Origin: an uncultured delta proteobacterium
GTDB taxonomy: Bacteria > Desulfobacterota > RBG-13-43-22
Length of the DNA: 64,000 nt
Reading direction: 5' to 3'
Assembly: GCA_963711835.1 (NCBI GenBank)
Contig: CAVQFQ010000017.1
Span: forward strand, 96,001 to 160,000
Positions 1 through 64,000 of the stretch are shown here, piece after piece. Below the pieces are notes generated by a model. It saw only the letters and a list, made by a program, of their open reading frames with translations. It did not search any database and had not been told where the DNA came from. The position numbers and the translations under genes are program-made. The stretch's first letter is position 1. Each line of letters starts with the position of its first letter.

Positions 1-725
1 ACCGCCTCCACCCTCTCTTTCTTGAAGGCCAGAATGTTTTGGCGGGCCAGTTCCCGGGCGGTTTTAATATCCCCAAGGGCAAAAGCTGGAAGGCCGCAGC
101 AGGTCTGGTTTTGAGGAATAACGACCTCTCCCAGGGGGCCCAACAACTTATTGGTGGCCTCGCCTATTTCCGGATAAAGATAGTTGGTCATACAGCCCAC
201 GAAATAACCGATTCGACGGGAAGGGGTTCGGGGCCTGGGGGCCGCTGGGGCCTTCCGGTCCAGGAAAAAAGGGTCAGCCAGCTCCGGCCAGATCCTGGAG
301 TCCTTAAAAAAACGAAGCCTTACTCCTCTCTCTTCCGGAATTTTTTTAAATAAAAGGTGTTGCCCTTTAGAAAGCTTTTGGATGCGTTCCGGATGGGGCA
401 GGAGTTGACCGGCCAGGAATTTCTTCCATTGGGCGGCCCCCGTCTTTTCGAGGAAGAGGCTGCGCCCCTTTTGGATCAGTTCATCGGCGGCCACCCCGTT
501 GGGGCAGTTCTCGGCACAGGCCCCGCAAAGCAGGCAGTTGCTGAGGAGATCATAGATCTCTTGGTCGCCCGGGAGAAGACCCGAGAGATAATCGGAAAGC
601 AGGGAGAGTTTCCCCCGGGCCGCCAGGGGTTCCCGGCCTGTTTCCCGATAAACAGGGCAGACCGAGAGACAGCTTCCGCACTTAACGCATTGGGAAACCT
701 CTTTTTTCCATTGCTGTTCATCCAT
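1..725 (-). CDS. GlcF-like Fe-S oxidoreductase (2x[4Fe-4S] plus CCG domain), truncated by window edge
   Basis: Not in ORF track. Manual translation from ATG 725 gives MDEQQWKKEVSQCVKCGSCLSVCP...NCLLCGACAENCP...GYFVGCMTNY...QTCCG, open to base 1. Confidence 0.85.
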   Translation of the reverse strand, partial: MDEQQWKKEVSQCVKCGSCLSVCPVYRETGREPLAARGKLSLLSDYLSGLLPGDQEIYDLLSNCLLCGACAENCPNGVAADELIQKGRSLFLEKTGAAQWKKFLAGQLLPHPERIQKLSKGQHLLFKKIPEERGVRLRFFKDSRIWPELADPFFLDRKAPAAPRPRTPSRRIGYFVGCMTNYLYPEIGEATNKLLGPLGEVVIPQNQTCCGLPAFALGDIKTARELARQNILAFKKERVEA

Positions 726-761
726 GGGGCGTTTGGTTGATCATCCTTTAAAATAAAATTA

Positions 762-1093
762 GAGTTTGTCCCAAAGTTACGTGATTTTTAAGCACTCCAT
801 TCGTCGAGGGCTTCGGGGGTCTTGATTTCAAGGTTGTCCGAAAGGTTATCCATAGCCCCAACCCGGCCTGAATTTCTAAGTTGGTTGGGAGCCGGGCATT
901 CACCCAAAACGATAAATAGCTTTGGTGTTGGCCTGTTTCTAAACCCCATTATAAACTTCCTGCCCGGGTTCAGGCTGCCGGCGTTTTGGCGGACAATCCT
1001 TGAAATCAAGACCCCTGAAGCCCTTTGGGGTGATTCAAGATTTTAAGAGGCTACTCCTTCGGTTTGAGAATCACGTAACTTTGGGACTATCCC
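762..1093. mobile_element. Nested MITE-like element copy A (shell type 1; 202-bp core 815-1016)
   Basis: Outer IR GTCCCAAAGTTACGTGATT / AATCACGTAACTTTGGGAC; inner IR AGGGCTTCGGGGGTCTTGATTTCAAGG / CCTTGAAATCAAGACCCCTGAAGCCCT; flanks TAAAATTA / CGAAATTA. Confidence 0.8.
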
Positions 1094-1402
1094 CGAAATT
1101 ATCACGCCCTTAAAAAATAATCAAATCCTCCCCGTTAACTTATGGATCCTCTCCAAATTAGTTGGCTATGATCCAGGATTCAAGGAGTTCCCTTGGCCCC
1201 TTTCTCCCGACTTGTTGGGAGAAGAACCAAAATGTTCTTCTTTGCGTACTTGGCCTCTTTGCGGTGAAGGGAGCCGTTATTCGATCTGATTGGGTGAACT
1301 TGGTCGGTATTTTTTTCGCCAAGAATTCTATTGACGACGGCAACACGTTTATACTATCTCAACAGGTAAGAGACCCTGATCCGAAGGTAAAGGAGGACCC
1401 CC

Positions 1403-3208
1403 TTGGCCGAAAAATTCGTCAGCGAACGCAACTTGAAATTCATGCTTTACGAGGTCTTCAAGGTCGAAACCCTGACTCAATATGCCGTTTATTCGGAACA
1501 CCAGCGGGAGGTGTTTGATCTGGTCCTGGAGACGGCCCTGAAATTGGGCCGGGACCTGCTCCGGCCGGCTCTCATGGAAATGGACCAGAAACCTCCCCGG
1601 TTCATCGACGGTGAAGTCAGGGTTCACCCCCTGGTCAGAACCTGGATGCGTGCCTGCGGGGAAGGGGGTTGGATCGCAGCCAATGCCCCTTTTGAGCTGG
1701 GCGGCCAGCAACTGCCGCTCCTGATCACCGGGGCCTGCCGATTTATTTTTGCCGCGGCCAATTATTCGGCCAGTGTCTATCCCATGCTGACCAGCGGGGC
1801 AGCCCATTTGATCGAATCCTTCGGCTCCGAAGAACAGAAGGAAATCTACCTGCCCAGGATGTTCGCCGGGGAATGGCAGGGGACCATGGCCCTGACCGAA
1901 CCGCAGGCCGGAAGCTCTCTGACGGACATTAAAACCATCGCCGAACCCACGGATAAGGGCTATTACCTGCTGCGGGGGCAAAAGATCTTTATTTCGGCCA
2001 GCGACCATGACGGTGTGGATAATATCGTCAACCTGCTCCTGGCCCGGATTAAGGGAGCTCCGGCCGGGGTTAAGGGAATCTCCCTGTTCGTGGTGCCTAA
2101 GTTCCGGCCTGAGGCGGATCGGCCGCCGGTCCGGAATGATATCCTGGTGGCCGGCACCTACCACAAGCTCGGCTACCGGGGCTCTCCCATCTGCCAGTTA
2201 AGCCTGGGTGAGAACAACGACTGCCGGGGCACCCTGGTCGGTGAACCCCATAAAGGGCTGGCCTACATGTTTCAGATGATGAATGAGGCCCGGATCGATG
2301 TGGGCCTGAGTGCCGCCGCCATCGCCTCGGCGGCCTATTATGCCTCACTCCAATACACCCGGGAGCGGCCTCAGGGCCGGAGGCTTTCGGCCAAGGACCC
2401 CGCCCTGCCGCCGGTTCCGATCATCGAGCACCCGGACGTGAAAAGGATGCTCCTTTTCCAACGGGCCGTAGTGGAGGGGTCGCTCTCATTGCTGCTCCAT
2501 TGCAGCCTTTTGGCCGATCGGGGCCGGGTCTTAACCGGGGAGGAGAAGGAAGATAACGCGCTCCTGCTCGATCTGCTGACGCCCGTGGCCAAAACCTACC
2601 CCTCCGAAATGGGCATCCTGTCCGTAAGCCAGGGATTGCAGTGTTTAGGCGGATACGGTTATTGCGATGAGTTTCCCTTGGAGCTTTTTTACCGCGATGC
2701 CCGTATCCATCCCATCCACGAAGGGACCACCGGGATTCACGGCCTGGATCTCCTGGGCCGCAAGGTAATCCTGAAAGGGGGAAAGGCCTTTAAGCTCTTT
2801 CTTGGAGAAGTGCAGGACGTTATACAAGAAGCGGGAAAAGATCAGACCCTCCGGCCCTATGCCGGGAGATTAGAAGAGGCCATCCGGATATTGGAACAGA
2901 CCACGGCTCATCTCCTTCAGTTGGCCGGGGAAGGGAAGACCGAACTCTTCCTGGCCGATGCCACCCTCTATCTGGAACTATTCGGGATCATCGCTGTGGC
3001 CTGGCAGTGGTTGCTGCAGGCCCTGGTCATCCGGAAAGCCTTGGCTTCCGAACGGACCGAACCGGAGAGACTATTCTACGAGGGCAAATTCCAGACCTGC
3101 CGTTTTTTCTATCATTACGAATTGCCCAAGATCCGGGGATTAAGCCAGCGTCTTCTGGAAAGCGACGGCCTGACCGTTTCCATGGCCGAACCTTTTTTCA
3201 CCGATTAA
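1403..3208 (+). CDS. Acyl-CoA dehydrogenase (about 600 aa type)
   Basis: GTMALTEPQAGS, GQKIFIS, GGYGY and IHEGTTGI motifs; AGGAGG RBS before TTG start. Confidence 0.93.
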   Translation: MAEKFVSERNLKFMLYEVFKVETLTQYAVYSEHQREVFDLVLETALKLGRDLLRPALMEMDQKPPRFIDGEVRVHPLVRTWMRACGEGGWIAANAPFELGGQQLPLLITGACRFIFAAANYSASVYPMLTSGAAHLIESFGSEEQKEIYLPRMFAGEWQGTMALTEPQAGSSLTDIKTIAEPTDKGYYLLRGQKIFISASDHDGVDNIVNLLLARIKGAPAGVKGISLFVVPKFRPEADRPPVRNDILVAGTYHKLGYRGSPICQLSLGENNDCRGTLVGEPHKGLAYMFQMMNEARIDVGLSAAAIASAAYYASLQYTRERPQGRRLSAKDPALPPVPIIEHPDVKRMLLFQRAVVEGSLSLLLHCSLLADRGRVLTGEEKEDNALLLDLLTPVAKTYPSEMGILSVSQGLQCLGGYGYCDEFPLELFYRDARIHPIHEGTTGIHGLDLLGRKVILKGGKAFKLFLGEVQDVIQEAGKDQTLRPYAGRLEEAIRILEQTTAHLLQLAGEGKTELFLADATLYLELFGIIAVAWQWLLQALVIRKALASERTEPERLFYEGKFQTCRFFYHYELPKIRGLSQRLLESDGLTVSMAEPFFTD

Positions 3209-3786
3209 GCGGAAGCGTCCCGGCCGCAAAAACAGGAGGGATGCTTGAAATGCTCTTGGGTATAGTAGTCCAAGAGCTTCCGGACCAGCCTTTTGGGATC
3301 GCGGTCATAGAGTATCTTGGATCCTGTTTTTTTTCGGATGACCCGGACCAGGTACGGAATTTCGTTGGTGATCCCCCCGGTACCGCGCAGAACGCCGATT
3401 AACTTTCCTTCATCATAGGCAATCGCAAATTCTCCCAGGGTCCCGGAACGTCCGCCGATAATGACAATGATATCGGATGTCCGGATGTTGACCACTTCCC
3501 GGCCCATGAGGCCGCTGCCGGTAAAAATCAAGACCTCATGAAAATCTGTAGGCGATTTGTACTTGCTTTCGTGTTCCCAGAGGCTCAACCCGGGGGAGAT
3601 GCCGACGACCAAACCCCCGCCCTCCTGGGCTCCCCGGGCCGCTTCATAGGGAAAGCCGGGGCAGGCCCCGGTCACGGTGATGCAGCCGGCTCCGGCGATA
3701 GCCCGGCCTAAATTATAGGCCGTATCTTTGTGCTGCCGGCTCATCCGGCTGTTGGAACTGCCCATAACCCCGATCTTTAATTTCAT
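3205..3786 (-). CDS. LOG/SLOG-family nucleotide-binding protein
   Basis: KIGVMGS, VTGACPG, GISPG and GGRSGTLGE motifs; ATG at 3786 after AAGGAG. Confidence 0.85.
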   Translation of the reverse strand: MKLKIGVMGSSNSRMSRQHKDTAYNLGRAIAGAGCITVTGACPGFPYEAARGAQEGGGLVVGISPGLSLWEHESKYKSPTDFHEVLIFTGSGLMGREVVNIRTSDIIVIIGGRSGTLGEFAIAYDEGKLIGVLRGTGGITNEIPYLVRVIRKKTGSKILYDRDPKRLVRKLLDYYTQEHFKHPSCFCGRDASA

Positions 3787-4051
3787 GGCTCCTTCCCCTT
3801 TTGGAAAACTTAAAAAACAAGATACCCAACCCCCCAAACGATCAACAATGGAGAAAAATTTCAACTAGCTTTGGTTAGGTATTTATTCTTGACCGGTTCG
3901 AGCATAAGGGACACCTGGGGAAGGTTGCAAGATCTTTTTTAATCCCCGGTTACCGGAAGATGCGTTTACTTTTTTGCCGCTCTATCCTACTATGGCCGGA
4001 GCGAAAGCAGGGGCGGGCCAGAGGTTCGCCCGCAGATCGGAGGAGCAGGGC

Positions 4052-4927
4052 GTGCCGCAAGATCATACGTTCGAAGGCTTGGACGGAGCATTTCACTACC
4101 TGGACTGGGGCGGCACCGGCCCCTTAACCTACCTGGCCCAGGCCACCGGGTATTGTGCCGGCATGTATTCCCCTTTGGCGGAAAGGCTGCTCTCCCGGCT
4201 GCGGGTGGTGGGCCTGGACGACCGCGGCCATGGCCTGACCCAAGCCCCGGCCGATCCCCGGCGGCTGCAGAACTGGGATGTCTTTGTTCAGGATCTGGAA
4301 CATTTTCTGGATCATCTCAACCGGCCGGTCGTGGCTATCGGGCATTCCCGGGGCGGGGTAGTGAGTTTGCTCCTGGCGGTCAAACGACCGGATCTGATCC
4401 GGGGGCTTGTTTTGCTGGACCCTACTATACTGCCTTTCTCCTGGATGTGGTGGTGGTTTCTGGCCAAGAAAACAGGCCTGGCCCGACGGGTGCCCATTGC
4501 AGCCCGGGCCGCTGGAAGGAAAAAGGTTTGGCCGGATCGGGAAACGGTCCTTAGGGTCTACCGGGGGAAAGCCGGTTTTAAATCCTGGAAAGAAGGCTTC
4601 CTGGAAGGCTATGTGGAATATGGCTTGCGGCCTTCAGAGAACGGCGGGGTTCAATGGTGCTGTGATCCGGCCTGGGAAGCCCGATGTTTTGCCGTTTGTC
4701 CCCACGACGTCTGGCGTTATCTCCCCAGGATAAAATGCCCGACCCTGCTTCTCTACGGGGCTGACTCCGACACCTTCCTGCCGGCGGCGGCCAGGCGTTT
4801 TAAGCGTGTAGTCCCGGAAGCAACTATTAAAGCTTTTCCGGCCACCAGCCACTTTGTTCCCATGGAGCGTCCGGATGAAACCAAAGAGGCCATCTTTGAG
4901 TTCCTTGAAACCCACAACATAGTGTAG
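4052..4927 (+). CDS. Alpha/beta hydrolase
   Basis: DDRGHG, GHSRGG nucleophile elbow, SHFVPME; GGAGG RBS before GTG 4052. Confidence 0.88.
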   Translation: MPQDHTFEGLDGAFHYLDWGGTGPLTYLAQATGYCAGMYSPLAERLLSRLRVVGLDDRGHGLTQAPADPRRLQNWDVFVQDLEHFLDHLNRPVVAIGHSRGGVVSLLLAVKRPDLIRGLVLLDPTILPFSWMWWWFLAKKTGLARRVPIAARAAGRKKVWPDRETVLRVYRGKAGFKSWKEGFLEGYVEYGLRPSENGGVQWCCDPAWEARCFAVCPHDVWRYLPRIKCPTLLLYGADSDTFLPAAARRFKRVVPEATIKAFPATSHFVPMERPDETKEAIFEFLETHNIV

Positions 4928-5171
4928 AACGGTTAATGAGGACATCCTATAAGGTCCCTGTCAAGAGAAAAAGGAATTGACGGAAAAGAGACAATGAAAT
5001 AATTTGCTTGAATAAAAGAATGGCTGATCACGGACCTGCGATAGAACCGTTTAAGGTAGCAAAGCCCGAGTGGAAGAATTCTTGGGGATCGCATAAACCA
5101 GGTCCCGGCCCCCAAGACAGTGCAATAATACGCCAGGGCTATAACTTCTGAACCGTTAAAAGGAATAGGCC

Positions 5172-7067
5172 ATGGAAGAAATGGTTAGAATTCAAAATCT
5201 CTCGGACATCGAAGCCCTGGAAAAGATCCCTCTCCGGGAACGCATTCAGGAAAGGACGACCTATGCCCTTCTGGAAAAGGGGGCCGGCATCAATCCCCAG
5301 GCCGCAGCCCTGACTTTCCTCAGGAGCGGGGAGGCCTACCAGGATCCGGTCCAGACCACCTACCGGGAGTTCATGGGCAAGATCCGGCAGACGGCCAATC
5401 TGTTTCATGATTTAGGCCTCGGGCCCCGGGATGTGGTCACCTATCTCCTGCCCAATCTGCCGCAGACCCATTTCGTCCTCTGGGGCGCTGAGGCGGCCGG
5501 CATCGCCAATCCCATCAATCCCATGCTGGAGGCGGCCACCATCCGGGACATCTGCCGGGCCGCCGGGACCAAGATCCTGGTCGCCTTGGGTCCGGTTCCC
5601 GGTTCGGATATCTGGGCCAAAGTGGAGGCCATCCGCAAAGAAATCCCTTCCCTGAACCAGGTGGTGCAAGTCATGGGCCCCGGAGAAGAGGCCGAAGGGA
5701 TCATCGGCTATGAGGAAAGTTTAAAGGGCTATTCCATGGAATCGCTGACCTTCAAGCGGGTCATTGACCCCGAAGACATCGCCTCCCTGTATCATACCGG
5801 CGGGACCACCGGTCGTCCCAAACTGGCCCGGCGGAGCCATTTTAACGAGGCCGTTCTGGCCTGGGATCTCCGCATCGGCATCGGATTACAGCCGGGGGAG
5901 GCCGTTATGTGCGGGCTGCCCTTGTTCCACTGCAACGGGACCTGCGTCACCGGCCTGTCTCCTTTTTCCATCGGAGCTCAGGTGGTGCTCCTCTCGCCGT
6001 CCGGGTATCGGGACCCGGCGATCATCAAAAATTTTTACCGGATCGTGGAACGCTATCGGCCGGTCTTTTTTTCCTGTGTCCCGACGGTCCTTTCCGTCCT
6101 CCTGGACACCCCGGTGGGAGGCGCCGATATCTCGTCGCTGCGCTATGTGGTTTGCGGAGCCGCTCCCTTGAGCGTAGAACTCTTTCGCCGATTTGAAGAG
6201 CATTCCGGCATGAAGATCCTCGAAGGCTATGGTTTGACCGAATCCACCTGCGCCTCGGCCGTCAACCCCAAGGACGGAGAGCGGAAAGTGGGCAGCATCG
6301 GATTGCGGATGCCCTACCAGCAGATGAAGATCGCTATCCTGGACCAGGAAGGCAACTATGTCCGGGATGCCCGACAGGGGGAAATCGGGCTGGTCTGCAT
6401 CAAAGGGCCGACCATCTTTCAGGGCTATGTGGAAGAGATCCATAACCAGGGCATCTGGCTCCCGGAGGGATGGTTCAATACCGGAGACTTGGGCCGGCAG
6501 GATGAAGACGGCTTTTTCTGGCTGACCGGAAGGAAGAAGGACTTGATTATCCGGGGCGGCCATAATATCGATCCGGCCGCGATTGAGGAACCGCTTTACA
6601 AGATGGAAGGCATTAAGATGGTCGCCGCAGTCGGCCGGCCCGATCCCCATGCCGGAGAAGTTCCGGTGGCTTATGTGGAGACCGCGGAAGGGGCCTCTCT
6701 CAGCCGGGAAGCGATCATGGAATGGGCCCGCCGGCATATCGGTGAAAAGGCGGCCCTGCCCAAGGATATCTTTATCGTCGACCGGATTCCCTTGACCGCC
6801 GTCGGCAAAATCTTCAAGCCTTCCCTGCGCTGGGATGCCATCCGGCGGGTCTACGAGCAGGAACTGGCGGCCCTGGGCCCTCTGGCGACTGCCGTAGAAG
6901 TCGTCGTGGGAGAGGATAAAGTCCAGGGCACCGCAGCTTTCATTCGGATCGAACCGGCTGCCGGAACGAACCGGGATACCCTGGAGAAACGGGTTGCAGA
7001 AATCCTGGCTCGCTATACCGTCCATTATCAGGTGAGCTTCGAGGGCAAGGCGACGGGGCCGGCTTAG
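5172..7067 (+). CDS. AMP-forming acyl-CoA synthetase
   Basis: YHTGGTTGRPK, EGYGLTE, NTGDLG and GKIFK motifs. Confidence 0.93.
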   Translation: MEEMVRIQNLSDIEALEKIPLRERIQERTTYALLEKGAGINPQAAALTFLRSGEAYQDPVQTTYREFMGKIRQTANLFHDLGLGPRDVVTYLLPNLPQTHFVLWGAEAAGIANPINPMLEAATIRDICRAAGTKILVALGPVPGSDIWAKVEAIRKEIPSLNQVVQVMGPGEEAEGIIGYEESLKGYSMESLTFKRVIDPEDIASLYHTGGTTGRPKLARRSHFNEAVLAWDLRIGIGLQPGEAVMCGLPLFHCNGTCVTGLSPFSIGAQVVLLSPSGYRDPAIIKNFYRIVERYRPVFFSCVPTVLSVLLDTPVGGADISSLRYVVCGAAPLSVELFRRFEEHSGMKILEGYGLTESTCASAVNPKDGERKVGSIGLRMPYQQMKIAILDQEGNYVRDARQGEIGLVCIKGPTIFQGYVEEIHNQGIWLPEGWFNTGDLGRQDEDGFFWLTGRKKDLIIRGGHNIDPAAIEEPLYKMEGIKMVAAVGRPDPHAGEVPVAYVETAEGASLSREAIMEWARRHIGEKAALPKDIFIVDRIPLTAVGKIFKPSLRWDAIRRVYEQELAALGPLATAVEVVVGEDKVQGTAAFIRIEPAAGTNRDTLEKRVAEILARYTVHYQVSFEGKATGPA

Positions 7068-7136
7068 ATTTTATTACGACCTGTTCCCGGCAGGCGCCTG
7101 ACTCCAGACAGAGCCGGGGATTTGCCAAAAGAAATC

Positions 7137-7205
7137 AGTATCGTTCAAAAGTCAGGGCACTGGCGCATTATTGCTGGACTAGGGGACCGGGGGTTCCGAA
7201 CGACT
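7137..7205. repeat. Internally deleted remnant of shell type 2 element (copy B)
   Basis: AGTATCGTTCAAAAGT...GGCACTGGCGCATTAT...GGGGACCGGGGGT matches the left arm of the 17407 copy, then stops at the core boundary. Confidence 0.7.
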
Positions 7206-7470
7206 ATCTTCCCCGGAATCCCCGCCGGACGACGGCCTCCTTGACCAACAACTTGTTTCCCTTGAACTCGGTTTGGTTGAGCGACGAGATGGCCCTGCGG
7301 GCCTCCCACTGGGTGGACATCTCCACAAAGGCAAACCCCTTGGATTCCCCGGTCTGCCTGTCCCCGACAATCTTGACGGACATGACATCTCCGGCATTGG
7401 CGAAAAAGGCCTTTATCTCCTGCTCGCTGGTTTGAACGGGTAGATTGGCCACATAAATTTTTTTATTCAT
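7204..7470 (-). CDS. RRM RNA-binding protein
   Basis: RNP2 IYVANL, RNP1 KGFAFVEM, RG-rich tail; AAGGAGG RBS. Confidence 0.93.
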   Translation of the reverse strand: MNKKIYVANLPVQTSEQEIKAFFANAGDVMSVKIVGDRQTGESKGFAFVEMSTQWEARRAISSLNQTEFKGNKLLVKEAVVRRGFRGR

Positions 7471-7766
7471 TATCCCTCCTTAGTGAGTAAGTTTAAGAAC
7501 CACCCCTTTGGGGATCAATAACCCCTTGGCCTTCCTGAGACAGACCCCATTTTCCGCCCAACAAGGGCGGCCCGTTTTCCCTTGAGCGGAGTCAGCCCCT
7601 AACTTCGTCGACGTCTCTGCCTGGTTATAAAAAAACCCGCTGAAGAAGTTGGCTAGAGTTCTTTGCGGGCCCGATAAACAAGTAAAAAATGGCTCTCGGC
7701 AACTAATTCCTTTCATTCTATCTGTTCTTAAACCTAAAAGCAAGAAGATCGAGCCCTGTTTTCTTC

Positions 7767-7795
7767 TTGACAATACTTTTGGCCTGGTGTATTTT
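7767..7795 (+). promoter_or_regulatory. Putative sigma70 promoter of the DEAD-box helicase gene
   Basis: TTGACA-17 bp-TATTTT. Confidence 0.5.
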
Positions 7796-8029
7796 CCCAT
7801 CAACATCGAATCAGTTCTTGCCTATAGCTCCGGAAGCCGACCATCAGACCCTGCCTTTGGCGCACTGCGCAAGACCAAGTGGAACATCAGAGCCTGAACG
7901 GCAGCTTCACCGGCAATCCTTCCGTTTTTTCTTTTAAACGTCCCACGCCATTCAATTAAACCAGCCGGATTACTCCATCGGGCAGACCTGCCTGGTCAGG
8001 TCAAGATTGCCCCTGGACAAAGGAGAATT

Positions 8030-9184
8030 ATGTCATTTACAACGTTTGCACTTCACCCTAACCTATTGAAAGCCATAACTAAAAAAGGCTTTGAGCAGCC
8101 CACCCCGATCCAGCGGCTGGCCATCCCGCACCTCCTCCAAGGCCGCGATATTATGGCCACAGCGGTGACGGGCAGCGGCAAAACCGCCGCTTTTCTGCTT
8201 CCCCTTCTCCACCAGATGATCGGGCAGCCCCGGGGAAAAACCCGGGCCCTGGTCCTGGTCCCCACCCGAGAGCTGGCTGCGCAGATCACGGAACACCTGG
8301 ACGACCTGGCCTGCTATACATCCATTAAAGCAGTGGCGGTCTATGGCGGGGTTTCCGCCGTACCCCAGGCCCAGGCCCTTCGCCGTAAGGTGGATTGGGT
8401 TATCGCCACCCCCGGCCGGCTCCTCGACCATATGCGGAACGAATATGCCCGGTTTGACGGCATCACTCATTTAGTGCTCGATGAGGCGGATCGCATGCTG
8501 GACATGGGCTTTCTCCCAGACATCCGGCGCATCCTGGCCAGCCTCCCGGTAAAGCGGCAGACTCTGTTTTTTTCAGCCACGTTGCCGGCGCCCATCGTGG
8601 CCCTGGCCCGGGAGATGTTGAAAGATCCGGTGTCCCTCAATATCACCCCGAAACCCCAGGCCGCCGCCGGGATTACCCAGGTGGCCTACCCCATCCCCCA
8701 GGAAATGAAATCAAACCTCTTGCTGGCCCTTCTTAATCAAAGCCAGTCCAAGAGCGTACTGGCCTTTACCCGGACCAAGCACCGGGCCAATCGACTGGCC
8801 GATTTCCTCGAAAAAAAAGGGGTGCGCTGCGGACGGATTCACGGCAATCGCAGCCAGGGTCAGCGGACCGAAGCCCTGGCCGGTTTTAAGGCCGGCCGCT
8901 TTCGAGTTCTGGTGGCCACCGACATTGCGGCCCGGGGTATTGATGTGGAGGCCCTCGGTCTGGTCTGCAATTTTGATGTCCCCGGCCAGGCAGAGGATTA
9001 TGTTCACCGGATCGGCCGGACCGGAAGGGCCGAAGTCGCCGGGGATGCCTGCACCCTGGTTTCACCGGATGAGGAGAAAACGCTCCGATCCATCGAACTG
9101 AGCCTCGGCCGGCGTATGCCCCGGAAAAAGGTCCCGGGTTTTAATTATGGGCAGGCCTGGGAACGGAAAAATTCCCTTCAATAA
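8030..9184 (+). CDS. rhlE: DEAD-box RNA helicase (RhlE-like)
   Basis: Q motif PTPIQ, TGSGKT, PTRELA, DEAD, SAT and HRIGRTGR. Confidence 0.92.
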   Translation: MSFTTFALHPNLLKAITKKGFEQPTPIQRLAIPHLLQGRDIMATAVTGSGKTAAFLLPLLHQMIGQPRGKTRALVLVPTRELAAQITEHLDDLACYTSIKAVAVYGGVSAVPQAQALRRKVDWVIATPGRLLDHMRNEYARFDGITHLVLDEADRMLDMGFLPDIRRILASLPVKRQTLFFSATLPAPIVALAREMLKDPVSLNITPKPQAAAGITQVAYPIPQEMKSNLLLALLNQSQSKSVLAFTRTKHRANRLADFLEKKGVRCGRIHGNRSQGQRTEALAGFKAGRFRVLVATDIAARGIDVEALGLVCNFDVPGQAEDYVHRIGRTGRAEVAGDACTLVSPDEEKTLRSIELSLGRRMPRKKVPGFNYGQAWERKNSLQ

Positions 9185-9394
9185 TTACTTGAACCATTTG
9201 AATGAGCTGGTATAGTGAACCCGTCCCGACCTGACTAAGTCGGAAAAGGATTTATCCGCCGCCCCACAGGGGAAAAGGCGGACCCTTTATCCTAACCGGC
9301 TTGGCGGGTCTCGGGAAAAAAAGTTGACCGGCCCTTCTTTCACCCGGACCCCTTAATAATTCCGGCCCAGCGGGCGGTAAAAGGTTTAAAACGT

Positions 9395-10381
9395 ATGTGC
9401 GAAGAACTGATGCCCGATCTTTTTCGGCTTGAAATTCCCCTGCCCGAAAGCCCGCTTAAATTTCTCAATTCTTATGTCATCAAAAGCCCGGACCGGAATT
9501 TAATCATCGATACCGGTCTCAACCGCCGGGAGTGCCTGGAGGCCATGCTGGCCGGGTTAGGGAAGCTGTCCGTCGATCTTAAGGACACCGATCTCTTCAT
9601 TACCCACTTGCATGCCGACCACTTCGGGCTGGTCACCAAATTGGCCGTTGATTCCAACCGGATTTTTTTCAGCCGCCCGGAGAAGGAGCTCATCGAATCC
9701 TGGGAAGGCTTTGAGGCCATGATCGTCTATGCCGGCCGGAACGGTTTCCCGCAGGATCAACTGCGGGCCGCCCTGGAAAAACACCCGGGAAAAAGGTACG
9801 GCTCGGACTGGATGCCGAAATTGACCCTCCTGGATGACGGGGATGAAATCCATTGCGGGCGCTATCATTTCCGCTGTCTGACCACGCCCGGTCATACCCT
9901 GGGACATATCTGTCTTTATGAGCCCGACCAAAAATTACTCGTGGCCGGAGACCATATCCTGGATGATATCACACCCAATATTCAATGCTGGACCGACCAG
10001 CAGAATCCTCTGAAATGGTATCTGGCCAGCCTCGACAAGGTTGCGGCCATGGAGGTAAGTTTGGTCCTGCCGGGACACCGGCGGCTCATCAGGGATCATC
10101 AAACCCGTATCGCTGAATTGAAACGGCACCATGAAAATCGCTTGGCCGAATGCCTGACCATCCTGAAAAACGGCCCGTTGAGCGCTTTTCAAACCGCCTC
10201 CAGGATGACCTGGGATATAAAATGTGACTCCTGGGAGGCCTTTCCGGTAACCCAGAAATGGTTTGCCACCGGAGAGGCCATTTCCCATCTGAGATACCTG
10301 GAAGAAGAGGGCCGCGTCGGCCGGGAATGGGAAAATGACATTACCCTTTATACCTTAAGAGGAAACTATGGAACTGATTAG
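9395..10381 (+). CDS. MBL-fold metallo-hydrolase
   Basis: THLHADH, PGHT, GDHIL and PGH motifs. Confidence 0.9.
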   Translation: MCEELMPDLFRLEIPLPESPLKFLNSYVIKSPDRNLIIDTGLNRRECLEAMLAGLGKLSVDLKDTDLFITHLHADHFGLVTKLAVDSNRIFFSRPEKELIESWEGFEAMIVYAGRNGFPQDQLRAALEKHPGKRYGSDWMPKLTLLDDGDEIHCGRYHFRCLTTPGHTLGHICLYEPDQKLLVAGDHILDDITPNIQCWTDQQNPLKWYLASLDKVAAMEVSLVLPGHRRLIRDHQTRIAELKRHHENRLAECLTILKNGPLSAFQTASRMTWDIKCDSWEAFPVTQKWFATGEAISHLRYLEEEGRVGREWENDITLYTLRGNYGTD

Positions 10382-11045
10382 AACGGCCCTGGAACGAGGG
10401 CAAAAGGCCCTCTCGGAAACCCAGTCCAAAAAGCTGTTAGGCACTTACGGAATCCCCATTACCCGGGAAGAAATAGCCCGAAGCGCGGATGAAGCCGCAG
10501 CCCTGGCCGAAGGCCTCGGGTACCCGGTGGTCCTGAAAGCCTGTTCGCCGGAATTGATGCATAAAACCGAAGCCGGGGGTGTAGAAATCGGGCTCAAGTG
10601 CGCCTCCGAAGTCCGGGAGGCCTATCAGCGGATTAGCGGCTTGGTCCGAGTGCCCCTGGAAGGCATCCTGGTGCAGGAGATGGTCCGGGGCCCCCGGGAG
10701 CTGGTCTTAGGTTTGACCCGCGATGCCCAGTTTGGTCCCTGCGTCATGTTCGGACTGGGAGGCCTGATGACCGAGATCCTCAACGACACGGTTTTTCGGG
10801 TGGCCCCGTTGAATGCCGCTGAGGCCCTGGAAATGATGCAGGAAATAAGGTCCAAAGCGATTTTGGGTCCCTTTCGGGGCCAGGCCGCGGCTGACCTTTC
10901 GACCCTTGGACGATCCCTGATCGCCCTGGGGCAAATCGGGCTGGAAAACCCGGCTGTGGCCGAAATCGACATTAATCCCATGATGATTGATCCCGAAGGG
11001 CGGGTGAAGGCCGTGGATGCCCTGGTGGTGCTGCATGGAGAGTGA
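10368..11045 (+). CDS. ADP-forming acetate/acyl-CoA ligase, ATP-grasp (beta) subunit
   Basis: GYPVVLK, HKTEAGGV, FGPCVMFGLGG, EIDINP and AVDA. Confidence 0.9.
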   Translation: MELIRTALERGQKALSETQSKKLLGTYGIPITREEIARSADEAAALAEGLGYPVVLKACSPELMHKTEAGGVEIGLKCASEVREAYQRISGLVRVPLEGILVQEMVRGPRELVLGLTRDAQFGPCVMFGLGGLMTEILNDTVFRVAPLNAAEALEMMQEIRSKAILGPFRGQAAADLSTLGRSLIALGQIGLENPAVAEIDINPMMIDPEGRVKAVDALVVLHGE

Positions 11046-12522
11046 GAGGACTGAAACCCACCACCAGCATCCTCTTTATTCCATGGTTCACCCCCGGAGC
11101 ATCGCCTTTTTCGGGGCCTCGAACCGATTTACCGCCATGGGCACCAACCAGCTCCATTCGTTGTTGTCGCTGGGATTTGAGGGAACCATCTATCCGGTAC
11201 ACCCCAAAGAAGACCAGGTTTTGGGTTTAAAGGCCTACCGGGATGTTATGGATCTGCCCGAAGTCCCGGATCTGGCGGTGATGGTCCTGCCCACGGCGGT
11301 TGTGCCGGAAACGCTTGAAAAATGCGGCCGTAAAGGGATCCGCCGGGCGGTTATCGTTTCCGGCGGGTTTAAAGAGGTCGGCGGTTCGGGAATGGATCTT
11401 GAAAAAGAACTGCTGGCCATCGCCGCTCATTACGGCATCCGCTTCCTGGGTCCGAACTGCCTGGGGGTGGTGAATCCTCATCACCGCTTCAATATGACTT
11501 TTTTGCCGTTTACCGGAAAGGCCGGATTCATCGGATTTGCTTCCCAGAGCGGAAGCTTTGTCACCCAGATGTTCGATTATCTGGCCGAGGTCGGATTGGG
11601 CTTTTCAACCGCTCTCAGCGTCGGCAACGAGGCTAATATCGACTTGGTGGACTGCCTGGACTACCTGGCCGGCTGCCCCCGAACCAAAGTGATCGGCATT
11701 TATATCGAAGCGATTCGCCGGGGCCGGGCTTTCCTGGAAGCCGCCCGAAGGATTGCCCCCCATAAGCCTATTGTGGCCTATTACGCAGGCGGGTCCGAGG
11801 CCGGCAAACGGGCCGGATTCTCCCATACCGGCGCCCTGGCCGGTCCGGACCGGCTTTACGACGGGGTCTTCAAACAAAGCGGGGTCATCCGGGCCAATTC
11901 CATGACCGAACTCTTCGATTTTTGCGGAGTCCTGGGTTCCTGTCCGCTACCCCGGGGAAACCGGTTGATTATCCTGACCCACTCAGGAGGGCCGGGCGCC
12001 ACGGCGGCCGACGCCTGCGGCCGAGCCGGGTTGGCCCTGACGGATTTCTCCCGGGAAACGATTGCCGGCATCGGTCCTTTCATGCCCCAGACCGGGAGTC
12101 TGAACAACCCCGTGGACCTTACCTTTACCAAAAACATGCAGGACTATTTTGAACGGATCCCAGAAGTACTCCTGAATGATCCCAACGCCGACGGCCTGTT
12201 GATTTATATAATTCTGTCCGATCCCTTATTACGGCGCCCCCTGCTGCATATGGGGGTTCCTGAAGAAGCCATACAGGACCAGATTGACCCTCTTATTGAA
12301 GAACTGGTTAAGACCGTCATGAAGCTGCCGGAGACTTCTCACAAACCGGTGATCGGCTATTCCTTCCGGTCCCACTTCGACCGGCTGATTCGGATCCTTC
12401 AGAACAGAGGTTTCCCGGTGCTGCCCTCTCCGGAACGGGCCGCCAGGGCCATGGCCGCCCTGGTACGATATGGCCAGGTCAGAGAGAAACTGGCCAGGAG
12501 CCAGGTGCCGTTAACGGGTTGA
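11035..12522 (+). CDS. ADP-forming acetate/acyl-CoA ligase, CoA-binding (alpha) subunit
   Basis: PRSIAFFGAS, LGPNCLG, SQSG, SHTGALAG (phospho-His) and NPVDL. Confidence 0.9.
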   Translation: MESERTETHHQHPLYSMVHPRSIAFFGASNRFTAMGTNQLHSLLSLGFEGTIYPVHPKEDQVLGLKAYRDVMDLPEVPDLAVMVLPTAVVPETLEKCGRKGIRRAVIVSGGFKEVGGSGMDLEKELLAIAAHYGIRFLGPNCLGVVNPHHRFNMTFLPFTGKAGFIGFASQSGSFVTQMFDYLAEVGLGFSTALSVGNEANIDLVDCLDYLAGCPRTKVIGIYIEAIRRGRAFLEAARRIAPHKPIVAYYAGGSEAGKRAGFSHTGALAGPDRLYDGVFKQSGVIRANSMTELFDFCGVLGSCPLPRGNRLIILTHSGGPGATAADACGRAGLALTDFSRETIAGIGPFMPQTGSLNNPVDLTFTKNMQDYFERIPEVLLNDPNADGLLIYIILSDPLLRRPLLHMGVPEEAIQDQIDPLIEELVKTVMKLPETSHKPVIGYSFRSHFDRLIRILQNRGFPVLPSPERAARAMAALVRYGQVREKLARSQVPLTG

Positions 12523-12716
12523 GGCGCTCGGGCGTTATAACGGAACTGCCGGAGTCTGCGGCCTCCTGGGTTTTTACAGAAAAAAGGTCTCCGCCTCAAG
12601 CGGACCAGGCCTGCGAATCTGAGGAATGAGGTCCGCCGCAGCGGACAGATGGACTTTTTGCGAAGGCGTCATCTTTGATGGAGGAATAAAGCCCAAATAG
12701 ACACAAGGAGGGACCA

Positions 12717-12905
12717 ATGGGAAGTCGCCCCGGATTTCATAAGAGTGAAAAAAGGCGGAAGGAGTTGACCCGCCAGAAGAAGAAAGAGGAGAAGGCCCAG
12801 CGCCGTCTGAATAAGGCTGCTGCCGGACCGGAAGGCCAGGAACCGGGATCGGAAACGCCGGAGACGGAAGAAGGGACCGAAAGCCGGGAAGACCCGACCT
12901 CCTGA
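12717..12905 (+). CDS. Small protein with basic N-terminus and acidic tail
   Basis: AAGGAGG RBS; KSEKRRKELTRQKKKEEKAQRR helix followed by an E/P-rich tail. Confidence 0.65.
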   Translation: MGSRPGFHKSEKRRKELTRQKKKEEKAQRRLNKAAAGPEGQEPGSETPETEEGTESREDPTS

Positions 12906-12942
12906 ACCCGCTTTCCGGGCCGGCAAGAGTTGAGGTTAAATC

Positions 12943-13440
12943 GTGGCTGATATATTGTGTTTTTTTAGAAATCGGTGCACCACTGTCGAACAGATGGATG
13001 ACCAGACCCTTAAGGCGTCTTGTCGGCTCCAGGATCCTCTGCTGGAAGCCTGGGTGGAGATTTTGGTAAAACTGCCCGATCTTGAGATTGCCCGGGCCGG
13101 GGGCGCCATTATTCGATCCCTCGGAAAAACGGAACTCGAGGCCGACGAAGCTCTTAAAAACGTGGTCGGGATTCGGGTGGGACCGGGACTGAGAAAGATC
13201 CTGAAAGGGGTCATGGGCAGCTCCGCGCTTCATGAGCAGTTGACCTTTATGGTGGAGGAATGCTGCGGCAGCGTTATCCTGTCTTTCACCAAAGATGTCC
13301 TGGCTCAGGCCCCTAAAGACAGCCTGAAGGAAAAAGAGCATTTCTGGCATGTGGTGCGGTCAAATCCAAGATTGTATAATAGCTGTGCCGCGTTTGCGCC
13401 CGGCAGTCCTCTGGTGGAGGGGATTGAACCGCCCCGGTAA
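12943..13440 (+). CDS. DUF2889-like protein
   Basis: FRNR N-terminus, VGPGLRK and LYNSCAAF resemble DUF2889 (recognition by eye). Confidence 0.6.
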   Translation: MADILCFFRNRCTTVEQMDDQTLKASCRLQDPLLEAWVEILVKLPDLEIARAGGAIIRSLGKTELEADEALKNVVGIRVGPGLRKILKGVMGSSALHEQLTFMVEECCGSVILSFTKDVLAQAPKDSLKEKEHFWHVVRSNPRLYNSCAAFAPGSPLVEGIEPPR

Positions 13441-13502
13441 GAGGACACCCCCTTTATGAGGAGGGCCTTTCATACGGCAATGGTTTCGAGGCTGGCAGCA
13501 TA

Positions 13503-14678
13503 ATGTTGAAGTTCGCCCGCAATAAATTGGTCAGCGTTTTCCAAAAAGACCAGGACACGCTTTTGGTTCATGGCCTTATGGAAGATGATATCTATGGCCT
13601 GGAGGTCGATGTGGCCTGGCGCCTGTCCGATCTGGAGATCGTATCCATTGACGGCAAATGGAAAAGGGCGGAAAATGCCTACTGTTCCCGAGGCATCCCT
13701 TTTCTGCAAGAAGCCGTCGGGTTCCGCCTGGACGAAGGGTTCCGCCAGAGAGTACAAAAAATTATCGGTCGGAAGGTCTGCCGGCATTTTGCCGACATCC
13801 TCCTCGAATGCGGCGATGTCGCCAGGGATGCGGCACTGGTCATCCGCGGCGAAACGGAAAGGGCCCTGACGCCCGATCCGGCCTTTGAAAAGGACCGTCT
13901 TAGGGACCGGGATAAATCGGCACTTCCTCCCGACCGGCAGGGCCTTTCAGCGGATCGCCCTCTCAAGGCTGAAGCAATCGGTCCGGTTGTTGCTGAAACG
14001 GTGAAGTCCGGGAAGGGGATGGTCATAGATCTTCATGTACACACCTCTCCGGCCTCTCCCTGCAGTTCGGTGACGGTGGCTGAACTCATACAAGAAGCCA
14101 AAAAAATAGGCCTCGACGGGTTCTGTCTGACCGATCATAACCATGTCTGGGATTCCAACGAGGTGGCGGATCTCAGGGAAAAACACCGGTTCCTCATCCT
14201 GAGAGGAAACGAAATTACGACCGATCAGGGAGACATGGTCGTCTTTGGTCTGGAAAAAGAGATCAAGGGGATCATTAAACTGGAGGAGCTCCGAAAGGAA
14301 GTCTTAATGGCCGGCGGCTTCATAATCGTGGCCCATCCCTTCCGGGGGTTTTTGACCTTCGGGGTGGGCCGGCTTGGACTGACTCCGGAAAAGGCCATGG
14401 AAAGACCCCTTTTCAAGTTGGTGGACGCAGTGGAAGTTATGAACAGCAAAGTCACGGAAAAGGAAAATACCTTTGCGGCCCGGGTGGCCGCGGGGCTGGG
14501 CCTGCCCGCCACGGGGGGAAGCGATGCCCACGAGGTTTCGGCCTTGGGGATCTATGCCACCCGGTTTCCCCGGGTCATTAAGGACGAAAAGGACCTTGTT
14601 GACGCCCTTAAGGGCAGACCATACACGCCGGTCGCCTTCCGGAGGGAAAGGAGTGCCTTGCATGGAAGCACCCCCTAA
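13503..14678 (+). CDS. DUF2889-like domain fused to a PHP phosphoesterase domain
   Basis: PHP motifs IDLHVHT, TDHN, AHP and GGSDAH; N-terminal domain resembles the upstream gene. Confidence 0.8.
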   Translation: MLKFARNKLVSVFQKDQDTLLVHGLMEDDIYGLEVDVAWRLSDLEIVSIDGKWKRAENAYCSRGIPFLQEAVGFRLDEGFRQRVQKIIGRKVCRHFADILLECGDVARDAALVIRGETERALTPDPAFEKDRLRDRDKSALPPDRQGLSADRPLKAEAIGPVVAETVKSGKGMVIDLHVHTSPASPCSSVTVAELIQEAKKIGLDGFCLTDHNHVWDSNEVADLREKHRFLILRGNEITTDQGDMVVFGLEKEIKGIIKLEELRKEVLMAGGFIIVAHPFRGFLTFGVGRLGLTPEKAMERPLFKLVDAVEVMNSKVTEKENTFAARVAAGLGLPATGGSDAHEVSALGIYATRFPRVIKDEKDLVDALKGRPYTPVAFRRERSALHGSTP

Positions 14679-16077
14679 CTGGGAAAAAGTAGTCAGGAGA
14701 ATGGAAACCTTACTGCGTCTGAAGTCCTTTCCGGTGGCCTTCAAGATGCTGGAGAAAAGGGAGGAGCTGAATTCTATTCCTTTCTTGCGCCGGGCCCAGG
14801 GCAAGAGGACCCTCTGTCAACTCATTACCCTGGTCAGAAATTTCGACTGGACCGTGGGGGCGGAACAAGAAGATTTTCTTTCGCCCATGTGCCCCTCCAT
14901 CATCGGCCTGAGCGACACCCCGGCCGTCTTCAAGGACGGCACCTTTCGCAGCATTGTCTGGGTCAAAACCAAAGCGGACGGCCGGAAATTTGAAGCCGCC
15001 ATCCCCCGCCTCCCCCTGGGTAAATATCAGGCCCTGGCCATGGCTCCTTTGGTCTACAATCCCTTTGAGCCGGACCTGGTCCTCCTCTACGCCAATCCGG
15101 CCCAAATGATCCTGTTGATCAATGCCCTGCAATTTGAAGACTATGAGGTCCTGCAGTTCTACTGCGTCGGGGAATCCTCCTGTTCGGATGCCATTGCCCG
15201 ATGCTATCTGACCGGAAAACCCTCCTTGACCATTCCCTGTTATGGGGAACGCCGCTATGGGCACGCCCAGGATGAAGATTTGGTGATGGCCATCCCGGCC
15301 GGGATGATGGCCAAGGTCCTGCGAGGCCTGGAAGCACTTTACCGGCGAGGCATTCGCTACCCGATCAGTTTTGCCGGGGCTGAGCAGGATTTGACGACCG
15401 CCTTTCCCATGTCCTATGGCGGCCTGCATCGCCTGGAGGCCCTTCGGGGAAATGACCGGCGCCTGCTTCTGGGGGTGACCGGGGGAATCGCCACGGGGAA
15501 AAGCACGGTGGTGAACCTGCTGAAAGAATTCGGCGCCCCGGTTATTGACTTTGACCTCATCGCCCGGGAAGTGGTCGAGCCGGAAAAACCGGCCTGGAAG
15601 GATATTGTGGCCTATTTCGGGGAGCAGGTCCTCCAGGAAGACCGGCAGTTGGACCGGAAAAAATTATCGGATATTGTTTTCCGGGACCTTGAAAAAAGGA
15701 AGAAACTGGAAAGCTTTACCCATCCGCGGATTAATGAGGAATTCGTCAAACAATTAAAGGCCATCGTGGAGAAAGATCCGGGGGCCATCATTCAGGTGGA
15801 CATTCCCCTGTTGATCGAACTGAATCTCCAGTATATGTTTCACAAAACCCTGGTGGTTTATGTCCCAATGGAAAAGCAGGTGGAACGGCTCATGGCCAGG
15901 GACGGGATCACGCAAGAAGAGGCCGCCGATCGGCTTAAGGCCCAGTTGCCCATTGAGGAAAAGGTGGGCTATGCCGATTTTGTAATCCATAACGAAGGAT
16001 CCCTGGAGGAAACGCGAAGGCAGGCCGAAGAGCTGTGGCAGACCTTAAAAAAAGTCCAGGAAGAAAAGACCTCCTGA
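14662..16077 (+). CDS. coaE: DUF169-like domain fused to dephospho-CoA kinase
   Basis: C-terminal [28 protein letters not shown] and ADFVIHN; N-terminal Cys-rich LCQ...CP...SCSD...PCYGER; AAGGAG before ATG 14662. Confidence 0.85.
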
Positions 16078-16108
16078 ACCAGCCGCTTTGAAAGAGAGGA
16101 GAACAGCC

Positions 16109-17314
16109 ATGTTTTTTGAATTTTCCGACCGGGCCAGGGAACTCCAGGACCGGGTCAGGTCCTTTATGGACCGCACCATTTACCCCAACGAGGGGACCTT
16201 CTGTAAACAGCGCGATGAGGGCGACCGCTGGGAACCCCTGCCCCTCATGGAAGAACTGAAAAAGAAGGCCCAGGCCGAAGGCCTTTGGAACCTCTTCCTG
16301 CCTGAAAGCGAATACGGAGCCGGGCTGACCAACTACGAGTACGCACCCCTCTGTGAGATCATGGGCCGCTCCCCCTGGGCGCCGGAGGTCTTTAACTGCT
16401 CGGCCCCCGACACCGGCAACATGGAGACCCTGGTCCGCTACGGCAATGAAGACCAGAAGGAAAAGTGGCTCAAGCCTTTGCTGGAAGGAAAGATCCGTTC
16501 CGCCTTCTGCATGACCGAACCCGATGTGGCTTCCTCGGACGCCACCAACATCCAGGCCGCCATTGTTCGGGAAGGGGACGACTACGTGCTCAACGGCACC
16601 AAGTGGTGGGCTTCGGGCGGCGGCGACCCCCGCTGCCGGATATACATTTTCATGGGCAAGACCGACCCCCAGGGGCCGAAACACCGGCAGCAGTCCATGA
16701 TCCTGGTGCCCCGCGATACCCCCGGGGTAACAGTCCTTCGCAACCTCTCCGTTTTCGGCTATGACAGCGCCCCCCACGGGCACGCCCACATTCGCTTCGA
16801 AAACGTCCGGGTTCCGGCCGCCAACATGCTGCTTGGCGAGGGGCGCGGTTTCGAGATCGCCCAGGGACGCCTCGGGCCGGGGCGCATTCACCATTGCATG
16901 CGGACCATCGGCGTGGCCGAGCGGGCACTGGAGGAACTCATCAGGCGCGCCCGGTCCCGGGTAGCCTTTGGGAAACCGTTGGCCGAGATGGGATCGATCC
17001 GGCAGGATATCGCCCGATCCCGTATCGAAATCGACCAGGCCCGCCTTCTGACCCTGCAAGCCGCTTATATGATGGATACGGTCGGGAACAAGGTGGCCCG
17101 CAATGAAATCGCCATGATCAAGGTCGTCGCCCCCAATATGGCCTTGAAGGTCCTGGATCGGGCCATCCAGGTTCACGGCGGCCAGGGGGTTTCTTCGGAT
17201 ACCTGGCTGGCCGATGCCTGGGCCCATATTCGCACCTTGCGTCTGGCTGACGGGCCGGACGAAGTCCACCTGGAGACCATTGCCCGGTTGGAACTGAAGA
17301 AACAGGCCGGATAG
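16109..17314 (+). CDS. Acyl-CoA dehydrogenase, ACAD10/11 / LvaC-like
   Basis: [41 protein letters not shown] and [10 protein letters not shown]. Confidence 0.92.
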
Positions 17315-17327
17315 AAACAGAATAAAT

Positions 17328-17808
17328 TTTTTGCCACCGACAAAACAGGACGGGTGGGCGAACCGCCCACCAACCCGTCAGCGCCTTTGGCGAATGATAA
17401 TGATTTAGTATCGTTCAAAAGTTGTGGCACTAGCGCATTATGGCCTGACTGGGAACCGGGGGTCTCGATTTCAAGGCTTGTCCAAAGGGTGATCCTTCCC
17501 GCCAATCCGGCCCAGGTTTCTAAGGTTGTTTAGAGCCGGGCATTCACCCAACCGAACAAACAGCTTTGGTGTAGGCCTACTTAAGGCATTATCGTCAACC
17601 TTCCAGCCCGGTTTCAACGTGAGGAGTTTATGGTGGACAACCTTGAAATCGAGACCCCCGGTTCCCTTCCATCGGGTATTAGAAATATAAACCCACAACT
17701 TTTGAACGATGCCAATGATTTTCAACTCGCCAAGCGAAGGCTGTTTTTGACCGGCGGGGTTCGCCGGTCAAAATAATAGGTCCGTTTTTGTCTGAGTGGC
17801 TGTGGCTA
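17328..17808. repeat. REP-like multi-hairpin element interrupted by MITE copy C
   Basis: TTTTTGCCACCGACAAA...GTCAGCGCCTTTGGCG and CTCGCCAAGCG match the reverse complement of 21581-21683. Confidence 0.65.
17407..17713. mobile_element. Nested MITE-like element copy C (shell type 2, 307 bp; core 17458-17659)
   Basis: TIR AGTATCGTTCAAAAGTTGTGG / CCACAACTTTTGAACGATGCC; perfect 8-bp direct repeat AATGATTT at 17399-17406 and 17714-17721. Confidence 0.88.
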
Positions 17809-17813
17809 AGAAA

Positions 17814-18869
17814 ATGATCCAAGCAGAAGAGATTGTTCCGGTGAGGGAGGCCCATCGCCTGAACGTTAAAGCCCTGGCCGATTACCTCAAACAATCACTG
17901 AAGGGTTTCTCGGGTGATCTGACGGTTCAGCAGTTCGGGTACGGCCAGTCCAATCCCACCTTCCTGCTTTCCAGCGCCGGAAAGGAGTATGTGCTCCGTA
18001 AAAAGCCGCCGGGAAAACTGCTTCCCTCGGCCCATGCCGTTGAGCGGGAATACCGGGTGATCAAGGCCATGAAAGGGGCCGGCGTCCCGGTTCCCGAACC
18101 CTTTCATCTGTGTGAAGACCCATCGGTGATCGGAACGGCTTTTTATCTGATGGAGCGCGTCAAAGGCAGGATCTTCCGAGATCCGATAGCCTCCGAGGCC
18201 CGGGATGCCCGGGAACGGTCGTCCATCTTTGAGGCCATGAATGAAACCCTGGCCAAGATCCATGGCCTGGATTGGAAGGCCGCCGGGCTGTCCGATTTCG
18301 GGAAACCGGGCAATTATATGGCCCGTCAGGTAAGCCGCTGGTCAAGACAATATGAAGCGGCCAAGACCGAGCCGCTTGAGAGCATGGACCTTTTAATCTC
18401 CTGGCTCGGTGAACACATCCCCGGCGATGAAATGGCCGCGGTGGTTCATGGGGATTTCCGTCTTGAAAATACGATCTTTCACCCCAGGGAACCCCGCATC
18501 CTGGCTGTCCTGGATTGGGAGCTTTCCACGCTTGGCCATCCCCTGGCGGACCTGGCTTACAATTGTATGGGTTACCACCTTCCCGCCGGCGGGGGAAAAG
18601 GTTCCGGATACCTGGGGCTGGATCTGAAAGAACTGGGCATCCCTTCAGAAGCCGAGTATCTGGCTGCCTACTGCCGCCGCACCGGCCGGGAGTCCATCCC
18701 CGATTGGGATTTTTTCATGGCCTTCAGCATGTTCCGGCTGGCGGCCATTGTCCAGGGGGTCTATAAACGGGGATTGGATGGGAATGCCAGTTCCGACCAG
18801 GCTATGACCTACGGCGTCTATGCCCGCTACCTGGCGGAAACGGCCTGGCAAATGGTTGCCAATCAGTAA
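17814..18869 (+). CDS. APH-fold kinase, ACAD10/11 N-terminal / LvaA-like
   Basis: GQSNPTF, LRKKPPG, SAHAVEREY, HGDFRLEN and LDWELSTLG. Confidence 0.9.
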   Translation: MIQAEEIVPVREAHRLNVKALADYLKQSLKGFSGDLTVQQFGYGQSNPTFLLSSAGKEYVLRKKPPGKLLPSAHAVEREYRVIKAMKGAGVPVPEPFHLCEDPSVIGTAFYLMERVKGRIFRDPIASEARDARERSSIFEAMNETLAKIHGLDWKAAGLSDFGKPGNYMARQVSRWSRQYEAAKTEPLESMDLLISWLGEHIPGDEMAAVVHGDFRLENTIFHPREPRILAVLDWELSTLGHPLADLAYNCMGYHLPAGGGKGSGYLGLDLKELGIPSEAEYLAAYCRRTGRESIPDWDFFMAFSMFRLAAIVQGVYKRGLDGNASSDQAMTYGVYARYLAETAWQMVANQ

Positions 18870-18904
18870 TCGGCATCAAAGCGATTCAAACGAAAGAGAT
18901 TATC

Positions 18905-19702
18905 ATGGAAAAAACGAGACGTTTAGAAGGCAAAGTGGCCGTCATCACCGGGGCTGCCAGCGGCATCGGCCGGGCCACGGCCGTACTTTTTGCAAGAGAG
19001 GGGGCCCGGCTGGTCCTGGCCGACCTTCAGGAGGCGCAGCTTGAGGAAACCCTGGCCCTGATAAAAAAAGAAGGCGGTGAAGCGGCCATCAAACGGGTGG
19101 ATGTTTCGATCGAACAGGAGGTCAAGGATCTTATCGACCTGGGCCTGCAAACCTACGGGCAGATCGATATTCTCTGCAACAATGCCGGTATTACCGGGCA
19201 GTTGACCGGGCTGGAGGAGCAGGAGGCTGAGGACTGGAAAAAAGTTCTTGAGGTCAACCTGCTGGGGGCGGTCTTGGCGACCAAACACGTGGCCCGGCAC
19301 ATGCAGGAACGGCGGTCCGGCGCCATCGTGAATACGGCCTCGGTGGCCGGTATTCGCTCCGGGGCCGGGGGCAACGCCTACAGCGCCAGCAAGGCGGCTC
19401 TGATTAATTTCACCCAGACCTCGGCCTGCGACCTGGGCGGTCACAATGTCCGGGTGAATGCCGTCTGCCCCGGGCTGATTGAAACAAAAATGACCCAGCC
19501 GGTCTTTGACTATGCCCGTGCCAAAGGCAAAGAGGATAAATTGGGGAGCCGCTGTGAATTGAGGCGCTACGGGCGGCCGGAGGAAATCGCCACCGCCATC
19601 CTTTTTCTGGCCAGCGATGAAGCCAGCTTCATAACCGGCCAGGCCCTGGCCGTGGATGGCGGCAATACCGCTTCGCTGAATCTGCCCGGGATGAAATTCT
19701 AA
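18905..19702 (+). CDS. Short-chain dehydrogenase/reductase
   Basis: TGAASGIG, NNAG, YSASK and VDGG. Confidence 0.93.
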   Translation: MEKTRRLEGKVAVITGAASGIGRATAVLFAREGARLVLADLQEAQLEETLALIKKEGGEAAIKRVDVSIEQEVKDLIDLGLQTYGQIDILCNNAGITGQLTGLEEQEAEDWKKVLEVNLLGAVLATKHVARHMQERRSGAIVNTASVAGIRSGAGGNAYSASKAALINFTQTSACDLGGHNVRVNAVCPGLIETKMTQPVFDYARAKGKEDKLGSRCELRRYGRPEEIATAILFLASDEASFITGQALAVDGGNTASLNLPGMKF

Positions 19703-19768
19703 GCGGGCCTCACGGGATCATTATAACCGGGTGGAAATTAAGTAAGGTGTCCCCCTATTAGCTTTCTC

Positions 19769-19799
19769 TTGACTTCTTAAATTTTATCATGATAAAATT
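19769..19799 (+). promoter_or_regulatory. Putative promoter overlapped by a perfect 20-bp palindrome
   Basis: TTGACT-18 bp-TAAAAT; AATTTTATCATGATAAAATT at 19780-19799. Confidence 0.5.
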
Positions 19800-19988
19800 C
19801 TTACAAAAATAGGTATTGTTCTTTTAAGAGGTTGTTCAGTAAAAAAAGACCTCCGCTCTATAATTCATTGAATCCAATATGATGCAAAGGGTCCTTCCCT
19901 CGGACGTCGGTTTTCGGGAAAGGAATCGTTTTTTCGATTTATTTTATAACGGCATTCGGTTTGGTTTTAAGTGAAAGGAGGCTGTACC

Positions 19989-21578
19989 ATGGAGACCTTC
20001 AAGAACATCTTTTCGATGGCCATTCCCCTGGTCTGGCTTTTCATTCTAATCTCCCCGGGTGGAGCCGGGGCAGCCATCACCCAGCTTAACGGCACCCTCC
20101 CTACCGACAGCCTGATTTATGACTGGCAGGCCAGCCCCGACAGCAGCCATGTCGTTTACAGCACCGGCCCTGGTCGCTATTACAGAAATGCCTTATTCAG
20201 CGTCCCGGCCGGAGGGGGTACGGCGGTCCAGATCACCCCGCCGGTCACAGGGGATGAAAGGATTATTTCCTATCAAATCAGCCCGAATAGCACTCGGGTG
20301 GTTTTTTTGATGAGGCCTTCGGAATATGCCGCTTCTGAAATTTACAGTGTGCCGATTGGCGGGGGGGCAGTCACTAAGCTCAACGAGAACATCAGCAGCC
20401 AGGTCAATACCTTTCTCTTCACGCCTGACAGCCAGAAGGTCGTTTATCAAGCGGTAGTTCCCATTATCAACCAATGGGGTCTTTACAGTGTCCCCCTTGC
20501 CGGACCGGCAACCAGCAGCCTGAGAATCGACACCAATCCAAGCTACCATGTCGATTCAGGTTTTAAGATTTCACCGGACAGCAGCCGGGTGGTCTACCGG
20601 GCACCCTGTACCTATGGTCCGGATGGAGGTCAGGCCTGCTCTGGCATGTACAGCGTACCCATTGCCGGCGGCCTCCCTGCCAAGCTTAGCCTAGATTATG
20701 CCTACAATACTGTATGGAGCGGGATCGAGATCAGCCCGGACAGCCAATATGTGGTTTACCGTGCTACCTACTACAACCCCGGAATGTCCGGCCAGGGTGA
20801 CATTTACAGCATCCCCATCGCCGGTTCAACCTCAGACCTGCTCCGGCTCTCACATTATATAGCTGGGGCCGTCACTACTTGGCAGATCAGCCCGGACAGC
20901 AGCCGGGTAGTCTTCATAGCCATGCAGGATACAGCCGGTACCTCCGAACTCTACAGCATCCCCATCCGTTTGGCCGGTCCAGTGGTCAAATTGAACGGGC
21001 CCTTGGGAACCAATGGGCAAGTGTATGAGTTTGTTATAGGCCCGGATGGCAGCCGGGTAGCCTACAGGAGTGGAAATGAATCCAGCAGCGACACCGTTGA
21101 ACTTTACAGCATCCCGATTGACGGTTCTGCCTCAGCCATCAGGATAAATCAGTCCCTTTCTGGCACTGGGTTTCAGCACCAGCGTTTTATGTTTTCCCCG
21201 AACAGCCAGCGGGTGGTCTTTGAAATAGGTAGTAATCTCTTCGGTGCCCCGGCTGTCGGCCCCTCCAGCCAGCAGGCCCTTGTGGGCACCATTTATGACG
21301 CTACCATGCCCTTCGATGTCAGCCAGGATTCTTCCGGGGTCTACTACACATTCAATGGGAACCTCTTTAAATCTCCGATTGCAGGACCAATTGGGAATAC
21401 AGTCAAATTGGACGGCCCACCCAATCATACGCTCTGGTATCCATCTTTAGATACTTTCCTGGAAACCCCAGATGGCCTCAAGCTTATTTATTCGGCCGAC
21501 CAATGCACCAACCTCTATGCCGTCGACGCCGCCATAAACTTTCCCCATTTATTGTTCCTGCCACTGGTGATCAGATAA
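19989..21578 (+). CDS. Secreted TolB/PD40-like beta-propeller repeat protein with C-terminal FLPLV tail
   Basis: Signal peptide ending AGA-A; ten SPDS..VV[YF]-type repeats; ends LLFLPLVIR. Confidence 0.85.
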   Translation: METFKNIFSMAIPLVWLFILISPGGAGAAITQLNGTLPTDSLIYDWQASPDSSHVVYSTGPGRYYRNALFSVPAGGGTAVQITPPVTGDERIISYQISPNSTRVVFLMRPSEYAASEIYSVPIGGGAVTKLNENISSQVNTFLFTPDSQKVVYQAVVPIINQWGLYSVPLAGPATSSLRIDTNPSYHVDSGFKISPDSSRVVYRAPCTYGPDGGQACSGMYSVPIAGGLPAKLSLDYAYNTVWSGIEISPDSQYVVYRATYYNPGMSGQGDIYSIPIAGSTSDLLRLSHYIAGAVTTWQISPDSSRVVFIAMQDTAGTSELYSIPIRLAGPVVKLNGPLGTNGQVYEFVIGPDGSRVAYRSGNESSSDTVELYSIPIDGSASAIRINQSLSGTGFQHQRFMFSPNSQRVVFEIGSNLFGAPAVGPSSQQALVGTIYDATMPFDVSQDSSGVYYTFNGNLFKSPIAGPIGNTVKLDGPPNHTLWYPSLDTFLETPDGLKLIYSADQCTNLYAVDAAINFPHLLFLPLVIR

Positions 21579-21580
21579 CA

Positions 21581-21683
21581 CGCCATCGCTTGGCGAGAAA
21601 AAACTTTTATGCGCCAAAGGCGCTGACGATTAGGGTGGCGGCAGGTCGCCGCCGCCCTGTCCTGTCTTTGTCTGTGGCAAAAA
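21581..21683. repeat. REP-like multi-hairpin element (uninterrupted relative of 17328)
   Basis: CGCCAAAGGCGCTGACG...TTTGTCTGTGGCAAAAA with internal GGGTGGCGGC/GCCGCCGCCC stem; lies between convergent genes. Confidence 0.65.
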
Positions 21684-21755
21684 TCTTTTCTGAATTTTTC
21701 GGGTTGGGGGATTAATCCGGAAATATTTTCTGCGGCTGGATCGGAGAGAAGGGTT

Positions 21756-22505
21756 TTATAATCCCAGGTAGGTTTTACGGAGGACTTCGTCCTGAAGCAA
21801 CTGCTCGCCTGGACCTTCGGCAATGATCTTGCCCGAGGAAAGGACGTAGTTGCGGCCGGCCATTTTAAAGACGGTGCTGACTTCCTGCTCCACCACCAGC
21901 AGGGTGATACCCAGCTTATTGATCTCCCCGATTTTCTCAAAGACCTCTTTCCGTATCAGAGGGGCCAGACCGGTGGAGGGTTCGTCGATACAAAGGAGTT
22001 TCGGACCGGACATCAAGGCCCGGCCGATAGCCAGCATCTGCTGCTCCCCGCCGGAAAGAGTCCCGGAGATTTGATGGGCCCGCTCCTTGAGCACCGGGAA
22101 TAAGGTATAAACCTTGTCCAGGTCTTCCTGAATCTTTTTCTTTTCTTTTTGCAGATAGGCGCCGGCCAGAAGATTGTCAAACACGGTCATTTCCCGGAAG
22201 GGCCTTCTCCGTTCCGGGCAGTGCACCAGCCCCCGTTTGACTATTTCATGGGCCGGTATCCGGTCAATGCGCTCTCCGGCGAAGGTGACCGTCCCTTCCA
22301 GGCTGATATCTCCGGCCGTGGAGCGCCGCTTGATCTCCCTCTCCCAGCCCACCAATCCGGTAATGGCCCTCAAGGCCGTGGATTTACCGGCCCCGTTGGG
22401 CCCCACCAGGCTGACCAGCTCCCCGGTGTCCACGCCCAGACTTATACCGTTCAGGAGCACGGCCTTCTCGTAGCGAACGGTTAAATTTTCAACTTGCAGT
22501 AACAT
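21756..22505 (-). CDS. livF: Liv-type ABC transporter ATPase
   Basis: GPNGAGKS, LSGGEQQMLAIGRALM and DEPS. Confidence 0.9.
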   Translation of the reverse strand: MLLQVENLTVRYEKAVLLNGISLGVDTGELVSLVGPNGAGKSTALRAITGLVGWEREIKRRSTAGDISLEGTVTFAGERIDRIPAHEIVKRGLVHCPERRRPFREMTVFDNLLAGAYLQKEKKKIQEDLDKVYTLFPVLKERAHQISGTLSGGEQQMLAIGRALMSGPKLLCIDEPSTGLAPLIRKEVFEKIGEINKLGITLLVVEQEVSTVFKMAGRNYVLSSGKIIAEGPGEQLLQDEVLRKTYLGL

Positions 22506-22534
22506 AGGCCTCGAATTTCTCCCCCAATTTTCCG

Positions 22535-23302
22535 TTAATGTTCTCCCTGCCCCAGATAAGCCTCAATGACTTGGGGGTTGGCGACCACTTCCTGGGGCGA
22601 TCCTTCCGCCAGAAGGGTCCCGAAGTTGAGAACGACAATGCGGTCCACAATCTTCATCAACTGCTGCAGCTTGTGTTCGACGATGATCATGGCCGGGCCT
22701 TCGCTGTGCAGGCGGCCGAAGCGTCCCCCCTTATGGAGCCGCTTGATGGACTTGGCCATAAGGTCGGTTTCCGCCGGGCTCAAACCCCCGAAGGGCTCGT
22801 CCAAGAGGAGCAGCTCGGGCTCGGTGGCAATGGCCCGGGCCACTTCCAGCCGCTTCAAGTCGCCCTGGGACAGAGTGGAAGCCTTTTCCAGGGCCATGTC
22901 GGAGATGCCGGCAAACTCCAGGGCATCCATGGCCTTGGCCTCGACCTTCTTGACCCACTCCCCCCGCTTCATGGCCCTGGGGGAGAGGCAGGATACCATC
23001 ACATTGGCAATAATCGGCAGCCGGCGAAAAGGCCTCATGTTTTGAAAGGTGCAGGCCACTCCCAGGTTGACGATATTCCAGATTTTTTCTCCTACGATCT
23101 CCTGCCCCTTAAAGCGAATGCTGCCTGAATCGGGTTTCAGGATCCCGGTGATCAATCGCAAGAGGGTGGTCTTTCCCGCTCCGTTGGGACCGATAAGACC
23201 CAGGATCTCTTCCCGGTCCATTCGAAAAGAAACATCGTCGACAGCCCGCAGACCGCCGAAGCTCTTGGTGATGGAGTTGACTTCAAGGAAAGGGCAGTCC
23301 AT
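22535..23302 (-). CDS. livG: Liv-type ABC transporter ATPase
   Basis: FGGLRAV, GPNGAGKT, LLLDEP and VIEAYLG. Confidence 0.9.
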   Translation of the reverse strand: MDCPFLEVNSITKSFGGLRAVDDVSFRMDREEILGLIGPNGAGKTTLLRLITGILKPDSGSIRFKGQEIVGEKIWNIVNLGVACTFQNMRPFRRLPIIANVMVSCLSPRAMKRGEWVKKVEAKAMDALEFAGISDMALEKASTLSQGDLKRLEVARAIATEPELLLLDEPFGGLSPAETDLMAKSIKRLHKGGRFGRLHSEGPAMIIVEHKLQQLMKIVDRIVVLNFGTLLAEGSPQEVVANPQVIEAYLGQGEH

Positions 23303-25013
23303 TTAGACTTCCTCGGCCTCTTCCCGGAGTTCCCGCCTCGAGACCTTGCCCACATCGGTTTTGGGCAGCTCGCCCCGGAACTCGACGATCTTGGGCACTT
23401 TGTAGTGGGCCATCTTCTCCTTGCAGAATTCAATGATTTCTTCTTCCGAGACCTTGCCCCGAGCTTCGCTCTCCAGGACCACATAGGCCTTGATCAGGTT
23501 GCCCACCTTGGGATCCGGCACACCGACCACGCCGGCGGCCTTGATTTTGGGATGCTGGTAAAGCACTTCCTCCACGTGCCGGGCGAAAACCGAATAGCCC
23601 TTGTACTTGATCAGGTCCCGCTTACGGTCGAAGAAATGAAAATAGCCTTCTTCATCCATGCTGACCAGGTCACCGGTGCGCATCCAGCGCTCGCCGTCGA
23701 TTTCCAGAAAGGTCTCTTCGTTGCTCTCCGGACGCTTCCAATAACCTTCCATGATGTTGGGCCCGCTCAGGATCAACTCGCCCACCTCGCCGACCGGTAC
23801 AAAATTCGTCCCCTCGTGTTCAATGATGGCGGCCTTCATGTTGGGGATGGGCACCCCGAAGGAACCCTTCTTGGGCCGTTGAACCGGGCTGCCGTGACTG
23901 ACGGCCGTGGTCTCGGTCATACCGTAGCCTTCGAATATCTTGGAGCAGGTCCGTTTTTCCCACCCCTCGATGGTGGACTCGTGCAGGGTATCGGCCCCAC
24001 AGGCGATGAGTTTCAGACGCTTCCAGTTAACCCGGTCGGTCTTTTCATGCTCTTTGAGATATTCAAAAAGGGTCGGAACGCCGTAAAAGGCCGAGGCCTG
24101 GTAGCGCTCCATGGCCGAAAGGATCTCCTCGATGTCCGGCGTGGTGAACAGGACCAGGGTCGCGCCCTGGGCCAGACCGCTGAGCATAACCACCACCTGG
24201 CCGTAGATGTGAAAAAAGGGCAGGAAGGCCAAGATCGTCTCTTTGCCTTCCTCATAGATGGGCCAGAAGGCCTGAAGTTGGGCCTGGAGGGAAACGATAT
24301 TGTGGTGGGTTAACATGGCCGCTTTGGGCAGGCCGGTGGTGCCGCCGGTATAGGGCAGGGCCGCCAGGTCCTTCCAGGGATCAATGCTGACCGAAGGGGG
24401 GGTAGGTCGATGAGACTTGATCAGGTCCTGGAAAAGATGAAGGCCCGCCTGCTTGATCTTCTCCGCTGAGGGGGCCTCCATCCCGCCGTAGGCTTTAGCC
24501 ATGGCGCTTTTCCCAAACATTTTTTTCAGGGCCGGCAGGTAATCGGCGATGCTGGTCAGGATGACCTGATCCAGGGCCAGGCCGGCCTTTTCCAGGTTGT
24601 CGTAGAGCATGTCCTGGCAGACCACGGTCTTGGCCTCGCTGTCTATGATCTGGTGCCGGACCTCGATACTGGTATAAACCGGGCTGATCGGCGTGACCTT
24701 GGCTCCCAGTTTAAGGGCGGCAAAATAGGCGATGACATACTGGGGGCAGTTCAGCAGGTATAAGGCCACGGTGTCGCCCTTTTTGACCCCCAGATCGGCC
24801 AGGGCCGCGGCGAAGCGGTCAGCCAATTCCTTGAGCTCGGCATAGCTTATTTTCTTGCCGTAGAAGATCAGGGCCGTCTTGCTGCCGTATTTGTCGGCTA
24901 TTTGATCAAAAAGCTCAGGGATAGAGGCCTCGGGAATAGCGGCTTCGGCCGGCACTCCTTCCGTGGTAGTATTTCAGCCAGGGTTTGGAAAGATAAATTT
25001 CTTTGGGATCCAT
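23303..25013 (-). CDS. Long-chain fatty acid-CoA ligase; apparent +1 frameshift near 24964
   Basis: YTGGTTGLPK, EGYGMTE and RTGD; MDPKEIYLSKPWLKYY from ATG 25013 joins (P)EGVPAE if one base is removed. Confidence 0.88.
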
Positions 25014-25114
25014 AAAATTCCTTTTCTATCTTTATGGGTTCACGGATTCAAGGGTCCATGGTTCAAGTGAAAAACCGCTTAGGCTTTTTTGGCTTACTCT
25101 TGGACCCTTTCTTC

Positions 25115-26155
25115 TTAATCCAAATTCGCGGTGCAGACCCGGCAGGTCTTGCGGGTCGCGATATTGCTCAATTTGCACCGCGGGCACACCTTTTCTATCT
25201 TATCCTGGATCCAGGGTATCAATCCTTCCGGCATGTATAACAGGATCACCAGGACGAATACGGAAAAAATCATCATGCGGTACTCAGGCCAGATCCGGAC
25301 GATTTCCAACAACGGATAGAGGATAAAAACCCCCGCTATGGGGCCGTAAATAGTTGCCGCCCCCCCGAAGATGGCCCAGATCACTATGGTGAAGGACATG
25401 GACACATCCAGGGTGGAAGGTCCGGCAATCCTCATATAGTGGGCATAGAGTCCGCCGGAAATGCCGGCAAAAAAGCCGCTCAGGCTGAAGGCCAACAATT
25501 TATAAAGGGTGGTGTTGATACCCGAGGCCTTTACCGCCAGCTCATCCTCCCGGATGGCATGGAAAATAATGCCCGTATTGGAGTCGGTTATCTTCCACAT
25601 GATAAAACACAATACCAGCATGGTAATGACATGAAGATAATAATTGCCCATAAGGGAATTGGTGAAACGCTGTAAACCGGAAATCCCCAATTCACCCCCG
25701 GTTAAATTGGGCATGGCAATAATGATTCCCAGTAAGATGATCGGGAAGGCCAAAGTGGTCAGGGCCAGGTAAGTATGCTTCAGCCGCAGGCACGGAATCC
25801 CGACAATAAGACCGGCCAGGACCGCCGCCACAGCCCCCAAGGGTACGCTTCCCCAGGGGGGGATATGAACATGAAGATTTAAAATGGCCGAGGAGTAGGC
25901 TCCCACTCCGAAGAAAAGGGCATGGCCGAAATTCAGTTGACCGGTGAAACCGGACAGGAGATCCCAACTGGCGGCCAGGATGGCAAAGAGACTGGTAAAA
26001 ATGACAATACGGAACACATAGGGATCCCGGGTTATCAAGGGCAGTCCCAGGATAACAATAATAAAAAGGCCGACAATGGTTCGGCCGGGGAGGACCAGCA
26101 CCTCTCCGCGCAGGAGTGCAACTAGTTTTCTAATATAAAAGACGACAAGACCCAA
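25115..26155 (-). CDS. livM: Liv-type ABC permease with C-terminal CxxC...CxxC
   Basis: GQLNFGHALFFGVGAY, YLALTTLAF and AIREDE. Confidence 0.88.
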   Translation of the reverse strand: MGLVVFYIRKLVALLRGEVLVLPGRTIVGLFIIVILGLPLITRDPYVFRIVIFTSLFAILAASWDLLSGFTGQLNFGHALFFGVGAYSSAILNLHVHIPPWGSVPLGAVAAVLAGLIVGIPCLRLKHTYLALTTLAFPIILLGIIIAMPNLTGGELGISGLQRFTNSLMGNYYLHVITMLVLCFIMWKITDSNTGIIFHAIREDELAVKASGINTTLYKLLAFSLSGFFAGISGGLYAHYMRIAGPSTLDVSMSFTIVIWAIFGGAATIYGPIAGVFILYPLLEIVRIWPEYRMMIFSVFVLVILLYMPEGLIPWIQDKIEKVCPRCKLSNIATRKTCRVCTANLD

Positions 26156-26161
26156 TCCTTT

Positions 26162-27026
26162 TTACCTCTCTTCCTCAAAAGCGATACCAAACAGGCCCTC
26201 CGGCCGTATCAACAGAACCAGGATCATGATCGACAAGGCCACAGGGCCCTTTAAAAAGGCCCCTGTGGGGACCAGAAAAACCACCAGGGCCTCGGTAAAC
26301 CCCAAAATAAAAGCAGCGATAAAACTTCCCTTGATACTGCCCAGCCCGCCCAGTACCACAACGGCCATCATGATAATCAGGGGTTCCATCCACATATGAG
26401 GAGTTAGGACCATAAGGGGCCCAATCACCGCACCGGTGACCCCAGCCAGGGCGACCGAGATAGCCAAGGGTGATCATGGCCAGCCGGCTCTCGTTCATTC
26501 CCATCAGATTGGCCACTTCCCGGTCCTCGGCCGTGGAACGGATGGCCAGGCCCAAGCGGGTTTTCATCAAGAGGAACCAAACAACCAGCAAAATCACCAG
26601 GACCACACCGAAGGTCAGCAACTGTTGATAAAAGATCTTGTTTCCTCCAATAGTGAAAAACCCTTGAACCATAAAATCCACACTCCGGTAATCTCCGGTG
26701 AAGAGCTGCAGGATGACCTCTTGAAAGAACATGGCCAGGGCTATGGTGGCAATCAGGACCGCCGCTTCGTGTTCACGGATCGGGTCAATGACTAATTTGT
26801 AAACCAGCAACCCGACTAAGGTAACGCCTACAACAGCGATCAGCATGGACAAGATGGCATTAAGTCCGAGCCTGATGGATAAATAATAAATACAGTAGGC
26901 CGCGACCATATAAAAGGCGGTGTGGGCAATGTTGACGATTCGGGCCACCCCAAAGATCAGGGAGAACCCGATGGCCAAAAGGGCCAGCATACTGCCGGTG
27001 ATTAGACCAGTAATGAGTATATTCAT
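26162..27026 (-). CDS. livH: Liv-type ABC permease; apparent frameshift near 26467
   Basis: ORFs 26175-27026 (AIGFSLIFG, NIAH) and 26162-26467 (VVLGGLGS, RPEGLFG) are two halves of one protein. Confidence 0.85.
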
Positions 27027-27067
27027 AAAGCCTCAAAAAGGGCTCAAGGGTAGGCAAAGGGGCCTTT

Positions 27068-27125
27068 AGTTTGGAGTTCGGAGTAACTTGGTTTTACTCC
27101 GAACTCCGAACTCAAAACTCAAAAC
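27068..27125. repeat. Heptamer-repeat hairpin
   Basis: AGTTTGG-AGTTCGG-AGTAA faces TTACT-CCGAACT-CCGAACT-CAAAACT-CAAAAC. Confidence 0.7.
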
Positions 27126-27163
27126 ACCCCTTTAAAATCCTAAGATTATCACAATAGTGGTTA

Positions 27164-28459
27164 CTACTTCATCCAGGGGGGCAGCTTAACAGGGACCATC
27201 CCTTTATAAGTGATCTCGGGCGCCCCCGGGGCCGCCACCCACTTATTCGGCCACACCCCGACCAATTTGCCGTCCTGCCACTGGACCCCCAGGCTGGTCA
27301 AGTACCCCGGGCCCCAGGTTAAATCATGGGTCGGTTTGCCCTCTGCGTTCTTTTCATATTTGACGACCCCACCGGGGGTCTTATATACCCGGTTCTCCAG
27401 GTTGGCGACTATCTTATCGGCATCCAGACTCCCTACGGCCTCGATGCTTGGGACCAGGCCATAGAGGATGGCGGCATAGGTGTCGGCCGTATAGGTTGGA
27501 GTCTGCTTAAACTCCTTAATGTAGCGGTCCATAAATGGTTTTGTCAGTTCATTATACTCTATCCCCCGGGCATAGGTGTTCATGGTCATGACATAATTCC
27601 CCATACCCTTGGTGGCTTCCCAGAAACCGTCCTTTTGGGACTCGACATTGATGCCCACCTGGAGGGCCGGGATCTTGAGTTCCCCGGCCTGCCGGGCAAA
27701 GGTAATTCCAATCGATCCTGAGAAAATGGTAAAGATCACGTTGGCCCCGCTCTTCTGTATGGCCGAAAGCTCGGCGGTGACATCCGTGGCCAGGGCGGAA
27801 GGCTGCCATGTCCCGACCAGCTCTAAGCCCATCTTGGGAATGACGCCCTGGGCGGCCTTGACCATGCCTTCGGTCCAGGCCAGCTTCTCAGCCACGATAG
27901 CGACTTTGACAGGGACATTCAATTCCTTCTTAATGACCCCTGCACATAAGCCCAGATGGGCAAAACTGGTTCGCGCCAGATAACTGGATTTGAAGGGGGT
28001 GCCCCGGAAGAAGTATTTGTAGCGGTCATAATCTTTGCCAACCCGATCGCAGATCGAATCGGTTGCGGCCCCGCAGCCTATAAAGATCTTTTTGTAATCC
28101 ATGGCAATGTCCTGCATGGGCAGAACGGCCTCGGTCCTGAACCCGCCGACAACAAAATCCACCTTGTCCTTGGTCATTAACCGTTCCATGGCGTTGGCGG
28201 CATCGGCGGGGTTTTTATCTTCATTTGAGTCGGCCTTGACCAGCTCGATTTTCATTTTTTCCTTGCCGACCTGAACGCCTCCTTTGGCATTGATCTCCTC
28301 AGCGGCCATAGTGGCGCCATCCCAATGGTGCCTGCCTTCTATACTCTGCATCGGTCCGATGACCCCGATCTTGATGGTTTTTCCCCAGGCGGGAAGACCC
28401 ACAAATAGGACCAGCACCAATGACATGACTACCATCCATCCGAAAGGTGACTTCCTCAT
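27164..28459 (-). CDS. Liv-type ABC substrate-binding protein
   Basis: Signal peptide, IKIGVIGP, AAEEINAKGG and VDFVVGG. Confidence 0.9.
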   Translation of the reverse strand: MRKSPFGWMVVMSLVLVLFVGLPAWGKTIKIGVIGPMQSIEGRHHWDGATMAAEEINAKGGVQVGKEKMKIELVKADSNEDKNPADAANAMERLMTKDKVDFVVGGFRTEAVLPMQDIAMDYKKIFIGCGAATDSICDRVGKDYDRYKYFFRGTPFKSSYLARTSFAHLGLCAGVIKKELNVPVKVAIVAEKLAWTEGMVKAAQGVIPKMGLELVGTWQPSALATDVTAELSAIQKSGANVIFTIFSGSIGITFARQAGELKIPALQVGINVESQKDGFWEATKGMGNYVMTMNTYARGIEYNELTKPFMDRYIKEFKQTPTYTADTYAAILYGLVPSIEAVGSLDADKIVANLENRVYKTPGGVVKYEKNAEGKPTHDLTWGPGYLTSLGVQWQDGKLVGVWPNKWVAAPGAPEITYKGMVPVKLPPWMK

Positions 28460-28977
28460 TGTCCTTACCTCCTTTTGTAAATAAGGTTATGGTTATTTTA
28501 ATTATCTTGAAGGGTATTCGGAAAGCCGCAGGTCTGATCAGCGTTTAAAGGGGGGCACCTTTGGCAACATCCATCCCGCACTCCTGTTCATTTTAAGGTT
28601 TAAAAGAAATTCACCATCTCTATCAAACAACCCCGCCTACGGCGGATAGAACAATTTCAGGACTGGTTGGAATTCGTCAGGCGCTTTTCTCAGTCAGGGA
28701 ATATTGGATAGCTTCGTATCAAAAGAATTTTCAAATGTCAATATTTTTTTTCCCGGTCGGCTGATGAATCCTATTTTTTTTCTTGACTTTTTACAAGCTC
28801 TTTTCCAAAAATAGGGGTAAATTAAATGTCTATTAAGAATTTCCGCTTCTAAATTTTAGGGCATCTCCATTAATTGCTTTTTCCTTATCAGACCGGGCCC
28901 AGACCGGGGAAGGGCTTCCTCTCCCCGCACCGTGCGGTCGAAGGAGCCGGCCGATTAAGACCAAGGAGGTTTTGAAC

Positions 28978-30312
28978 ATGGATAGGGAACGGTTTATGGC
29001 CGCCATTGTGCGCTACGAAAATCCCCTGGAATCGGTCCGAAAGGCCGTTGACCTTTCCAACGGCCTGGATCGCCTTCCGGCCAAAGCCAGGGTTTTTATC
29101 AAACCCAATATCGTCTTCTGGACCCGGGTGGTCCCCTTTCCCAAGTGGGGGGTCATTACCACCTCGCGGGTGGTGGAAGACATGGTGGTTCTCCTGAAGG
29201 AAAGGGGCATCGAAGACATCACCATCGGAGAGGGCACGGTGACCATGAACCCCAAAGACACCGCCACCTCGGCCCATGCCTTTGAGACCCTGGGTTACCT
29301 AACCCTTCAGAAGCGCTATGGGGTCAAATACCTCAACGTCTTCGAGCGGCCTTTCAAAAAATTGGACCTGGGAGAGGGGATCGTCCTTCACTTCAACAGC
29401 GACGCCTTAGACAGCGACTTTGTGATTGACCTGCCGGTCCTGAAAACTCATAACCAGGCCAAGGTCAGTTTGGGCATTAAAAACCTGAAAGGCCTGCTGA
29501 ACATCAATTCCAGGAAAAAGTGCCACAGCGCTGATCCGGAGAAGGATCTCAATTATCTGATTGCCCGTCTGCCGGAGAGACTTCCCCCGGTTTTTACCCT
29601 TCTGGACGGCATTTACACCAACGAAAGGGGTCCCAGTTTCGACGGCCGGATCCGCCGCAGCAACCTCCTGGTGGCCTCGGCCGATTTGCTTTCCGCCGAT
29701 ATGGTCGGAGCCAAGGTCCTGGGCTATGAACCGGCCGCTGTCCCCCACCTGGTCCATGCGGCCCGCAACCAGGGCCGGCCTTTGGATTTGTCGGACATCG
29801 AACTGAAGGGAGAAAATCTCTCCGAGGTGGCCTCCTTCCATGAATACGACTTTGCTTATGTGGAAAATGAAAACGGCATCATGCCCGTGCCCCTGGCCAA
29901 GGAAGGCCTCAAGGGCCTGACCTATCACAAGTACGATCTTTCCATGTGCACCTATTGTTCCGGGATCAACGGTTTGATGCTGACCGCCATTCGCAACGCT
30001 TGGAAAGGCCAACCCTGGGACGAGATCGAGGTATTGACCGGCAAGATGATGAAACCGACCCCGGGCAAGAAAAAAACCATCTTGATCGGCCAGTGCATCT
30101 ATCAGGCCAATAAAAACCATCCGAATATCCAGGAAATGATCGCCGTTAAAGGCTGTCCGCCTAAAATGGAGGACTTGGTCAAGGCCCTTCACCAGGCCGG
30201 AATCGAGGCCAATCCGGTCCTTTTTGAAAACTTCGACCAACTGCCCGGTTTCTTTTTGCAGCGCTACCAGGGCAAGGCGGAGTTTGACGAGTCTTTTTTC
30301 CGAGTGGCCTAA
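28978..30312 (+). CDS. DUF362 protein with C-terminal Cys motif (paralog 1)
   Basis: VFIKPN, IGEG, LPVLKTH and SLGIKNLKG; CTYC...GQC...GCPP. Confidence 0.85.
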   Translation: MDRERFMAAIVRYENPLESVRKAVDLSNGLDRLPAKARVFIKPNIVFWTRVVPFPKWGVITTSRVVEDMVVLLKERGIEDITIGEGTVTMNPKDTATSAHAFETLGYLTLQKRYGVKYLNVFERPFKKLDLGEGIVLHFNSDALDSDFVIDLPVLKTHNQAKVSLGIKNLKGLLNINSRKKCHSADPEKDLNYLIARLPERLPPVFTLLDGIYTNERGPSFDGRIRRSNLLVASADLLSADMVGAKVLGYEPAAVPHLVHAARNQGRPLDLSDIELKGENLSEVASFHEYDFAYVENENGIMPVPLAKEGLKGLTYHKYDLSMCTYCSGINGLMLTAIRNAWKGQPWDEIEVLTGKMMKPTPGKKKTILIGQCIYQANKNHPNIQEMIAVKGCPPKMEDLVKALHQAGIEANPVLFENFDQLPGFFLQRYQGKAEFDESFFRVA

Positions 30313-30318
30313 CGGGGT

Positions 30319-30625
30319 GGTAACGTTCAAAAGTTGAGGCATTATATTTCTGATACCCGATGAAAGGGACCAGGGGTCTCGATTTCAAGGATTGTCCGCC
30401 AAATCGCCGGCACCCTGACCCCGGGCAGGAAGTTTATAAGTGGGTTTAGAAACAGGCCAACACCAAAGCGATTTATCGTCTTAGGTGAATGCCCGGCTCC
30501 CAACCAACTTAGAAATTCGGGCCGGATTGGGGCTACGGATTACCTTTCGGACAACCTTGAAATCGAGACCCCCGGTCCCCAAGTCAGGCAATAATACACC
30601 AGTGCCACAACTTTTGAACGTTACC
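30319..30625. mobile_element. Nested MITE-like element copy D (shell type 2, 307 bp, opposite orientation to C; core 30372-30573)
   Basis: TIR GGTAACGTTCAAAAGTTG / CAACTTTTGAACGTTACC; flanks AACGGGGT / AAGGGGGT (7 of 8 match). Confidence 0.88.
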
Positions 30626-30663
30626 AAGGGGGTATAGAAAATCAAGAAGAGGAGCTCTAACCT

Positions 30664-32801
30664 ATGAAAATGGAATACCAGACCATAAAGGTGACTGTGA
30701 AAGATGCGCTGGCCCTGTTGGCCATTGATAATCCGCCGGTCAACCAGATGGCGCCTCAAATGATCCGGGATTTTCGCGAGGCCGTCACCGAGGCCTTCAA
30801 AGACGACCAGATAAAGGCCGTCATCATCACCGGAACCGGGAAAAACTTCATCGCCGGGGCGGACATCACCCAGCTCCAGCGCGTCGTGGACAAGGACCAG
30901 ATTTTCCCGGTCGTCCTGGAAGGCAACCGCTTCCAGAACAGCATCGAAACCGGCCCGAAACCGTTCATTGCCGCCATCAACGGCAACTGCCTGGGAGGCG
31001 GGCTGGAGACGGCCATGTGCTGCCACTACCGGGTTGCCGTCAAGGGCGTCAATCTTGGACAACCCGAAGTGCAGATCGGACTTATCCCCGGAGGCGGCGG
31101 GACCCAGCGACTGCCCCGTCTGATCGGGCTGCCCAACGCCCTTGAAATGATCACCACGGGCAAGCCCATCAAGGCCGAGAAGGCCTTTCAGAGGGCGCTG
31201 GTGGATGAGGTGGCGGACCCGGACCAACTCCTGGAGGCGGCCTTGAAGGCCGCCCGGCAAGTTTATCTAAGGACGAGCTGAATCTCAAAATGCGGATGAC
31301 CCGCAACATCATACGACCGCCTTCCCAGCGCAGCTGAGAAGCAGGCCCTGATCAATTATACCAAGTTTATGACCGCTCAGAAGGCCAAGGGTTACCTTGC
31401 GCCGTTTAAGGCCATCGATGCCTTTGAGCAGGGTCTTAGTTACGATATCGAGGCCGACATCGAGAAGGAGGTGGATCTTTTCAGCGACTGCGCCGTTTCC
31501 GATGTGGCCAAGAACCTGATCAACATCTTTCTCAACACCCGGGCCGCCGGCAGACTGAAGCGCATCGAAGGGTCTGGAACCGGCGAAGATCAAGAAAGTG
31601 GCCATGCTGGGGGGCGGGGTCATGGGCTCGGGCATCGTCAACCTGCTGCTTAAAAATGGCTTCGAGGCCATCCTGTGGGACATCAACGACCAGGCCCTGC
31701 AAAAAGGGCTGTCAGCCGTCCGCAAGAACTTCGCCTATCCCATCAAGAAAAAGAAGATGACCGAAAAGGATCTGGAAAACCTGATGGCCCAGCGGCTGAC
31801 GACCACCACCTCCCTGCAGGATTTGAAGGAGGTGGACCTGGTCATCGAGGCCGTGCTTGGAGGACATGAAGGTCAAGCAGGATATCTGGAAACAACTGGA
31901 AGGCATCTGCCGGCCCACACGGTATGTTCGGCACCAACACCTCCGCCCTGCCCATTACCGAGATGGCCTAGATCCTGAAGGATCCCGGGCCGGATGATCG
32001 GGCTTCATTTCTTCAATCCCGCCGAGCGGATGCAGCTCCTTGAGGTCATCTGCGCCAAGAAGACCTCCGATCAGACCCTGGCCACCAGCGTGGCCTTTGC
32101 CCGGGCCATCAAGAAGATCCCCATCGTGGTCAACGACGGACCGGGATTCTATGTTTCACGCCAGCTGGGCGGACTCATGGGAGGAGCGGTCTTTCTGACT
32201 GCCGACGGGGTGGACGGGGCTTCATTGAAGAGGCCATGGTCGATTTCGGCATGCCCATGGGCCCGGCGACCCTGTCCGATCTGACCGGCATCGACATCAA
32301 TTACCATGTGAACAAGACCTTTGAAAAGAGGACTGGGAGAGCGTTACAAGGTCCACCCCCTCACCGAGGTGGTTTACCGGACCGGATGCTACGGACGCAA
32401 GACAGGCGCCGGCTATTTCGACTACAGCGGCGAGAAGCCCGTGCCGAATCCCAAGGTGGCCGATGTGGTGGCCCAGTATCTCAAGGAAAACAACGTCGCC
32501 CCCAAAAAAGTCACCAAGCAGGAGGTGGTGGACCTGATGCTGGCCAACGGCATCAACGAGGCCGCCTACATGATCCAGGAAGGGATCTGCGATCGTCCCC
32601 AGGACATGGACCTGGCCATGATCTACGGCACCGGATTTCCGCCTTACCGCGGCGGTATCCTGCAGGTATGCCGACAAATGGGGACTCAAGACCGTTTACA
32701 AAAAACTGCTGGAGCTGGAAAAGCAGTACGGCGTGGCCTTCAAGCCGGCCAACCTGATTAAGGCCATGGCAGAAACCGGACAAACTTTTTACAAGAACTG
32801 A
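30664..32801 (+). CDS. fadB: Enoyl-CoA hydratase / 3-hydroxyacyl-CoA dehydrogenase multifunctional protein; multiple frameshifts
   Basis: Consecutive fragments in shifting frames: FIAGADI, LGGGLE, PGGGGTQRL; LGGGVMG; GLHFFNP; GMPMGP; GTGFPPYRGG. Confidence 0.85.
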
Positions 32802-32823
32802 ATTCTTTTTTCGAGGAACCCTC

Positions 32824-33537
32824 TTGACGACGCTACTAAAATCGAAAATCCGGAAGGAACAAATTCTCGGGGCAGCCGAACGGGTCTTTGCCCAAAAGGG
32901 GTATCAGGAGGCGACCATCTCGGATGTGGCCCGGCAGGCCAAGGTCTCCGAGGCCACTATTTACGAATATTTTCCCTCCAAAGAAGAGCTCCTTTTTTCC
33001 ATACCCGGAGAGACCGCTCGGAGAGGCAAAGAAAACCTGGAAAATATGCTCAGGTTTCTCCGAAGGGCAGCGGACAAGATACGGGCGGTCATCCATCACT
33101 ATCTTTTGTTCTATGAGACCCATCCCGATTATGCCTCGGTGTCCATGCTGATCCTTAAGCAGAATCGTAAGTTTCTTGAAATGGAGGCTTACCAGGACGT
33201 CAGGGAGCTATCCCGGCTCATCCTGAATGTGATTGAAGAAGGCATCCGCAGCAGCGAATTCAAGTCCGACACCAACCCCTATCTGGTGCGCGCTACTATT
33301 TTAGGGACCATTGAACACCTGGTGATTCGCCGGGTTCTCCTGGGAAAACCCGAGAAGCTGGCTGATTTAACCGATCAGTTAACCGAATTGATTATGGGGG
33401 GTATCGTGGCCCGCAGAGAAGAGAAGGTTTGGAACCTTCGGATCAGCCTGGGAGCCGAAGAAAACCCGGAAGGAACGGTCCTGCTGGCAGAGAAAAAAGC
33501 AAAATCTCCCAGGCCTCCAAAATCCCAAACAAAGTAA
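32824..33537 (+). CDS. TetR-family regulator
   Basis: FAQKGYQEATISDVARQAKVSEATIYEYFPSKEELL helix-turn-helix. Confidence 0.92.
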   Translation: MTTLLKSKIRKEQILGAAERVFAQKGYQEATISDVARQAKVSEATIYEYFPSKEELLFSIPGETARRGKENLENMLRFLRRAADKIRAVIHHYLLFYETHPDYASVSMLILKQNRKFLEMEAYQDVRELSRLILNVIEEGIRSSEFKSDTNPYLVRATILGTIEHLVIRRVLLGKPEKLADLTDQLTELIMGGIVARREEKVWNLRISLGAEENPEGTVLLAEKKAKSPRPPKSQTK

Positions 33538-33579
33538 AACGAAATAAAAAAATTATTAGCCTATCAGGAGGAAATAAAC

Positions 33580-34791
33580 ATGAAAGAAGTCGTAATTGCA
33601 GGTTACTTGAGGACGGCGCAATCCCGGTCCAGGCCCAATGACCCGGCCCGGGATGTATTTTGCAAAATGAGAGGCGATGAAATGCTGGCCAAACTGATGC
33701 CGGAGATCATCAAAAGAACCGGCCTGGAGCCCAAGGAAATCGGGGACTTTATCGTGGGCTGCGCTACGGCCGTAGGGGAACAGTGGGCCTACGGCGGACG
33801 CAATCCCATCTTCCTGGCCAACTTCCCGGAAACCGTTCCGGCCAAATTTGTGGATCAGCAATGCGGCTCCTCCATGGCCGCCATTCATGTGGGCTTCATG
33901 GAAGTTGCCCAGGACATAGCCGATATCGTTCTGGTGGGCGGCTATGAACATATGACCCGGGTGCCCATGGGTATGGCCACCATTGACCGGGGGCATATCG
34001 TGCCCAATTATTCCCTTTACTTGGATCCCAACTTCCTGCACTGGGACATGATGACCTCCACCAATATGGGCCTGACGGCCGAGAAGCTCTTTGCCCAGTC
34101 GGGCTTTACCAAAGAAGACATGGATCGCTGGGGTGTCCGTTCCCATGCCCTGGCAGCCAAGGCCCAGAGCGAAGGCTTTCTTGCCGGAGAGATCCTGCCG
34201 ATCGAGGCCCCTCAGGACGACGGCACGGTCATGACCGTCGACAAGGACCAGGCCATCCGTTCCGATGTAACCTACGAAGGCATAGCCGAACTGAAGCCGG
34301 CCTTCAAAAAGGACGGCGTCATTACGGCCGGGAATTCCTCTCCCCTCAATGCCGCAGCCAGTTCCATGGTCCTTATGTCCAAGGAAACCGCCAAGAAAAA
34401 AGGGATCAAACCCCTGGCCACCATCCGATCCATCGGCTTCGCCGGGGTGGACCCCACCATCATGGGGGATGGACCGGTTCCGGCCAGCCTGATGGCCTTG
34501 GAGAAGGCCGCGCTGAAGGCCTCGGACATCGACTTCTGGGAGATCAATGAGGCCTTCTGCATCGTGGCCCTGAATTGCATCAAGAAGTTGGGGCTCGATC
34601 CGGAAAAGGTCAACGTCATGGGCGGCGGCACGGCCATCGGCCATGCCTTGGGAGCCACCGGTATCCGCCTGGTGGGGACCCTGGCCCGTACCCTGAATGC
34701 CAGGGGCGGGCGCTACGGCTGCGCCAACGCCTGCATCGGCGGCGGCCAGGGAGTGGCCACCATCATTGAAAAGGAAGCCTACGACCGGTAA
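33580..34791 (+). CDS. Acetyl-CoA C-acyltransferase (thiolase)
   Basis: QCGSS, EINEAF, GHALGATG and CIGGGQG. Confidence 0.95.
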   Translation: MKEVVIAGYLRTAQSRSRPNDPARDVFCKMRGDEMLAKLMPEIIKRTGLEPKEIGDFIVGCATAVGEQWAYGGRNPIFLANFPETVPAKFVDQQCGSSMAAIHVGFMEVAQDIADIVLVGGYEHMTRVPMGMATIDRGHIVPNYSLYLDPNFLHWDMMTSTNMGLTAEKLFAQSGFTKEDMDRWGVRSHALAAKAQSEGFLAGEILPIEAPQDDGTVMTVDKDQAIRSDVTYEGIAELKPAFKKDGVITAGNSSPLNAAASSMVLMSKETAKKKGIKPLATIRSIGFAGVDPTIMGDGPVPASLMALEKAALKASDIDFWEINEAFCIVALNCIKKLGLDPEKVNVMGGGTAIGHALGATGIRLVGTLARTLNARGGRYGCANACIGGGQGVATIIEKEAYDR

Positions 34792-34820
34792 TCCGCCACA
34801 GCCCCAGTATATTTTATGAT

Positions 34821-34890
34821 TAGCCACAGACACACTCAGACAAAGACAGACAATATTTTTGCCTGTGTGCGTCGGTGGCGAAAATCATTT
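34821..34890. repeat. Short GCCAC..GTGGC-bounded palindrome related to 17328/21581
   Basis: GCCACAGACACAC...GTGTGCGTCGGTGGCGAAAAT. Confidence 0.5.
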
Positions 34891-34912
34891 TTGAATTGTT
34901 CTGGTTAGGGAA

Positions 34913-36265
34913 TTGAAGAAAATATCTCAACCCAAGGTTGGGGACACCAAGTCCCTCGTTTCCATCGTCCGTTATGAAAAGCCCCTGGCTTCGGTCCGCC
35001 AGGCCGTGGACCTCTGCCGGGGGCTTTCGGACCTCCCCGCCAAGGCCAGGGTCTTCATCAAACCCAATATCGTCTTCTGGACCCGGTTCGTTCCTTTTCC
35101 GAAGTGGGGGGTGATCACCACCTCCCGCGTCGTGGAAGATGCCGTCATCCTCCTTAAAGAACGGGGCATTGACGACATCACCATCGGCGAAGGAACGGTC
35201 ACCAGCCGCCCCAAGGACTTCGAAACGCCGGCCCATGCCTTTGAAACCCTGGGGTACCCAACCCTTCAGAAGCGCTATGGGGTCAAATTCCTCAACGTCT
35301 TCGAGCGGCCTTTTAAAAAATGGGACCTGGGGGACGGGGCGGCGCTCCATTTCAACGCCGATTTTTTGGAAAGCGATTTCCTGATCAACCTGCCGGTTCT
35401 CAAGACCCATGCCCAGGCCGTGGTTTCCCTGGGCATAAAGAACCTAAAAGGGCTGATTGATATCCCTTCCCGTAAAAAATGTCACAACGCCTCTCCCGGC
35501 CGGGACTTGAATTTCTATGTCTCCCGGTTGGCCCGGTCTATCCCCCCTTCTCTAACGGTGGTGGACGGCATCTACAGCAATGAACAGGGTCCCGGCTTTG
35601 ATGGGAGGATTCATCGCAGCAATATCCTGATCGCCTCGAGCGATGTCCTCTCAGCCGATATGGTCGGAGCCAAGGTCCTGGGCTATGAACCTTCTCAGGT
35701 CCCTCATCTGGCGCAGGCGGCCGAGGAAAGAGGACGTCCTGTGGATCTTTCCGATATGGAAGTGGTCGGTGAAGAGCCGGCTGAAGTGGCTTTGCACCAC
35801 GAATACACCTTCCCCTATAACGAGGAAGGGACCTTGCCGCTGCCCATGGCCACCATGGGTATCCGGGGACTATCGTATAAAAAATACGATCTGACCATGT
35901 GCACCTACTGCTCGGGGCTGACCCGGATTGTTCTCATGGCCATAGCCCGGGCCTGGAAGGGGCGGCCCTGGGACGAGGTCGAAATCCTGACCGGCAAGGC
36001 CATGAAACCCACCCCGGGGATGAAGAAGACCATCTTAATGGGTCAATGTATGGTTCAGGCCAATAAAGACAACCCCGATATTCGGGAGATGATTCCGGTC
36101 AAGGGCTGCCCGCCTTCCAGAAAGGAATTGATCAAGGCCCTCTGGCAGGCCGGTATTGAGGTCGATCCCTCTTTCATCGAGCACCTGGAATTGGCTCCCG
36201 GCGCTTATATGAAGCGCTACCAGGGGAAGCCGGAATTTGACGAGGCGTTTTTTACCGTTTCTTAG
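34913..36265 (+). CDS. DUF362 protein with C-terminal Cys motif (paralog 2)
   Basis: Same motifs as 28978-30312 and colinear with it; start codon uncertain. Confidence 0.85.
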   Translation: MKKISQPKVGDTKSLVSIVRYEKPLASVRQAVDLCRGLSDLPAKARVFIKPNIVFWTRFVPFPKWGVITTSRVVEDAVILLKERGIDDITIGEGTVTSRPKDFETPAHAFETLGYPTLQKRYGVKFLNVFERPFKKWDLGDGAALHFNADFLESDFLINLPVLKTHAQAVVSLGIKNLKGLIDIPSRKKCHNASPGRDLNFYVSRLARSIPPSLTVVDGIYSNEQGPGFDGRIHRSNILIASSDVLSADMVGAKVLGYEPSQVPHLAQAAEERGRPVDLSDMEVVGEEPAEVALHHEYTFPYNEEGTLPLPMATMGIRGLSYKKYDLTMCTYCSGLTRIVLMAIARAWKGRPWDEVEILTGKAMKPTPGMKKTILMGQCMVQANKDNPDIREMIPVKGCPPSRKELIKALWQAGIEVDPSFIEHLELAPGAYMKRYQGKPEFDEAFFTVS

Positions 36266-37232
36266 CCGGACCCTTCTCGATGAGCAGGGGGATAAAGGTC
36301 TCCAGGTCTTCGATGATACAGACATCGGAAAAATCAAAAATAGCGGCCTGGGGATCCTTGTTGATGGCCACAATAAATCCGGAATCCCGCATGCCGGCCA
36401 GGTGCTGGTAGGCCCCGGAAATCCCGCAGGCCAGATAAAGTTTGGGAGAGACCGTGGCCCCGGTCAGCCCGATCTGCTGGGAATAGTTCAGCCAGCCCAG
36501 GTCGCAAAGGGGGCGGGATCCGGCCACAGCGGATCTTGGAAACAGGGCGGCCAGGCGGTGGATCAGGTGAAGATTATCGGCTTTGCCGATCCCTCTTCCG
36601 GCGGCTACGATCACCTCCGCCTCGGCCAGGCCGGCGTTTTGATCCCTGGAGGGCTTAAGGCCAAGCCATTCGGTCCGGGAGAAGGGAAGGTCTTTTTTGA
36701 TCACCCGAAGAACCCCCTGGCCCGGCCGATCCGTTTCAGATTCCTTGAAAACCCCGGGCTGAAAGGTGACCACCGCCCCTTCGGTTCGGGGCCTGATTTC
36801 GGCAATGATTTTTCCCCCATAAAGAGGGCGTTGAAATACAAGACCGTCCTTATCAACCCGGAGGCCGGTTACAGCGGTTATGCAGGCCAGGGCTAACCGC
36901 CGGGCCAGGCGAGGGGCATAATCCCAACCCTGGGAGGTATGGCCGGCGATAATGAATCCTGCCGGCTGATAAGAGAGCACCTCATGCAGGATGGCCGTGA
37001 AGGCTTCTCCCTGATAAGAAGCTAGCCCCGAAACCTGAATGGCCCAAACCTCCAGACCTGTTCTTTGAACCATTTCTTTTCCGAGGTCCTCAACCTCTTC
37101 CCCGATCAGGATGCACCGGACCGGGGCCCGGTTGCCTTGTTGGATCTGCCGGGCAACCTGAAGCCCTTCCCAGGTGACCGGTTTCAGCCGGCCCTGGCCG
37201 TGTTCGGCGATGACTATAATCGGTTTATCCAT
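36252..37232 (-). CDS. etfA: Electron transfer flavoprotein alpha subunit
   Basis: AAGRG, QIGLTGATVSPKLYLACGISGAYQHLAG and AINKDPQA. Confidence 0.93.
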   Translation of the reverse strand: MDKPIIVIAEHGQGRLKPVTWEGLQVARQIQQGNRAPVRCILIGEEVEDLGKEMVQRTGLEVWAIQVSGLASYQGEAFTAILHEVLSYQPAGFIIAGHTSQGWDYAPRLARRLALACITAVTGLRVDKDGLVFQRPLYGGKIIAEIRPRTEGAVVTFQPGVFKESETDRPGQGVLRVIKKDLPFSRTEWLGLKPSRDQNAGLAEAEVIVAAGRGIGKADNLHLIHRLAALFPRSAVAGSRPLCDLGWLNYSQQIGLTGATVSPKLYLACGISGAYQHLAGMRDSGFIVAINKDPQAAIFDFSDVCIIEDLETFIPLLIEKGPAKKR

Positions 37233-37250
37233 GAGCAGATGAGCAGACCA

Positions 37251-38030
37251 TCAGTTCAAAAGGGACTTGTCCCGCAGGATGGTTAAAAGGGCCGCAGCCT
37301 TTTCCAAAGGGCTCCCTGAAAGGACCAACCCGGGACGGGACCTTTGGGGAAACGAAAAACCGAGGGTCTCCTGAAGGGGCGGGTCCTGTTTTAAGCTGCC
37401 GGCCGGGATGATTTCCAGTTCCTGTTTTTTTGCCCGGAGGACATTGGAAAGGGAGGGATAACGCGGTTTATTGATGCCGCTTTGGATACTGAGAACGGCC
37501 GGCCAGGCCAATTTTAACTGTTCCCGGAGGCCTCCCTCAATTTCCCGTTCCACATGGACGGCCTTGCCCTCCATGGAGAGGGCCAGGGAAATCACGGACG
37601 TAGCCAAGGAGAGGGAGAGAAATTCCGCCAGCAGAGGGCCCACCTGACCTTCCATATCATCCTCGGCCATAACGCCCACAAGGATCAGGTCATAAGGATG
37701 CCGGCTCCCGTACCAGGCAATCCAGGAGGCGACTTGAAAAGGGCTGAGGACCGATTCTTCCGCGCTGAGGATGTGAATGCCCTGATCGGCCCCCATCCCC
37801 AGGCAGCGCCTGACCACCGTCTCGGATCGCCGAGGTCCGACGCTGATGACGTCGACGGAGCTTTGGGGAATGGCCGCCTTGAGAACAAGGGCCTCTTCAA
37901 CGGCAAATTCATCAAAGTAATTCATTTTAAAGAGAGGCGAAGGAACGGTGACCAGCTTGGATCCGGAGGGATCAATCTGTAGGGTCCCTTCGGGATCGAG
38001 GACCTCTTTGACGCAAACCAGGATCTTCAT
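37251..38030 (-). CDS. etfB: Electron transfer flavoprotein beta subunit
   Basis: MKILVCVK, FDEFAVEEAL, GMGAD and NKPRYPS. Confidence 0.93.
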   Translation of the reverse strand: MKILVCVKEVLDPEGTLQIDPSGSKLVTVPSPLFKMNYFDEFAVEEALVLKAAIPQSSVDVISVGPRRSETVVRRCLGMGADQGIHILSAEESVLSPFQVASWIAWYGSRHPYDLILVGVMAEDDMEGQVGPLLAEFLSLSLATSVISLALSMEGKAVHVEREIEGGLREQLKLAWPAVLSIQSGINKPRYPSLSNVLRAKKQELEIIPAGSLKQDPPLQETLGFSFPQRSRPGLVLSGSPLEKAAALLTILRDKSLLN

Positions 38031-38075
38031 TTTTGATAAGGGCGCTACGTTTAGAATACAGGGCGATTAAATACT

Positions 38076-38371
38076 AAGCAAAGATCTTTGCAATTTTTTC
38101 TAAAGTCCTGAATAAATGGTGTAGGGGGGCCCTATTTTTTAAGTTGTCCAAAGGGTGACTAAGAGCCCCTAATCCGGCCCGAATAACTAAGTTTATGTTA
38201 GAGCAGGGCATTCACCAACGCCTATTTCCAGCCTGGGTGTAGGCCTGCTGATGAAATAGGGTTCGCATTTTGGCCCGGCAAAGAAGCTTATGGCTTTGGG
38301 GTGGACAACTCAAAAAATAGGACCCCCCTACACCTGATATTTGAAAATTAGATATAAATTCCCAGAATTAA
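38076..38371. mobile_element. Nested element copy E (shell type 3; core 38125-38327)
   Basis: Inner IR GGTGTAGGGGGGCCCTATTTTTTAAGTTGTCCA / TGGACAACTCAAAAAATAGGACCCCCCTACACC; shares core motifs with copies A, C and D; outer ends approximate. Confidence 0.75.
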
Positions 38372-38463
38372 GAGTATTACAATCTATCAAATGTAAGGAA
38401 GAAAGAGTTCTTAATCAAGGAAAAAAATGATATAGTAAGCAACCTCTTTTTTGGACACCTCCA

Positions 38464-39171
38464 ATGGGCGATCTTTACGTTATACGACATGCGCAGGCCT
38501 CTTTCGGGAAGCCCGATTACGACCAGCTCTCCAGGCTCGGGTTTCGCCAGGCTTCCCTCCTGGAAGGGTATTTGTCCCATCTGGGGGTTGGGTTTGAAGT
38601 AGTCTTTTCCGGGGCTATGAAGCGCCACTTAGACACCGCCCAGCCCCTCCTGGCCTGCCTGGGACCGGATACCGACCCGGAAGCCTTGACCGTTCTATCC
38701 GAGTTCAACGAGTATGATTCGTCTTCCCTGATGCAGATCCAATTGCCCCATCTGACCCGGGAAGACCCTTCTCTGGAAAAGGACCTGGCCAATATTTACA
38801 CCGATCCCAAGGCCGTTTATCGCCTCTTAAACCGGGCCATCCTGCGCTGGATATCCGACCCGGACGTCGGCTCAGGCATTGAGACCTGGACTGAATTCAC
38901 CCAAAGGGTTCGGAAAGGCATCAATCGGGTTATCGAGGAAGCCGGGAAGGGCAAGACCATCGCCCTGGTAACCTCCGGCGGGCCGATTTCAGCCCTGCTT
39001 CAACTGGCCCTTTCCCTGTCCGACCAGGAAACCATCCATTTGGCCTGGCAACTTCGAAACGCCTCGGTTTCCATCTTTAAGTACAACCGGAAGCGCTTAA
39101 CCCTGGATTCCTTCAATTCCGTGGCCCATCTGGAAAAAGAGAAGGATCCGACTTTGATAACTTACCGCTAA
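38464..39171 (+). CDS. Histidine phosphatase family protein
   Basis: IRHAQASFG, FNEYD and VTSGG. Confidence 0.88.
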   Translation: MGDLYVIRHAQASFGKPDYDQLSRLGFRQASLLEGYLSHLGVGFEVVFSGAMKRHLDTAQPLLACLGPDTDPEALTVLSEFNEYDSSSLMQIQLPHLTREDPSLEKDLANIYTDPKAVYRLLNRAILRWISDPDVGSGIETWTEFTQRVRKGINRVIEEAGKGKTIALVTSGGPISALLQLALSLSDQETIHLAWQLRNASVSIFKYNRKRLTLDSFNSVAHLEKEKDPTLITYR

Positions 39172-39208
39172 AGACACCTATTTTTCAGTAACCGGAAAGG
39201 AGTACCCA

Positions 39209-40414
39209 ATGGATTTTGAAATATCGGACAAGATGAAAGCCGTTTTGGAGATGATGAACGAGTTCCTGGAAAAGGAGGTCATTCCTCTGGAGCCGGAATA
39301 CCTGAACCGATCCTTCGTGGGTATGCTCCCCGAACTGGAGGAAAAAAGAAGGATCGTCAAGCAGATGGAGCTCTGGGCCCCCCAGCATCCCAAGGAATAC
39401 GGGGGCATGGGTCTGGATATTATTGAATTCGGTCTGGTATCTGAGGTCCTGGGCCAATCCCCTCTCGGACACTTCGTCTTCGGGGCCCAGGCCCCGGATG
39501 CCGGCAATATCGAGATCCTGCACCTCCACGGCACGGAGGAGCAAAAAAAGACCTATTTGAAACCCCTGGTGGCAGGGGAAATCCGGAGCTGTTTTTCCAT
39601 GACCGAAGTGGAACTGGCCGGCTCCAACCCGGTGCTGCTGGCCACAACCGCGGTGAAGGACGGTGATGATTACGTCATCAACGGCCACAAGTGGTACACT
39701 TCCAGCGCCGACGGCGCCGCCTTTGCCATCGTCATGGCCGTCACCAATCCCGAGGCCTCCCCCTACTTGCGGGCCAGCATGATTATTGTCCCTACGGACA
39801 GGCCGGGTTTTAATCTGGTCCGCAACATCCCGGTCATGGGCCATCAGGGTTCCGGTTGGGCCAGCCACGGCGAGATCCTCTACCAGAACTGCCGGGTCCC
39901 CCAAAAAAACCTTCTCGGCCCCGAGGGCGCCGGCTTTGTCATTGCCCAGGAACGGTTGGGCCCCGGCCGGATCCATCACTGCATGCGCTGGATCGGCATC
40001 TGCAATCGGGCCTTTGCCCTGATGTGCTCCCGGGCCCTGAACCGCGAGATCGCCCCGGGCAAGACCCTGGCCACCCGCCAGATCATCCAGGCCTGGATCG
40101 CCGAAGGCGCGGCCGAAATTCAGGCCGCCCGCCTCATGGTCCTCCATGCCGCCTGGAAGATGCACCATCTGGGTCAGAAAGAGGCCCGGGAAGAGATTTC
40201 CCTGATCAAATTTTACACGGCCGGAGTCATGCAAAAAGTGGTGGACCGGGCCATCCAGGTCCACGGCGGTCTGGGCATGTCGGACGACACTGTCCTGGCC
40301 TTTTTCTTCCGCCATGAGAGGGCGTCCCGGATCTATGACGGGGTGGATGAAGTCCACAAGGTGACGGTGGCCCGGAGGATTTTAAGGGAATACGAGGGCA
40401 AGAAAGTTCGCTGA
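39209..40414 (+). CDS. Acyl-CoA dehydrogenase, ACAD10/11 / LvaC-like
   Basis: [25 protein letters not shown] and RIYDGVDEVH. Confidence 0.92.
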   Translation: MDFEISDKMKAVLEMMNEFLEKEVIPLEPEYLNRSFVGMLPELEEKRRIVKQMELWAPQHPKEYGGMGLDIIEFGLVSEVLGQSPLGHFVFGAQAPDAGNIEILHLHGTEEQKKTYLKPLVAGEIRSCFSMTEVELAGSNPVLLATTAVKDGDDYVINGHKWYTSSADGAAFAIVMAVTNPEASPYLRASMIIVPTDRPGFNLVRNIPVMGHQGSGWASHGEILYQNCRVPQKNLLGPEGAGFVIAQERLGPGRIHHCMRWIGICNRAFALMCSRALNREIAPGKTLATRQIIQAWIAEGAAEIQAARLMVLHAAWKMHHLGQKEAREEISLIKFYTAGVMQKVVDRAIQVHGGLGMSDDTVLAFFFRHERASRIYDGVDEVHKVTVARRILREYEGKKVR

Positions 40415-40422
40415 GGTGCCGG

Positions 40423-41490
40423 ATGGATTTTAAAGATACAGCCACGACCATACGGGCAGGGGAGGAACTGGATATCCCCAAGCTGGAGGCCTTCCTAAAA
40501 GAGGCCCTCCCTGGGCTGGAAGGCCCTCTGGTCATTAGGCAATTTCCCAAGGGCTATTCCAACTTGACCTACCTGCTCCATTTCGACAACCGCGAAGTGG
40601 TGCTGCGCCGGCCCCCTATCGGGACCAAAGCCAAGACCGCCCATGACATGAAGCGGGAATACCGGATCCTCACGGCCCTGCGGCCGGTATTCCCCTATTG
40701 TCCGGAACCCCTGGTTTATACTGAAGATGAAGCCGTCATGGGCTGTCCCTTCTACCTCATGGAGCGCCTGAACGGCATCATCCTGCGCAAAGAACTGCCC
40801 CCGGACCTGGTGTTCACCCCGGATCAGGCCCGGCGGCTTTTTGAAAGATTCCTGGATGTGCTGGTGGAACTTCATTCCATCGACTATAAAAAAATCGGCC
40901 TGGAGAATTTCGGCAAGCCGGAAGGGTATGTGCGCCGGCAGGTCGAGGGCTGGAGCAATCGCTACCGGGCGGCCCGGACCCCGGACGCCCCGGATTTTGA
41001 AACCGTCATGGCCTGGATCGCCGAAAAGATGCCCCCTGATACGGACCGGCCGACCATCGTCCATAACGATTACCGTCTGGACAACATGGTCCTGGATGAA
41101 AAGGACCCTTTCAAAATCATCGGGGTCCTGGACTGGGAAATGGCCACTATCGGAGACCCTCTCATGGATCTGGGCAATACCCTGGCCTATTGGGTCGAAA
41201 AGGACGATCCGCCGGAGAGTCATCTGCTGCGGAACATGCCTACCCACATTGAGGGGGCCCTGACGCGGAAGGAAGTGGTGGCGCGCTATGCCCAAAAAAC
41301 CGGCCGATCCCTGACTCAGGTTGACTTTTACCACTGCTTCGGGATCTTTCGGTTGGCCGTTATCGCTCAGCAGATCTACTACCGCTTTTACCACGGCCAG
41401 ACCAAGGACGCGCGTTTTCAGGCTTTAATCCACGGGGTTCGGATCCTGGAACAGGCCGCCCTCAGGATCCTGGAACAAGCCCAACCCTGA
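40423..41490 (+). CDS. APH-fold kinase, ACAD10/11 N-terminal / LvaA-like
   Basis: GYSNLTY, LRRPP, AHDMKREY, HNDYRLDN and LDWEMATIGDP. Confidence 0.9.
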   Translation: MDFKDTATTIRAGEELDIPKLEAFLKEALPGLEGPLVIRQFPKGYSNLTYLLHFDNREVVLRRPPIGTKAKTAHDMKREYRILTALRPVFPYCPEPLVYTEDEAVMGCPFYLMERLNGIILRKELPPDLVFTPDQARRLFERFLDVLVELHSIDYKKIGLENFGKPEGYVRRQVEGWSNRYRAARTPDAPDFETVMAWIAEKMPPDTDRPTIVHNDYRLDNMVLDEKDPFKIIGVLDWEMATIGDPLMDLGNTLAYWVEKDDPPESHLLRNMPTHIEGALTRKEVVARYAQKTGRSLTQVDFYHCFGIFRLAVIAQQIYYRFYHGQTKDARFQALIHGVRILEQAALRILEQAQP

Positions 41491-41568
41491 ACCCTTGTTT
41501 TTGAAAACCTAAAGGAGAACTGAAATTTCTTGACCCTTGACAGGGACAGGAAAATCAGGTTAAAACCC

Positions 41569-41862
41569 AAGCAAAGATATCCGAAATTTTTTCCCAAGTC
41601 TTGAAGGAATGGTGTTGGGGGGTCCTATTTTTTAAGTTGTCCACCCCAAAGCCAGGAGCTTCTTTGCCGGGTCAAAATCGGATAGTGTTTTGGCAGCAGG
41701 CCTACACCCAAGCTGGAAATGGGCTGGGGTGTAGGCCCTGCTCTCAAATGATCTTAGCTATTCGGGCCGGATTGGGGGCTCTTAGTCACCTTTTGGACAA
41801 CTTAAAAAATAGGACCCCCCAACACCGGATATTGGAACGTTAGAGATATATTCTCAGATTAA
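41569..41862. mobile_element. Nested element copy F (shell type 3; core 41618-41819, inverted relative to E)
   Basis: Inner IR GGTGTTGGGGGGTCCTATTTTTTAAGTTGTCCA / TGGACAACTTAAAAAATAGGACCCCCCAACACC; flanks colinear with E; outer ends approximate. Confidence 0.78.
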
Positions 41863-41930
41863 AAAATGTAAAAATCTGATTGGGTTGGATTATGTCCGAT
41901 CTTAATCACGATTCTATAAGGAGGATTTTT

Positions 41931-42395
41931 ATGGAGAAAAATGTCTGTTATACCTTTGATCAGGCCTTAAAGCTGGCCATCAAACGTGAAAAGGCCTCTC
42001 TTAAACTTTATAATGACTGGTCTTCCAAGGCCAAGGACCCGGCAGCCAAAAAGTTTTTTAAGGACCTGGCCCTGGAGGAACTGGACCATGTGCACCTCCT
42101 GGAACGGGCCCTTTATGAAGGAAAGGCCGAGGGCTTGGGAGACAAAGAGGTCCAGACCATGAAGTTGAGCGACTATTTTATCGATATCGAACTGGCCGGC
42201 GATCTCTCCCTCCAGGATGCCATGATTTTTGCCTTAAAGGATGAAAAACAGTCCGCCGAATTTTACAAAAACATGGCCGGCATGTGCGGCGGCAGCCCCA
42301 TGCAGAGTCTTTTTAACCGCCTGGAGAAAGAGGAACTGAGGCATATTCAAACATTGGAAGGCGATTACGAAAAGGCCTTCATGCAGTGGATGTAA
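41931..42395 (+). CDS. Rubrerythrin/ferritin-like di-iron protein
   Basis: Two E...EExH motifs (AIKRE..EELDH; ALKDE..EELRH); AGGAGG RBS. Confidence 0.88.
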   Translation: MEKNVCYTFDQALKLAIKREKASLKLYNDWSSKAKDPAAKKFFKDLALEELDHVHLLERALYEGKAEGLGDKEVQTMKLSDYFIDIELAGDLSLQDAMIFALKDEKQSAEFYKNMAGMCGGSPMQSLFNRLEKEELRHIQTLEGDYEKAFMQWM

Positions 42396-42648
42396 TCCGG
42401 TCAAGCGAAAGCCAACCGAAAAGAGAATCCGCCTTATGGGATTCTCCTTAAGACCTCCTGCTAACGCTTGTGGCCTGAATGCGCTTTTAGCACAGTAAAG
42501 GTTTTATTCGGCGGCTCCTCACCGACCCATAAAAAATCCCCTTCGTGGTCTTTCCGTCTCCTCCCTGACTACAAACTATTTTATGCTCCCCTGAATAACC
42601 ATCCGTTAATCCAAAAAACGCATCCCAGATTCTGCCCCCAATTTTTTC

Positions 42649-42695
42649 TTGACAAGTTTTACTGACCTTCTTAAAATGTGAATATTCATTCACAT
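42649..42695 (+). promoter_or_regulatory. sigma70 promoter and probable TetR operator
   Basis: TTGACA-17 bp-TAAAAT; inverted repeat ATGTGAAT-ATTC-ATTCACAT at 42676-42695 just before tetR. Confidence 0.75.
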
Positions 42696-42700
42696 AATAG

Positions 42701-43381
42701 ATGAAAATTAAAAAGATAAAAACCGAAATACGAAAAAGTCAGATTGCCGCCGCAGCGCTCAAACTGATATCCGATCAGGGTTTAACCGGCCTGAAGATGA
42801 CAGCCGTTGCCCAAAAGGTTGGACTGGTCCCTTCGGCCCTCTACCGCCATTTTAAAAGCAAAGCCCAAATTCTGGACACCATTTTTGACTTTATCGAGCA
42901 AACACTGATCGGAAACGTTGACCGGGTACGCCGGGGAAGCTTAAACCCCGTTGAACAGCTTTCAAACTTACTGAAACGCCATATTCAATTTATCAGAAAA
43001 AATCGATCCTTGCCCCGCCTGGTCTTTTCAGATGATGTCTATCAAAACCATCCTGAAAGGAGAATGCGGGTCAATCAGATTATCACCGGCTACCTCAAAA
43101 AAGTGGCCGAGATAATAAGCCAAGGTCAAAAAGATGGAAAAATTAGACCGGAATTGGACCCGGATACGCTTTCAATCATGTTCCTGGGACTGATTCAGCC
43201 GGCGGTCATCCTTTGGGATTTAAGCCAGGGGAGGTTTGATCTGAAGAACCAGGCTGAAGAGGCCTGGCAGGTATTCCTTTCCGCCATTTTAGTGCGGGAT
43301 CCAAACCAGGCGACAATGAACAAACCCTTCCCTAAAAGAGAAGACAAGAAAGGAGAAAATAGCCATGAAGAAAAAAGTTAA
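42701..43381 (+). CDS. TetR-family regulator
   Basis: VAQKVGLVPSALYRHFKSK helix-turn-helix. Confidence 0.92.
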   Translation: MKIKKIKTEIRKSQIAAAALKLISDQGLTGLKMTAVAQKVGLVPSALYRHFKSKAQILDTIFDFIEQTLIGNVDRVRRGSLNPVEQLSNLLKRHIQFIRKNRSLPRLVFSDDVYQNHPERRMRVNQIITGYLKKVAEIISQGQKDGKIRPELDPDTLSIMFLGLIQPAVILWDLSQGRFDLKNQAEEAWQVFLSAILVRDPNQATMNKPFPKREDKKGENSHEEKS

Positions 43382-44027
43382 GTTTTCAAATCTGATTTTA
43401 GGGGCGATGGTAAGTTTAAGTCTGTTCCTGTACTTGCCGGGAATGGCTTCGGCCCATTGTGACACGATGGCCGGGCCGGTTATTCAGGATGCCAAAATGG
43501 CCCTGGAAAAAGGCGACATCACACCGGTGCTTAAATGGGTCAAGAAGGACCAGGAGAAAGGAGTTCGAGAGGCCTTCAAAAGGGCCCTGGCGGCCAAAAC
43601 CAAAGCGCCGGCGGTAAAAGAAAAAACCGAAAGGCATTTTTTTGAAACCCTGGTCAGGATTCACCGGGCTGGAGAGGGCGCGCCCTTTACCGGACTCAAA
43701 CCCGGAGAAGCCATTGAACCGATTGTTGCCGCTGCGGACAAATCCCTGGAAACAGGAACCGTCGACGAATTAGTCAAGCAGGTCAATGACGAAGTGGCGG
43801 CCGGAATTCGTAAACGTTTTGAAGAGGTGATCGACAAGAAAAAACATGTTGATGAGGGTGTTGATGCCGGCCGGGAATATGTGGCGGCTTATGTTGAGTT
43901 TACTCACTATGTGGAAGGGCTTTATCAGAAGGCCGTGGGAGAGGCAGGCCCATCATCACGGAGAGATGAAAGGGCATAACCACGGAGGAACCAGAAGGAA
44001 AGCCCTGCTCCTCTTCATAAGCACTAA
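43365..44027 (+). CDS. Exported DUF6448-like protein; His-rich C-terminus disrupted by apparent frameshifts
   Basis: Signal peptide then AHCDTMAGPV, FFETLVRIHRAGEGAPFTGLKP and AGREYV; HHHGEMKGHNH in an alternate frame; true stop uncertain (track stop 43979). Confidence 0.7.
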
Positions 44028-44070
44028 AAGGGTTTATGATCAGGAAAGATGATTAGTTCGTAAACTGGAG

Positions 44071-44119
44071 GCCTGGGATCTTTTTTAAAGGATGTCCACC
44101 AATGAAAAAGATCCCAGGC
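44071..44119. terminator. Hairpin with 15-bp perfect stem, possible terminator
   Basis: GCCTGGGATCTTTTT / AAAAAGATCCCAGGC. Confidence 0.5.
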
Positions 44120-44263
44120 ACTTCTTGACCCGGATTTTACCTCTTTACCTGTCCCTCAAAGTGATGGAGCGGTGGTTGGAAAAGGCCCCCAATGCAAAAT
44201 TATCGGATTCTCTGATAGCAAATCCATCAAACAAAGGTTTCACAGAATTAAGGAGGTCTATCC

Positions 44264-45385
44264 ATGAACCGGACTCTATAAACATCGTCTTCAAAAGTGC
44301 AGCCAGTTAATGAAGGCCGTCAACCTGGATGTCCTGCTGCTGACCAAGCCCTCAAATATGTTCTATCTTACCGGCGACGGGCGCCTCTGCGCTTACGCCA
44401 TGGTCACCCAGGAAGGGAAGGTGGCCCTGGGCGTACCCCAAACCGACCTTGAAGACGTTAAGCAGTTGGCCCACTTTCGACCATCTCAACGGCTTTGAAA
44501 ACGAGGTGGGGATGATCCATTCCATTGCCCATTACTTTGAGCGATTCCAGATACAGAAAGGGTCAGGTGGGGATGGAATTTACTTTCCTGACTCAGTCCA
44601 TGATGGGCATGCTGACCCATCCCCATGCCAAACCCAAGGATATTCTGGTCAAGGATGCCACGGCGATTCTCTCCGAACTGCGCCTGGTCAAGGAAGCGGA
44701 AGAGATTGAACGGATTCGTGAGGCATCACGGGTAGCTTCTGTCGGGATGAAAGCCGCTGTGGAGGCTGTTAAACCGGGACTCACGGAAAGCCAGATAGCC
44801 GCCGAGGCCGAATATGCCCTGCGCCAGGCCGGTGCCGAAGATTTTTGGAAGACCTATGTTTCTTCCGGTCCCCGGACCAGTGTCGCCCACGGGGTGCCCA
44901 CCTCGCGAAAATTGGAAACCGGGGATCTGGTCATGATTGATATTCATCCTTTGGTCAACGGCTATAGCTCCGACATCTGCCGGACCGTTTCGGTGGGAAA
45001 ACCGACTGCCGAACAACAAACCGCCTATGACCTGTATATCAAGGCCCTGCTGGCCACCATTGCTAAGGTCAAGGCCGGGGCAGACATGGTCGATCTGGAA
45101 GAGACCATGCATGGGATCCTCAAGGAAGCCGGCCACGGCCCGCATATCTTCGGACCACTCATCCATGGGATAGGCATCAATTTTGAAGAATCGCCTTTGC
45201 CGCCCAGCCATGCCTTCTTCCACGGCGAGAAGGCGCCCCCGCCCCTTCCTTCCGGGGTGGTCATAGCCGTTGGAAACTGTGGATTGTATACCGGTCCTTG
45301 GGGGGTTCGGGTGGAAGATACGATAGCGGTTGGAGCTGAGGGCCCATTGCGGTTGACCGATTTCCCTTACTCCCTGACGATATAG
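44264..45385 (+). CDS. M24 Xaa-Pro peptidase family protein; frameshifts in the 5' part
   Basis: AAGGAGG then ATG 44264; fragments NMFYLTG, LRLVKEAEEI, GYSSDICRT, HGIG and GVRVED. Confidence 0.82.
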
Positions 45386-45402
45386 AAAAGAAAGGAATTG
45401 CT

Positions 45403-45597
45403 ATGAGCCGTAGGGTGACCATCAACGAGGAAGAGTGTATCGGCTGTGGAACTTGTTCGGAGCTTTGTCCGGAAGTCTTTCAGATGAACGAAGAAAAAGA
45501 AAAGGCCGAGGTGATCAAACCGGAAGGCGGGGCGTTCGATTGCATTACCGAAGCTATGGAGGGTTGTCCGGTTTCTTGTATTCACTGGGAGGAATAA
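45403..45597 (+). CDS. Single-cluster ferredoxin (copy 1)
   Basis: CIGCGTC...CP...CPVSCI. Confidence 0.92.
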   Translation: MSRRVTINEEECIGCGTCSELCPEVFQMNEEKEKAEVIKPEGGAFDCITEAMEGCPVSCIHWEE

Positions 45598-45613
45598 AAA
45601 GGAGGTATAGGTC

Positions 45614-45910
45614 ATGTTTACAGTTATTATTAATTTTCCGGCTATTAAAGAAGGTAAGGATACAGAGTTTCGGGAGTGGTTTGAGTGGTCAAATACAGAG
45701 TTTGTAAATCATAAAGGCTTTATCCAACGGTTGCTTCTAAAGCCTGTGCAGGGTGTAGGGAACTATGTTGCCATAGTAGAGCACGAGAGCCGTGAAACTT
45801 TCATGGCCATGCATAATAGCCCTGCTCATGAAGAAGCCGGCAGGCGTGTCGCATTGCTACTTGACGGCCATCCGACCCCTCTGTTTTATGAGGTTGTTAC
45901 CGGGAGATAA
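45614..45910 (+). CDS. Antibiotic biosynthesis monooxygenase (ABM)-like protein
   Basis: 98 aa with KGF..RLL, ESRETF.AMH.SPAH and FYEV; AGGAGG RBS. Confidence 0.75.
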   Translation: MFTVIINFPAIKEGKDTEFREWFEWSNTEFVNHKGFIQRLLLKPVQGVGNYVAIVEHESRETFMAMHNSPAHEEAGRRVALLLDGHPTPLFYEVVTGR

Positions 45911-45961
45911 GCTTATAATTATAACTGTTTGTGAACTTTTGCTTTTTGAAAGGAGTATTTC

Positions 45962-46399
45962 GTGTCGGCGAAGCAAAACAAAGCCCTTGTTAGTCAATTC
46001 TTGAAAGGATTGGATGAGAGCTTGAGTAGTATGGATGAAGTCTGCGCCTCCCAGTTTGTAGCCCATATTCCAGGGGGCAGCCAACCAATAGACCGGGAGG
46101 GTTTTAGGCAATTTGTCTCCTTATTTTATCTCGCCTTTCCTGACCTGTGTCATACGGTAGAGGATCAACTTGCCGAAGGAGACAAGGTAGTGAGCCGCCT
46201 GACCGTGCAAGGCACCCATCAAGGACTTTTTCAGGGTATGGCCCCCACCGGAAAGCGAGTGAAGTTTACCGATATCATGATAAGCCGCATTGAGGACGGA
46301 AAAATAATGGAATTATGGGCTCAATTTGATGCGTTGGGATTATTGCAACAGATCGGTCTTTTATCCACAATGGAGTCAGGGGTTACCTCAACCCTATAA
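45962..46399 (+). CDS. SnoaL-like ester cyclase
   Basis: AFPDL, AEGDKV, GTHQG.FQGMAPTGKRV and DGKI.ELW. Confidence 0.9.
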   Translation: MSAKQNKALVSQFLKGLDESLSSMDEVCASQFVAHIPGGSQPIDREGFRQFVSLFYLAFPDLCHTVEDQLAEGDKVVSRLTVQGTHQGLFQGMAPTGKRVKFTDIMISRIEDGKIMELWAQFDALGLLQQIGLLSTMESGVTSTL

Positions 46400-46423
46400 C
46401 ATTTCAAAAAGGAGGGCAGGCTA

Positions 46424-46672
46424 ATGCACGACAGAAAAGAATTATGTGATACCATTAGGTCCCTGTATCCTGAAATAGGTGAATGCGGTCTTGAAGTCAA
46501 GGCGAACTTTGACGAGACCAAGAAAGTCTGAGTGGTGGACTTAAAAAAGGAGGGTCACCAGCTTAAGACCTTTCTTGAACCGTTGGATGCCGATGCCTGC
46601 ATGGAAGGCAAATAGTGTGTGAGTCTGGGCCTTCAAATTGCCCAGTTAGCGGCCAATATTAAATCAGTCTGA
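46424..46672 (+). pseudogene. 82-codon Cys-containing ORF with in-frame TGA and TAG
   Basis: AAGGAGG RBS; MHDRKELCDTIRSLYPEIGECG...KKV*VVDLKK...DACMEGK*CVSLGLQIAQLAANIKSV*. Confidence 0.7.
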
Positions 46673-46708
46673 CAATTGATCTCGTCATCCATTAGAGAAG
46701 AGAGCCGC

Positions 46709-46897
46709 ATGAAAGTTTATCTTGTGGAAGAGGAATGTATCGGCTGTGAAAGCTGTTCGGAGCTCTGCCCGGAGGTTTTTCAGATGAACGAGGAAAAAGA
46801 AAAGGCTGAGGTGATCATGCCCGAAGGGGGACCGACGGAATGCATTAACGAGGCCATTGAAACCTGTCCAGTCTCCTGCATCCATTGGGAGGAATAA
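46709..46897 (+). CDS. Single-cluster ferredoxin (copy 2)
   Basis: CIGCESC...CP...CPVSCI; SELCPEVFQMNEEKEKAEVI is identical to copy 1. Confidence 0.9.
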   Translation: MKVYLVEEECIGCESCSELCPEVFQMNEEKEKAEVIMPEGGPTECINEAIETCPVSCIHWEE

Positions 46898-46962
46898 CTT
46901 TAAGGGAGGAGGATTAGATCCTGATAGTAAATGCCAATATCTGGTAAGGAGGTAAAACCATC

Positions 46963-48165
46963 TTGGAAACGACAACAAATCGAAAAGTCTATCTCGATTA
47001 TATAGCTGGGGCGCCGGTACTGCCCGAAGTGGTAGAGGCCATGCTTCCCTATTTTAAGGATATCTACGGCAATCCGCAATCCATTCATGTCTGGGGTGAT
47101 CGGAGTCGCGAGGCCATGGATATTGCCCGCGATCAGGTGGCCGGGCTTATCAATGGACACCCCGATGAAATTATCTTTACCGGCAGTGGTACTGAATCCA
47201 ATAATCTGGCCATAAAAGGATTAGCTCAAGGGCAGACCGCTAAAGGGAAACACATTGTGGTTTCGGCTATTGAGCATTTTTCAGTACTTAATACCCTCCA
47301 CAGGATGGAAAAAGACGGATATGAATTTAGCTTAGTGCCGGTTGATCAATATGGTTTAATTAATCCCGATGACGTGCTTAATAATATCAGGAAAGATACC
47401 ATCCTGGTATCGATCATGCACTCCAATGGAGAGGTCGGCACTATTCAACCGATTAAGGAGATCGCTAAAAAAGTGAAAGAGGCCGGAGTTGTTTTCCATA
47501 CCGATGCCGTTGCCAGCACCGGAAATATACCGGTCGATGTCCAAGAACTCAAAGTCGATGCCCTGAGCCTGGCCGGAAATCAGTTTTATGGCCCCAAGGG
47601 TTCAGGCGCCTTATGGCTGCGTAAAGGGGTCCGCTTGATTCCCCTGATGGACGGGGGTATACAGGAAAACGGTCGCAGACCGGGGACGGAGGATGTGCCT
47701 GCCTTCGTCGGTTTGGGCATGGCTGCCGAGATCGCTAAAAGGGATATGACTTCACGCGCGGCCCGGTTTTCCAAACTTCGTGACCGCTTGATTAAAGGAA
47801 TGATGGAGAAAATCGACCACGTGATCCTTACCGGTCATCCCAGCCGGCGCCTTCCTCATCATGCCAGTTTCTGCGTTGAATTCATTGAAGGCGAAGCCAT
47901 GCTGTTGTTCATGAACCTGGATGGCATTGCCGTCTCCAGCGGCTCAGCCTGTACATCCAAGGCCCTTAAGGCTTCCCACGTCCTCATTGCCATGGGATTG
48001 CCCCCTGAAATCGCCCAGGGGTCCCTGTTGCTGACCCTCGGTTTGGAAACCCAAGAAGAAGATATCGATTATGTGCTGGAAAAATTTTCGCCCATAGTGG
48101 CCCGGCTGCGACAGATGTCCCCGTTATATGCCAAATTCTTAAAAGAGCAGAGGAGGGGGAAATGA
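46963..48165 (+). CDS. iscS: Cysteine desulfurase, IscS/NifS group I
   Basis: YGNP.S.H, FTGSGTESNN, HTDAV, YGPKG and SSGSACTS. Confidence 0.9.
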   Translation: METTTNRKVYLDYIAGAPVLPEVVEAMLPYFKDIYGNPQSIHVWGDRSREAMDIARDQVAGLINGHPDEIIFTGSGTESNNLAIKGLAQGQTAKGKHIVVSAIEHFSVLNTLHRMEKDGYEFSLVPVDQYGLINPDDVLNNIRKDTILVSIMHSNGEVGTIQPIKEIAKKVKEAGVVFHTDAVASTGNIPVDVQELKVDALSLAGNQFYGPKGSGALWLRKGVRLIPLMDGGIQENGRRPGTEDVPAFVGLGMAAEIAKRDMTSRAARFSKLRDRLIKGMMEKIDHVILTGHPSRRLPHHASFCVEFIEGEAMLLFMNLDGIAVSSGSACTSKALKASHVLIAMGLPPEIAQGSLLLTLGLETQEEDIDYVLEKFSPIVARLRQMSPLYAKFLKEQRRGK

Positions 48166-48644
48166 CAGAAAAGGAGCAAATGACCATTATCGTTTTCAGT
48201 GATGAGATGGACAAAGCCTTGGCCGCTTTCAACCTGGCTATCGGCGGGGCAACCTCCGGCATGGAAGTAACCCTGTTCTTTACTTTCTGGGGACTTAATC
48301 TGATCAAAAAGAACGAAGGCCGCATTAAAAGCAAAGGGATCATGAGGAAAATGCTCAATTCCATGAACCGTGGAGGTGCCAAGAGGTTGCCGTTATCCAA
48401 ATTCCACATGCTGGGCCTGGGAAAATGGATGATGCAGAAACTGATGAAGGATATCAAGTTCCCCCAGGTGGAAGAGCAGATTAAGATAGCCAAAGAGTTC
48501 GGTGTAAAGTTTATTGCCTGCACCACCTCCATGGGGATGATGGGTATCGGCCATGACGCCTTTATCCCGGAGGTCGATAATTTTGCCGGCGTAGCCACCT
48601 ATTTGGCTGTTGCCAGGGCCAGCAAGGTCAATCTATTTATATAG
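48162..48644 (+). CDS. DsrE2-like sulfur-transfer protein
   Basis: LFFTFWGL, ACTTSM, AGVATYL and NLFI. Confidence 0.88.
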   Translation: MTEKEQMTIIVFSDEMDKALAAFNLAIGGATSGMEVTLFFTFWGLNLIKKNEGRIKSKGIMRKMLNSMNRGGAKRLPLSKFHMLGLGKWMMQKLMKDIKFPQVEEQIKIAKEFGVKFIACTTSMGMMGIGHDAFIPEVDNFAGVATYLAVARASKVNLFI

Positions 48645-48654
48645 GGGAGAAATA

Positions 48655-48885
48655 ATGAAAGCCGATGAAACACTGGATTGTGTGGGGCTTTACTGCCCCA
48701 TGCCCATAGTGGAGACAGCCCGGAAAATTAAAAAGTTAAAAACGGGACAAGTTCTGGAAATTCTGGCCGACGATGAAGGTATCAAGCAGGATATGCCGAA
48801 CTGGTGCAAGCAAACAGGCCATGAGTTTCTTGGCCTAGAAGAGGAAAAAGGTCAGTACCGTGCCTTTGTAAAGAAGACCGGGTAA
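48655..48885 (+). CDS. tusA: TusA-family sulfur carrier
   Basis: LDCVGLYCPMP, LEILADD and WCKQTGHEF. Confidence 0.9.
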   Translation: MKADETLDCVGLYCPMPIVETARKIKKLKTGQVLEILADDEGIKQDMPNWCKQTGHEFLGLEEEKGQYRAFVKKTG

Positions 48886-48927
48886 ATAAGGTTTCAAATT
48901 CCTGGTTTTTTGTCTGGATCTGGACTC

Positions 48928-49131
48928 TCATCTGGTCGCATTGCGGGAGAGCTTCCACAACCAAAGACTCAGGCCGCCGGCAATGACTATGGCAAGCGCG
49001 CTCGGCCAAAGTGGCATCTGGTGTCCCGCGATAAGCACCTCGGCTCGTGTCAACAAGCGCAACAACTGCGCTAAGCACATCAGTCCGAAAATGGTGCCTG
49101 CGACTCGCAATCCCAGGATTTGTGATTTCAT
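48928..49131 (-). CDS. Small two-TM membrane protein
   Basis: AAAGGA RBS; two hydrophobic stretches in 67 aa. Confidence 0.65.
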   Translation of the reverse strand: MKSQILGLRVAGTIFGLMCLAQLLRLLTRAEVLIAGHQMPLWPSALAIVIAGGLSLWLWKLSRNATR

Positions 49132-49290
49132 GTTCGTGTCCTTTCGGTTGCTTCAATTGAATGTTATACAACCAGAAAGATATTAACATATGATCATAAA
49201 GGGTTCACTCATTAAAAGGCACTTGTTAAGAGAAAAAGGATTTCTGGTTTTTTGTATTGACAGCGAGAAGAACCTTAGTGATTTTTACTT

Positions 49291-49364
49291 AAGGGGAACC
49301 GACGGAATGCATTAACGAGGCCATTGAAACCTGTCCAGTGTCCTGCATCCATTGGGGAGAATAA
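49291..49364 (+). repeat. Orphan 3' fragment of ferredoxin (direct repeat of 46824-46897)
   Basis: 70 of 74 bases identical by manual alignment, including the stop codon. Confidence 0.9.
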
Positions 49365-49406
49365 TCCGAAAAGAGAAGAGGATAATAACGTAAAAGGACC
49401 TCAGCC

Positions 49407-50390
49407 ATGAAAAAGAAATTAATAATTCTTGTTATACTGGTGATCGCGGTGGGTATTGGCATTTATATTTATAAGAATCGCCGGACCCCGGAGTCGAATA
49501 GTATCCGGGTCTCAGGAAATATCGAGATTACCGATGTGGAGGCGAGCTTCAAGATACCGGGCCGGGTGGAGGAACGAATGGTCTCCGAAGGGGAAGCGGT
49601 TCAGGCCGGACAGGTGGTGGCCCGCATAGACAGCCAAGATCTGGCCCGGGAGACCGCCCAGCGCCGGGCCCAGGTGGCAGCCGCCCAGGCCGCCCTGGCT
49701 GAACTAAGAGCCGGCTCCCGTCCGGAAGAGATCGCCCAGGCCGAAGCGGTCCTGGAAAGGACTCGAGCCGATGGAGCCCGGGCCAGGCTGGAATTCGAGA
49801 GGCAGAAAAAACTCTACGAGAGGGAAGTCATTTCCACCCGGGAATTCGATCAGGCCAGGACGGCCTTTGATGCCGCAGAAGCCAGAAGCAGGGAAACCAG
49901 GGAATCTTTGGCCCTGGTTCGCCAGGGCCCCAGGAAGGAAAAAATTGATCAGGCCGGTGCGGCCTTGGACCAGGCCAGACAAGCCCTGGCCCTGGCCGAA
50001 ACCCGAATGGGCTATGCCACCCTTTACTCTCCAACTTCGGGCGTCGTCCTTTCCGAGAATGTTGAAGCAGGCGAGTTTGTTTCCCCCGGAACACCGGTCC
50101 TGACGATCGGCGACTTGAAGAGGGTCTTTCTAAGGGCCTACATCAACGAAACCGACTTGGGCCGGGTCAAAACAGGCCAGACCGTTCGCATCAGGACCGA
50201 TACCTTTCCCGGCAAAACCTACGAGGGCCGAATTTCTTTCATGGCTTCGCAGGCCGAATTTACCCCAAAAAACATCCAGACCCAGAAAGAACGGGTCAAG
50301 CTGGTTTATCGCATTAAGGTGGATATTCCCAATCCCAATCTGGAGCTTAAACCCGGCATGCCGGCCGATGGGGAAATACTGCTGAGATAA
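49407..50390 (+). CDS. HlyD-family membrane fusion protein (YbhG-like)
   Basis: N-terminal TM, VSGNIE, AEFTPKNIQT and LKPGMPAD. Confidence 0.92.
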   Translation: MKKKLIILVILVIAVGIGIYIYKNRRTPESNSIRVSGNIEITDVEASFKIPGRVEERMVSEGEAVQAGQVVARIDSQDLARETAQRRAQVAAAQAALAELRAGSRPEEIAQAEAVLERTRADGARARLEFERQKKLYEREVISTREFDQARTAFDAAEARSRETRESLALVRQGPRKEKIDQAGAALDQARQALALAETRMGYATLYSPTSGVVLSENVEAGEFVSPGTPVLTIGDLKRVFLRAYINETDLGRVKTGQTVRIRTDTFPGKTYEGRISFMASQAEFTPKNIQTQKERVKLVYRIKVDIPNPNLELKPGMPADGEILLR

Positions 50391-50395
50391 AAAAC

Positions 50396-50587
50396 GATAC
50401 TGGATGCTGGATACTGGAAAACTGATGCCAGGTAATAGATGCCGGATACCGGAATCCTGTTCAAAAAATTCGAAATCCGAAACAAATTCAAATGATCAAA
50501 TTTAAAAATCGAAACGTTTTTGTTTTGATCATTTAGGTTTTGGACCTTCGTACTTGTTTCGGATTTCGTGCTTCGTATTTCGAATTT
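50396..50587. repeat. Heptamer repeats plus long imperfect hairpin
   Basis: GATACTG-GATGCTG-GATACTG; CGAAATCCGAAACAA / TTGTTTCGGATTTCG with TTCG recurring every 7 bases. Confidence 0.7.
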
Positions 50588-50633
50588 ATAGGTCCTCATG
50601 TTCAAAGGCTAACGAGATAAATTCTCAGATTAA

Positions 50634-51579
50634 ATGGATGCTATTCGAACTGAAAAGCTGTCGAAGACCTTCAACGGCCTGATGGCTGTTAATGAACTGT
50701 CCCTTTCGGTTTCCGAAGGGGAGATCTTCGGCCTGGTGGGGCCGGACGGGGCGGGCAAATCAACGACCATGAGGCTGTTGACTTCGATCCTGGATCCTAC
50801 CTCGGGTGAGGCCTGGGTGGCCGGTCTGCCTATCGTTAAAAAGGCTGAGGCCATAAAGGAAGCCATCGGTTACATGAGCCAGCGCTTCGGCCTCTACCCT
50901 GATCTGACGGTGATGGAGAACATTCAATTTTATGCCGATATCTATGGAGTGCCCCGAAAGGGCCGGGAAGAAAAGATCGACCGCCTGTTAGGTTTCAGCA
51001 ATCTGGCTCCTTTTAAAAAAAGGCAGGCCGGTAACCTCTCCGGAGGGATGAAGCAAAAATTGGGTCTGGCCTGTGCCCTGATCCATACCCCCCAGGTCCT
51101 GTTTCTGGATGAGCCCACCAACGGCGTTGATCCGGTTTCCCGCCGGGATTTCTGGCGCATCCTCTACCAACTGCTTAAGGAAAAAGTCACTATCTTCGTC
51201 TCGACCGCCTATTTGGATGAGGCTGAACGGTGCAACCGGATAGCCCTTATCCATAAAGGGAAGGTTTTAGCCTTGGGTACGCCTGAGGAAATAAAAAAAA
51301 TGATGCCGGGGACTATCCTGGAGATCCGGGCCAACCAACCCCGAAAGGCCACGGCCTTATTACGGGAACACTATAAGGCCGATTCGGTAGGCTTGTTCGG
51401 GGACCGGGTTCATCTGATTACCCAAGATCCGGAAAAAGATACCGAAGAGGTTTGAAAAAATAATTGCCGGGGCCGGCCTGCTCTGTCAGGGTGTCCGGAC
51501 CATCGCGCCTTCCCTCGAGGATGTTTTCATCTCCGTGGTCGCAGAAGACAAAGGGCAGCCAAGCCATGGGCCCCAATAA
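50634..51579 (+). CDS. ABC efflux ATPase 1; apparent frameshift near 51450-51490
   Basis: GPDGAGKS, LSGGMKQK and DEPT; conserved PSLEDVFIS tail lies in another frame ending at TAA 51579. Confidence 0.85.
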
Positions 51580-52540
51580 CAACGGTCCGGCCGTGGTAGT
51601 TAAAGATCTGGAACGGCGCTTCGGCAATTTCGTTGCGGTAAACCGGGTCAGTTTTGAGGTGGAACGGGGAGAAATTTTCGGCTTCCTGGGCCCTAACGGG
51701 GCCGGTAAATCCACCACCATCCGTATGCTCTGCGGCATCCTGGCCCCCAGCGGCGGATCGGGGACCGTAGCCGGGTTTGACATTGTAAAAGAAGCGGAAA
51801 AGATCAAGGCCCATATCGGCTATATGAGCCAGAAATTTTCTCTTTATGAGGATCTCACGGTTGAAGAAAACATCAACTTTTACGGCGGCATTTATAATAT
51901 TCCCGAGGCCAAAAAAGAGGAAAGAAAAGAATGGGTCCTTCAGATGGCCGGCCTCAAAGAACATCGCCTGGCCCGCACGGCCCTGCTTTCCGGAGGCTGG
52001 AAGCAACGCCTGGCCCTGGGCTGCGCCATTCTCCATGAACCGCCCATTATTTTCCTGGATGAGCCCACCTCGGGGGTGGACCCCATCAGCCGCCGTCGGT
52101 TCTGGGACCTGATCTACGACCTCTCCGGGAAGGGGGTGACCGTTTTCGTCACCACGCATTATATGGATGAAGCCGAATACTGCGACCGCATCGGCCTGAT
52201 TTACCGGGGAGAGCTGATCGCCCTGGGGACCCCGGAAGTTCTCAAGACGGAATGGATGCAGGAGGAGGTCCTGGAATGTCTATGTGATCGGCCCCAGGAA
52301 GCCATGGACGTCATCGAAGCTATTCCAGAGGTGAAAGAAGTGGCCCTTTTCGGCACGGCTCTCCATATTGTCGTGGAGGATGCCGCTCTGGCCGCAGGCG
52401 CCATACAGAAGCGATTGACCGGGCAGGGATTTCTGGTAAGCCGGATAGAGAAAATTGTCCCTTCCCTGGAGGATGTTTTTGTTTCTCTGATCGAAGCCCG
52501 AGATCGGGCTGAACAGCCCCAGCAGGAGGTGCGCAGGTGA
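51566..52540 (+). CDS. ABC efflux ATPase 2
   Basis: GPNGAGKS, LSGGWKQR, DEPTSGVDP and PSLEDVF. Confidence 0.92.
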   Translation: MGPNNNGPAVVVKDLERRFGNFVAVNRVSFEVERGEIFGFLGPNGAGKSTTIRMLCGILAPSGGSGTVAGFDIVKEAEKIKAHIGYMSQKFSLYEDLTVEENINFYGGIYNIPEAKKEERKEWVLQMAGLKEHRLARTALLSGGWKQRLALGCAILHEPPIIFLDEPTSGVDPISRRRFWDLIYDLSGKGVTVFVTTHYMDEAEYCDRIGLIYRGELIALGTPEVLKTEWMQEEVLECLCDRPQEAMDVIEAIPEVKEVALFGTALHIVVEDAALAAGAIQKRLTGQGFLVSRIEKIVPSLEDVFVSLIEARDRAEQPQQEVRR

Positions 52541-53670
52541 GGCTGATGCGCATCTGGGCCATGGCCCGCAAGGAATTCATCCACATCTTCCGAGATCCCA
52601 GAAGTCTTGGCATGGGCATCGCCATTCCGATGATCATGCTGATTCTTTTTGGATATGCCTTAACCCTGGATGTGGATAAAGTGCCGCTGGTCATCTGGGA
52701 CCAGAATCGTTCCCAAACCAGCCGCGAGTTTGTCAGTCATTTTTTAGGGTCTCGCTATTTTTCCCTCCAGGGCCATGTGGATAATTATCGGGAATTGGAA
52801 AGAGCCATTGATTCCCGCCGGGCCCTGCTTTCTCTGGTCATTCCTCCTGATTTTGCGGGAAGGATTTCCTCGGGACGGAAGGCCACGGTTCAATTAATTG
52901 CGGATGGCAGTGATTCCAATACCGCGACCATCGCCATCGGTTATGCCGAAGGGATTGTCGCGGCCTTCTCCCAGGATATTTTTCTCCGGGAATTCAGAAG
53001 GCAGGGAGGGGGCTCCTTTTCCAGACCCGTCGATTTGAGGCCCCGGGTCTGGTTCAATGCCGACCTGGAATCCAGGAATTATATTATTCCCGGCCTCATC
53101 GCCGTCATCATGATGGTCATCGCCGCCCTGCTGACCTCGCTCACCGTAGCCAGGGAGTGGGAGCAGGGGACCATGGAGCAGTTGATCTCGACCCCGGTCA
53201 AGGCTCCGGAGTTGATCATCGGGAAACTGATCCCTTATTTTTCCATCGGGATGTTTGATGTGCTCCTGGCGGTTTTGATGGGGGAGTTTCTCTTCCAGGT
53301 TCCTTTGCGGGGCAACGCGGCCCTGATCTTCGGCCAGGCGGCTATTTTCCTGGTCGGCACCCTGTCTTTGGGTATGCTCATCAGTATTGTCACCAGAAAC
53401 CAGTTGCTGGCCAGCCAGCTGGCCCTGGTCCTGACCTTTCTGCCGGCCTTTCTGCTCTCCGGCTTCGCCTATCCTATCCGGAGTATGCCCCTGGCCCTTC
53501 AATACATTACCTATCTCATCCCGGCCAAGTATTTTGTGACCCTCCTGAAAGGCATCTACTTAAAAGGGGTCGGCCCCAAGGTATTGTTTGTGGAAGGCAT
53601 CTTCCTGGCTATTTTCGGTCTGGTCATGTTTGCCCTGGCCAATAAAAAATTTAAAAAGAAGTTGATCTGA
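52537..53670 (+). CDS. ABC-2 permease (YbhS-like)
   Basis: KEF.HI.RD, AREWEQGTMEQL and multiple TM segments. Confidence 0.92.
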   Translation: MRLMRIWAMARKEFIHIFRDPRSLGMGIAIPMIMLILFGYALTLDVDKVPLVIWDQNRSQTSREFVSHFLGSRYFSLQGHVDNYRELERAIDSRRALLSLVIPPDFAGRISSGRKATVQLIADGSDSNTATIAIGYAEGIVAAFSQDIFLREFRRQGGGSFSRPVDLRPRVWFNADLESRNYIIPGLIAVIMMVIAALLTSLTVAREWEQGTMEQLISTPVKAPELIIGKLIPYFSIGMFDVLLAVLMGEFLFQVPLRGNAALIFGQAAIFLVGTLSLGMLISIVTRNQLLASQLALVLTFLPAFLLSGFAYPIRSMPLALQYITYLIPAKYFVTLLKGIYLKGVGPKVLFVEGIFLAIFGLVMFALANKKFKKKLI

Positions 53671-53672
53671 TC

Positions 53673-54803
53673 ATGCTGGAACGCCTCAAGCAGATATTGA
53701 TCAAGGAATTCATCCAGATCCTTCGGGATCCCCGAGTCAGGGGCGTGGTTTTTGCCATGCCGGTTATTCAAATGGTCCTCTTCGGGTATGCGGTGACCAC
53801 CGATGTCAAGCATGTGGCCACGGCCGTTTATGACCTGGACCAGAGCGTTGCCAGCCGGGAGATCGTGGCCCGTTTTGTCCGATCGGGGTATTTCGACATT
53901 GTTTCCCATGTGACCCGGGAAGAAGAGGTGCAGGCTCTGCTGGACCGCGGACAGGTCCAGGCCCTGCTGCGCCTGAACAAAGGACTGGAAGAAAACCTGA
54001 AAGGCGGGAGGCCGGCGGCCATCCAGCTTATCGTGGATGGGACCGATTCCAATACCGCCGCTATTGTCTTAAATTATAGCGGCAAAATTGCGGCCGAATA
54101 TTCTCAGGAAATTTTAATAGACCGTTGGGCTCGCCTGCGTGGCCTTAATCAGAAACCGGGGCGGGTGGAGTTGGAGTCCCGAGCCTGGTTTAATGAAAAC
54201 CTGGAGAGTCGAAATTTTTATGTGCCCGGCGTCATCGCTTTGCTGGTCATGCTCATCACCCTGATGTTAACCAGCATGGCCGTGGTCCGGGAAAAGGAGA
54301 TCGGGACCATGGAGCAGATCATGGTCACTCCCATTACTCCGAAGGAATTTATTTTAGGGAAGACCATTCCTTTCGCCCTGATCAGTTTCATTGATGTGAT
54401 CTTGATCACCCTCGTGGGGGTATTCTGGTTCGAGGTCCCTATCCGGGGAAGTCTGTTGTTGCTCCTCTTGGCCACCGGGCTTTATGTCATGACCACCCTG
54501 GCGGTAGGACTTTTCATTTCCACGGTCAGCCGCACCCAGCAGCAGGCCATGATGAGCGCCTTCTTTTTTAACTTTCCGGCCGTGCTGCTCTCGGGATTCG
54601 TCTTCCCCATCGCCAATATGCCCGAAGTGATCCAGTGGCTCACCTACCTCAATCCCCTGCGGTATTTCCTGATCATCATTCGCGGGGTTTTCCTTAAAGG
54701 GGTGGGATTCATGATTCTCTGGCCGCACATGGCGGCCCTGACGGTAATGGGCCTGCTGACCTTGTGGCTGGCCTCGCGAAGGTTTCAAAAAACCATGACC
54801 TAA
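53673..54803 (+). CDS. ABC-2 permease (YbhR-like)
   Basis: KEFIQILRD, VREKEIGTMEQ and NPLRYF. Confidence 0.92.
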   Translation: MLERLKQILIKEFIQILRDPRVRGVVFAMPVIQMVLFGYAVTTDVKHVATAVYDLDQSVASREIVARFVRSGYFDIVSHVTREEEVQALLDRGQVQALLRLNKGLEENLKGGRPAAIQLIVDGTDSNTAAIVLNYSGKIAAEYSQEILIDRWARLRGLNQKPGRVELESRAWFNENLESRNFYVPGVIALLVMLITLMLTSMAVVREKEIGTMEQIMVTPITPKEFILGKTIPFALISFIDVILITLVGVFWFEVPIRGSLLLLLLATGLYVMTTLAVGLFISTVSRTQQQAMMSAFFFNFPAVLLSGFVFPIANMPEVIQWLTYLNPLRYFLIIIRGVFLKGVGFMILWPHMAALTVMGLLTLWLASRRFQKTMT

Positions 54804-54931
54804 CAGGTTGATGAAAAACGCCCATCTGCTGTGTTGCCCTCGTCCCTCGTCATACCGGCGTACTTATATGTACGCCTCATTCCTCGGAAGTTCGGGCGCC
54901 TTGCATCTGAGCATTTTTGATCAACCTGTTA
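54801..54931. mobile_element. 131-bp palindromic MITE-like element
   Basis: TAACAGGTTGAT / ATCAACCTGTTA ends; central GGCGTAC / GTACGCC stem. Confidence 0.7.
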
Positions 54932-54970
54932 ACTCAGGTTTGGATTAAATCACCAAATATGGAGGCGGGT

Positions 54971-56324
54971 ATGAAAGCCTTTTTGAGAAAAATGAGTTTT
55001 GGGCTGGTGGGGACGGTTTGGTCCATCGCTTTATGGAGCGGTCCGGGTTGGGCTCAGTCCAACCAGCCACCCCTTCCCCATAGACCTTTATCGCTTAACG
55101 GATTGTGTCCACTTGGCTCTGGAGCAAAACCCTCTGCAGCGGGCCGCCATCATGGGGTTTGCGGCCGCCAAAGAGGCGGTCGGAGAGGCCAAGGCCCCCT
55201 ATTATCCTGAGCTGGGGCTGCAGGCCGGATATCGCCGCTGGCAGACCCATGCCTTTCTGCCCGGTTATATCCGCATCCCCCCCGGCTCGCCGACGGTCCT
55301 GGGACCTACCGACGACTGGCTGGCCGGCATCCGTTCCCGCTATACCCTGTTTGACAGCGGCGAGCGGCGGGCCCAACTGGATACGGTTCTGGCCAGGCAG
55401 GGGGTGGCCGAAGAGGAGAAAGCCCGAGTCACCCAGGATATTATTCTTCTGGTTCACCAGGGTTTCTATGGGGTTTTGGCCGCCCGGGAGACCCGGCAAG
55501 TGGCCGAGAAAAATCTGGAGCGGGCCAAGGACCACCTGCGTTTAACCAGGGAGCGCAAGGCCGCCGGGGCCGTTCCCCTGGCCGATGTCCTTCGGGCCCA
55601 GGTGGAGATGTCCAATGCCGAGCTGGGCCTGGTCCGGGCGGAAAACCTGATCCGGGTTTCCAAAGGCAATCTAAACACCGCCATGGGCCTGCCGGTGGAA
55701 ACAAACCTGGAGGTGGAGGTCCGGAAAGGGGAGGTCATTTCACCTGAAAAGACGGATCTTGATCAGGCTATGGACGAGGCCGGGCGAAACCGACCGGAGG
55801 TCCGGGCGGTGGTTCAACGGATCAAGGCCTCCCAGGGATCGGTGGCCCTGGCCAAGAGCGCCTTCGGTCCGAAATTAAAGGCCGAGGGGAGTTACGGCTG
55901 GCGGGATTCTGAATTCCGGCCCGAGGATGAGGATTGGGCCGTCGGCCTGACCATCGAATGGCCGCTTTTTACCGGATTTTTTCGAAAGCACCGTTTGGAC
56001 CGGTTCAAGGCCGAGCTTTTCAAAGAGGAGGCCGAGGCAAAACACCTGTTGCACAAAGTCCGGCAGGAGGTCTGGACCGCCCATTCCCGTTTTCGGGAAG
56101 CCTTTGAGGCGATTCAGGCCAGCATCCCCCTGGTTGCCAATGCCGAGGAAAGCCTGCGCATGTCTAAAGAGCGCTACGAAGTGGGGGCCGGGACGGTTAC
56201 GGATTTACTCGATGCCCAAACCGCTCTGGCCCGGGCCCAGGCCTCCCGGGTGGAAGCGGAATGGGATTATTTTATCGCCCTGGCCCAGTTTCAACGGGCC
56301 GTCGGCCGTTTGGGGATTGAATAA
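54971..56324 (+). CDS. TolC-family outer membrane efflux protein; apparent frameshift near 55085
   Basis: Signal peptide from ATG 54971; ALEQNP, YYPEL and RYEVGAGT.TDLLDAQ. Confidence 0.85.
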
Positions 56325-56400
56325 AAAATTATTTACTTTTTAATGAAGAAAGTGTATATAACTTAGTTTATTTCACAACTTTTAGTCGGGAGGGATGCCG

Positions 56401-56646
56401 ATGGCCAGGGTTACCGTTGAAGACTGTTTGGAAAAAATACCCAACCGCTTTGCCTTAATTCATTTGGCTTTTCAAAGGGTTAAAATGGTTAGAGCCGGGG
56501 ATCCGCCCCGGGTGCAATCTAAGAACAAAGAGGTGGTCCAGGCCTTACGGGAGATTGCGGCCGGGAAAGTTACCCTGCCCCCGGGTCTTGACCTGGCCTT
56601 TCTGAAGGATGAGGGCGCAGAGATTGGGAAAGCCATCCCCGCTTAG
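56401..56646 (+). CDS. rpoZ: RNA polymerase omega subunit
   Basis: [14 protein letters not shown] and ALREIAAG. Confidence 0.93.
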
Positions 56647-57199
56647 GAAAAAAACTTCCCGACCCCCCTCCCTGGCCGAAGCCTGGACCCATCTGGACCC
56701 CCAGGGAAAAGCCCGCATGGTGGACGTTACTTTAAAAAAAATCACCCGGCGGGAGGCCTGGGCCACCGGGTCGATTCGGCTGAGAGCGGAAACCTTGGAG
56801 GGAATTCAAAAAAACGAAATAAAGAAAGGGGATGTCCTGAACGTGGCCAGAGTGGCGGCCATCTTGGCGGCCAAAAAGACCTCTGAACTCATTCCCTTGT
56901 GTCACCCCTTAAAGATCACCGAGGTGGAGATCAGCTTTTCTCTGGAAAAGGATCCCCCCCGGATATGCCTCCTAAGCAGGGTGCAGGCGGCCGACCGGAC
57001 CGGTGTGGAGATGGAGGCCCTGACCGCAGTGGCCGCAGCGGCTTTGACCATTTACGATATGTGCAAGGCCATAGACCGGGAGATGCTGATCACCGATATC
57101 GGTTTATTAAAGAAAACCGGGGGTAAAAGCGGGACGTATCTCAGGAAAGGTTCCATCCCTCCTGAAAAGGGTGGAGAGCATTTAGGAGAGAGGCCATGA
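56624..57199 (+). CDS. moaC: Cyclic pyranopterin monophosphate synthase
   Basis: [27 protein letters not shown] and KTGGKSG; start codon uncertain. Confidence 0.93.
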
Positions 57200-57558
57200 A
57201 TGCCAAAAAGATAGCCTATTTTAAAAAACTTTTAAATGAGCAGAGGCGGTCTTTGATTTTAGAGGCGCAAAAGACCGTCAGTGGTATGACGGATTTCAAA
57301 GAAACCTTTCCGGATCCGACCGACCGGGCTACGCTGGAATCGGATCGCAATTTTATGCTTAGGATTCGGGGGCGAGAAAGGAGACTCCTCCTGAAGATAG
57401 AGGAAGCCCTGGAACGAATTGAAGACGGCAGTTTCGGGAGCTGTGAAAAATGCGGGGAGGATATCTCGGAAGAACGCTTAAAGGCCCGCCCGGTCACCAC
57501 CCACTGCATTGAGTGTAAAAAAAAGGAAGAGGCCTTGGAAAAAGCCAGAGGGGATTAG
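57196..57558 (+). CDS. dksA: RNA polymerase-binding protein DksA
   Basis: DPTDRA coiled-coil tip and CEKC...CIEC zinc finger. Confidence 0.93.
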   Translation: MNAKKIAYFKKLLNEQRRSLILEAQKTVSGMTDFKETFPDPTDRATLESDRNFMLRIRGRERRLLLKIEEALERIEDGSFGSCEKCGEDISEERLKARPVTTHCIECKKKEEALEKARGD

Positions 57559-57631
57559 AAGGATCTCATCCCCCAAACACCCTCCAGCCTGGCCGTTCCT
57601 TACCTCCGAGCCGGTGCAGGGCCTTTAAGAC

Positions 57632-59029
57632 ATGTTTAAAAAGAGACTCCAATTATTTCAATCCCTTCTTGTTTTGAATGATGCCTTAACCCTTACGGCC
57701 TGCTGGATTGGAGCCTACTATCTCCGTTTTTTCACCTCCCTGGTCCCTGTTACCAAAGGCGTTCCCTTACTGGAAGACTATCTCTCCCTGCTTTTATTTG
57801 TCCTGGTTATTTGGATCGGGACCTTTCATTTAAACGGCCTTTACCACCGTTTTTATAGCCGCCGGAAAGAAATCTGGACCTTATTTAAAGCCACCTTCGT
57901 GGCCTTAATGATTCTGGTCTTTATTACCTTTTTCTTTAAGAGAACCGAATTTTCACGGCTGGTTTTCCTTTATTTCGGCCTCATAAGTTTTCTGGTCATC
58001 GCCCTGGGCCGTACCTTTTTAAAGGGCTATTTCATCTCTCTCCAGAGAAGACACCTTAGCCTGGATCGGGTCTTGATTGTTGGGACCCGGGAATTGGCTC
58101 AGAAGGTGGCCGAGACCATCCAGGTCCATCCGGAATTAGGGCTGACGGTCATCGGCCTGTTAAGCCGGGGGGCCCAAAAAACCGGAACCAGGGTCCAGGG
58201 GATTGAGGTCTTGGGCCTTTATGAAGATATCGACCGGGTGATCCGCGATCACCAGGTCAACCTGGTTATTTTTGCCATGTCGTTGACGGCCCAGCCGAAA
58301 TTGGAAGACCTTCTAAGCCGGATCCGAGATGAAATGGTCGATATAAAAATAGTCCCTGATGTCTACCGGTTTATCAGTTTGCGGGGAGGGGTTGAGGAAT
58401 TTGAAGGCCTGCCTTTTATCAACCTTCGGGAATCCCCTATGGTAGGGCTGAATCGGGTTCTAAAAAGAACGGTGGATATCGTTTTGGCCGCCCTGGGTTT
58501 GATCTTCTTTTTCCCTCTCTTCATTCTAATCGCCCTGGCCGTTAAGCTGTCCTCGCCCGGTCCGGTTTTTTATCGGCAGGTCCGGATGGGTCTGGATGGA
58601 CGTATTTTTGAAATGTTGAAATTCCGCTCCATGGTGGTTCAGGCCGAAGAAGGGACCGGACCGGTCTGGGCCCAGAAGGGAGATTCCAGGCGGACCGGGG
58701 TCGGCCGAACGATCCGCCGCCTGAGTCTGGATGAATTGCCGCAATTATTGAATGTCCTCAGGGGAGAGATGAGCCTGGTCGGGCCCCGCCCCGAACGGCC
58801 GGAACTGATCGATCGCTTCAAGGCCAAAATCCCCAACTACATGCTGCGACACAAGATGAAGGCCGGCATGACCGGCTGGGCCCAAATTCATGGCTGGCGG
58901 GGCAATACCTCTCTCGAAAAACGTATTGAATTTGATCTCTATTATATTGAAAACTGGTCGATGTTCCTGGATTACAAGATCCTCCTCAAAACCCTCTGGA
59001 AAGGGGTATTCAGCCGGGAGGCCTATTAA
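57632..59029 (+). CDS. Undecaprenyl-phosphate sugar phosphotransferase (WcaJ-like)
   Basis: N-terminal TMs; KFRSM, LDELPQ, MSLVGPRPE and GMTGWAQ. Confidence 0.92.
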   Translation: MFKKRLQLFQSLLVLNDALTLTACWIGAYYLRFFTSLVPVTKGVPLLEDYLSLLLFVLVIWIGTFHLNGLYHRFYSRRKEIWTLFKATFVALMILVFITFFFKRTEFSRLVFLYFGLISFLVIALGRTFLKGYFISLQRRHLSLDRVLIVGTRELAQKVAETIQVHPELGLTVIGLLSRGAQKTGTRVQGIEVLGLYEDIDRVIRDHQVNLVIFAMSLTAQPKLEDLLSRIRDEMVDIKIVPDVYRFISLRGGVEEFEGLPFINLRESPMVGLNRVLKRTVDIVLAALGLIFFFPLFILIALAVKLSSPGPVFYRQVRMGLDGRIFEMLKFRSMVVQAEEGTGPVWAQKGDSRRTGVGRTIRRLSLDELPQLLNVLRGEMSLVGPRPERPELIDRFKAKIPNYMLRHKMKAGMTGWAQIHGWRGNTSLEKRIEFDLYYIENWSMFLDYKILLKTLWKGVFSREAY

Positions 59030-59075
59030 TGAGCTGACCGCTCATGGCTCGCAGCTGACAGCAGATGAAACCGTT

Positions 59076-59864
59076 ATGGTTAAACTGATTTGGCAACATA
59101 TTGAGGAACTGCTTCGTTACCGCAGTCTGATCGGGAGCCTGGTAACCCGGGAATTAAAGGCCCGTTACCGGGGGTCCCTGCTCGGTTTTCTCTGGACCTT
59201 TCTCAATCCCCTTTTGCTCCTGGGGGTCTATGCCCTGGTTTTCAATGTGTATCTCAGAATCCAGATGGAACATTATGCCGGATTCATGTTTGTCGGACTC
59301 TTGCCCTGGATCTGGTTTGCCTCCGCCCTGCAGGAAGGTTCGATCTCCATAACGGCCGGGGGCAGTCTGGTGACCAAGGTCCTCTTCCCCAGCCAGGTTC
59401 TTCCCGTGGTTAAAATTTTTTCCAATCTCTTAAATTATCTTTTAAGTCTGCCCATCCTCTTTATCTTTCTTTGGGTCATGGGGGTCTTTCAGGGCTGGAC
59501 CCTGCTTTGGCTGCCTTTGATCATCGTGATCCATCTGCTTTTTATAACCGGCCTGGTCACCATGGTTGCCACCATCAATGTTTTTTTCAGGGATATCCAG
59601 TACATCCTGGCCAATCTATTGACCCTCTGGTTTTTTCTAACCCCGATTCTGTATCCCCTTTCCCAGGTTCCCGGGCCTTTTCAAAAATGGGTCCTGCTGA
59701 ATCCCACGACCCTGATCACCCTGGCCTATCAGGATATTTTTTTTTACCGCCGGGTCCCGAATCTCTGGTATCTTCTTAGCCTCTTTATCCTTTCTCTCGT
59801 GCTGCTGGGGATAGGCATCATCCTTTTTGAATCCTATAAGGACACCTTCGCTGAGAAAATCTAA
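59076..59864 (+). CDS. wzm: Polysaccharide ABC exporter permease
   Basis: RELKARYRGSLLGFLWTFLNP, FRD and TPILY. Confidence 0.9.
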   Translation: MVKLIWQHIEELLRYRSLIGSLVTRELKARYRGSLLGFLWTFLNPLLLLGVYALVFNVYLRIQMEHYAGFMFVGLLPWIWFASALQEGSISITAGGSLVTKVLFPSQVLPVVKIFSNLLNYLLSLPILFIFLWVMGVFQGWTLLWLPLIIVIHLLFITGLVTMVATINVFFRDIQYILANLLTLWFFLTPILYPLSQVPGPFQKWVLLNPTTLITLAYQDIFFYRRVPNLWYLLSLFILSLVLLGIGIILFESYKDTFAEKI

Positions 59865-59870
59865 TCACCC

Positions 59871-61115
59871 ATGACACCGGCCATGGCCCTGAAGGGGGTC
59901 TCAAAAAAATTTAAGAAAACCTCGCTGACCCGGGACTATACCAGCCTGAAAACTTTTTTACTGGCCCCTTTTTCCATTAGGAAAAAACCGAAAAACGAAC
60001 CCCTGGTGGTCTTCCAGGGCCTGGACCTGGAAATTCCCAAGGGGATCAGTCTTGGGATCATCGGCCGGAACGGCTCGGGTAAAAGCACCCTGCTGAAATT
60101 GATGGCCGGAATCTATAAGCCGGATTCAGGGACCATTCAGGTGAACGGCCGGGTCTCCTCATTGATTGAATTAGGGGCGGGTTTTCATCCGGAATTCAGC
60201 GGCCGCGAAAATGTCTTCATCAACGGGACGGTCCTCGGATTGAGCCGGAAGGAGATTGAAAAGCGTTTCGACCGGATCGTCCGCTTCGCCGAACTGGAAT
60301 CGTTTATCGACGCCCCGGTGCGGACCTATTCTTCCGGGATGTATGTCCGGTTGGGCTTTTCGGTGGCCGTCAATGTGGACCCCGATATCCTGCTGGTGGA
60401 CGAGGTCCTGGCCGTAGGAGACGAATCCTTTGCCCATAAATGTCTGGATAAAATGCTGGCTTTTAAAAAGGCGGGAAAGACCATCCTGCTGGTTACCCAT
60501 GACCTGCCCACGGTGGAAGGTTTCTGCGACCAGGCCATCTGGTTGGAGGAAGGCTGTATCCAGGCCCAGGGAGATCCCCGGAAGGTTATTGATGCCTATC
60601 GCCAAAAAGTGGCCCTGAGGGAGATGTCCCAATTTCAGCAGGAGGAAGCTCCGCAGCGGTGTCCTTTGCCGGAAGAACGATTGCTTTCCAAGAACCGCTG
60701 GGGAAACGGCGACCTTGAAGTCAGCCGGGTTCGCCTGCTGGACGGCCTTGGCCAGGAAAGGCAGGTTTTTCAGGACGGAGAAGATTTTTTGGTCGAGATT
60801 CATTATCAGGTGAACCGTTCCACCGACGATGTGGTCTTCGGAGTGGGTGTTTTCAACCGGGAAGGGACCTGTTGTTACGGCACCAATACCCTCTTGGATA
60901 AGGTCGCCTTACCGCGGCTGACGGCCAGCGGCCGAATCAGCTTTAAAATCGAGGGGCCTCATCTCATAGAGGGAAGTTATTATCTGGATGTGGCCATCCA
61001 TGCCCGGGACGGACATGCCTATGACTATCAGAGTCGCTGTTATTCTTTTGCCGTCCAGTCGCCTTTCCAGGATAAGGGCGTTTACCGCCTTCCGCACCGC
61101 TGGATTATAGAGTAG
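59871..61115 (+). CDS. wzt: Polysaccharide ABC exporter ATPase with C-terminal Wzt_C domain
   Basis: GRNGSGKS, YSSGM and DEVLAVGD; C-terminal extension starting RWG.G. Confidence 0.92.
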   Translation: MTPAMALKGVSKKFKKTSLTRDYTSLKTFLLAPFSIRKKPKNEPLVVFQGLDLEIPKGISLGIIGRNGSGKSTLLKLMAGIYKPDSGTIQVNGRVSSLIELGAGFHPEFSGRENVFINGTVLGLSRKEIEKRFDRIVRFAELESFIDAPVRTYSSGMYVRLGFSVAVNVDPDILLVDEVLAVGDESFAHKCLDKMLAFKKAGKTILLVTHDLPTVEGFCDQAIWLEEGCIQAQGDPRKVIDAYRQKVALREMSQFQQEEAPQRCPLPEERLLSKNRWGNGDLEVSRVRLLDGLGQERQVFQDGEDFLVEIHYQVNRSTDDVVFGVGVFNREGTCCYGTNTLLDKVALPRLTASGRISFKIEGPHLIEGSYYLDVAIHARDGHAYDYQSRCYSFAVQSPFQDKGVYRLPHRWIIE

Positions 61116-61200
61116 AAGGCCAAGGACCGTTAAGGCTAAAAAGAAAACAAGCCCTCTTTATTAACCTCATGCTGATTTATTGATTGGAAAGCAGGATCGT

Positions 61201-62478
61201 ATGGAACCAGAGGATAAAGCCGCCTCAGGAGTCGATGTAAATCGGATCATGGACCGCCTGCGGTCGCAGATTCAGGAGAAGATGACCACCGGCCAGTATC
61301 AGCCGGAGGACCTGGAACGGGTGGAGCGGATGACCCTCCAGGTGGAATCCTCCGAATCCTTCGACCAGGAGGGGGATATCCTTTATCAGTTGTCTCAGAT
61401 GAATTACCTGTGCGACACCGGGCGGCCTCCGGAACTCTCCTCCCATCGAAAAACGATCGGCCCTGTGGTGCTGGCGATAAAAAAAGCGGTCCGCACCTTG
61501 TCCGACCCCTATGTTCAGATGATCCTGAAACGCCAGGTGACTTTTAATGTGGAACTGGTTCGTTTGTTGAATCAGATGGTCTTGGATTATCGCTATCGTC
61601 TCTCTAACCAGGAAAGGCAGATCGGGCGGTTGGAAAAACTGGCGGAGCACATGAGCCGGACCCTGGAGGAGTTACCCCAGGAACTGCGGGTCCAAAAAAA
61701 TGTCTTTGAGGAGGTCTTATCTGAACTTAAGGCCATGAAAGACGGTTCCTTTAAGGACAGCGCCTCGTTGGAGGAACTCAAATCCCAGGTTCGTGATCCG
61801 GAATATGTACGTTTCGAGCAGGCGCATCGGGGGGATGAAGAAGAGATCAAATGGAAGCAAAAGCAGTACCTGCCCTACTTCAAAGAGAAAGGAAAGGTCC
61901 TGGATCTGGGCTGCGGCCGCGGGGAATTCCTGGAACTGTTGAAAGAAGCCGGGGTGCCGGCCGCGGGCGTGGAGCTCAATCGGGATATGGTCGCTCATTG
62001 TCTTCGGAAAGGCCTGGATGTGGTCCAGGGCGATGGGCTGGTTTTTTTGAGAGAGTTGGCGGATAACAGCCTGGGAGGCATTTTCCTGGCTCAGGTCATT
62101 GAACATTTGGATCCGGAAACCCTGCGGGATTTGGTCAGGCTGAGTTTCGCCAAACTGACTCCCGGCGGGGTCTTGCTGGCCGAAACGATCAACCCCCAAT
62201 GTTTAACCACCTTTAGCGGCGCTTTTTATCTGGATCTTTCCCACCGGAATCCGATCCATCCCGAAGCGGCCCGCTTCCTCTGGGAAGCCCTGGGTTTCCG
62301 ACAGGTGGCCGTCCTTTATGTCTCTCCCTATCCCGAGGAAATGAAATTAAAAGAGATGATCCGGCGGGAGGATGACTCCTATGAAGACGAACTGGCCCGG
62401 GTCTTGAACGAAGACGTCCGGCGGCTGAATGCCCTGATGTACGGCTACCAGGATTATGCCGTGCTCGGGTATAAATAA
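61201..62478 (+). CDS. Coiled-coil plus SAM-dependent methyltransferase
   Basis: VLDLGCGRGEF, QVIEH, ETINP and QDYAV; heptad-rich N-terminal half. Confidence 0.88.
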   Translation: MEPEDKAASGVDVNRIMDRLRSQIQEKMTTGQYQPEDLERVERMTLQVESSESFDQEGDILYQLSQMNYLCDTGRPPELSSHRKTIGPVVLAIKKAVRTLSDPYVQMILKRQVTFNVELVRLLNQMVLDYRYRLSNQERQIGRLEKLAEHMSRTLEELPQELRVQKNVFEEVLSELKAMKDGSFKDSASLEELKSQVRDPEYVRFEQAHRGDEEEIKWKQKQYLPYFKEKGKVLDLGCGRGEFLELLKEAGVPAAGVELNRDMVAHCLRKGLDVVQGDGLVFLRELADNSLGGIFLAQVIEHLDPETLRDLVRLSFAKLTPGGVLLAETINPQCLTTFSGAFYLDLSHRNPIHPEAARFLWEALGFRQVAVLYVSPYPEEMKLKEMIRREDDSYEDELARVLNEDVRRLNALMYGYQDYAVLGYK

Positions 62479-62482
62479 TTAC

Positions 62483-62567
62483 GAATATCGAATAAGGAAG
62501 TTAGAATCATGAAGTCATGAAGTTTATAACCTCTTCACACTTCGCTATTCGGTGTTCGATATTCGAC
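62483..62567. repeat. Heptamer-type imperfect hairpin
   Basis: GAATATCGAATAAGGAA faces TTCGGTGTTCGATATTCG. Confidence 0.6.
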
Positions 62568-62602
62568 AGGTTACTTTGTATAAAAAGATCGTTGGATAAA
62601 AA

Positions 62603-64000
62603 ATGAAAGTCGTCTTTGTCTGTCCCTGGTACGGTCCCGACATCCCGGGAGGGGCTGAAGCGGAAGCCCGCCGGACCGCGGAAAATCTCCGGCAGCGGGG
62701 GGAAGCGGTGGAGGTCTGGACGACCTGCCTCAAGGACTTTGAAGGGGATTGGGCCTTTAATTATTACCCGGCCGGAGACGACCAGGTCAACGGCGTTCCG
62801 GTTAAACGGTTTCCGGTTGGCCCGAGAAACGGGGAACTCTTCGCTACCCTTAACCGGCAGGTTTTATCCGGGGCCCGGCTTTCCCGGGAAGAAGAAAAGC
62901 TGTTCTTTGAGCACATGATCCAGAGCCCGGCCTTGATTCACCAGATTCAGCATCAGGGCCATAACCGTCTTTTCTTCTTTATCCCCTATCTGTTCAGTAC
63001 CACCTTTTTCGGGGCCGGCATCCATCCCGACCGTTCCTTTATTATCCCCTGCCTGCATGATGAAGGCTATGCCCGGCTGACCGGTTTGGGGGAGGTTTTT
63101 CACCGGGTGCGGGGTCTGATATTTCATACCCGGGTGGAGATGGCCTTAGGCCAGGAACTCTTTTCCCTGGCCAGGAACCAGACCCATCTTTTCGGCGAGG
63201 GGATTGATACCGACCTGGACTATGATCCGGAAAGGTTCCGTTCCAAGCATCAACTTAAAGACCCCTTTGTCCTTTATGCCGGCCGTCGGGATGGGGGGAA
63301 AAACACCCCCTTGCTGATGCAGTACTTCGCTTGGTTCAAGCAAAGACATCCTTCGGATCTAAAACTGGTCTTAATCGGAAACCTGCCGGTCCGGATCCCC
63401 CCGGGATGCCCGGATATCCTGGACTACGGCTTTGTACCCAAACAGGATAAATATGATGCCTACGGGGCGGCCGCCCTATTCTGCCAGCCTTCGGTACTGG
63501 AAAGCTTTTCCATTGTTATCATGGAATCCTGGCTTTGCGGCCGGCCCATCCTGGTCAATGCTCAATGTCCGGTAACCGTGGAGCATTGCCGGGAGAGCCA
63601 GGGAGGATTGTATTTCGGGAATTATCCGGAGTTTGAGGAAGCCCTTCTCGAACTGCTCCATAACCGGACCCTGGCCCAAACCCTAGCCCGAAACGGAAAG
63701 GCCTATGTCCTCTCCCGTTTCCATTGGGATCAAATCAGCCGGAAATATAGGGATCTGATCCAACAGGCCCGGGAAGCGCTGGAAGGAACTTCAGGACCGA
63801 AAGAAGAGGAAAAGCCCGTGAAACCCATTCCCAAAACTTCAAAGAAAGCCCTGCACCAGATGCTGCCTGATTTTAGCTACGGGGATGCCATCGGGAATGA
63901 TGTCTTGAATATTCAAAAGGTGCTTCGGGGCTGGGGCCATCCTTCGGACATTTACGCTCATCATGTCCATGCCAAGCTGGCCGGGACCGCCCGTCCTTAT
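62603..64000 (+). CDS. GT4-type glycosyltransferase, probably multi-domain, truncated by window edge
   Basis: Not in ORF track. MKVVFVCPWYGPDIPGGAE..., YAGRRD.GKN, ESFSIVIMESW; a second domain starts LHQMLPDFSYGDAIGN. Confidence 0.85.
   Translation, partial: MKVVFVCPWYGPDIPGGAEAEARRTAENLRQRGEAVEVWTTCLKDFEGDWAFNYYPAGDDQVNGVPVKRFPVGPRNGELFATLNRQVLSGARLSREEEKLFFEHMIQSPALIHQIQHQGHNRLFFFIPYLFSTTFFGAGIHPDRSFIIPCLHDEGYARLTGLGEVFHRVRGLIFHTRVEMALGQELFSLARNQTHLFGEGIDTDLDYDPERFRSKHQLKDPFVLYAGRRDGGKNTPLLMQYFAWFKQRHPSDLKLVLIGNLPVRIPPGCPDILDYGFVPKQDKYDAYGAAALFCQPSVLESFSIVIMESWLCGRPILVNAQCPVTVEHCRESQGGLYFGNYPEFEEALLELLHNRTLAQTLARNGKAYVLSRFHWDQISRKYRDLIQQAREALEGTSGPKEEEKPVKPIPKTSKKALHQMLPDFSYGDAIGNDVLNIQKVLRGWGHPSDIYAHHVHAKLAGTARPY

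Follow-up and report, generated by a model that had tools for sequence, protein, structure and literature searches.

A gene-less mobile repeat with a core that lies in either orientation between short inverted arms in an uncultured delta proteobacterium

Copies E and F of a short intergenic repeat, located in the 64,000-nucleotide stretch of DNA that was analysed (the window), raise the question of whether the segment between their inner inverted arms turns over in place and, if it does, whether this affects the adjacent genes. A sequence-only reading had described two co-directional shells around a flipped core, and repeat comparison bore this out. The left shells (E 38067-38150 and F 41560-41643, family D11) were 83% identical and the right shells (E 38302-38385 and F 41794-41877, family D12) 81% identical in direct orientation, while the interior matched in reverse (I2, I4), the E core (151 bp) and F core (150 bp) having 125 matching positions as reverse complements and 78 on the same strand. 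The inner inverted repeats of roughly 33 bp were likewise found (two mismatches in E, none in F), and the strings quoted for the start of one core and the end of the other, located at 38147 and 41776-41799, are the same but for a single difference. Copy F was present as claimed, but it ends at about 41878 and not at 41862. A contig of sequencing run X3 joins position 38073 to 38384 with three letters fitting either side, which corresponds to an empty E site plus a 3-bp duplication. The nearest cores to E (96.9% identity) and F (95.3%) were both of opposite orientation. Feature coordinates are presented in Table 1.

Table 1. Positions in the window of copies E and F, their parts, the neighbouring genes and three further copies.
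Feature	Position	Strand	Basis
Copy A, same cassette, shell S1 (8-bp duplication class), forward core	762..1093	+	repeat comparison, shell consensus
Copy B, same cassette, shell S2 (8-bp duplication class), forward core	17407..17713	+	repeat comparison, shell consensus
Copy C, shell S2 with S1-type core, forward relative to shell	30319..30625	-	repeat comparison, core tree
etfB (PF01012), left neighbour of E	37251..38030	-	open reading frame and domain match
Copy E, whole element, shell type S3	38074..38386	+	includes 3-bp target duplication 38074-38076 / 38384-38386
E left shell	38077..38117	+	direct repeat D11, shell consensus
E left inverted arm, 33 bp	38118..38150	+	inverted repeat I12
E core, forward, 151 bp	38151..38301	+	repeat comparison
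E right inverted arm, 2 mismatches to left arm	38302..38334	-	repeat comparison
E right shell	38335..38383	+	direct repeat D12, shell consensus
Histidine phosphatase (PF00300), right neighbour of E	38464..39171	+	open reading frame and domain match
TTGACA hexamer upstream of F	41537..41542	+	sequence; no -10 partner passing the promoter scan
Copy F, whole element, shell type S3	41567..41878	+	decayed 3-bp duplications 41567-41569 / 41876-41878; empty site at end of strain locus L284
F left shell	41570..41610	+	direct repeat D11
F left inverted arm, 33 bp, perfect match to right arm	41611..41643	+	inverted repeat I16
F core, reversed, 150 bp	41644..41793	-	inverted pairs I2, I4
F right inverted arm	41794..41826	-	inverted repeat I16
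F right shell	41827..41875	+	direct repeat D12
Rubrerythrin-like gene (PF02915), right neighbour of F	41931..42395	+	open reading frame and domain match

E and F belong to a multi-copy family with insertion polymorphism and target duplications. This genome held 137 core loci, 108 of them with both arms, in gene-less elements of about 310 bp, and the family was found only within this bacterial family in a search across the phylum whose sensitivity was limited by a single-sequence query and two scored candidates per genome. The cassette of arms and core was carried in several shell types. Terminal inverted repeats were present in S1, S2 and S4 and were not seen in S3, to which E and F belong; AT-rich 8-bp target duplications flanked 16 of 26 S1 and 18 of 25 S2 copies, and S3 inserts at a TA-containing target. 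Each of the four types included shells without a core, whose junctions varied in S1, S2 and S4; most of the arms are missing from these empty shells, and they look like deletions. Core identity averaged 67%, with invariant blocks. A degenerate arm pattern gave no match in the genome-contig collection, while a 15-base core pattern hit 109 viral stretches, none of which matched the core profile. No paper listed in literature searches dealt with this repeat family or with a cassette common to several MITE classes.

Both core orientations were found in four shell types and were scattered over the core tree. Forward and reverse copies numbered 20:6 in S1, 22:3 in S2, 14:2 in S4 and 6:8 in S3 (binomial p 0.009, 0.0002, 0.004 and 0.79, respectively), so that the tally over shell-3 copies which had been proposed earlier returned both orientations. 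The fewest orientation changes on the core tree equalled the number of minority copies in each shell (S1, 6; S2, 3; S3, 6; S4, 2), and the reversed share was larger in the more diverged types (divergence, then reversed copies: S4 0.035, 2/16; S2 0.045, 3/25; S1 0.046, 6/25; S3 0.067, 7/13). For two loci present as near-duplicates, one copy apiece was omitted from the tree, from this comparison and from the mirrored-arm counts below. The strong orientation bias in three shell types suggests that flipping is slow. With forward parents assumed and nearest-neighbour divergence taken as age, the core would flip approximately 5-10 times as often as any one base is substituted, a pace like that of mutation and far slower than phase variation.

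One flip could be followed between species. At the lpdA-tautomerase site of genomes G010 and G014 both flanks aligned in the same direction, at 88% and 92%, and the cassette aligned to the opposite strand at 95%; the two copies shared derived shell and arm variants, and genomes G008, G016 and G020 had no element at this site. Because the two species carry opposite orientations at one orthologous site, the flip occurred in place. Only two cross-species orthologous pairs with both flanks were found, this discordant pair and a concordant one.

The arms change in concert. Departures from the arm consensus that were mirrored in the partner arm numbered 6 in S1, 27 in S2, 19 in S3 and 3 in S4 against shuffle means of 0.4, 7.0, 3.8 and 0.3, the S4 count being equalled in 3 of 2000 shuffles, and one-sided arm differences in this genome (88) exceeded mirrored ones (55). 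Mirrored changes can also come down from a parent copy. Among 95 dereplicated cassettes five arm positions were near random (1.8-1.9 bits) yet 85%-93% complementary, and arm mismatches comprised 64 G-T and 58 A-C pairs and showed no RNA strand bias. Concerted change at the DNA level fits template switching or arm-to-arm recombination. Such copying was not limited to a single place in the element: core ends were copied onto each other in three copies, an inner hairpin loop was reversed in one, and the outer terminal repeats of S1 were swapped in two and equalised in one of 26 copies. Three S1 copies with a reversed core kept the outer arm mismatch on the side of the shell, and the inner asymmetry moved with the core, so that the crossover falls within a 17-bp interval, part of which is conserved from shell to shell. 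We had considered the five variable arm positions as a recombinase overlap region and rejected this for S1, where in the same three copies a mismatch immediately internal to these positions does not move with the core but remains with the shell.

The explanation we favour, and hold to be reasonably probable, is that E and F are gene-less mobile repeats in which a 150-bp core between 33-bp arms flips in place occasionally, likely via template switching or arm-to-arm recombination and without a dedicated invertase or regulatory role. Movement of the whole element would depend on transposases that work in trans at the shell ends, of an IS630-like type for S4 and a Mutator-like type for S1 and S2. 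The S4 ends agreed with those of an intact IS630 element in genome G007 at 23 of 28 and 24 of 27 bases; for S2, 12 of 12 subterminal bases were shared with an IS256 element of genome G001, and for S1, 11 of 12 end bases with an IS4-type element, both being short matches. No exact autonomous partner of S1 or S2 was found among the IS loci compared, and the S3 shell matched none of the IS ends compared (five transposase families and IS110, among the matches listed). Within the element, the arms may pair in single-stranded DNA, where a polymerase switch or a crossover within the arms would copy one arm onto the other and sometimes invert the core; the same arm homology could delete the core, leaving empty shells, and exchange cores between shells.

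Template switching homogenises arms and inverts spacers in the systems described in the available text of PMC8604942 and PMC5941160. As far as these accounts and PMC8794818 go, the likeness extends to arms that stay complementary despite drift, multi-base mirrored changes, the lack of a dedicated enzyme and repeated, reversible inversion of the spacer in place. The published inversions, as there described, involve 2-5 substitutions in yeast genes and 4-8-nt rRNA loops, a spacer of a few bases, whereas here the spacer is 150 bp and the arms are 26-33 bp. Published spacers are short, with shorter ones favoured, and 150 bp is far longer. Unlike the published cases, the structure sits in a mobile repeat and therefore recurs at more than 100 loci. 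The 17-bp crossover stretch would also fit a site-specific enzyme, and the conservation of the core is left unexplained by accidental flipping.

A transposase could instead flip and homogenise the cassette during or after transposition, for example in a single-stranded copy-out intermediate, whether it is the shell transposase or one that binds the terminal motif of the core. The core ends do have a likeness to the terminal repeat of S1 and, in relatives, to an IS4-type end; inversion is reported for the Correia MITE of Neisseria (PMC10969869, in the part available); and selection for a paired stem at transposition would likewise keep the arms matched. We nevertheless consider this rather unlikely: the flip between genomes G010 and G014 took place at an insertion site common to both, the shells that show flips belong to unrelated transposase classes, and no transposase locus examined carried core or arms, save one unrelated IS inserted into a core. 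The core was absent from the transposase loci of relatives (among the matches listed, 29 PF01609, 30 IS630, 17 IS256, 19 IS1595, 3 UPF0236 and 30 IS110), PF13751, PF13358, PF00872, PF12762 and PF06782 had no match in this genome, and no long shell pair in it encloses its own transposase. A DDE gene within one copy (L012) was tried as an autonomous partner and proved to belong to a distinct IS that has ends of its own and is flanked by a duplication of 7 bp.

Two further readings involve an enzyme acting in trans on the arms. Arms and core may form a distinct kind of hitch-hiking cassette that is never alone and travels in MITEs whose transposase families are unrelated (IS630-like, Mutator-like and others); a recombinase or transposase reading the conserved arm motif would invert it, delete it or exchange it between these MITEs. 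This we regard as doubtful. Also unlikely in our judgement is a trans-acting site-specific recombinase that reads a conserved part of the arm and inverts, deletes or exchanges the cassette, with some copies possibly being phase-variable switches. In its favour are an inner arm motif conserved over at least five shell types and several species, the confinement of the three S1 crossovers to 17 bp, S1-type cores inside 8 of 25 S2 shells, and the presence in the genome of seven tyrosine-recombinase matches and two IS110 genes. Against it, no recombinase gene was found between 33 and 47 kb of the window, the genome (89% complete) gave no serine recombinase match, and seven of eight recombinase matches lay more than 3 kb from any copy. 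The strong orientation bias, the strain-variable presence of E and F and cores with no promoter or terminator match do not suit it either, nor does the arm show lox-like half-site symmetry on inspection of the sequence. The core also matched neither the 30 IS110 loci of the bacterial family (among the matches listed) nor the genome's own two, which sets it apart from an IS110 bridge-RNA element.

It is very unlikely that the cassette is a transposon which entered empty shells in either direction and never flipped. Core-less shells exist (11 of S3) and both orientations occur, but two species carry one insertion in opposite orientations, which would otherwise require that near-identical cassettes had landed there twice independently; moreover, no direct duplication is visible beside the arms, the empty shells lack most of the arms as after a deletion, and a recognised shell end borders 106 of the 108 complete cassettes on one or both sides, the remaining two lying in other inverted-repeat shells. 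Least probable of all, at a very low level, is that misassembly at the inverted arms produced the reversed cores. In favour of this, the F arms form a perfect 33-bp repeat, which words of up to 33 letters leave ambiguous, the core tree shows no relation to orientation, and the genomes have the look of metagenome assemblies. Against it, mismatched arms flank some of the reversed cores (C18:29408, C4:201970, C15:41712 and C9:17346), reversed cores have their own sequence differences, target duplications match in several reversed S1 and S2 copies, and duplicated loci within the assembly agree in orientation. The orientation of E is not an assembly ambiguity, since its arms share at most 12 identical consecutive bases. 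Contigs from 4 of 24 sequencing runs (best word share 0.38), aligned to the E-F region and to a 20-kb element-rich stretch of contig C18, gave no orientation information because they break at the arms; the sole opposite-strand joint at F, from other strains, was the repeat itself (33 letters, all shared), and no joint among those listed for the C18 stretch was informative.

Phase-variable switches made of invertible DNA (invertons) include fimS, hin and the Bacteroides capsule promoters. The gene context given for E, between etfB and the phosphatase, and for F, between the TTGACA at 41537 and the rubrerythrin-like gene, agreed with the positions in Table 1. The earlier interpretation stood in part: inversion between arms of about 33 bp was supported by the orthologous locus of two species, but a switch for etfB, the phosphatase or the rubrerythrin-like gene was not supported. 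Close strains lack the elements (E at strain locus L283 and in run X3, F at L284), so presence is strain-variable. Scans for sigma-70 promoters and terminators, with other promoter types outside their scope, gave no match above chance and none within the E or F core, and the TTGACA had no scored -10 partner. The direction of the core bore no relation to that of neighbouring genes (28 with, 23 against). Invertons, as described in the part of bioRxiv 10.1101/2023.03.11.532203 available, resemble E and F as intergenic segments between inverted repeats in two orientations; here there was no linked invertase and no promoter match inside, arm sequence varied between copies, presence was strain-variable, the loci were unrelated and numbered more than 100, and the orientation bias suggests slow change.

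Other products of the cassette were also considered. It had no 3-base periodicity (p 0.996), and ideas of a small peptide, helical periodicity or an attC site were dropped, with no periodicity at 3, 10.5 or 11 bases and attC compared by eye only. Rfam gave only a weak Plant_SRP match (28.5 bits against a cut-off of 105). A structured non-coding RNA was set aside, as covariation was confined to the arms with no G-U bias, a comparison that invariant helices would escape.

As short, non-coding elements in many copies, with target duplications (8 bp in S1 and S2, 3 bp in E) and empty sites for E and F, the repeats resemble MITEs. IS630-family MITEs use a TA target; the S4 ends match the G007 element and the S3 target contains TA, whereas no terminal inverted repeat was seen in S3 and the G007 element carries neither arms nor core. 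The AT-rich 8-bp duplications of S1 and S2 recall prokaryotic Mutator-like IS (IS256 / ISH6, p-MULT 1-2), of which ISH6 duplicates an AT-rich 8-bp motif according to the available part of PMC3942029, but the end matches are short and the S1 end is also IS4-like. A gene-less intergenic element from 2017 work, as cited in the accessible portions of PMC10969869 and PMC5874624, is similarly short, multi-copy and bounded by inverted repeats, with both orientations at a locus and a proposed effect on neighbours; in the present family, by contrast, an inner cassette flips within a separately oriented shell, the flipped part has no promoter match, and the cassette is common to shells of different transposon classes.

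If the favoured explanation is right, the family provides clear natural data on how short inverted repeats in bacteria invert a 150-bp spacer and copy their arms, each genome supplying more than 100 replicates and a pair of species dating one flip. The family also advises caution in inverton prediction, as repeat-flanked intergenic DNA in two orientations need not be a switch. Were the hitch-hiking cassette acted on in trans, the lineage would have more than 100 flippable sites per genome, and if cassette sharing is driven by an enzyme, that would add a new layer to mobile DNA and might yield a tool for recombination. The odd feature of the family is that one conserved cassette is carried in MITE shells with both IS630-like and Mutator-like ends.

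Copies E and F of the gene-less mobile repeat, each built of an outer shell, inverted arms and a core, have shells lying in the same direction (83% identity on the left and 81% on the right over 84 bases) and 33-bp arms. The core of E matched that of F at 125 of 151 positions as its reverse complement versus 78 on the same strand, which bears out the sequence-only reading of a core flipped within same-direction shells, and the cores nearest to E (96.9%) and to F (95.3%) were each of opposite orientation. Both copies are accessory insertions. Among the contig runs compared with the window, the E site is unoccupied in run X3, where one contig joins 38073 directly to 38384, and one contig in run X1 skips 41566-41918, the F region. 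The metagenome locus L283 (95% identical) has different DNA at the position of E, and a second locus, L284 (97%), terminates in an empty F site with another S3 copy about 50 bases upstream of it.

Positions, shell types and neighbouring genes of copies E and F in the window
Feature	Position	Shell	Neighbours
Copy E	38074-38386	S3	etfB; histidine phosphatase
Copy F	41567-41878	S3	APH-family gene; rubrerythrin-like gene

Within the 3.9-Mb assembly an iterated profile search located 137 core loci, 108 of them with both arms, which make up about 0.9% of the genome. Arms and core form a cassette of about 215 bp which is housed in several shell types and was found solely within shells, and shells without a core are present for all four types (S1 to S4). 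The core is conserved, with 67% mean identity and invariant blocks. Terminal inverted repeats bound shells S1 and S2, and 8-bp duplications with no more than one mismatch flank 16 of 26 S1 copies and 18 of 25 S2 copies. S4 likewise ends in terminal repeats, with a short AT target, and S3 has a 3-bp duplication and no terminal repeat. The ends of S4 are identical to those of an intact IS630 element of a related genome, G007, at 23 of 28 and 24 of 27 bases; an IS256 end has 12 bases in common with S2, and an IS4-type end 11 of 12 with S1. An 8-bp AT-rich duplication, as in S1 and S2, is in keeping with Mutator-like insertion sequences as described in a published excerpt (PMC3942029). Eight of the 25 S2 shells hold an S1-type core, and S2 arms have their inner 17 bases in common with S1. 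Of 20 other genomes of the family 13 contained the element, versus none of 20 from other families; in a wider draw, by a low-sensitivity single-sequence search, it was found in 9 of 13 genomes of the family and none of 387 others. A literature search listed nothing on this repeat family.

In the source genome (G000, where the window is C17:96001-160000), S1 copies lay nested within other shells, in an end or an arm, at C16:1480-2000, C18:49380-49700, C17:14270-14900 and C25:44980-45330; two of these loci had clear 8-9-bp duplications and one was a three-way chimera. Such nesting is a possible route for cassette movement between shells. A further shell (C17:43700-44070, C22:9790-10060), whose ends resemble those of the IS630 element of G007, encloses another kind of cassette that has similar arms. 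Truncated remnants at 3794-3834 and 7137-7199 of the window represent a single arm and the left half of an S2 shell. A separate insertion sequence (L012:311-2477, on C10), which has terminal repeats of its own and a duplication of 7 bp, lies inside the small hairpin of an S2-copy core; an A-run in the overlap of its two ORFs (190-aa HTH, 423-aa DDE) suggests a programmed frameshift. Parts of the core were replaced or interrupted in many copies by short GC-rich REP-like hairpins at recurring positions (e.g. C10:7097, C4:201970, C8:27185).

Comparison of 105 full copies from nine relatives together with the G000 copies gave two cross-species pairs with both flanks in common. Core orientations agree in the G010/G016 pair. 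At the G010/G014 site, from lpdA to a tautomerase gene, identity is 88% and 92% for the flanks, aligned on one strand, and 95% for the cassette, aligned on the opposite strand; the two copies have derived shell and arm letters in common, and three further genomes lack the element there. The flip is real and occurred in place, and the proposed inversion of the core between its arms is upheld at this site. In copies whose two shell ends were both classified, forward to reverse cores, relative to their own shell, numbered 20:6 in S1, 22:3 in S2, 14:2 in S4 and 6:8 in S3, the last being the tally put forward as a check in the sequence-only reading, which returned both orientations. A profile-based recount gave 31:10, 21:3, 14:1 and 10:11, respectively. 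On a core tree of 82 rows with few strongly supported branches, the minimum number of orientation changes equalled the minority-copy count in every shell type and was no fewer than with shuffled labels, which is evidence for repeated flips.

Phase-variation rates are about 1e-2 to 1e-5 per generation, and flipping at such rates would be expected to make forward and reverse cores, as read against their shells, about equally common at unrelated loci. Orientation was biased in S1 (p 0.009), S2 (p 0.0002) and S4 (p 0.004) and was even in S3 alone, the most diverged type. From the reversed share divided by half the nearest-core divergence we infer approximately 5-10 flips per unit per-base substitution, assuming forward parents and an unbiased process. 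A directional enzyme could produce the same bias. No recombinase gene was found in 33-47 kb of the window, and G000 gave seven tyrosine-recombinase, no serine and two IS110 matches, only one recombinase match lying within 3 kb of a repeat copy and no similarity to the cassette being found for the tyrosine-recombinase and IS110 matches. That the reversed cores are assembly errors is unlikely, because mismatched arms occur among the reversed copies, across which target duplications also match.

Three near-duplicate locus pairs in G000 (C17:356243/C27:8506, C17:360843/C27:3958 and C1:79/C21:25640), with flanks 96-100% identical and core orientation agreeing in each pair, are likely strain duplicates within the assembly. 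In G015, one copy is flanked twice by the left shell end and another twice by the right (L097 and L099), which could reflect a recombination event between two copies of opposite orientation, conversion over long tracts, or errors in a fragmented assembly.

The two arms of a copy evolve together. Departures from consensus that were mirrored between the arms numbered 6, 27, 19 and 3 in S1 to S4 versus 0.4, 7.0, 3.8 and 0.3 in shuffled pairings, although some may be inherited; overall, 88 arm differences were one-sided versus 55 mirrored. After dereplication at 90%, 95 cassettes remained; in these, five positions of the arm were near-random in sequence yet 85-93% complementary, and G-T (64) and A-C (58) mismatches were equal, which points to copying at the DNA level, not RNA pairing. 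The repeat belongs to no recognisable RNA family. The copying and inversion process is not confined to a single site: three copies had one core end copied onto the other, two had their outer S1 repeats swapped and one had them equalised, and the inner hairpin loop was reversed in one. Published excerpts (PMC8604942, PMC5941160, PMC8794818) describe template switching at inverted repeats as giving arm homogenisation and reversible spacer inversion, and between the inverted arms it would produce both the homogenisation and the core inversion seen here. Since the cases in those excerpts have spacers of only a few bases, whereas the core here is about 150 bp, homologous recombination between the arms may also contribute.

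The suggestion that the flip acts as a switch for the genes beside E and F was not supported. A scan for sigma-70 promoters and intrinsic terminators gave no match inside either core, with counts over the regions at chance level, and the TTGACA box upstream of F had no scored -10 partner. In tandem contexts, core direction was independent of that of the neighbouring genes (28 agreeing and 23 opposed, from crude ORF calls). The 300-bp insertion has a predicted fold of about -55 kcal/mol (z -5.3), and an insertion folded in this way could, whichever way round it lies, still affect expression of the gene that follows it. The repeat behaves like a hairpin-associated inversion carried by a MITE. 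Among bacteria its nearest precedent is the Correia element, reported to invert in a published excerpt (PMC10969869). Assignment to the invertons was not supported: the repeat differs from them in two defining features, a promoter, terminator or coding part in the core and a fixed place in the regulated locus. On two others, coexistence of both orientations in one population and an invertase acting on the arms, the contigs compared break at the arms, and a recombinase could act in trans. The inversion in this layered mobile repeat is real and recurrent, and it is probably passive rather than a switch.

At the contig ends of C13 and C15 in G000 lie two IS110-family genes, related to each other and followed by a long non-coding region, that show no similarity to the cassette. 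Inverted ends of 39 nt bound an unrelated repeat of about 150 bp at 54791-54941 of the window, and an element resembling it occupies the lpdA site in G016 (L225). Repeats at about 150-bp spacing at 20124-21219 are likely units inside a protein-coding gene. A peptidase-like gene at 44310-45385 is apparently split over overlapping ORFs (44310-44498, 44449-44709 and 44525-45385), which suggests a frameshift.
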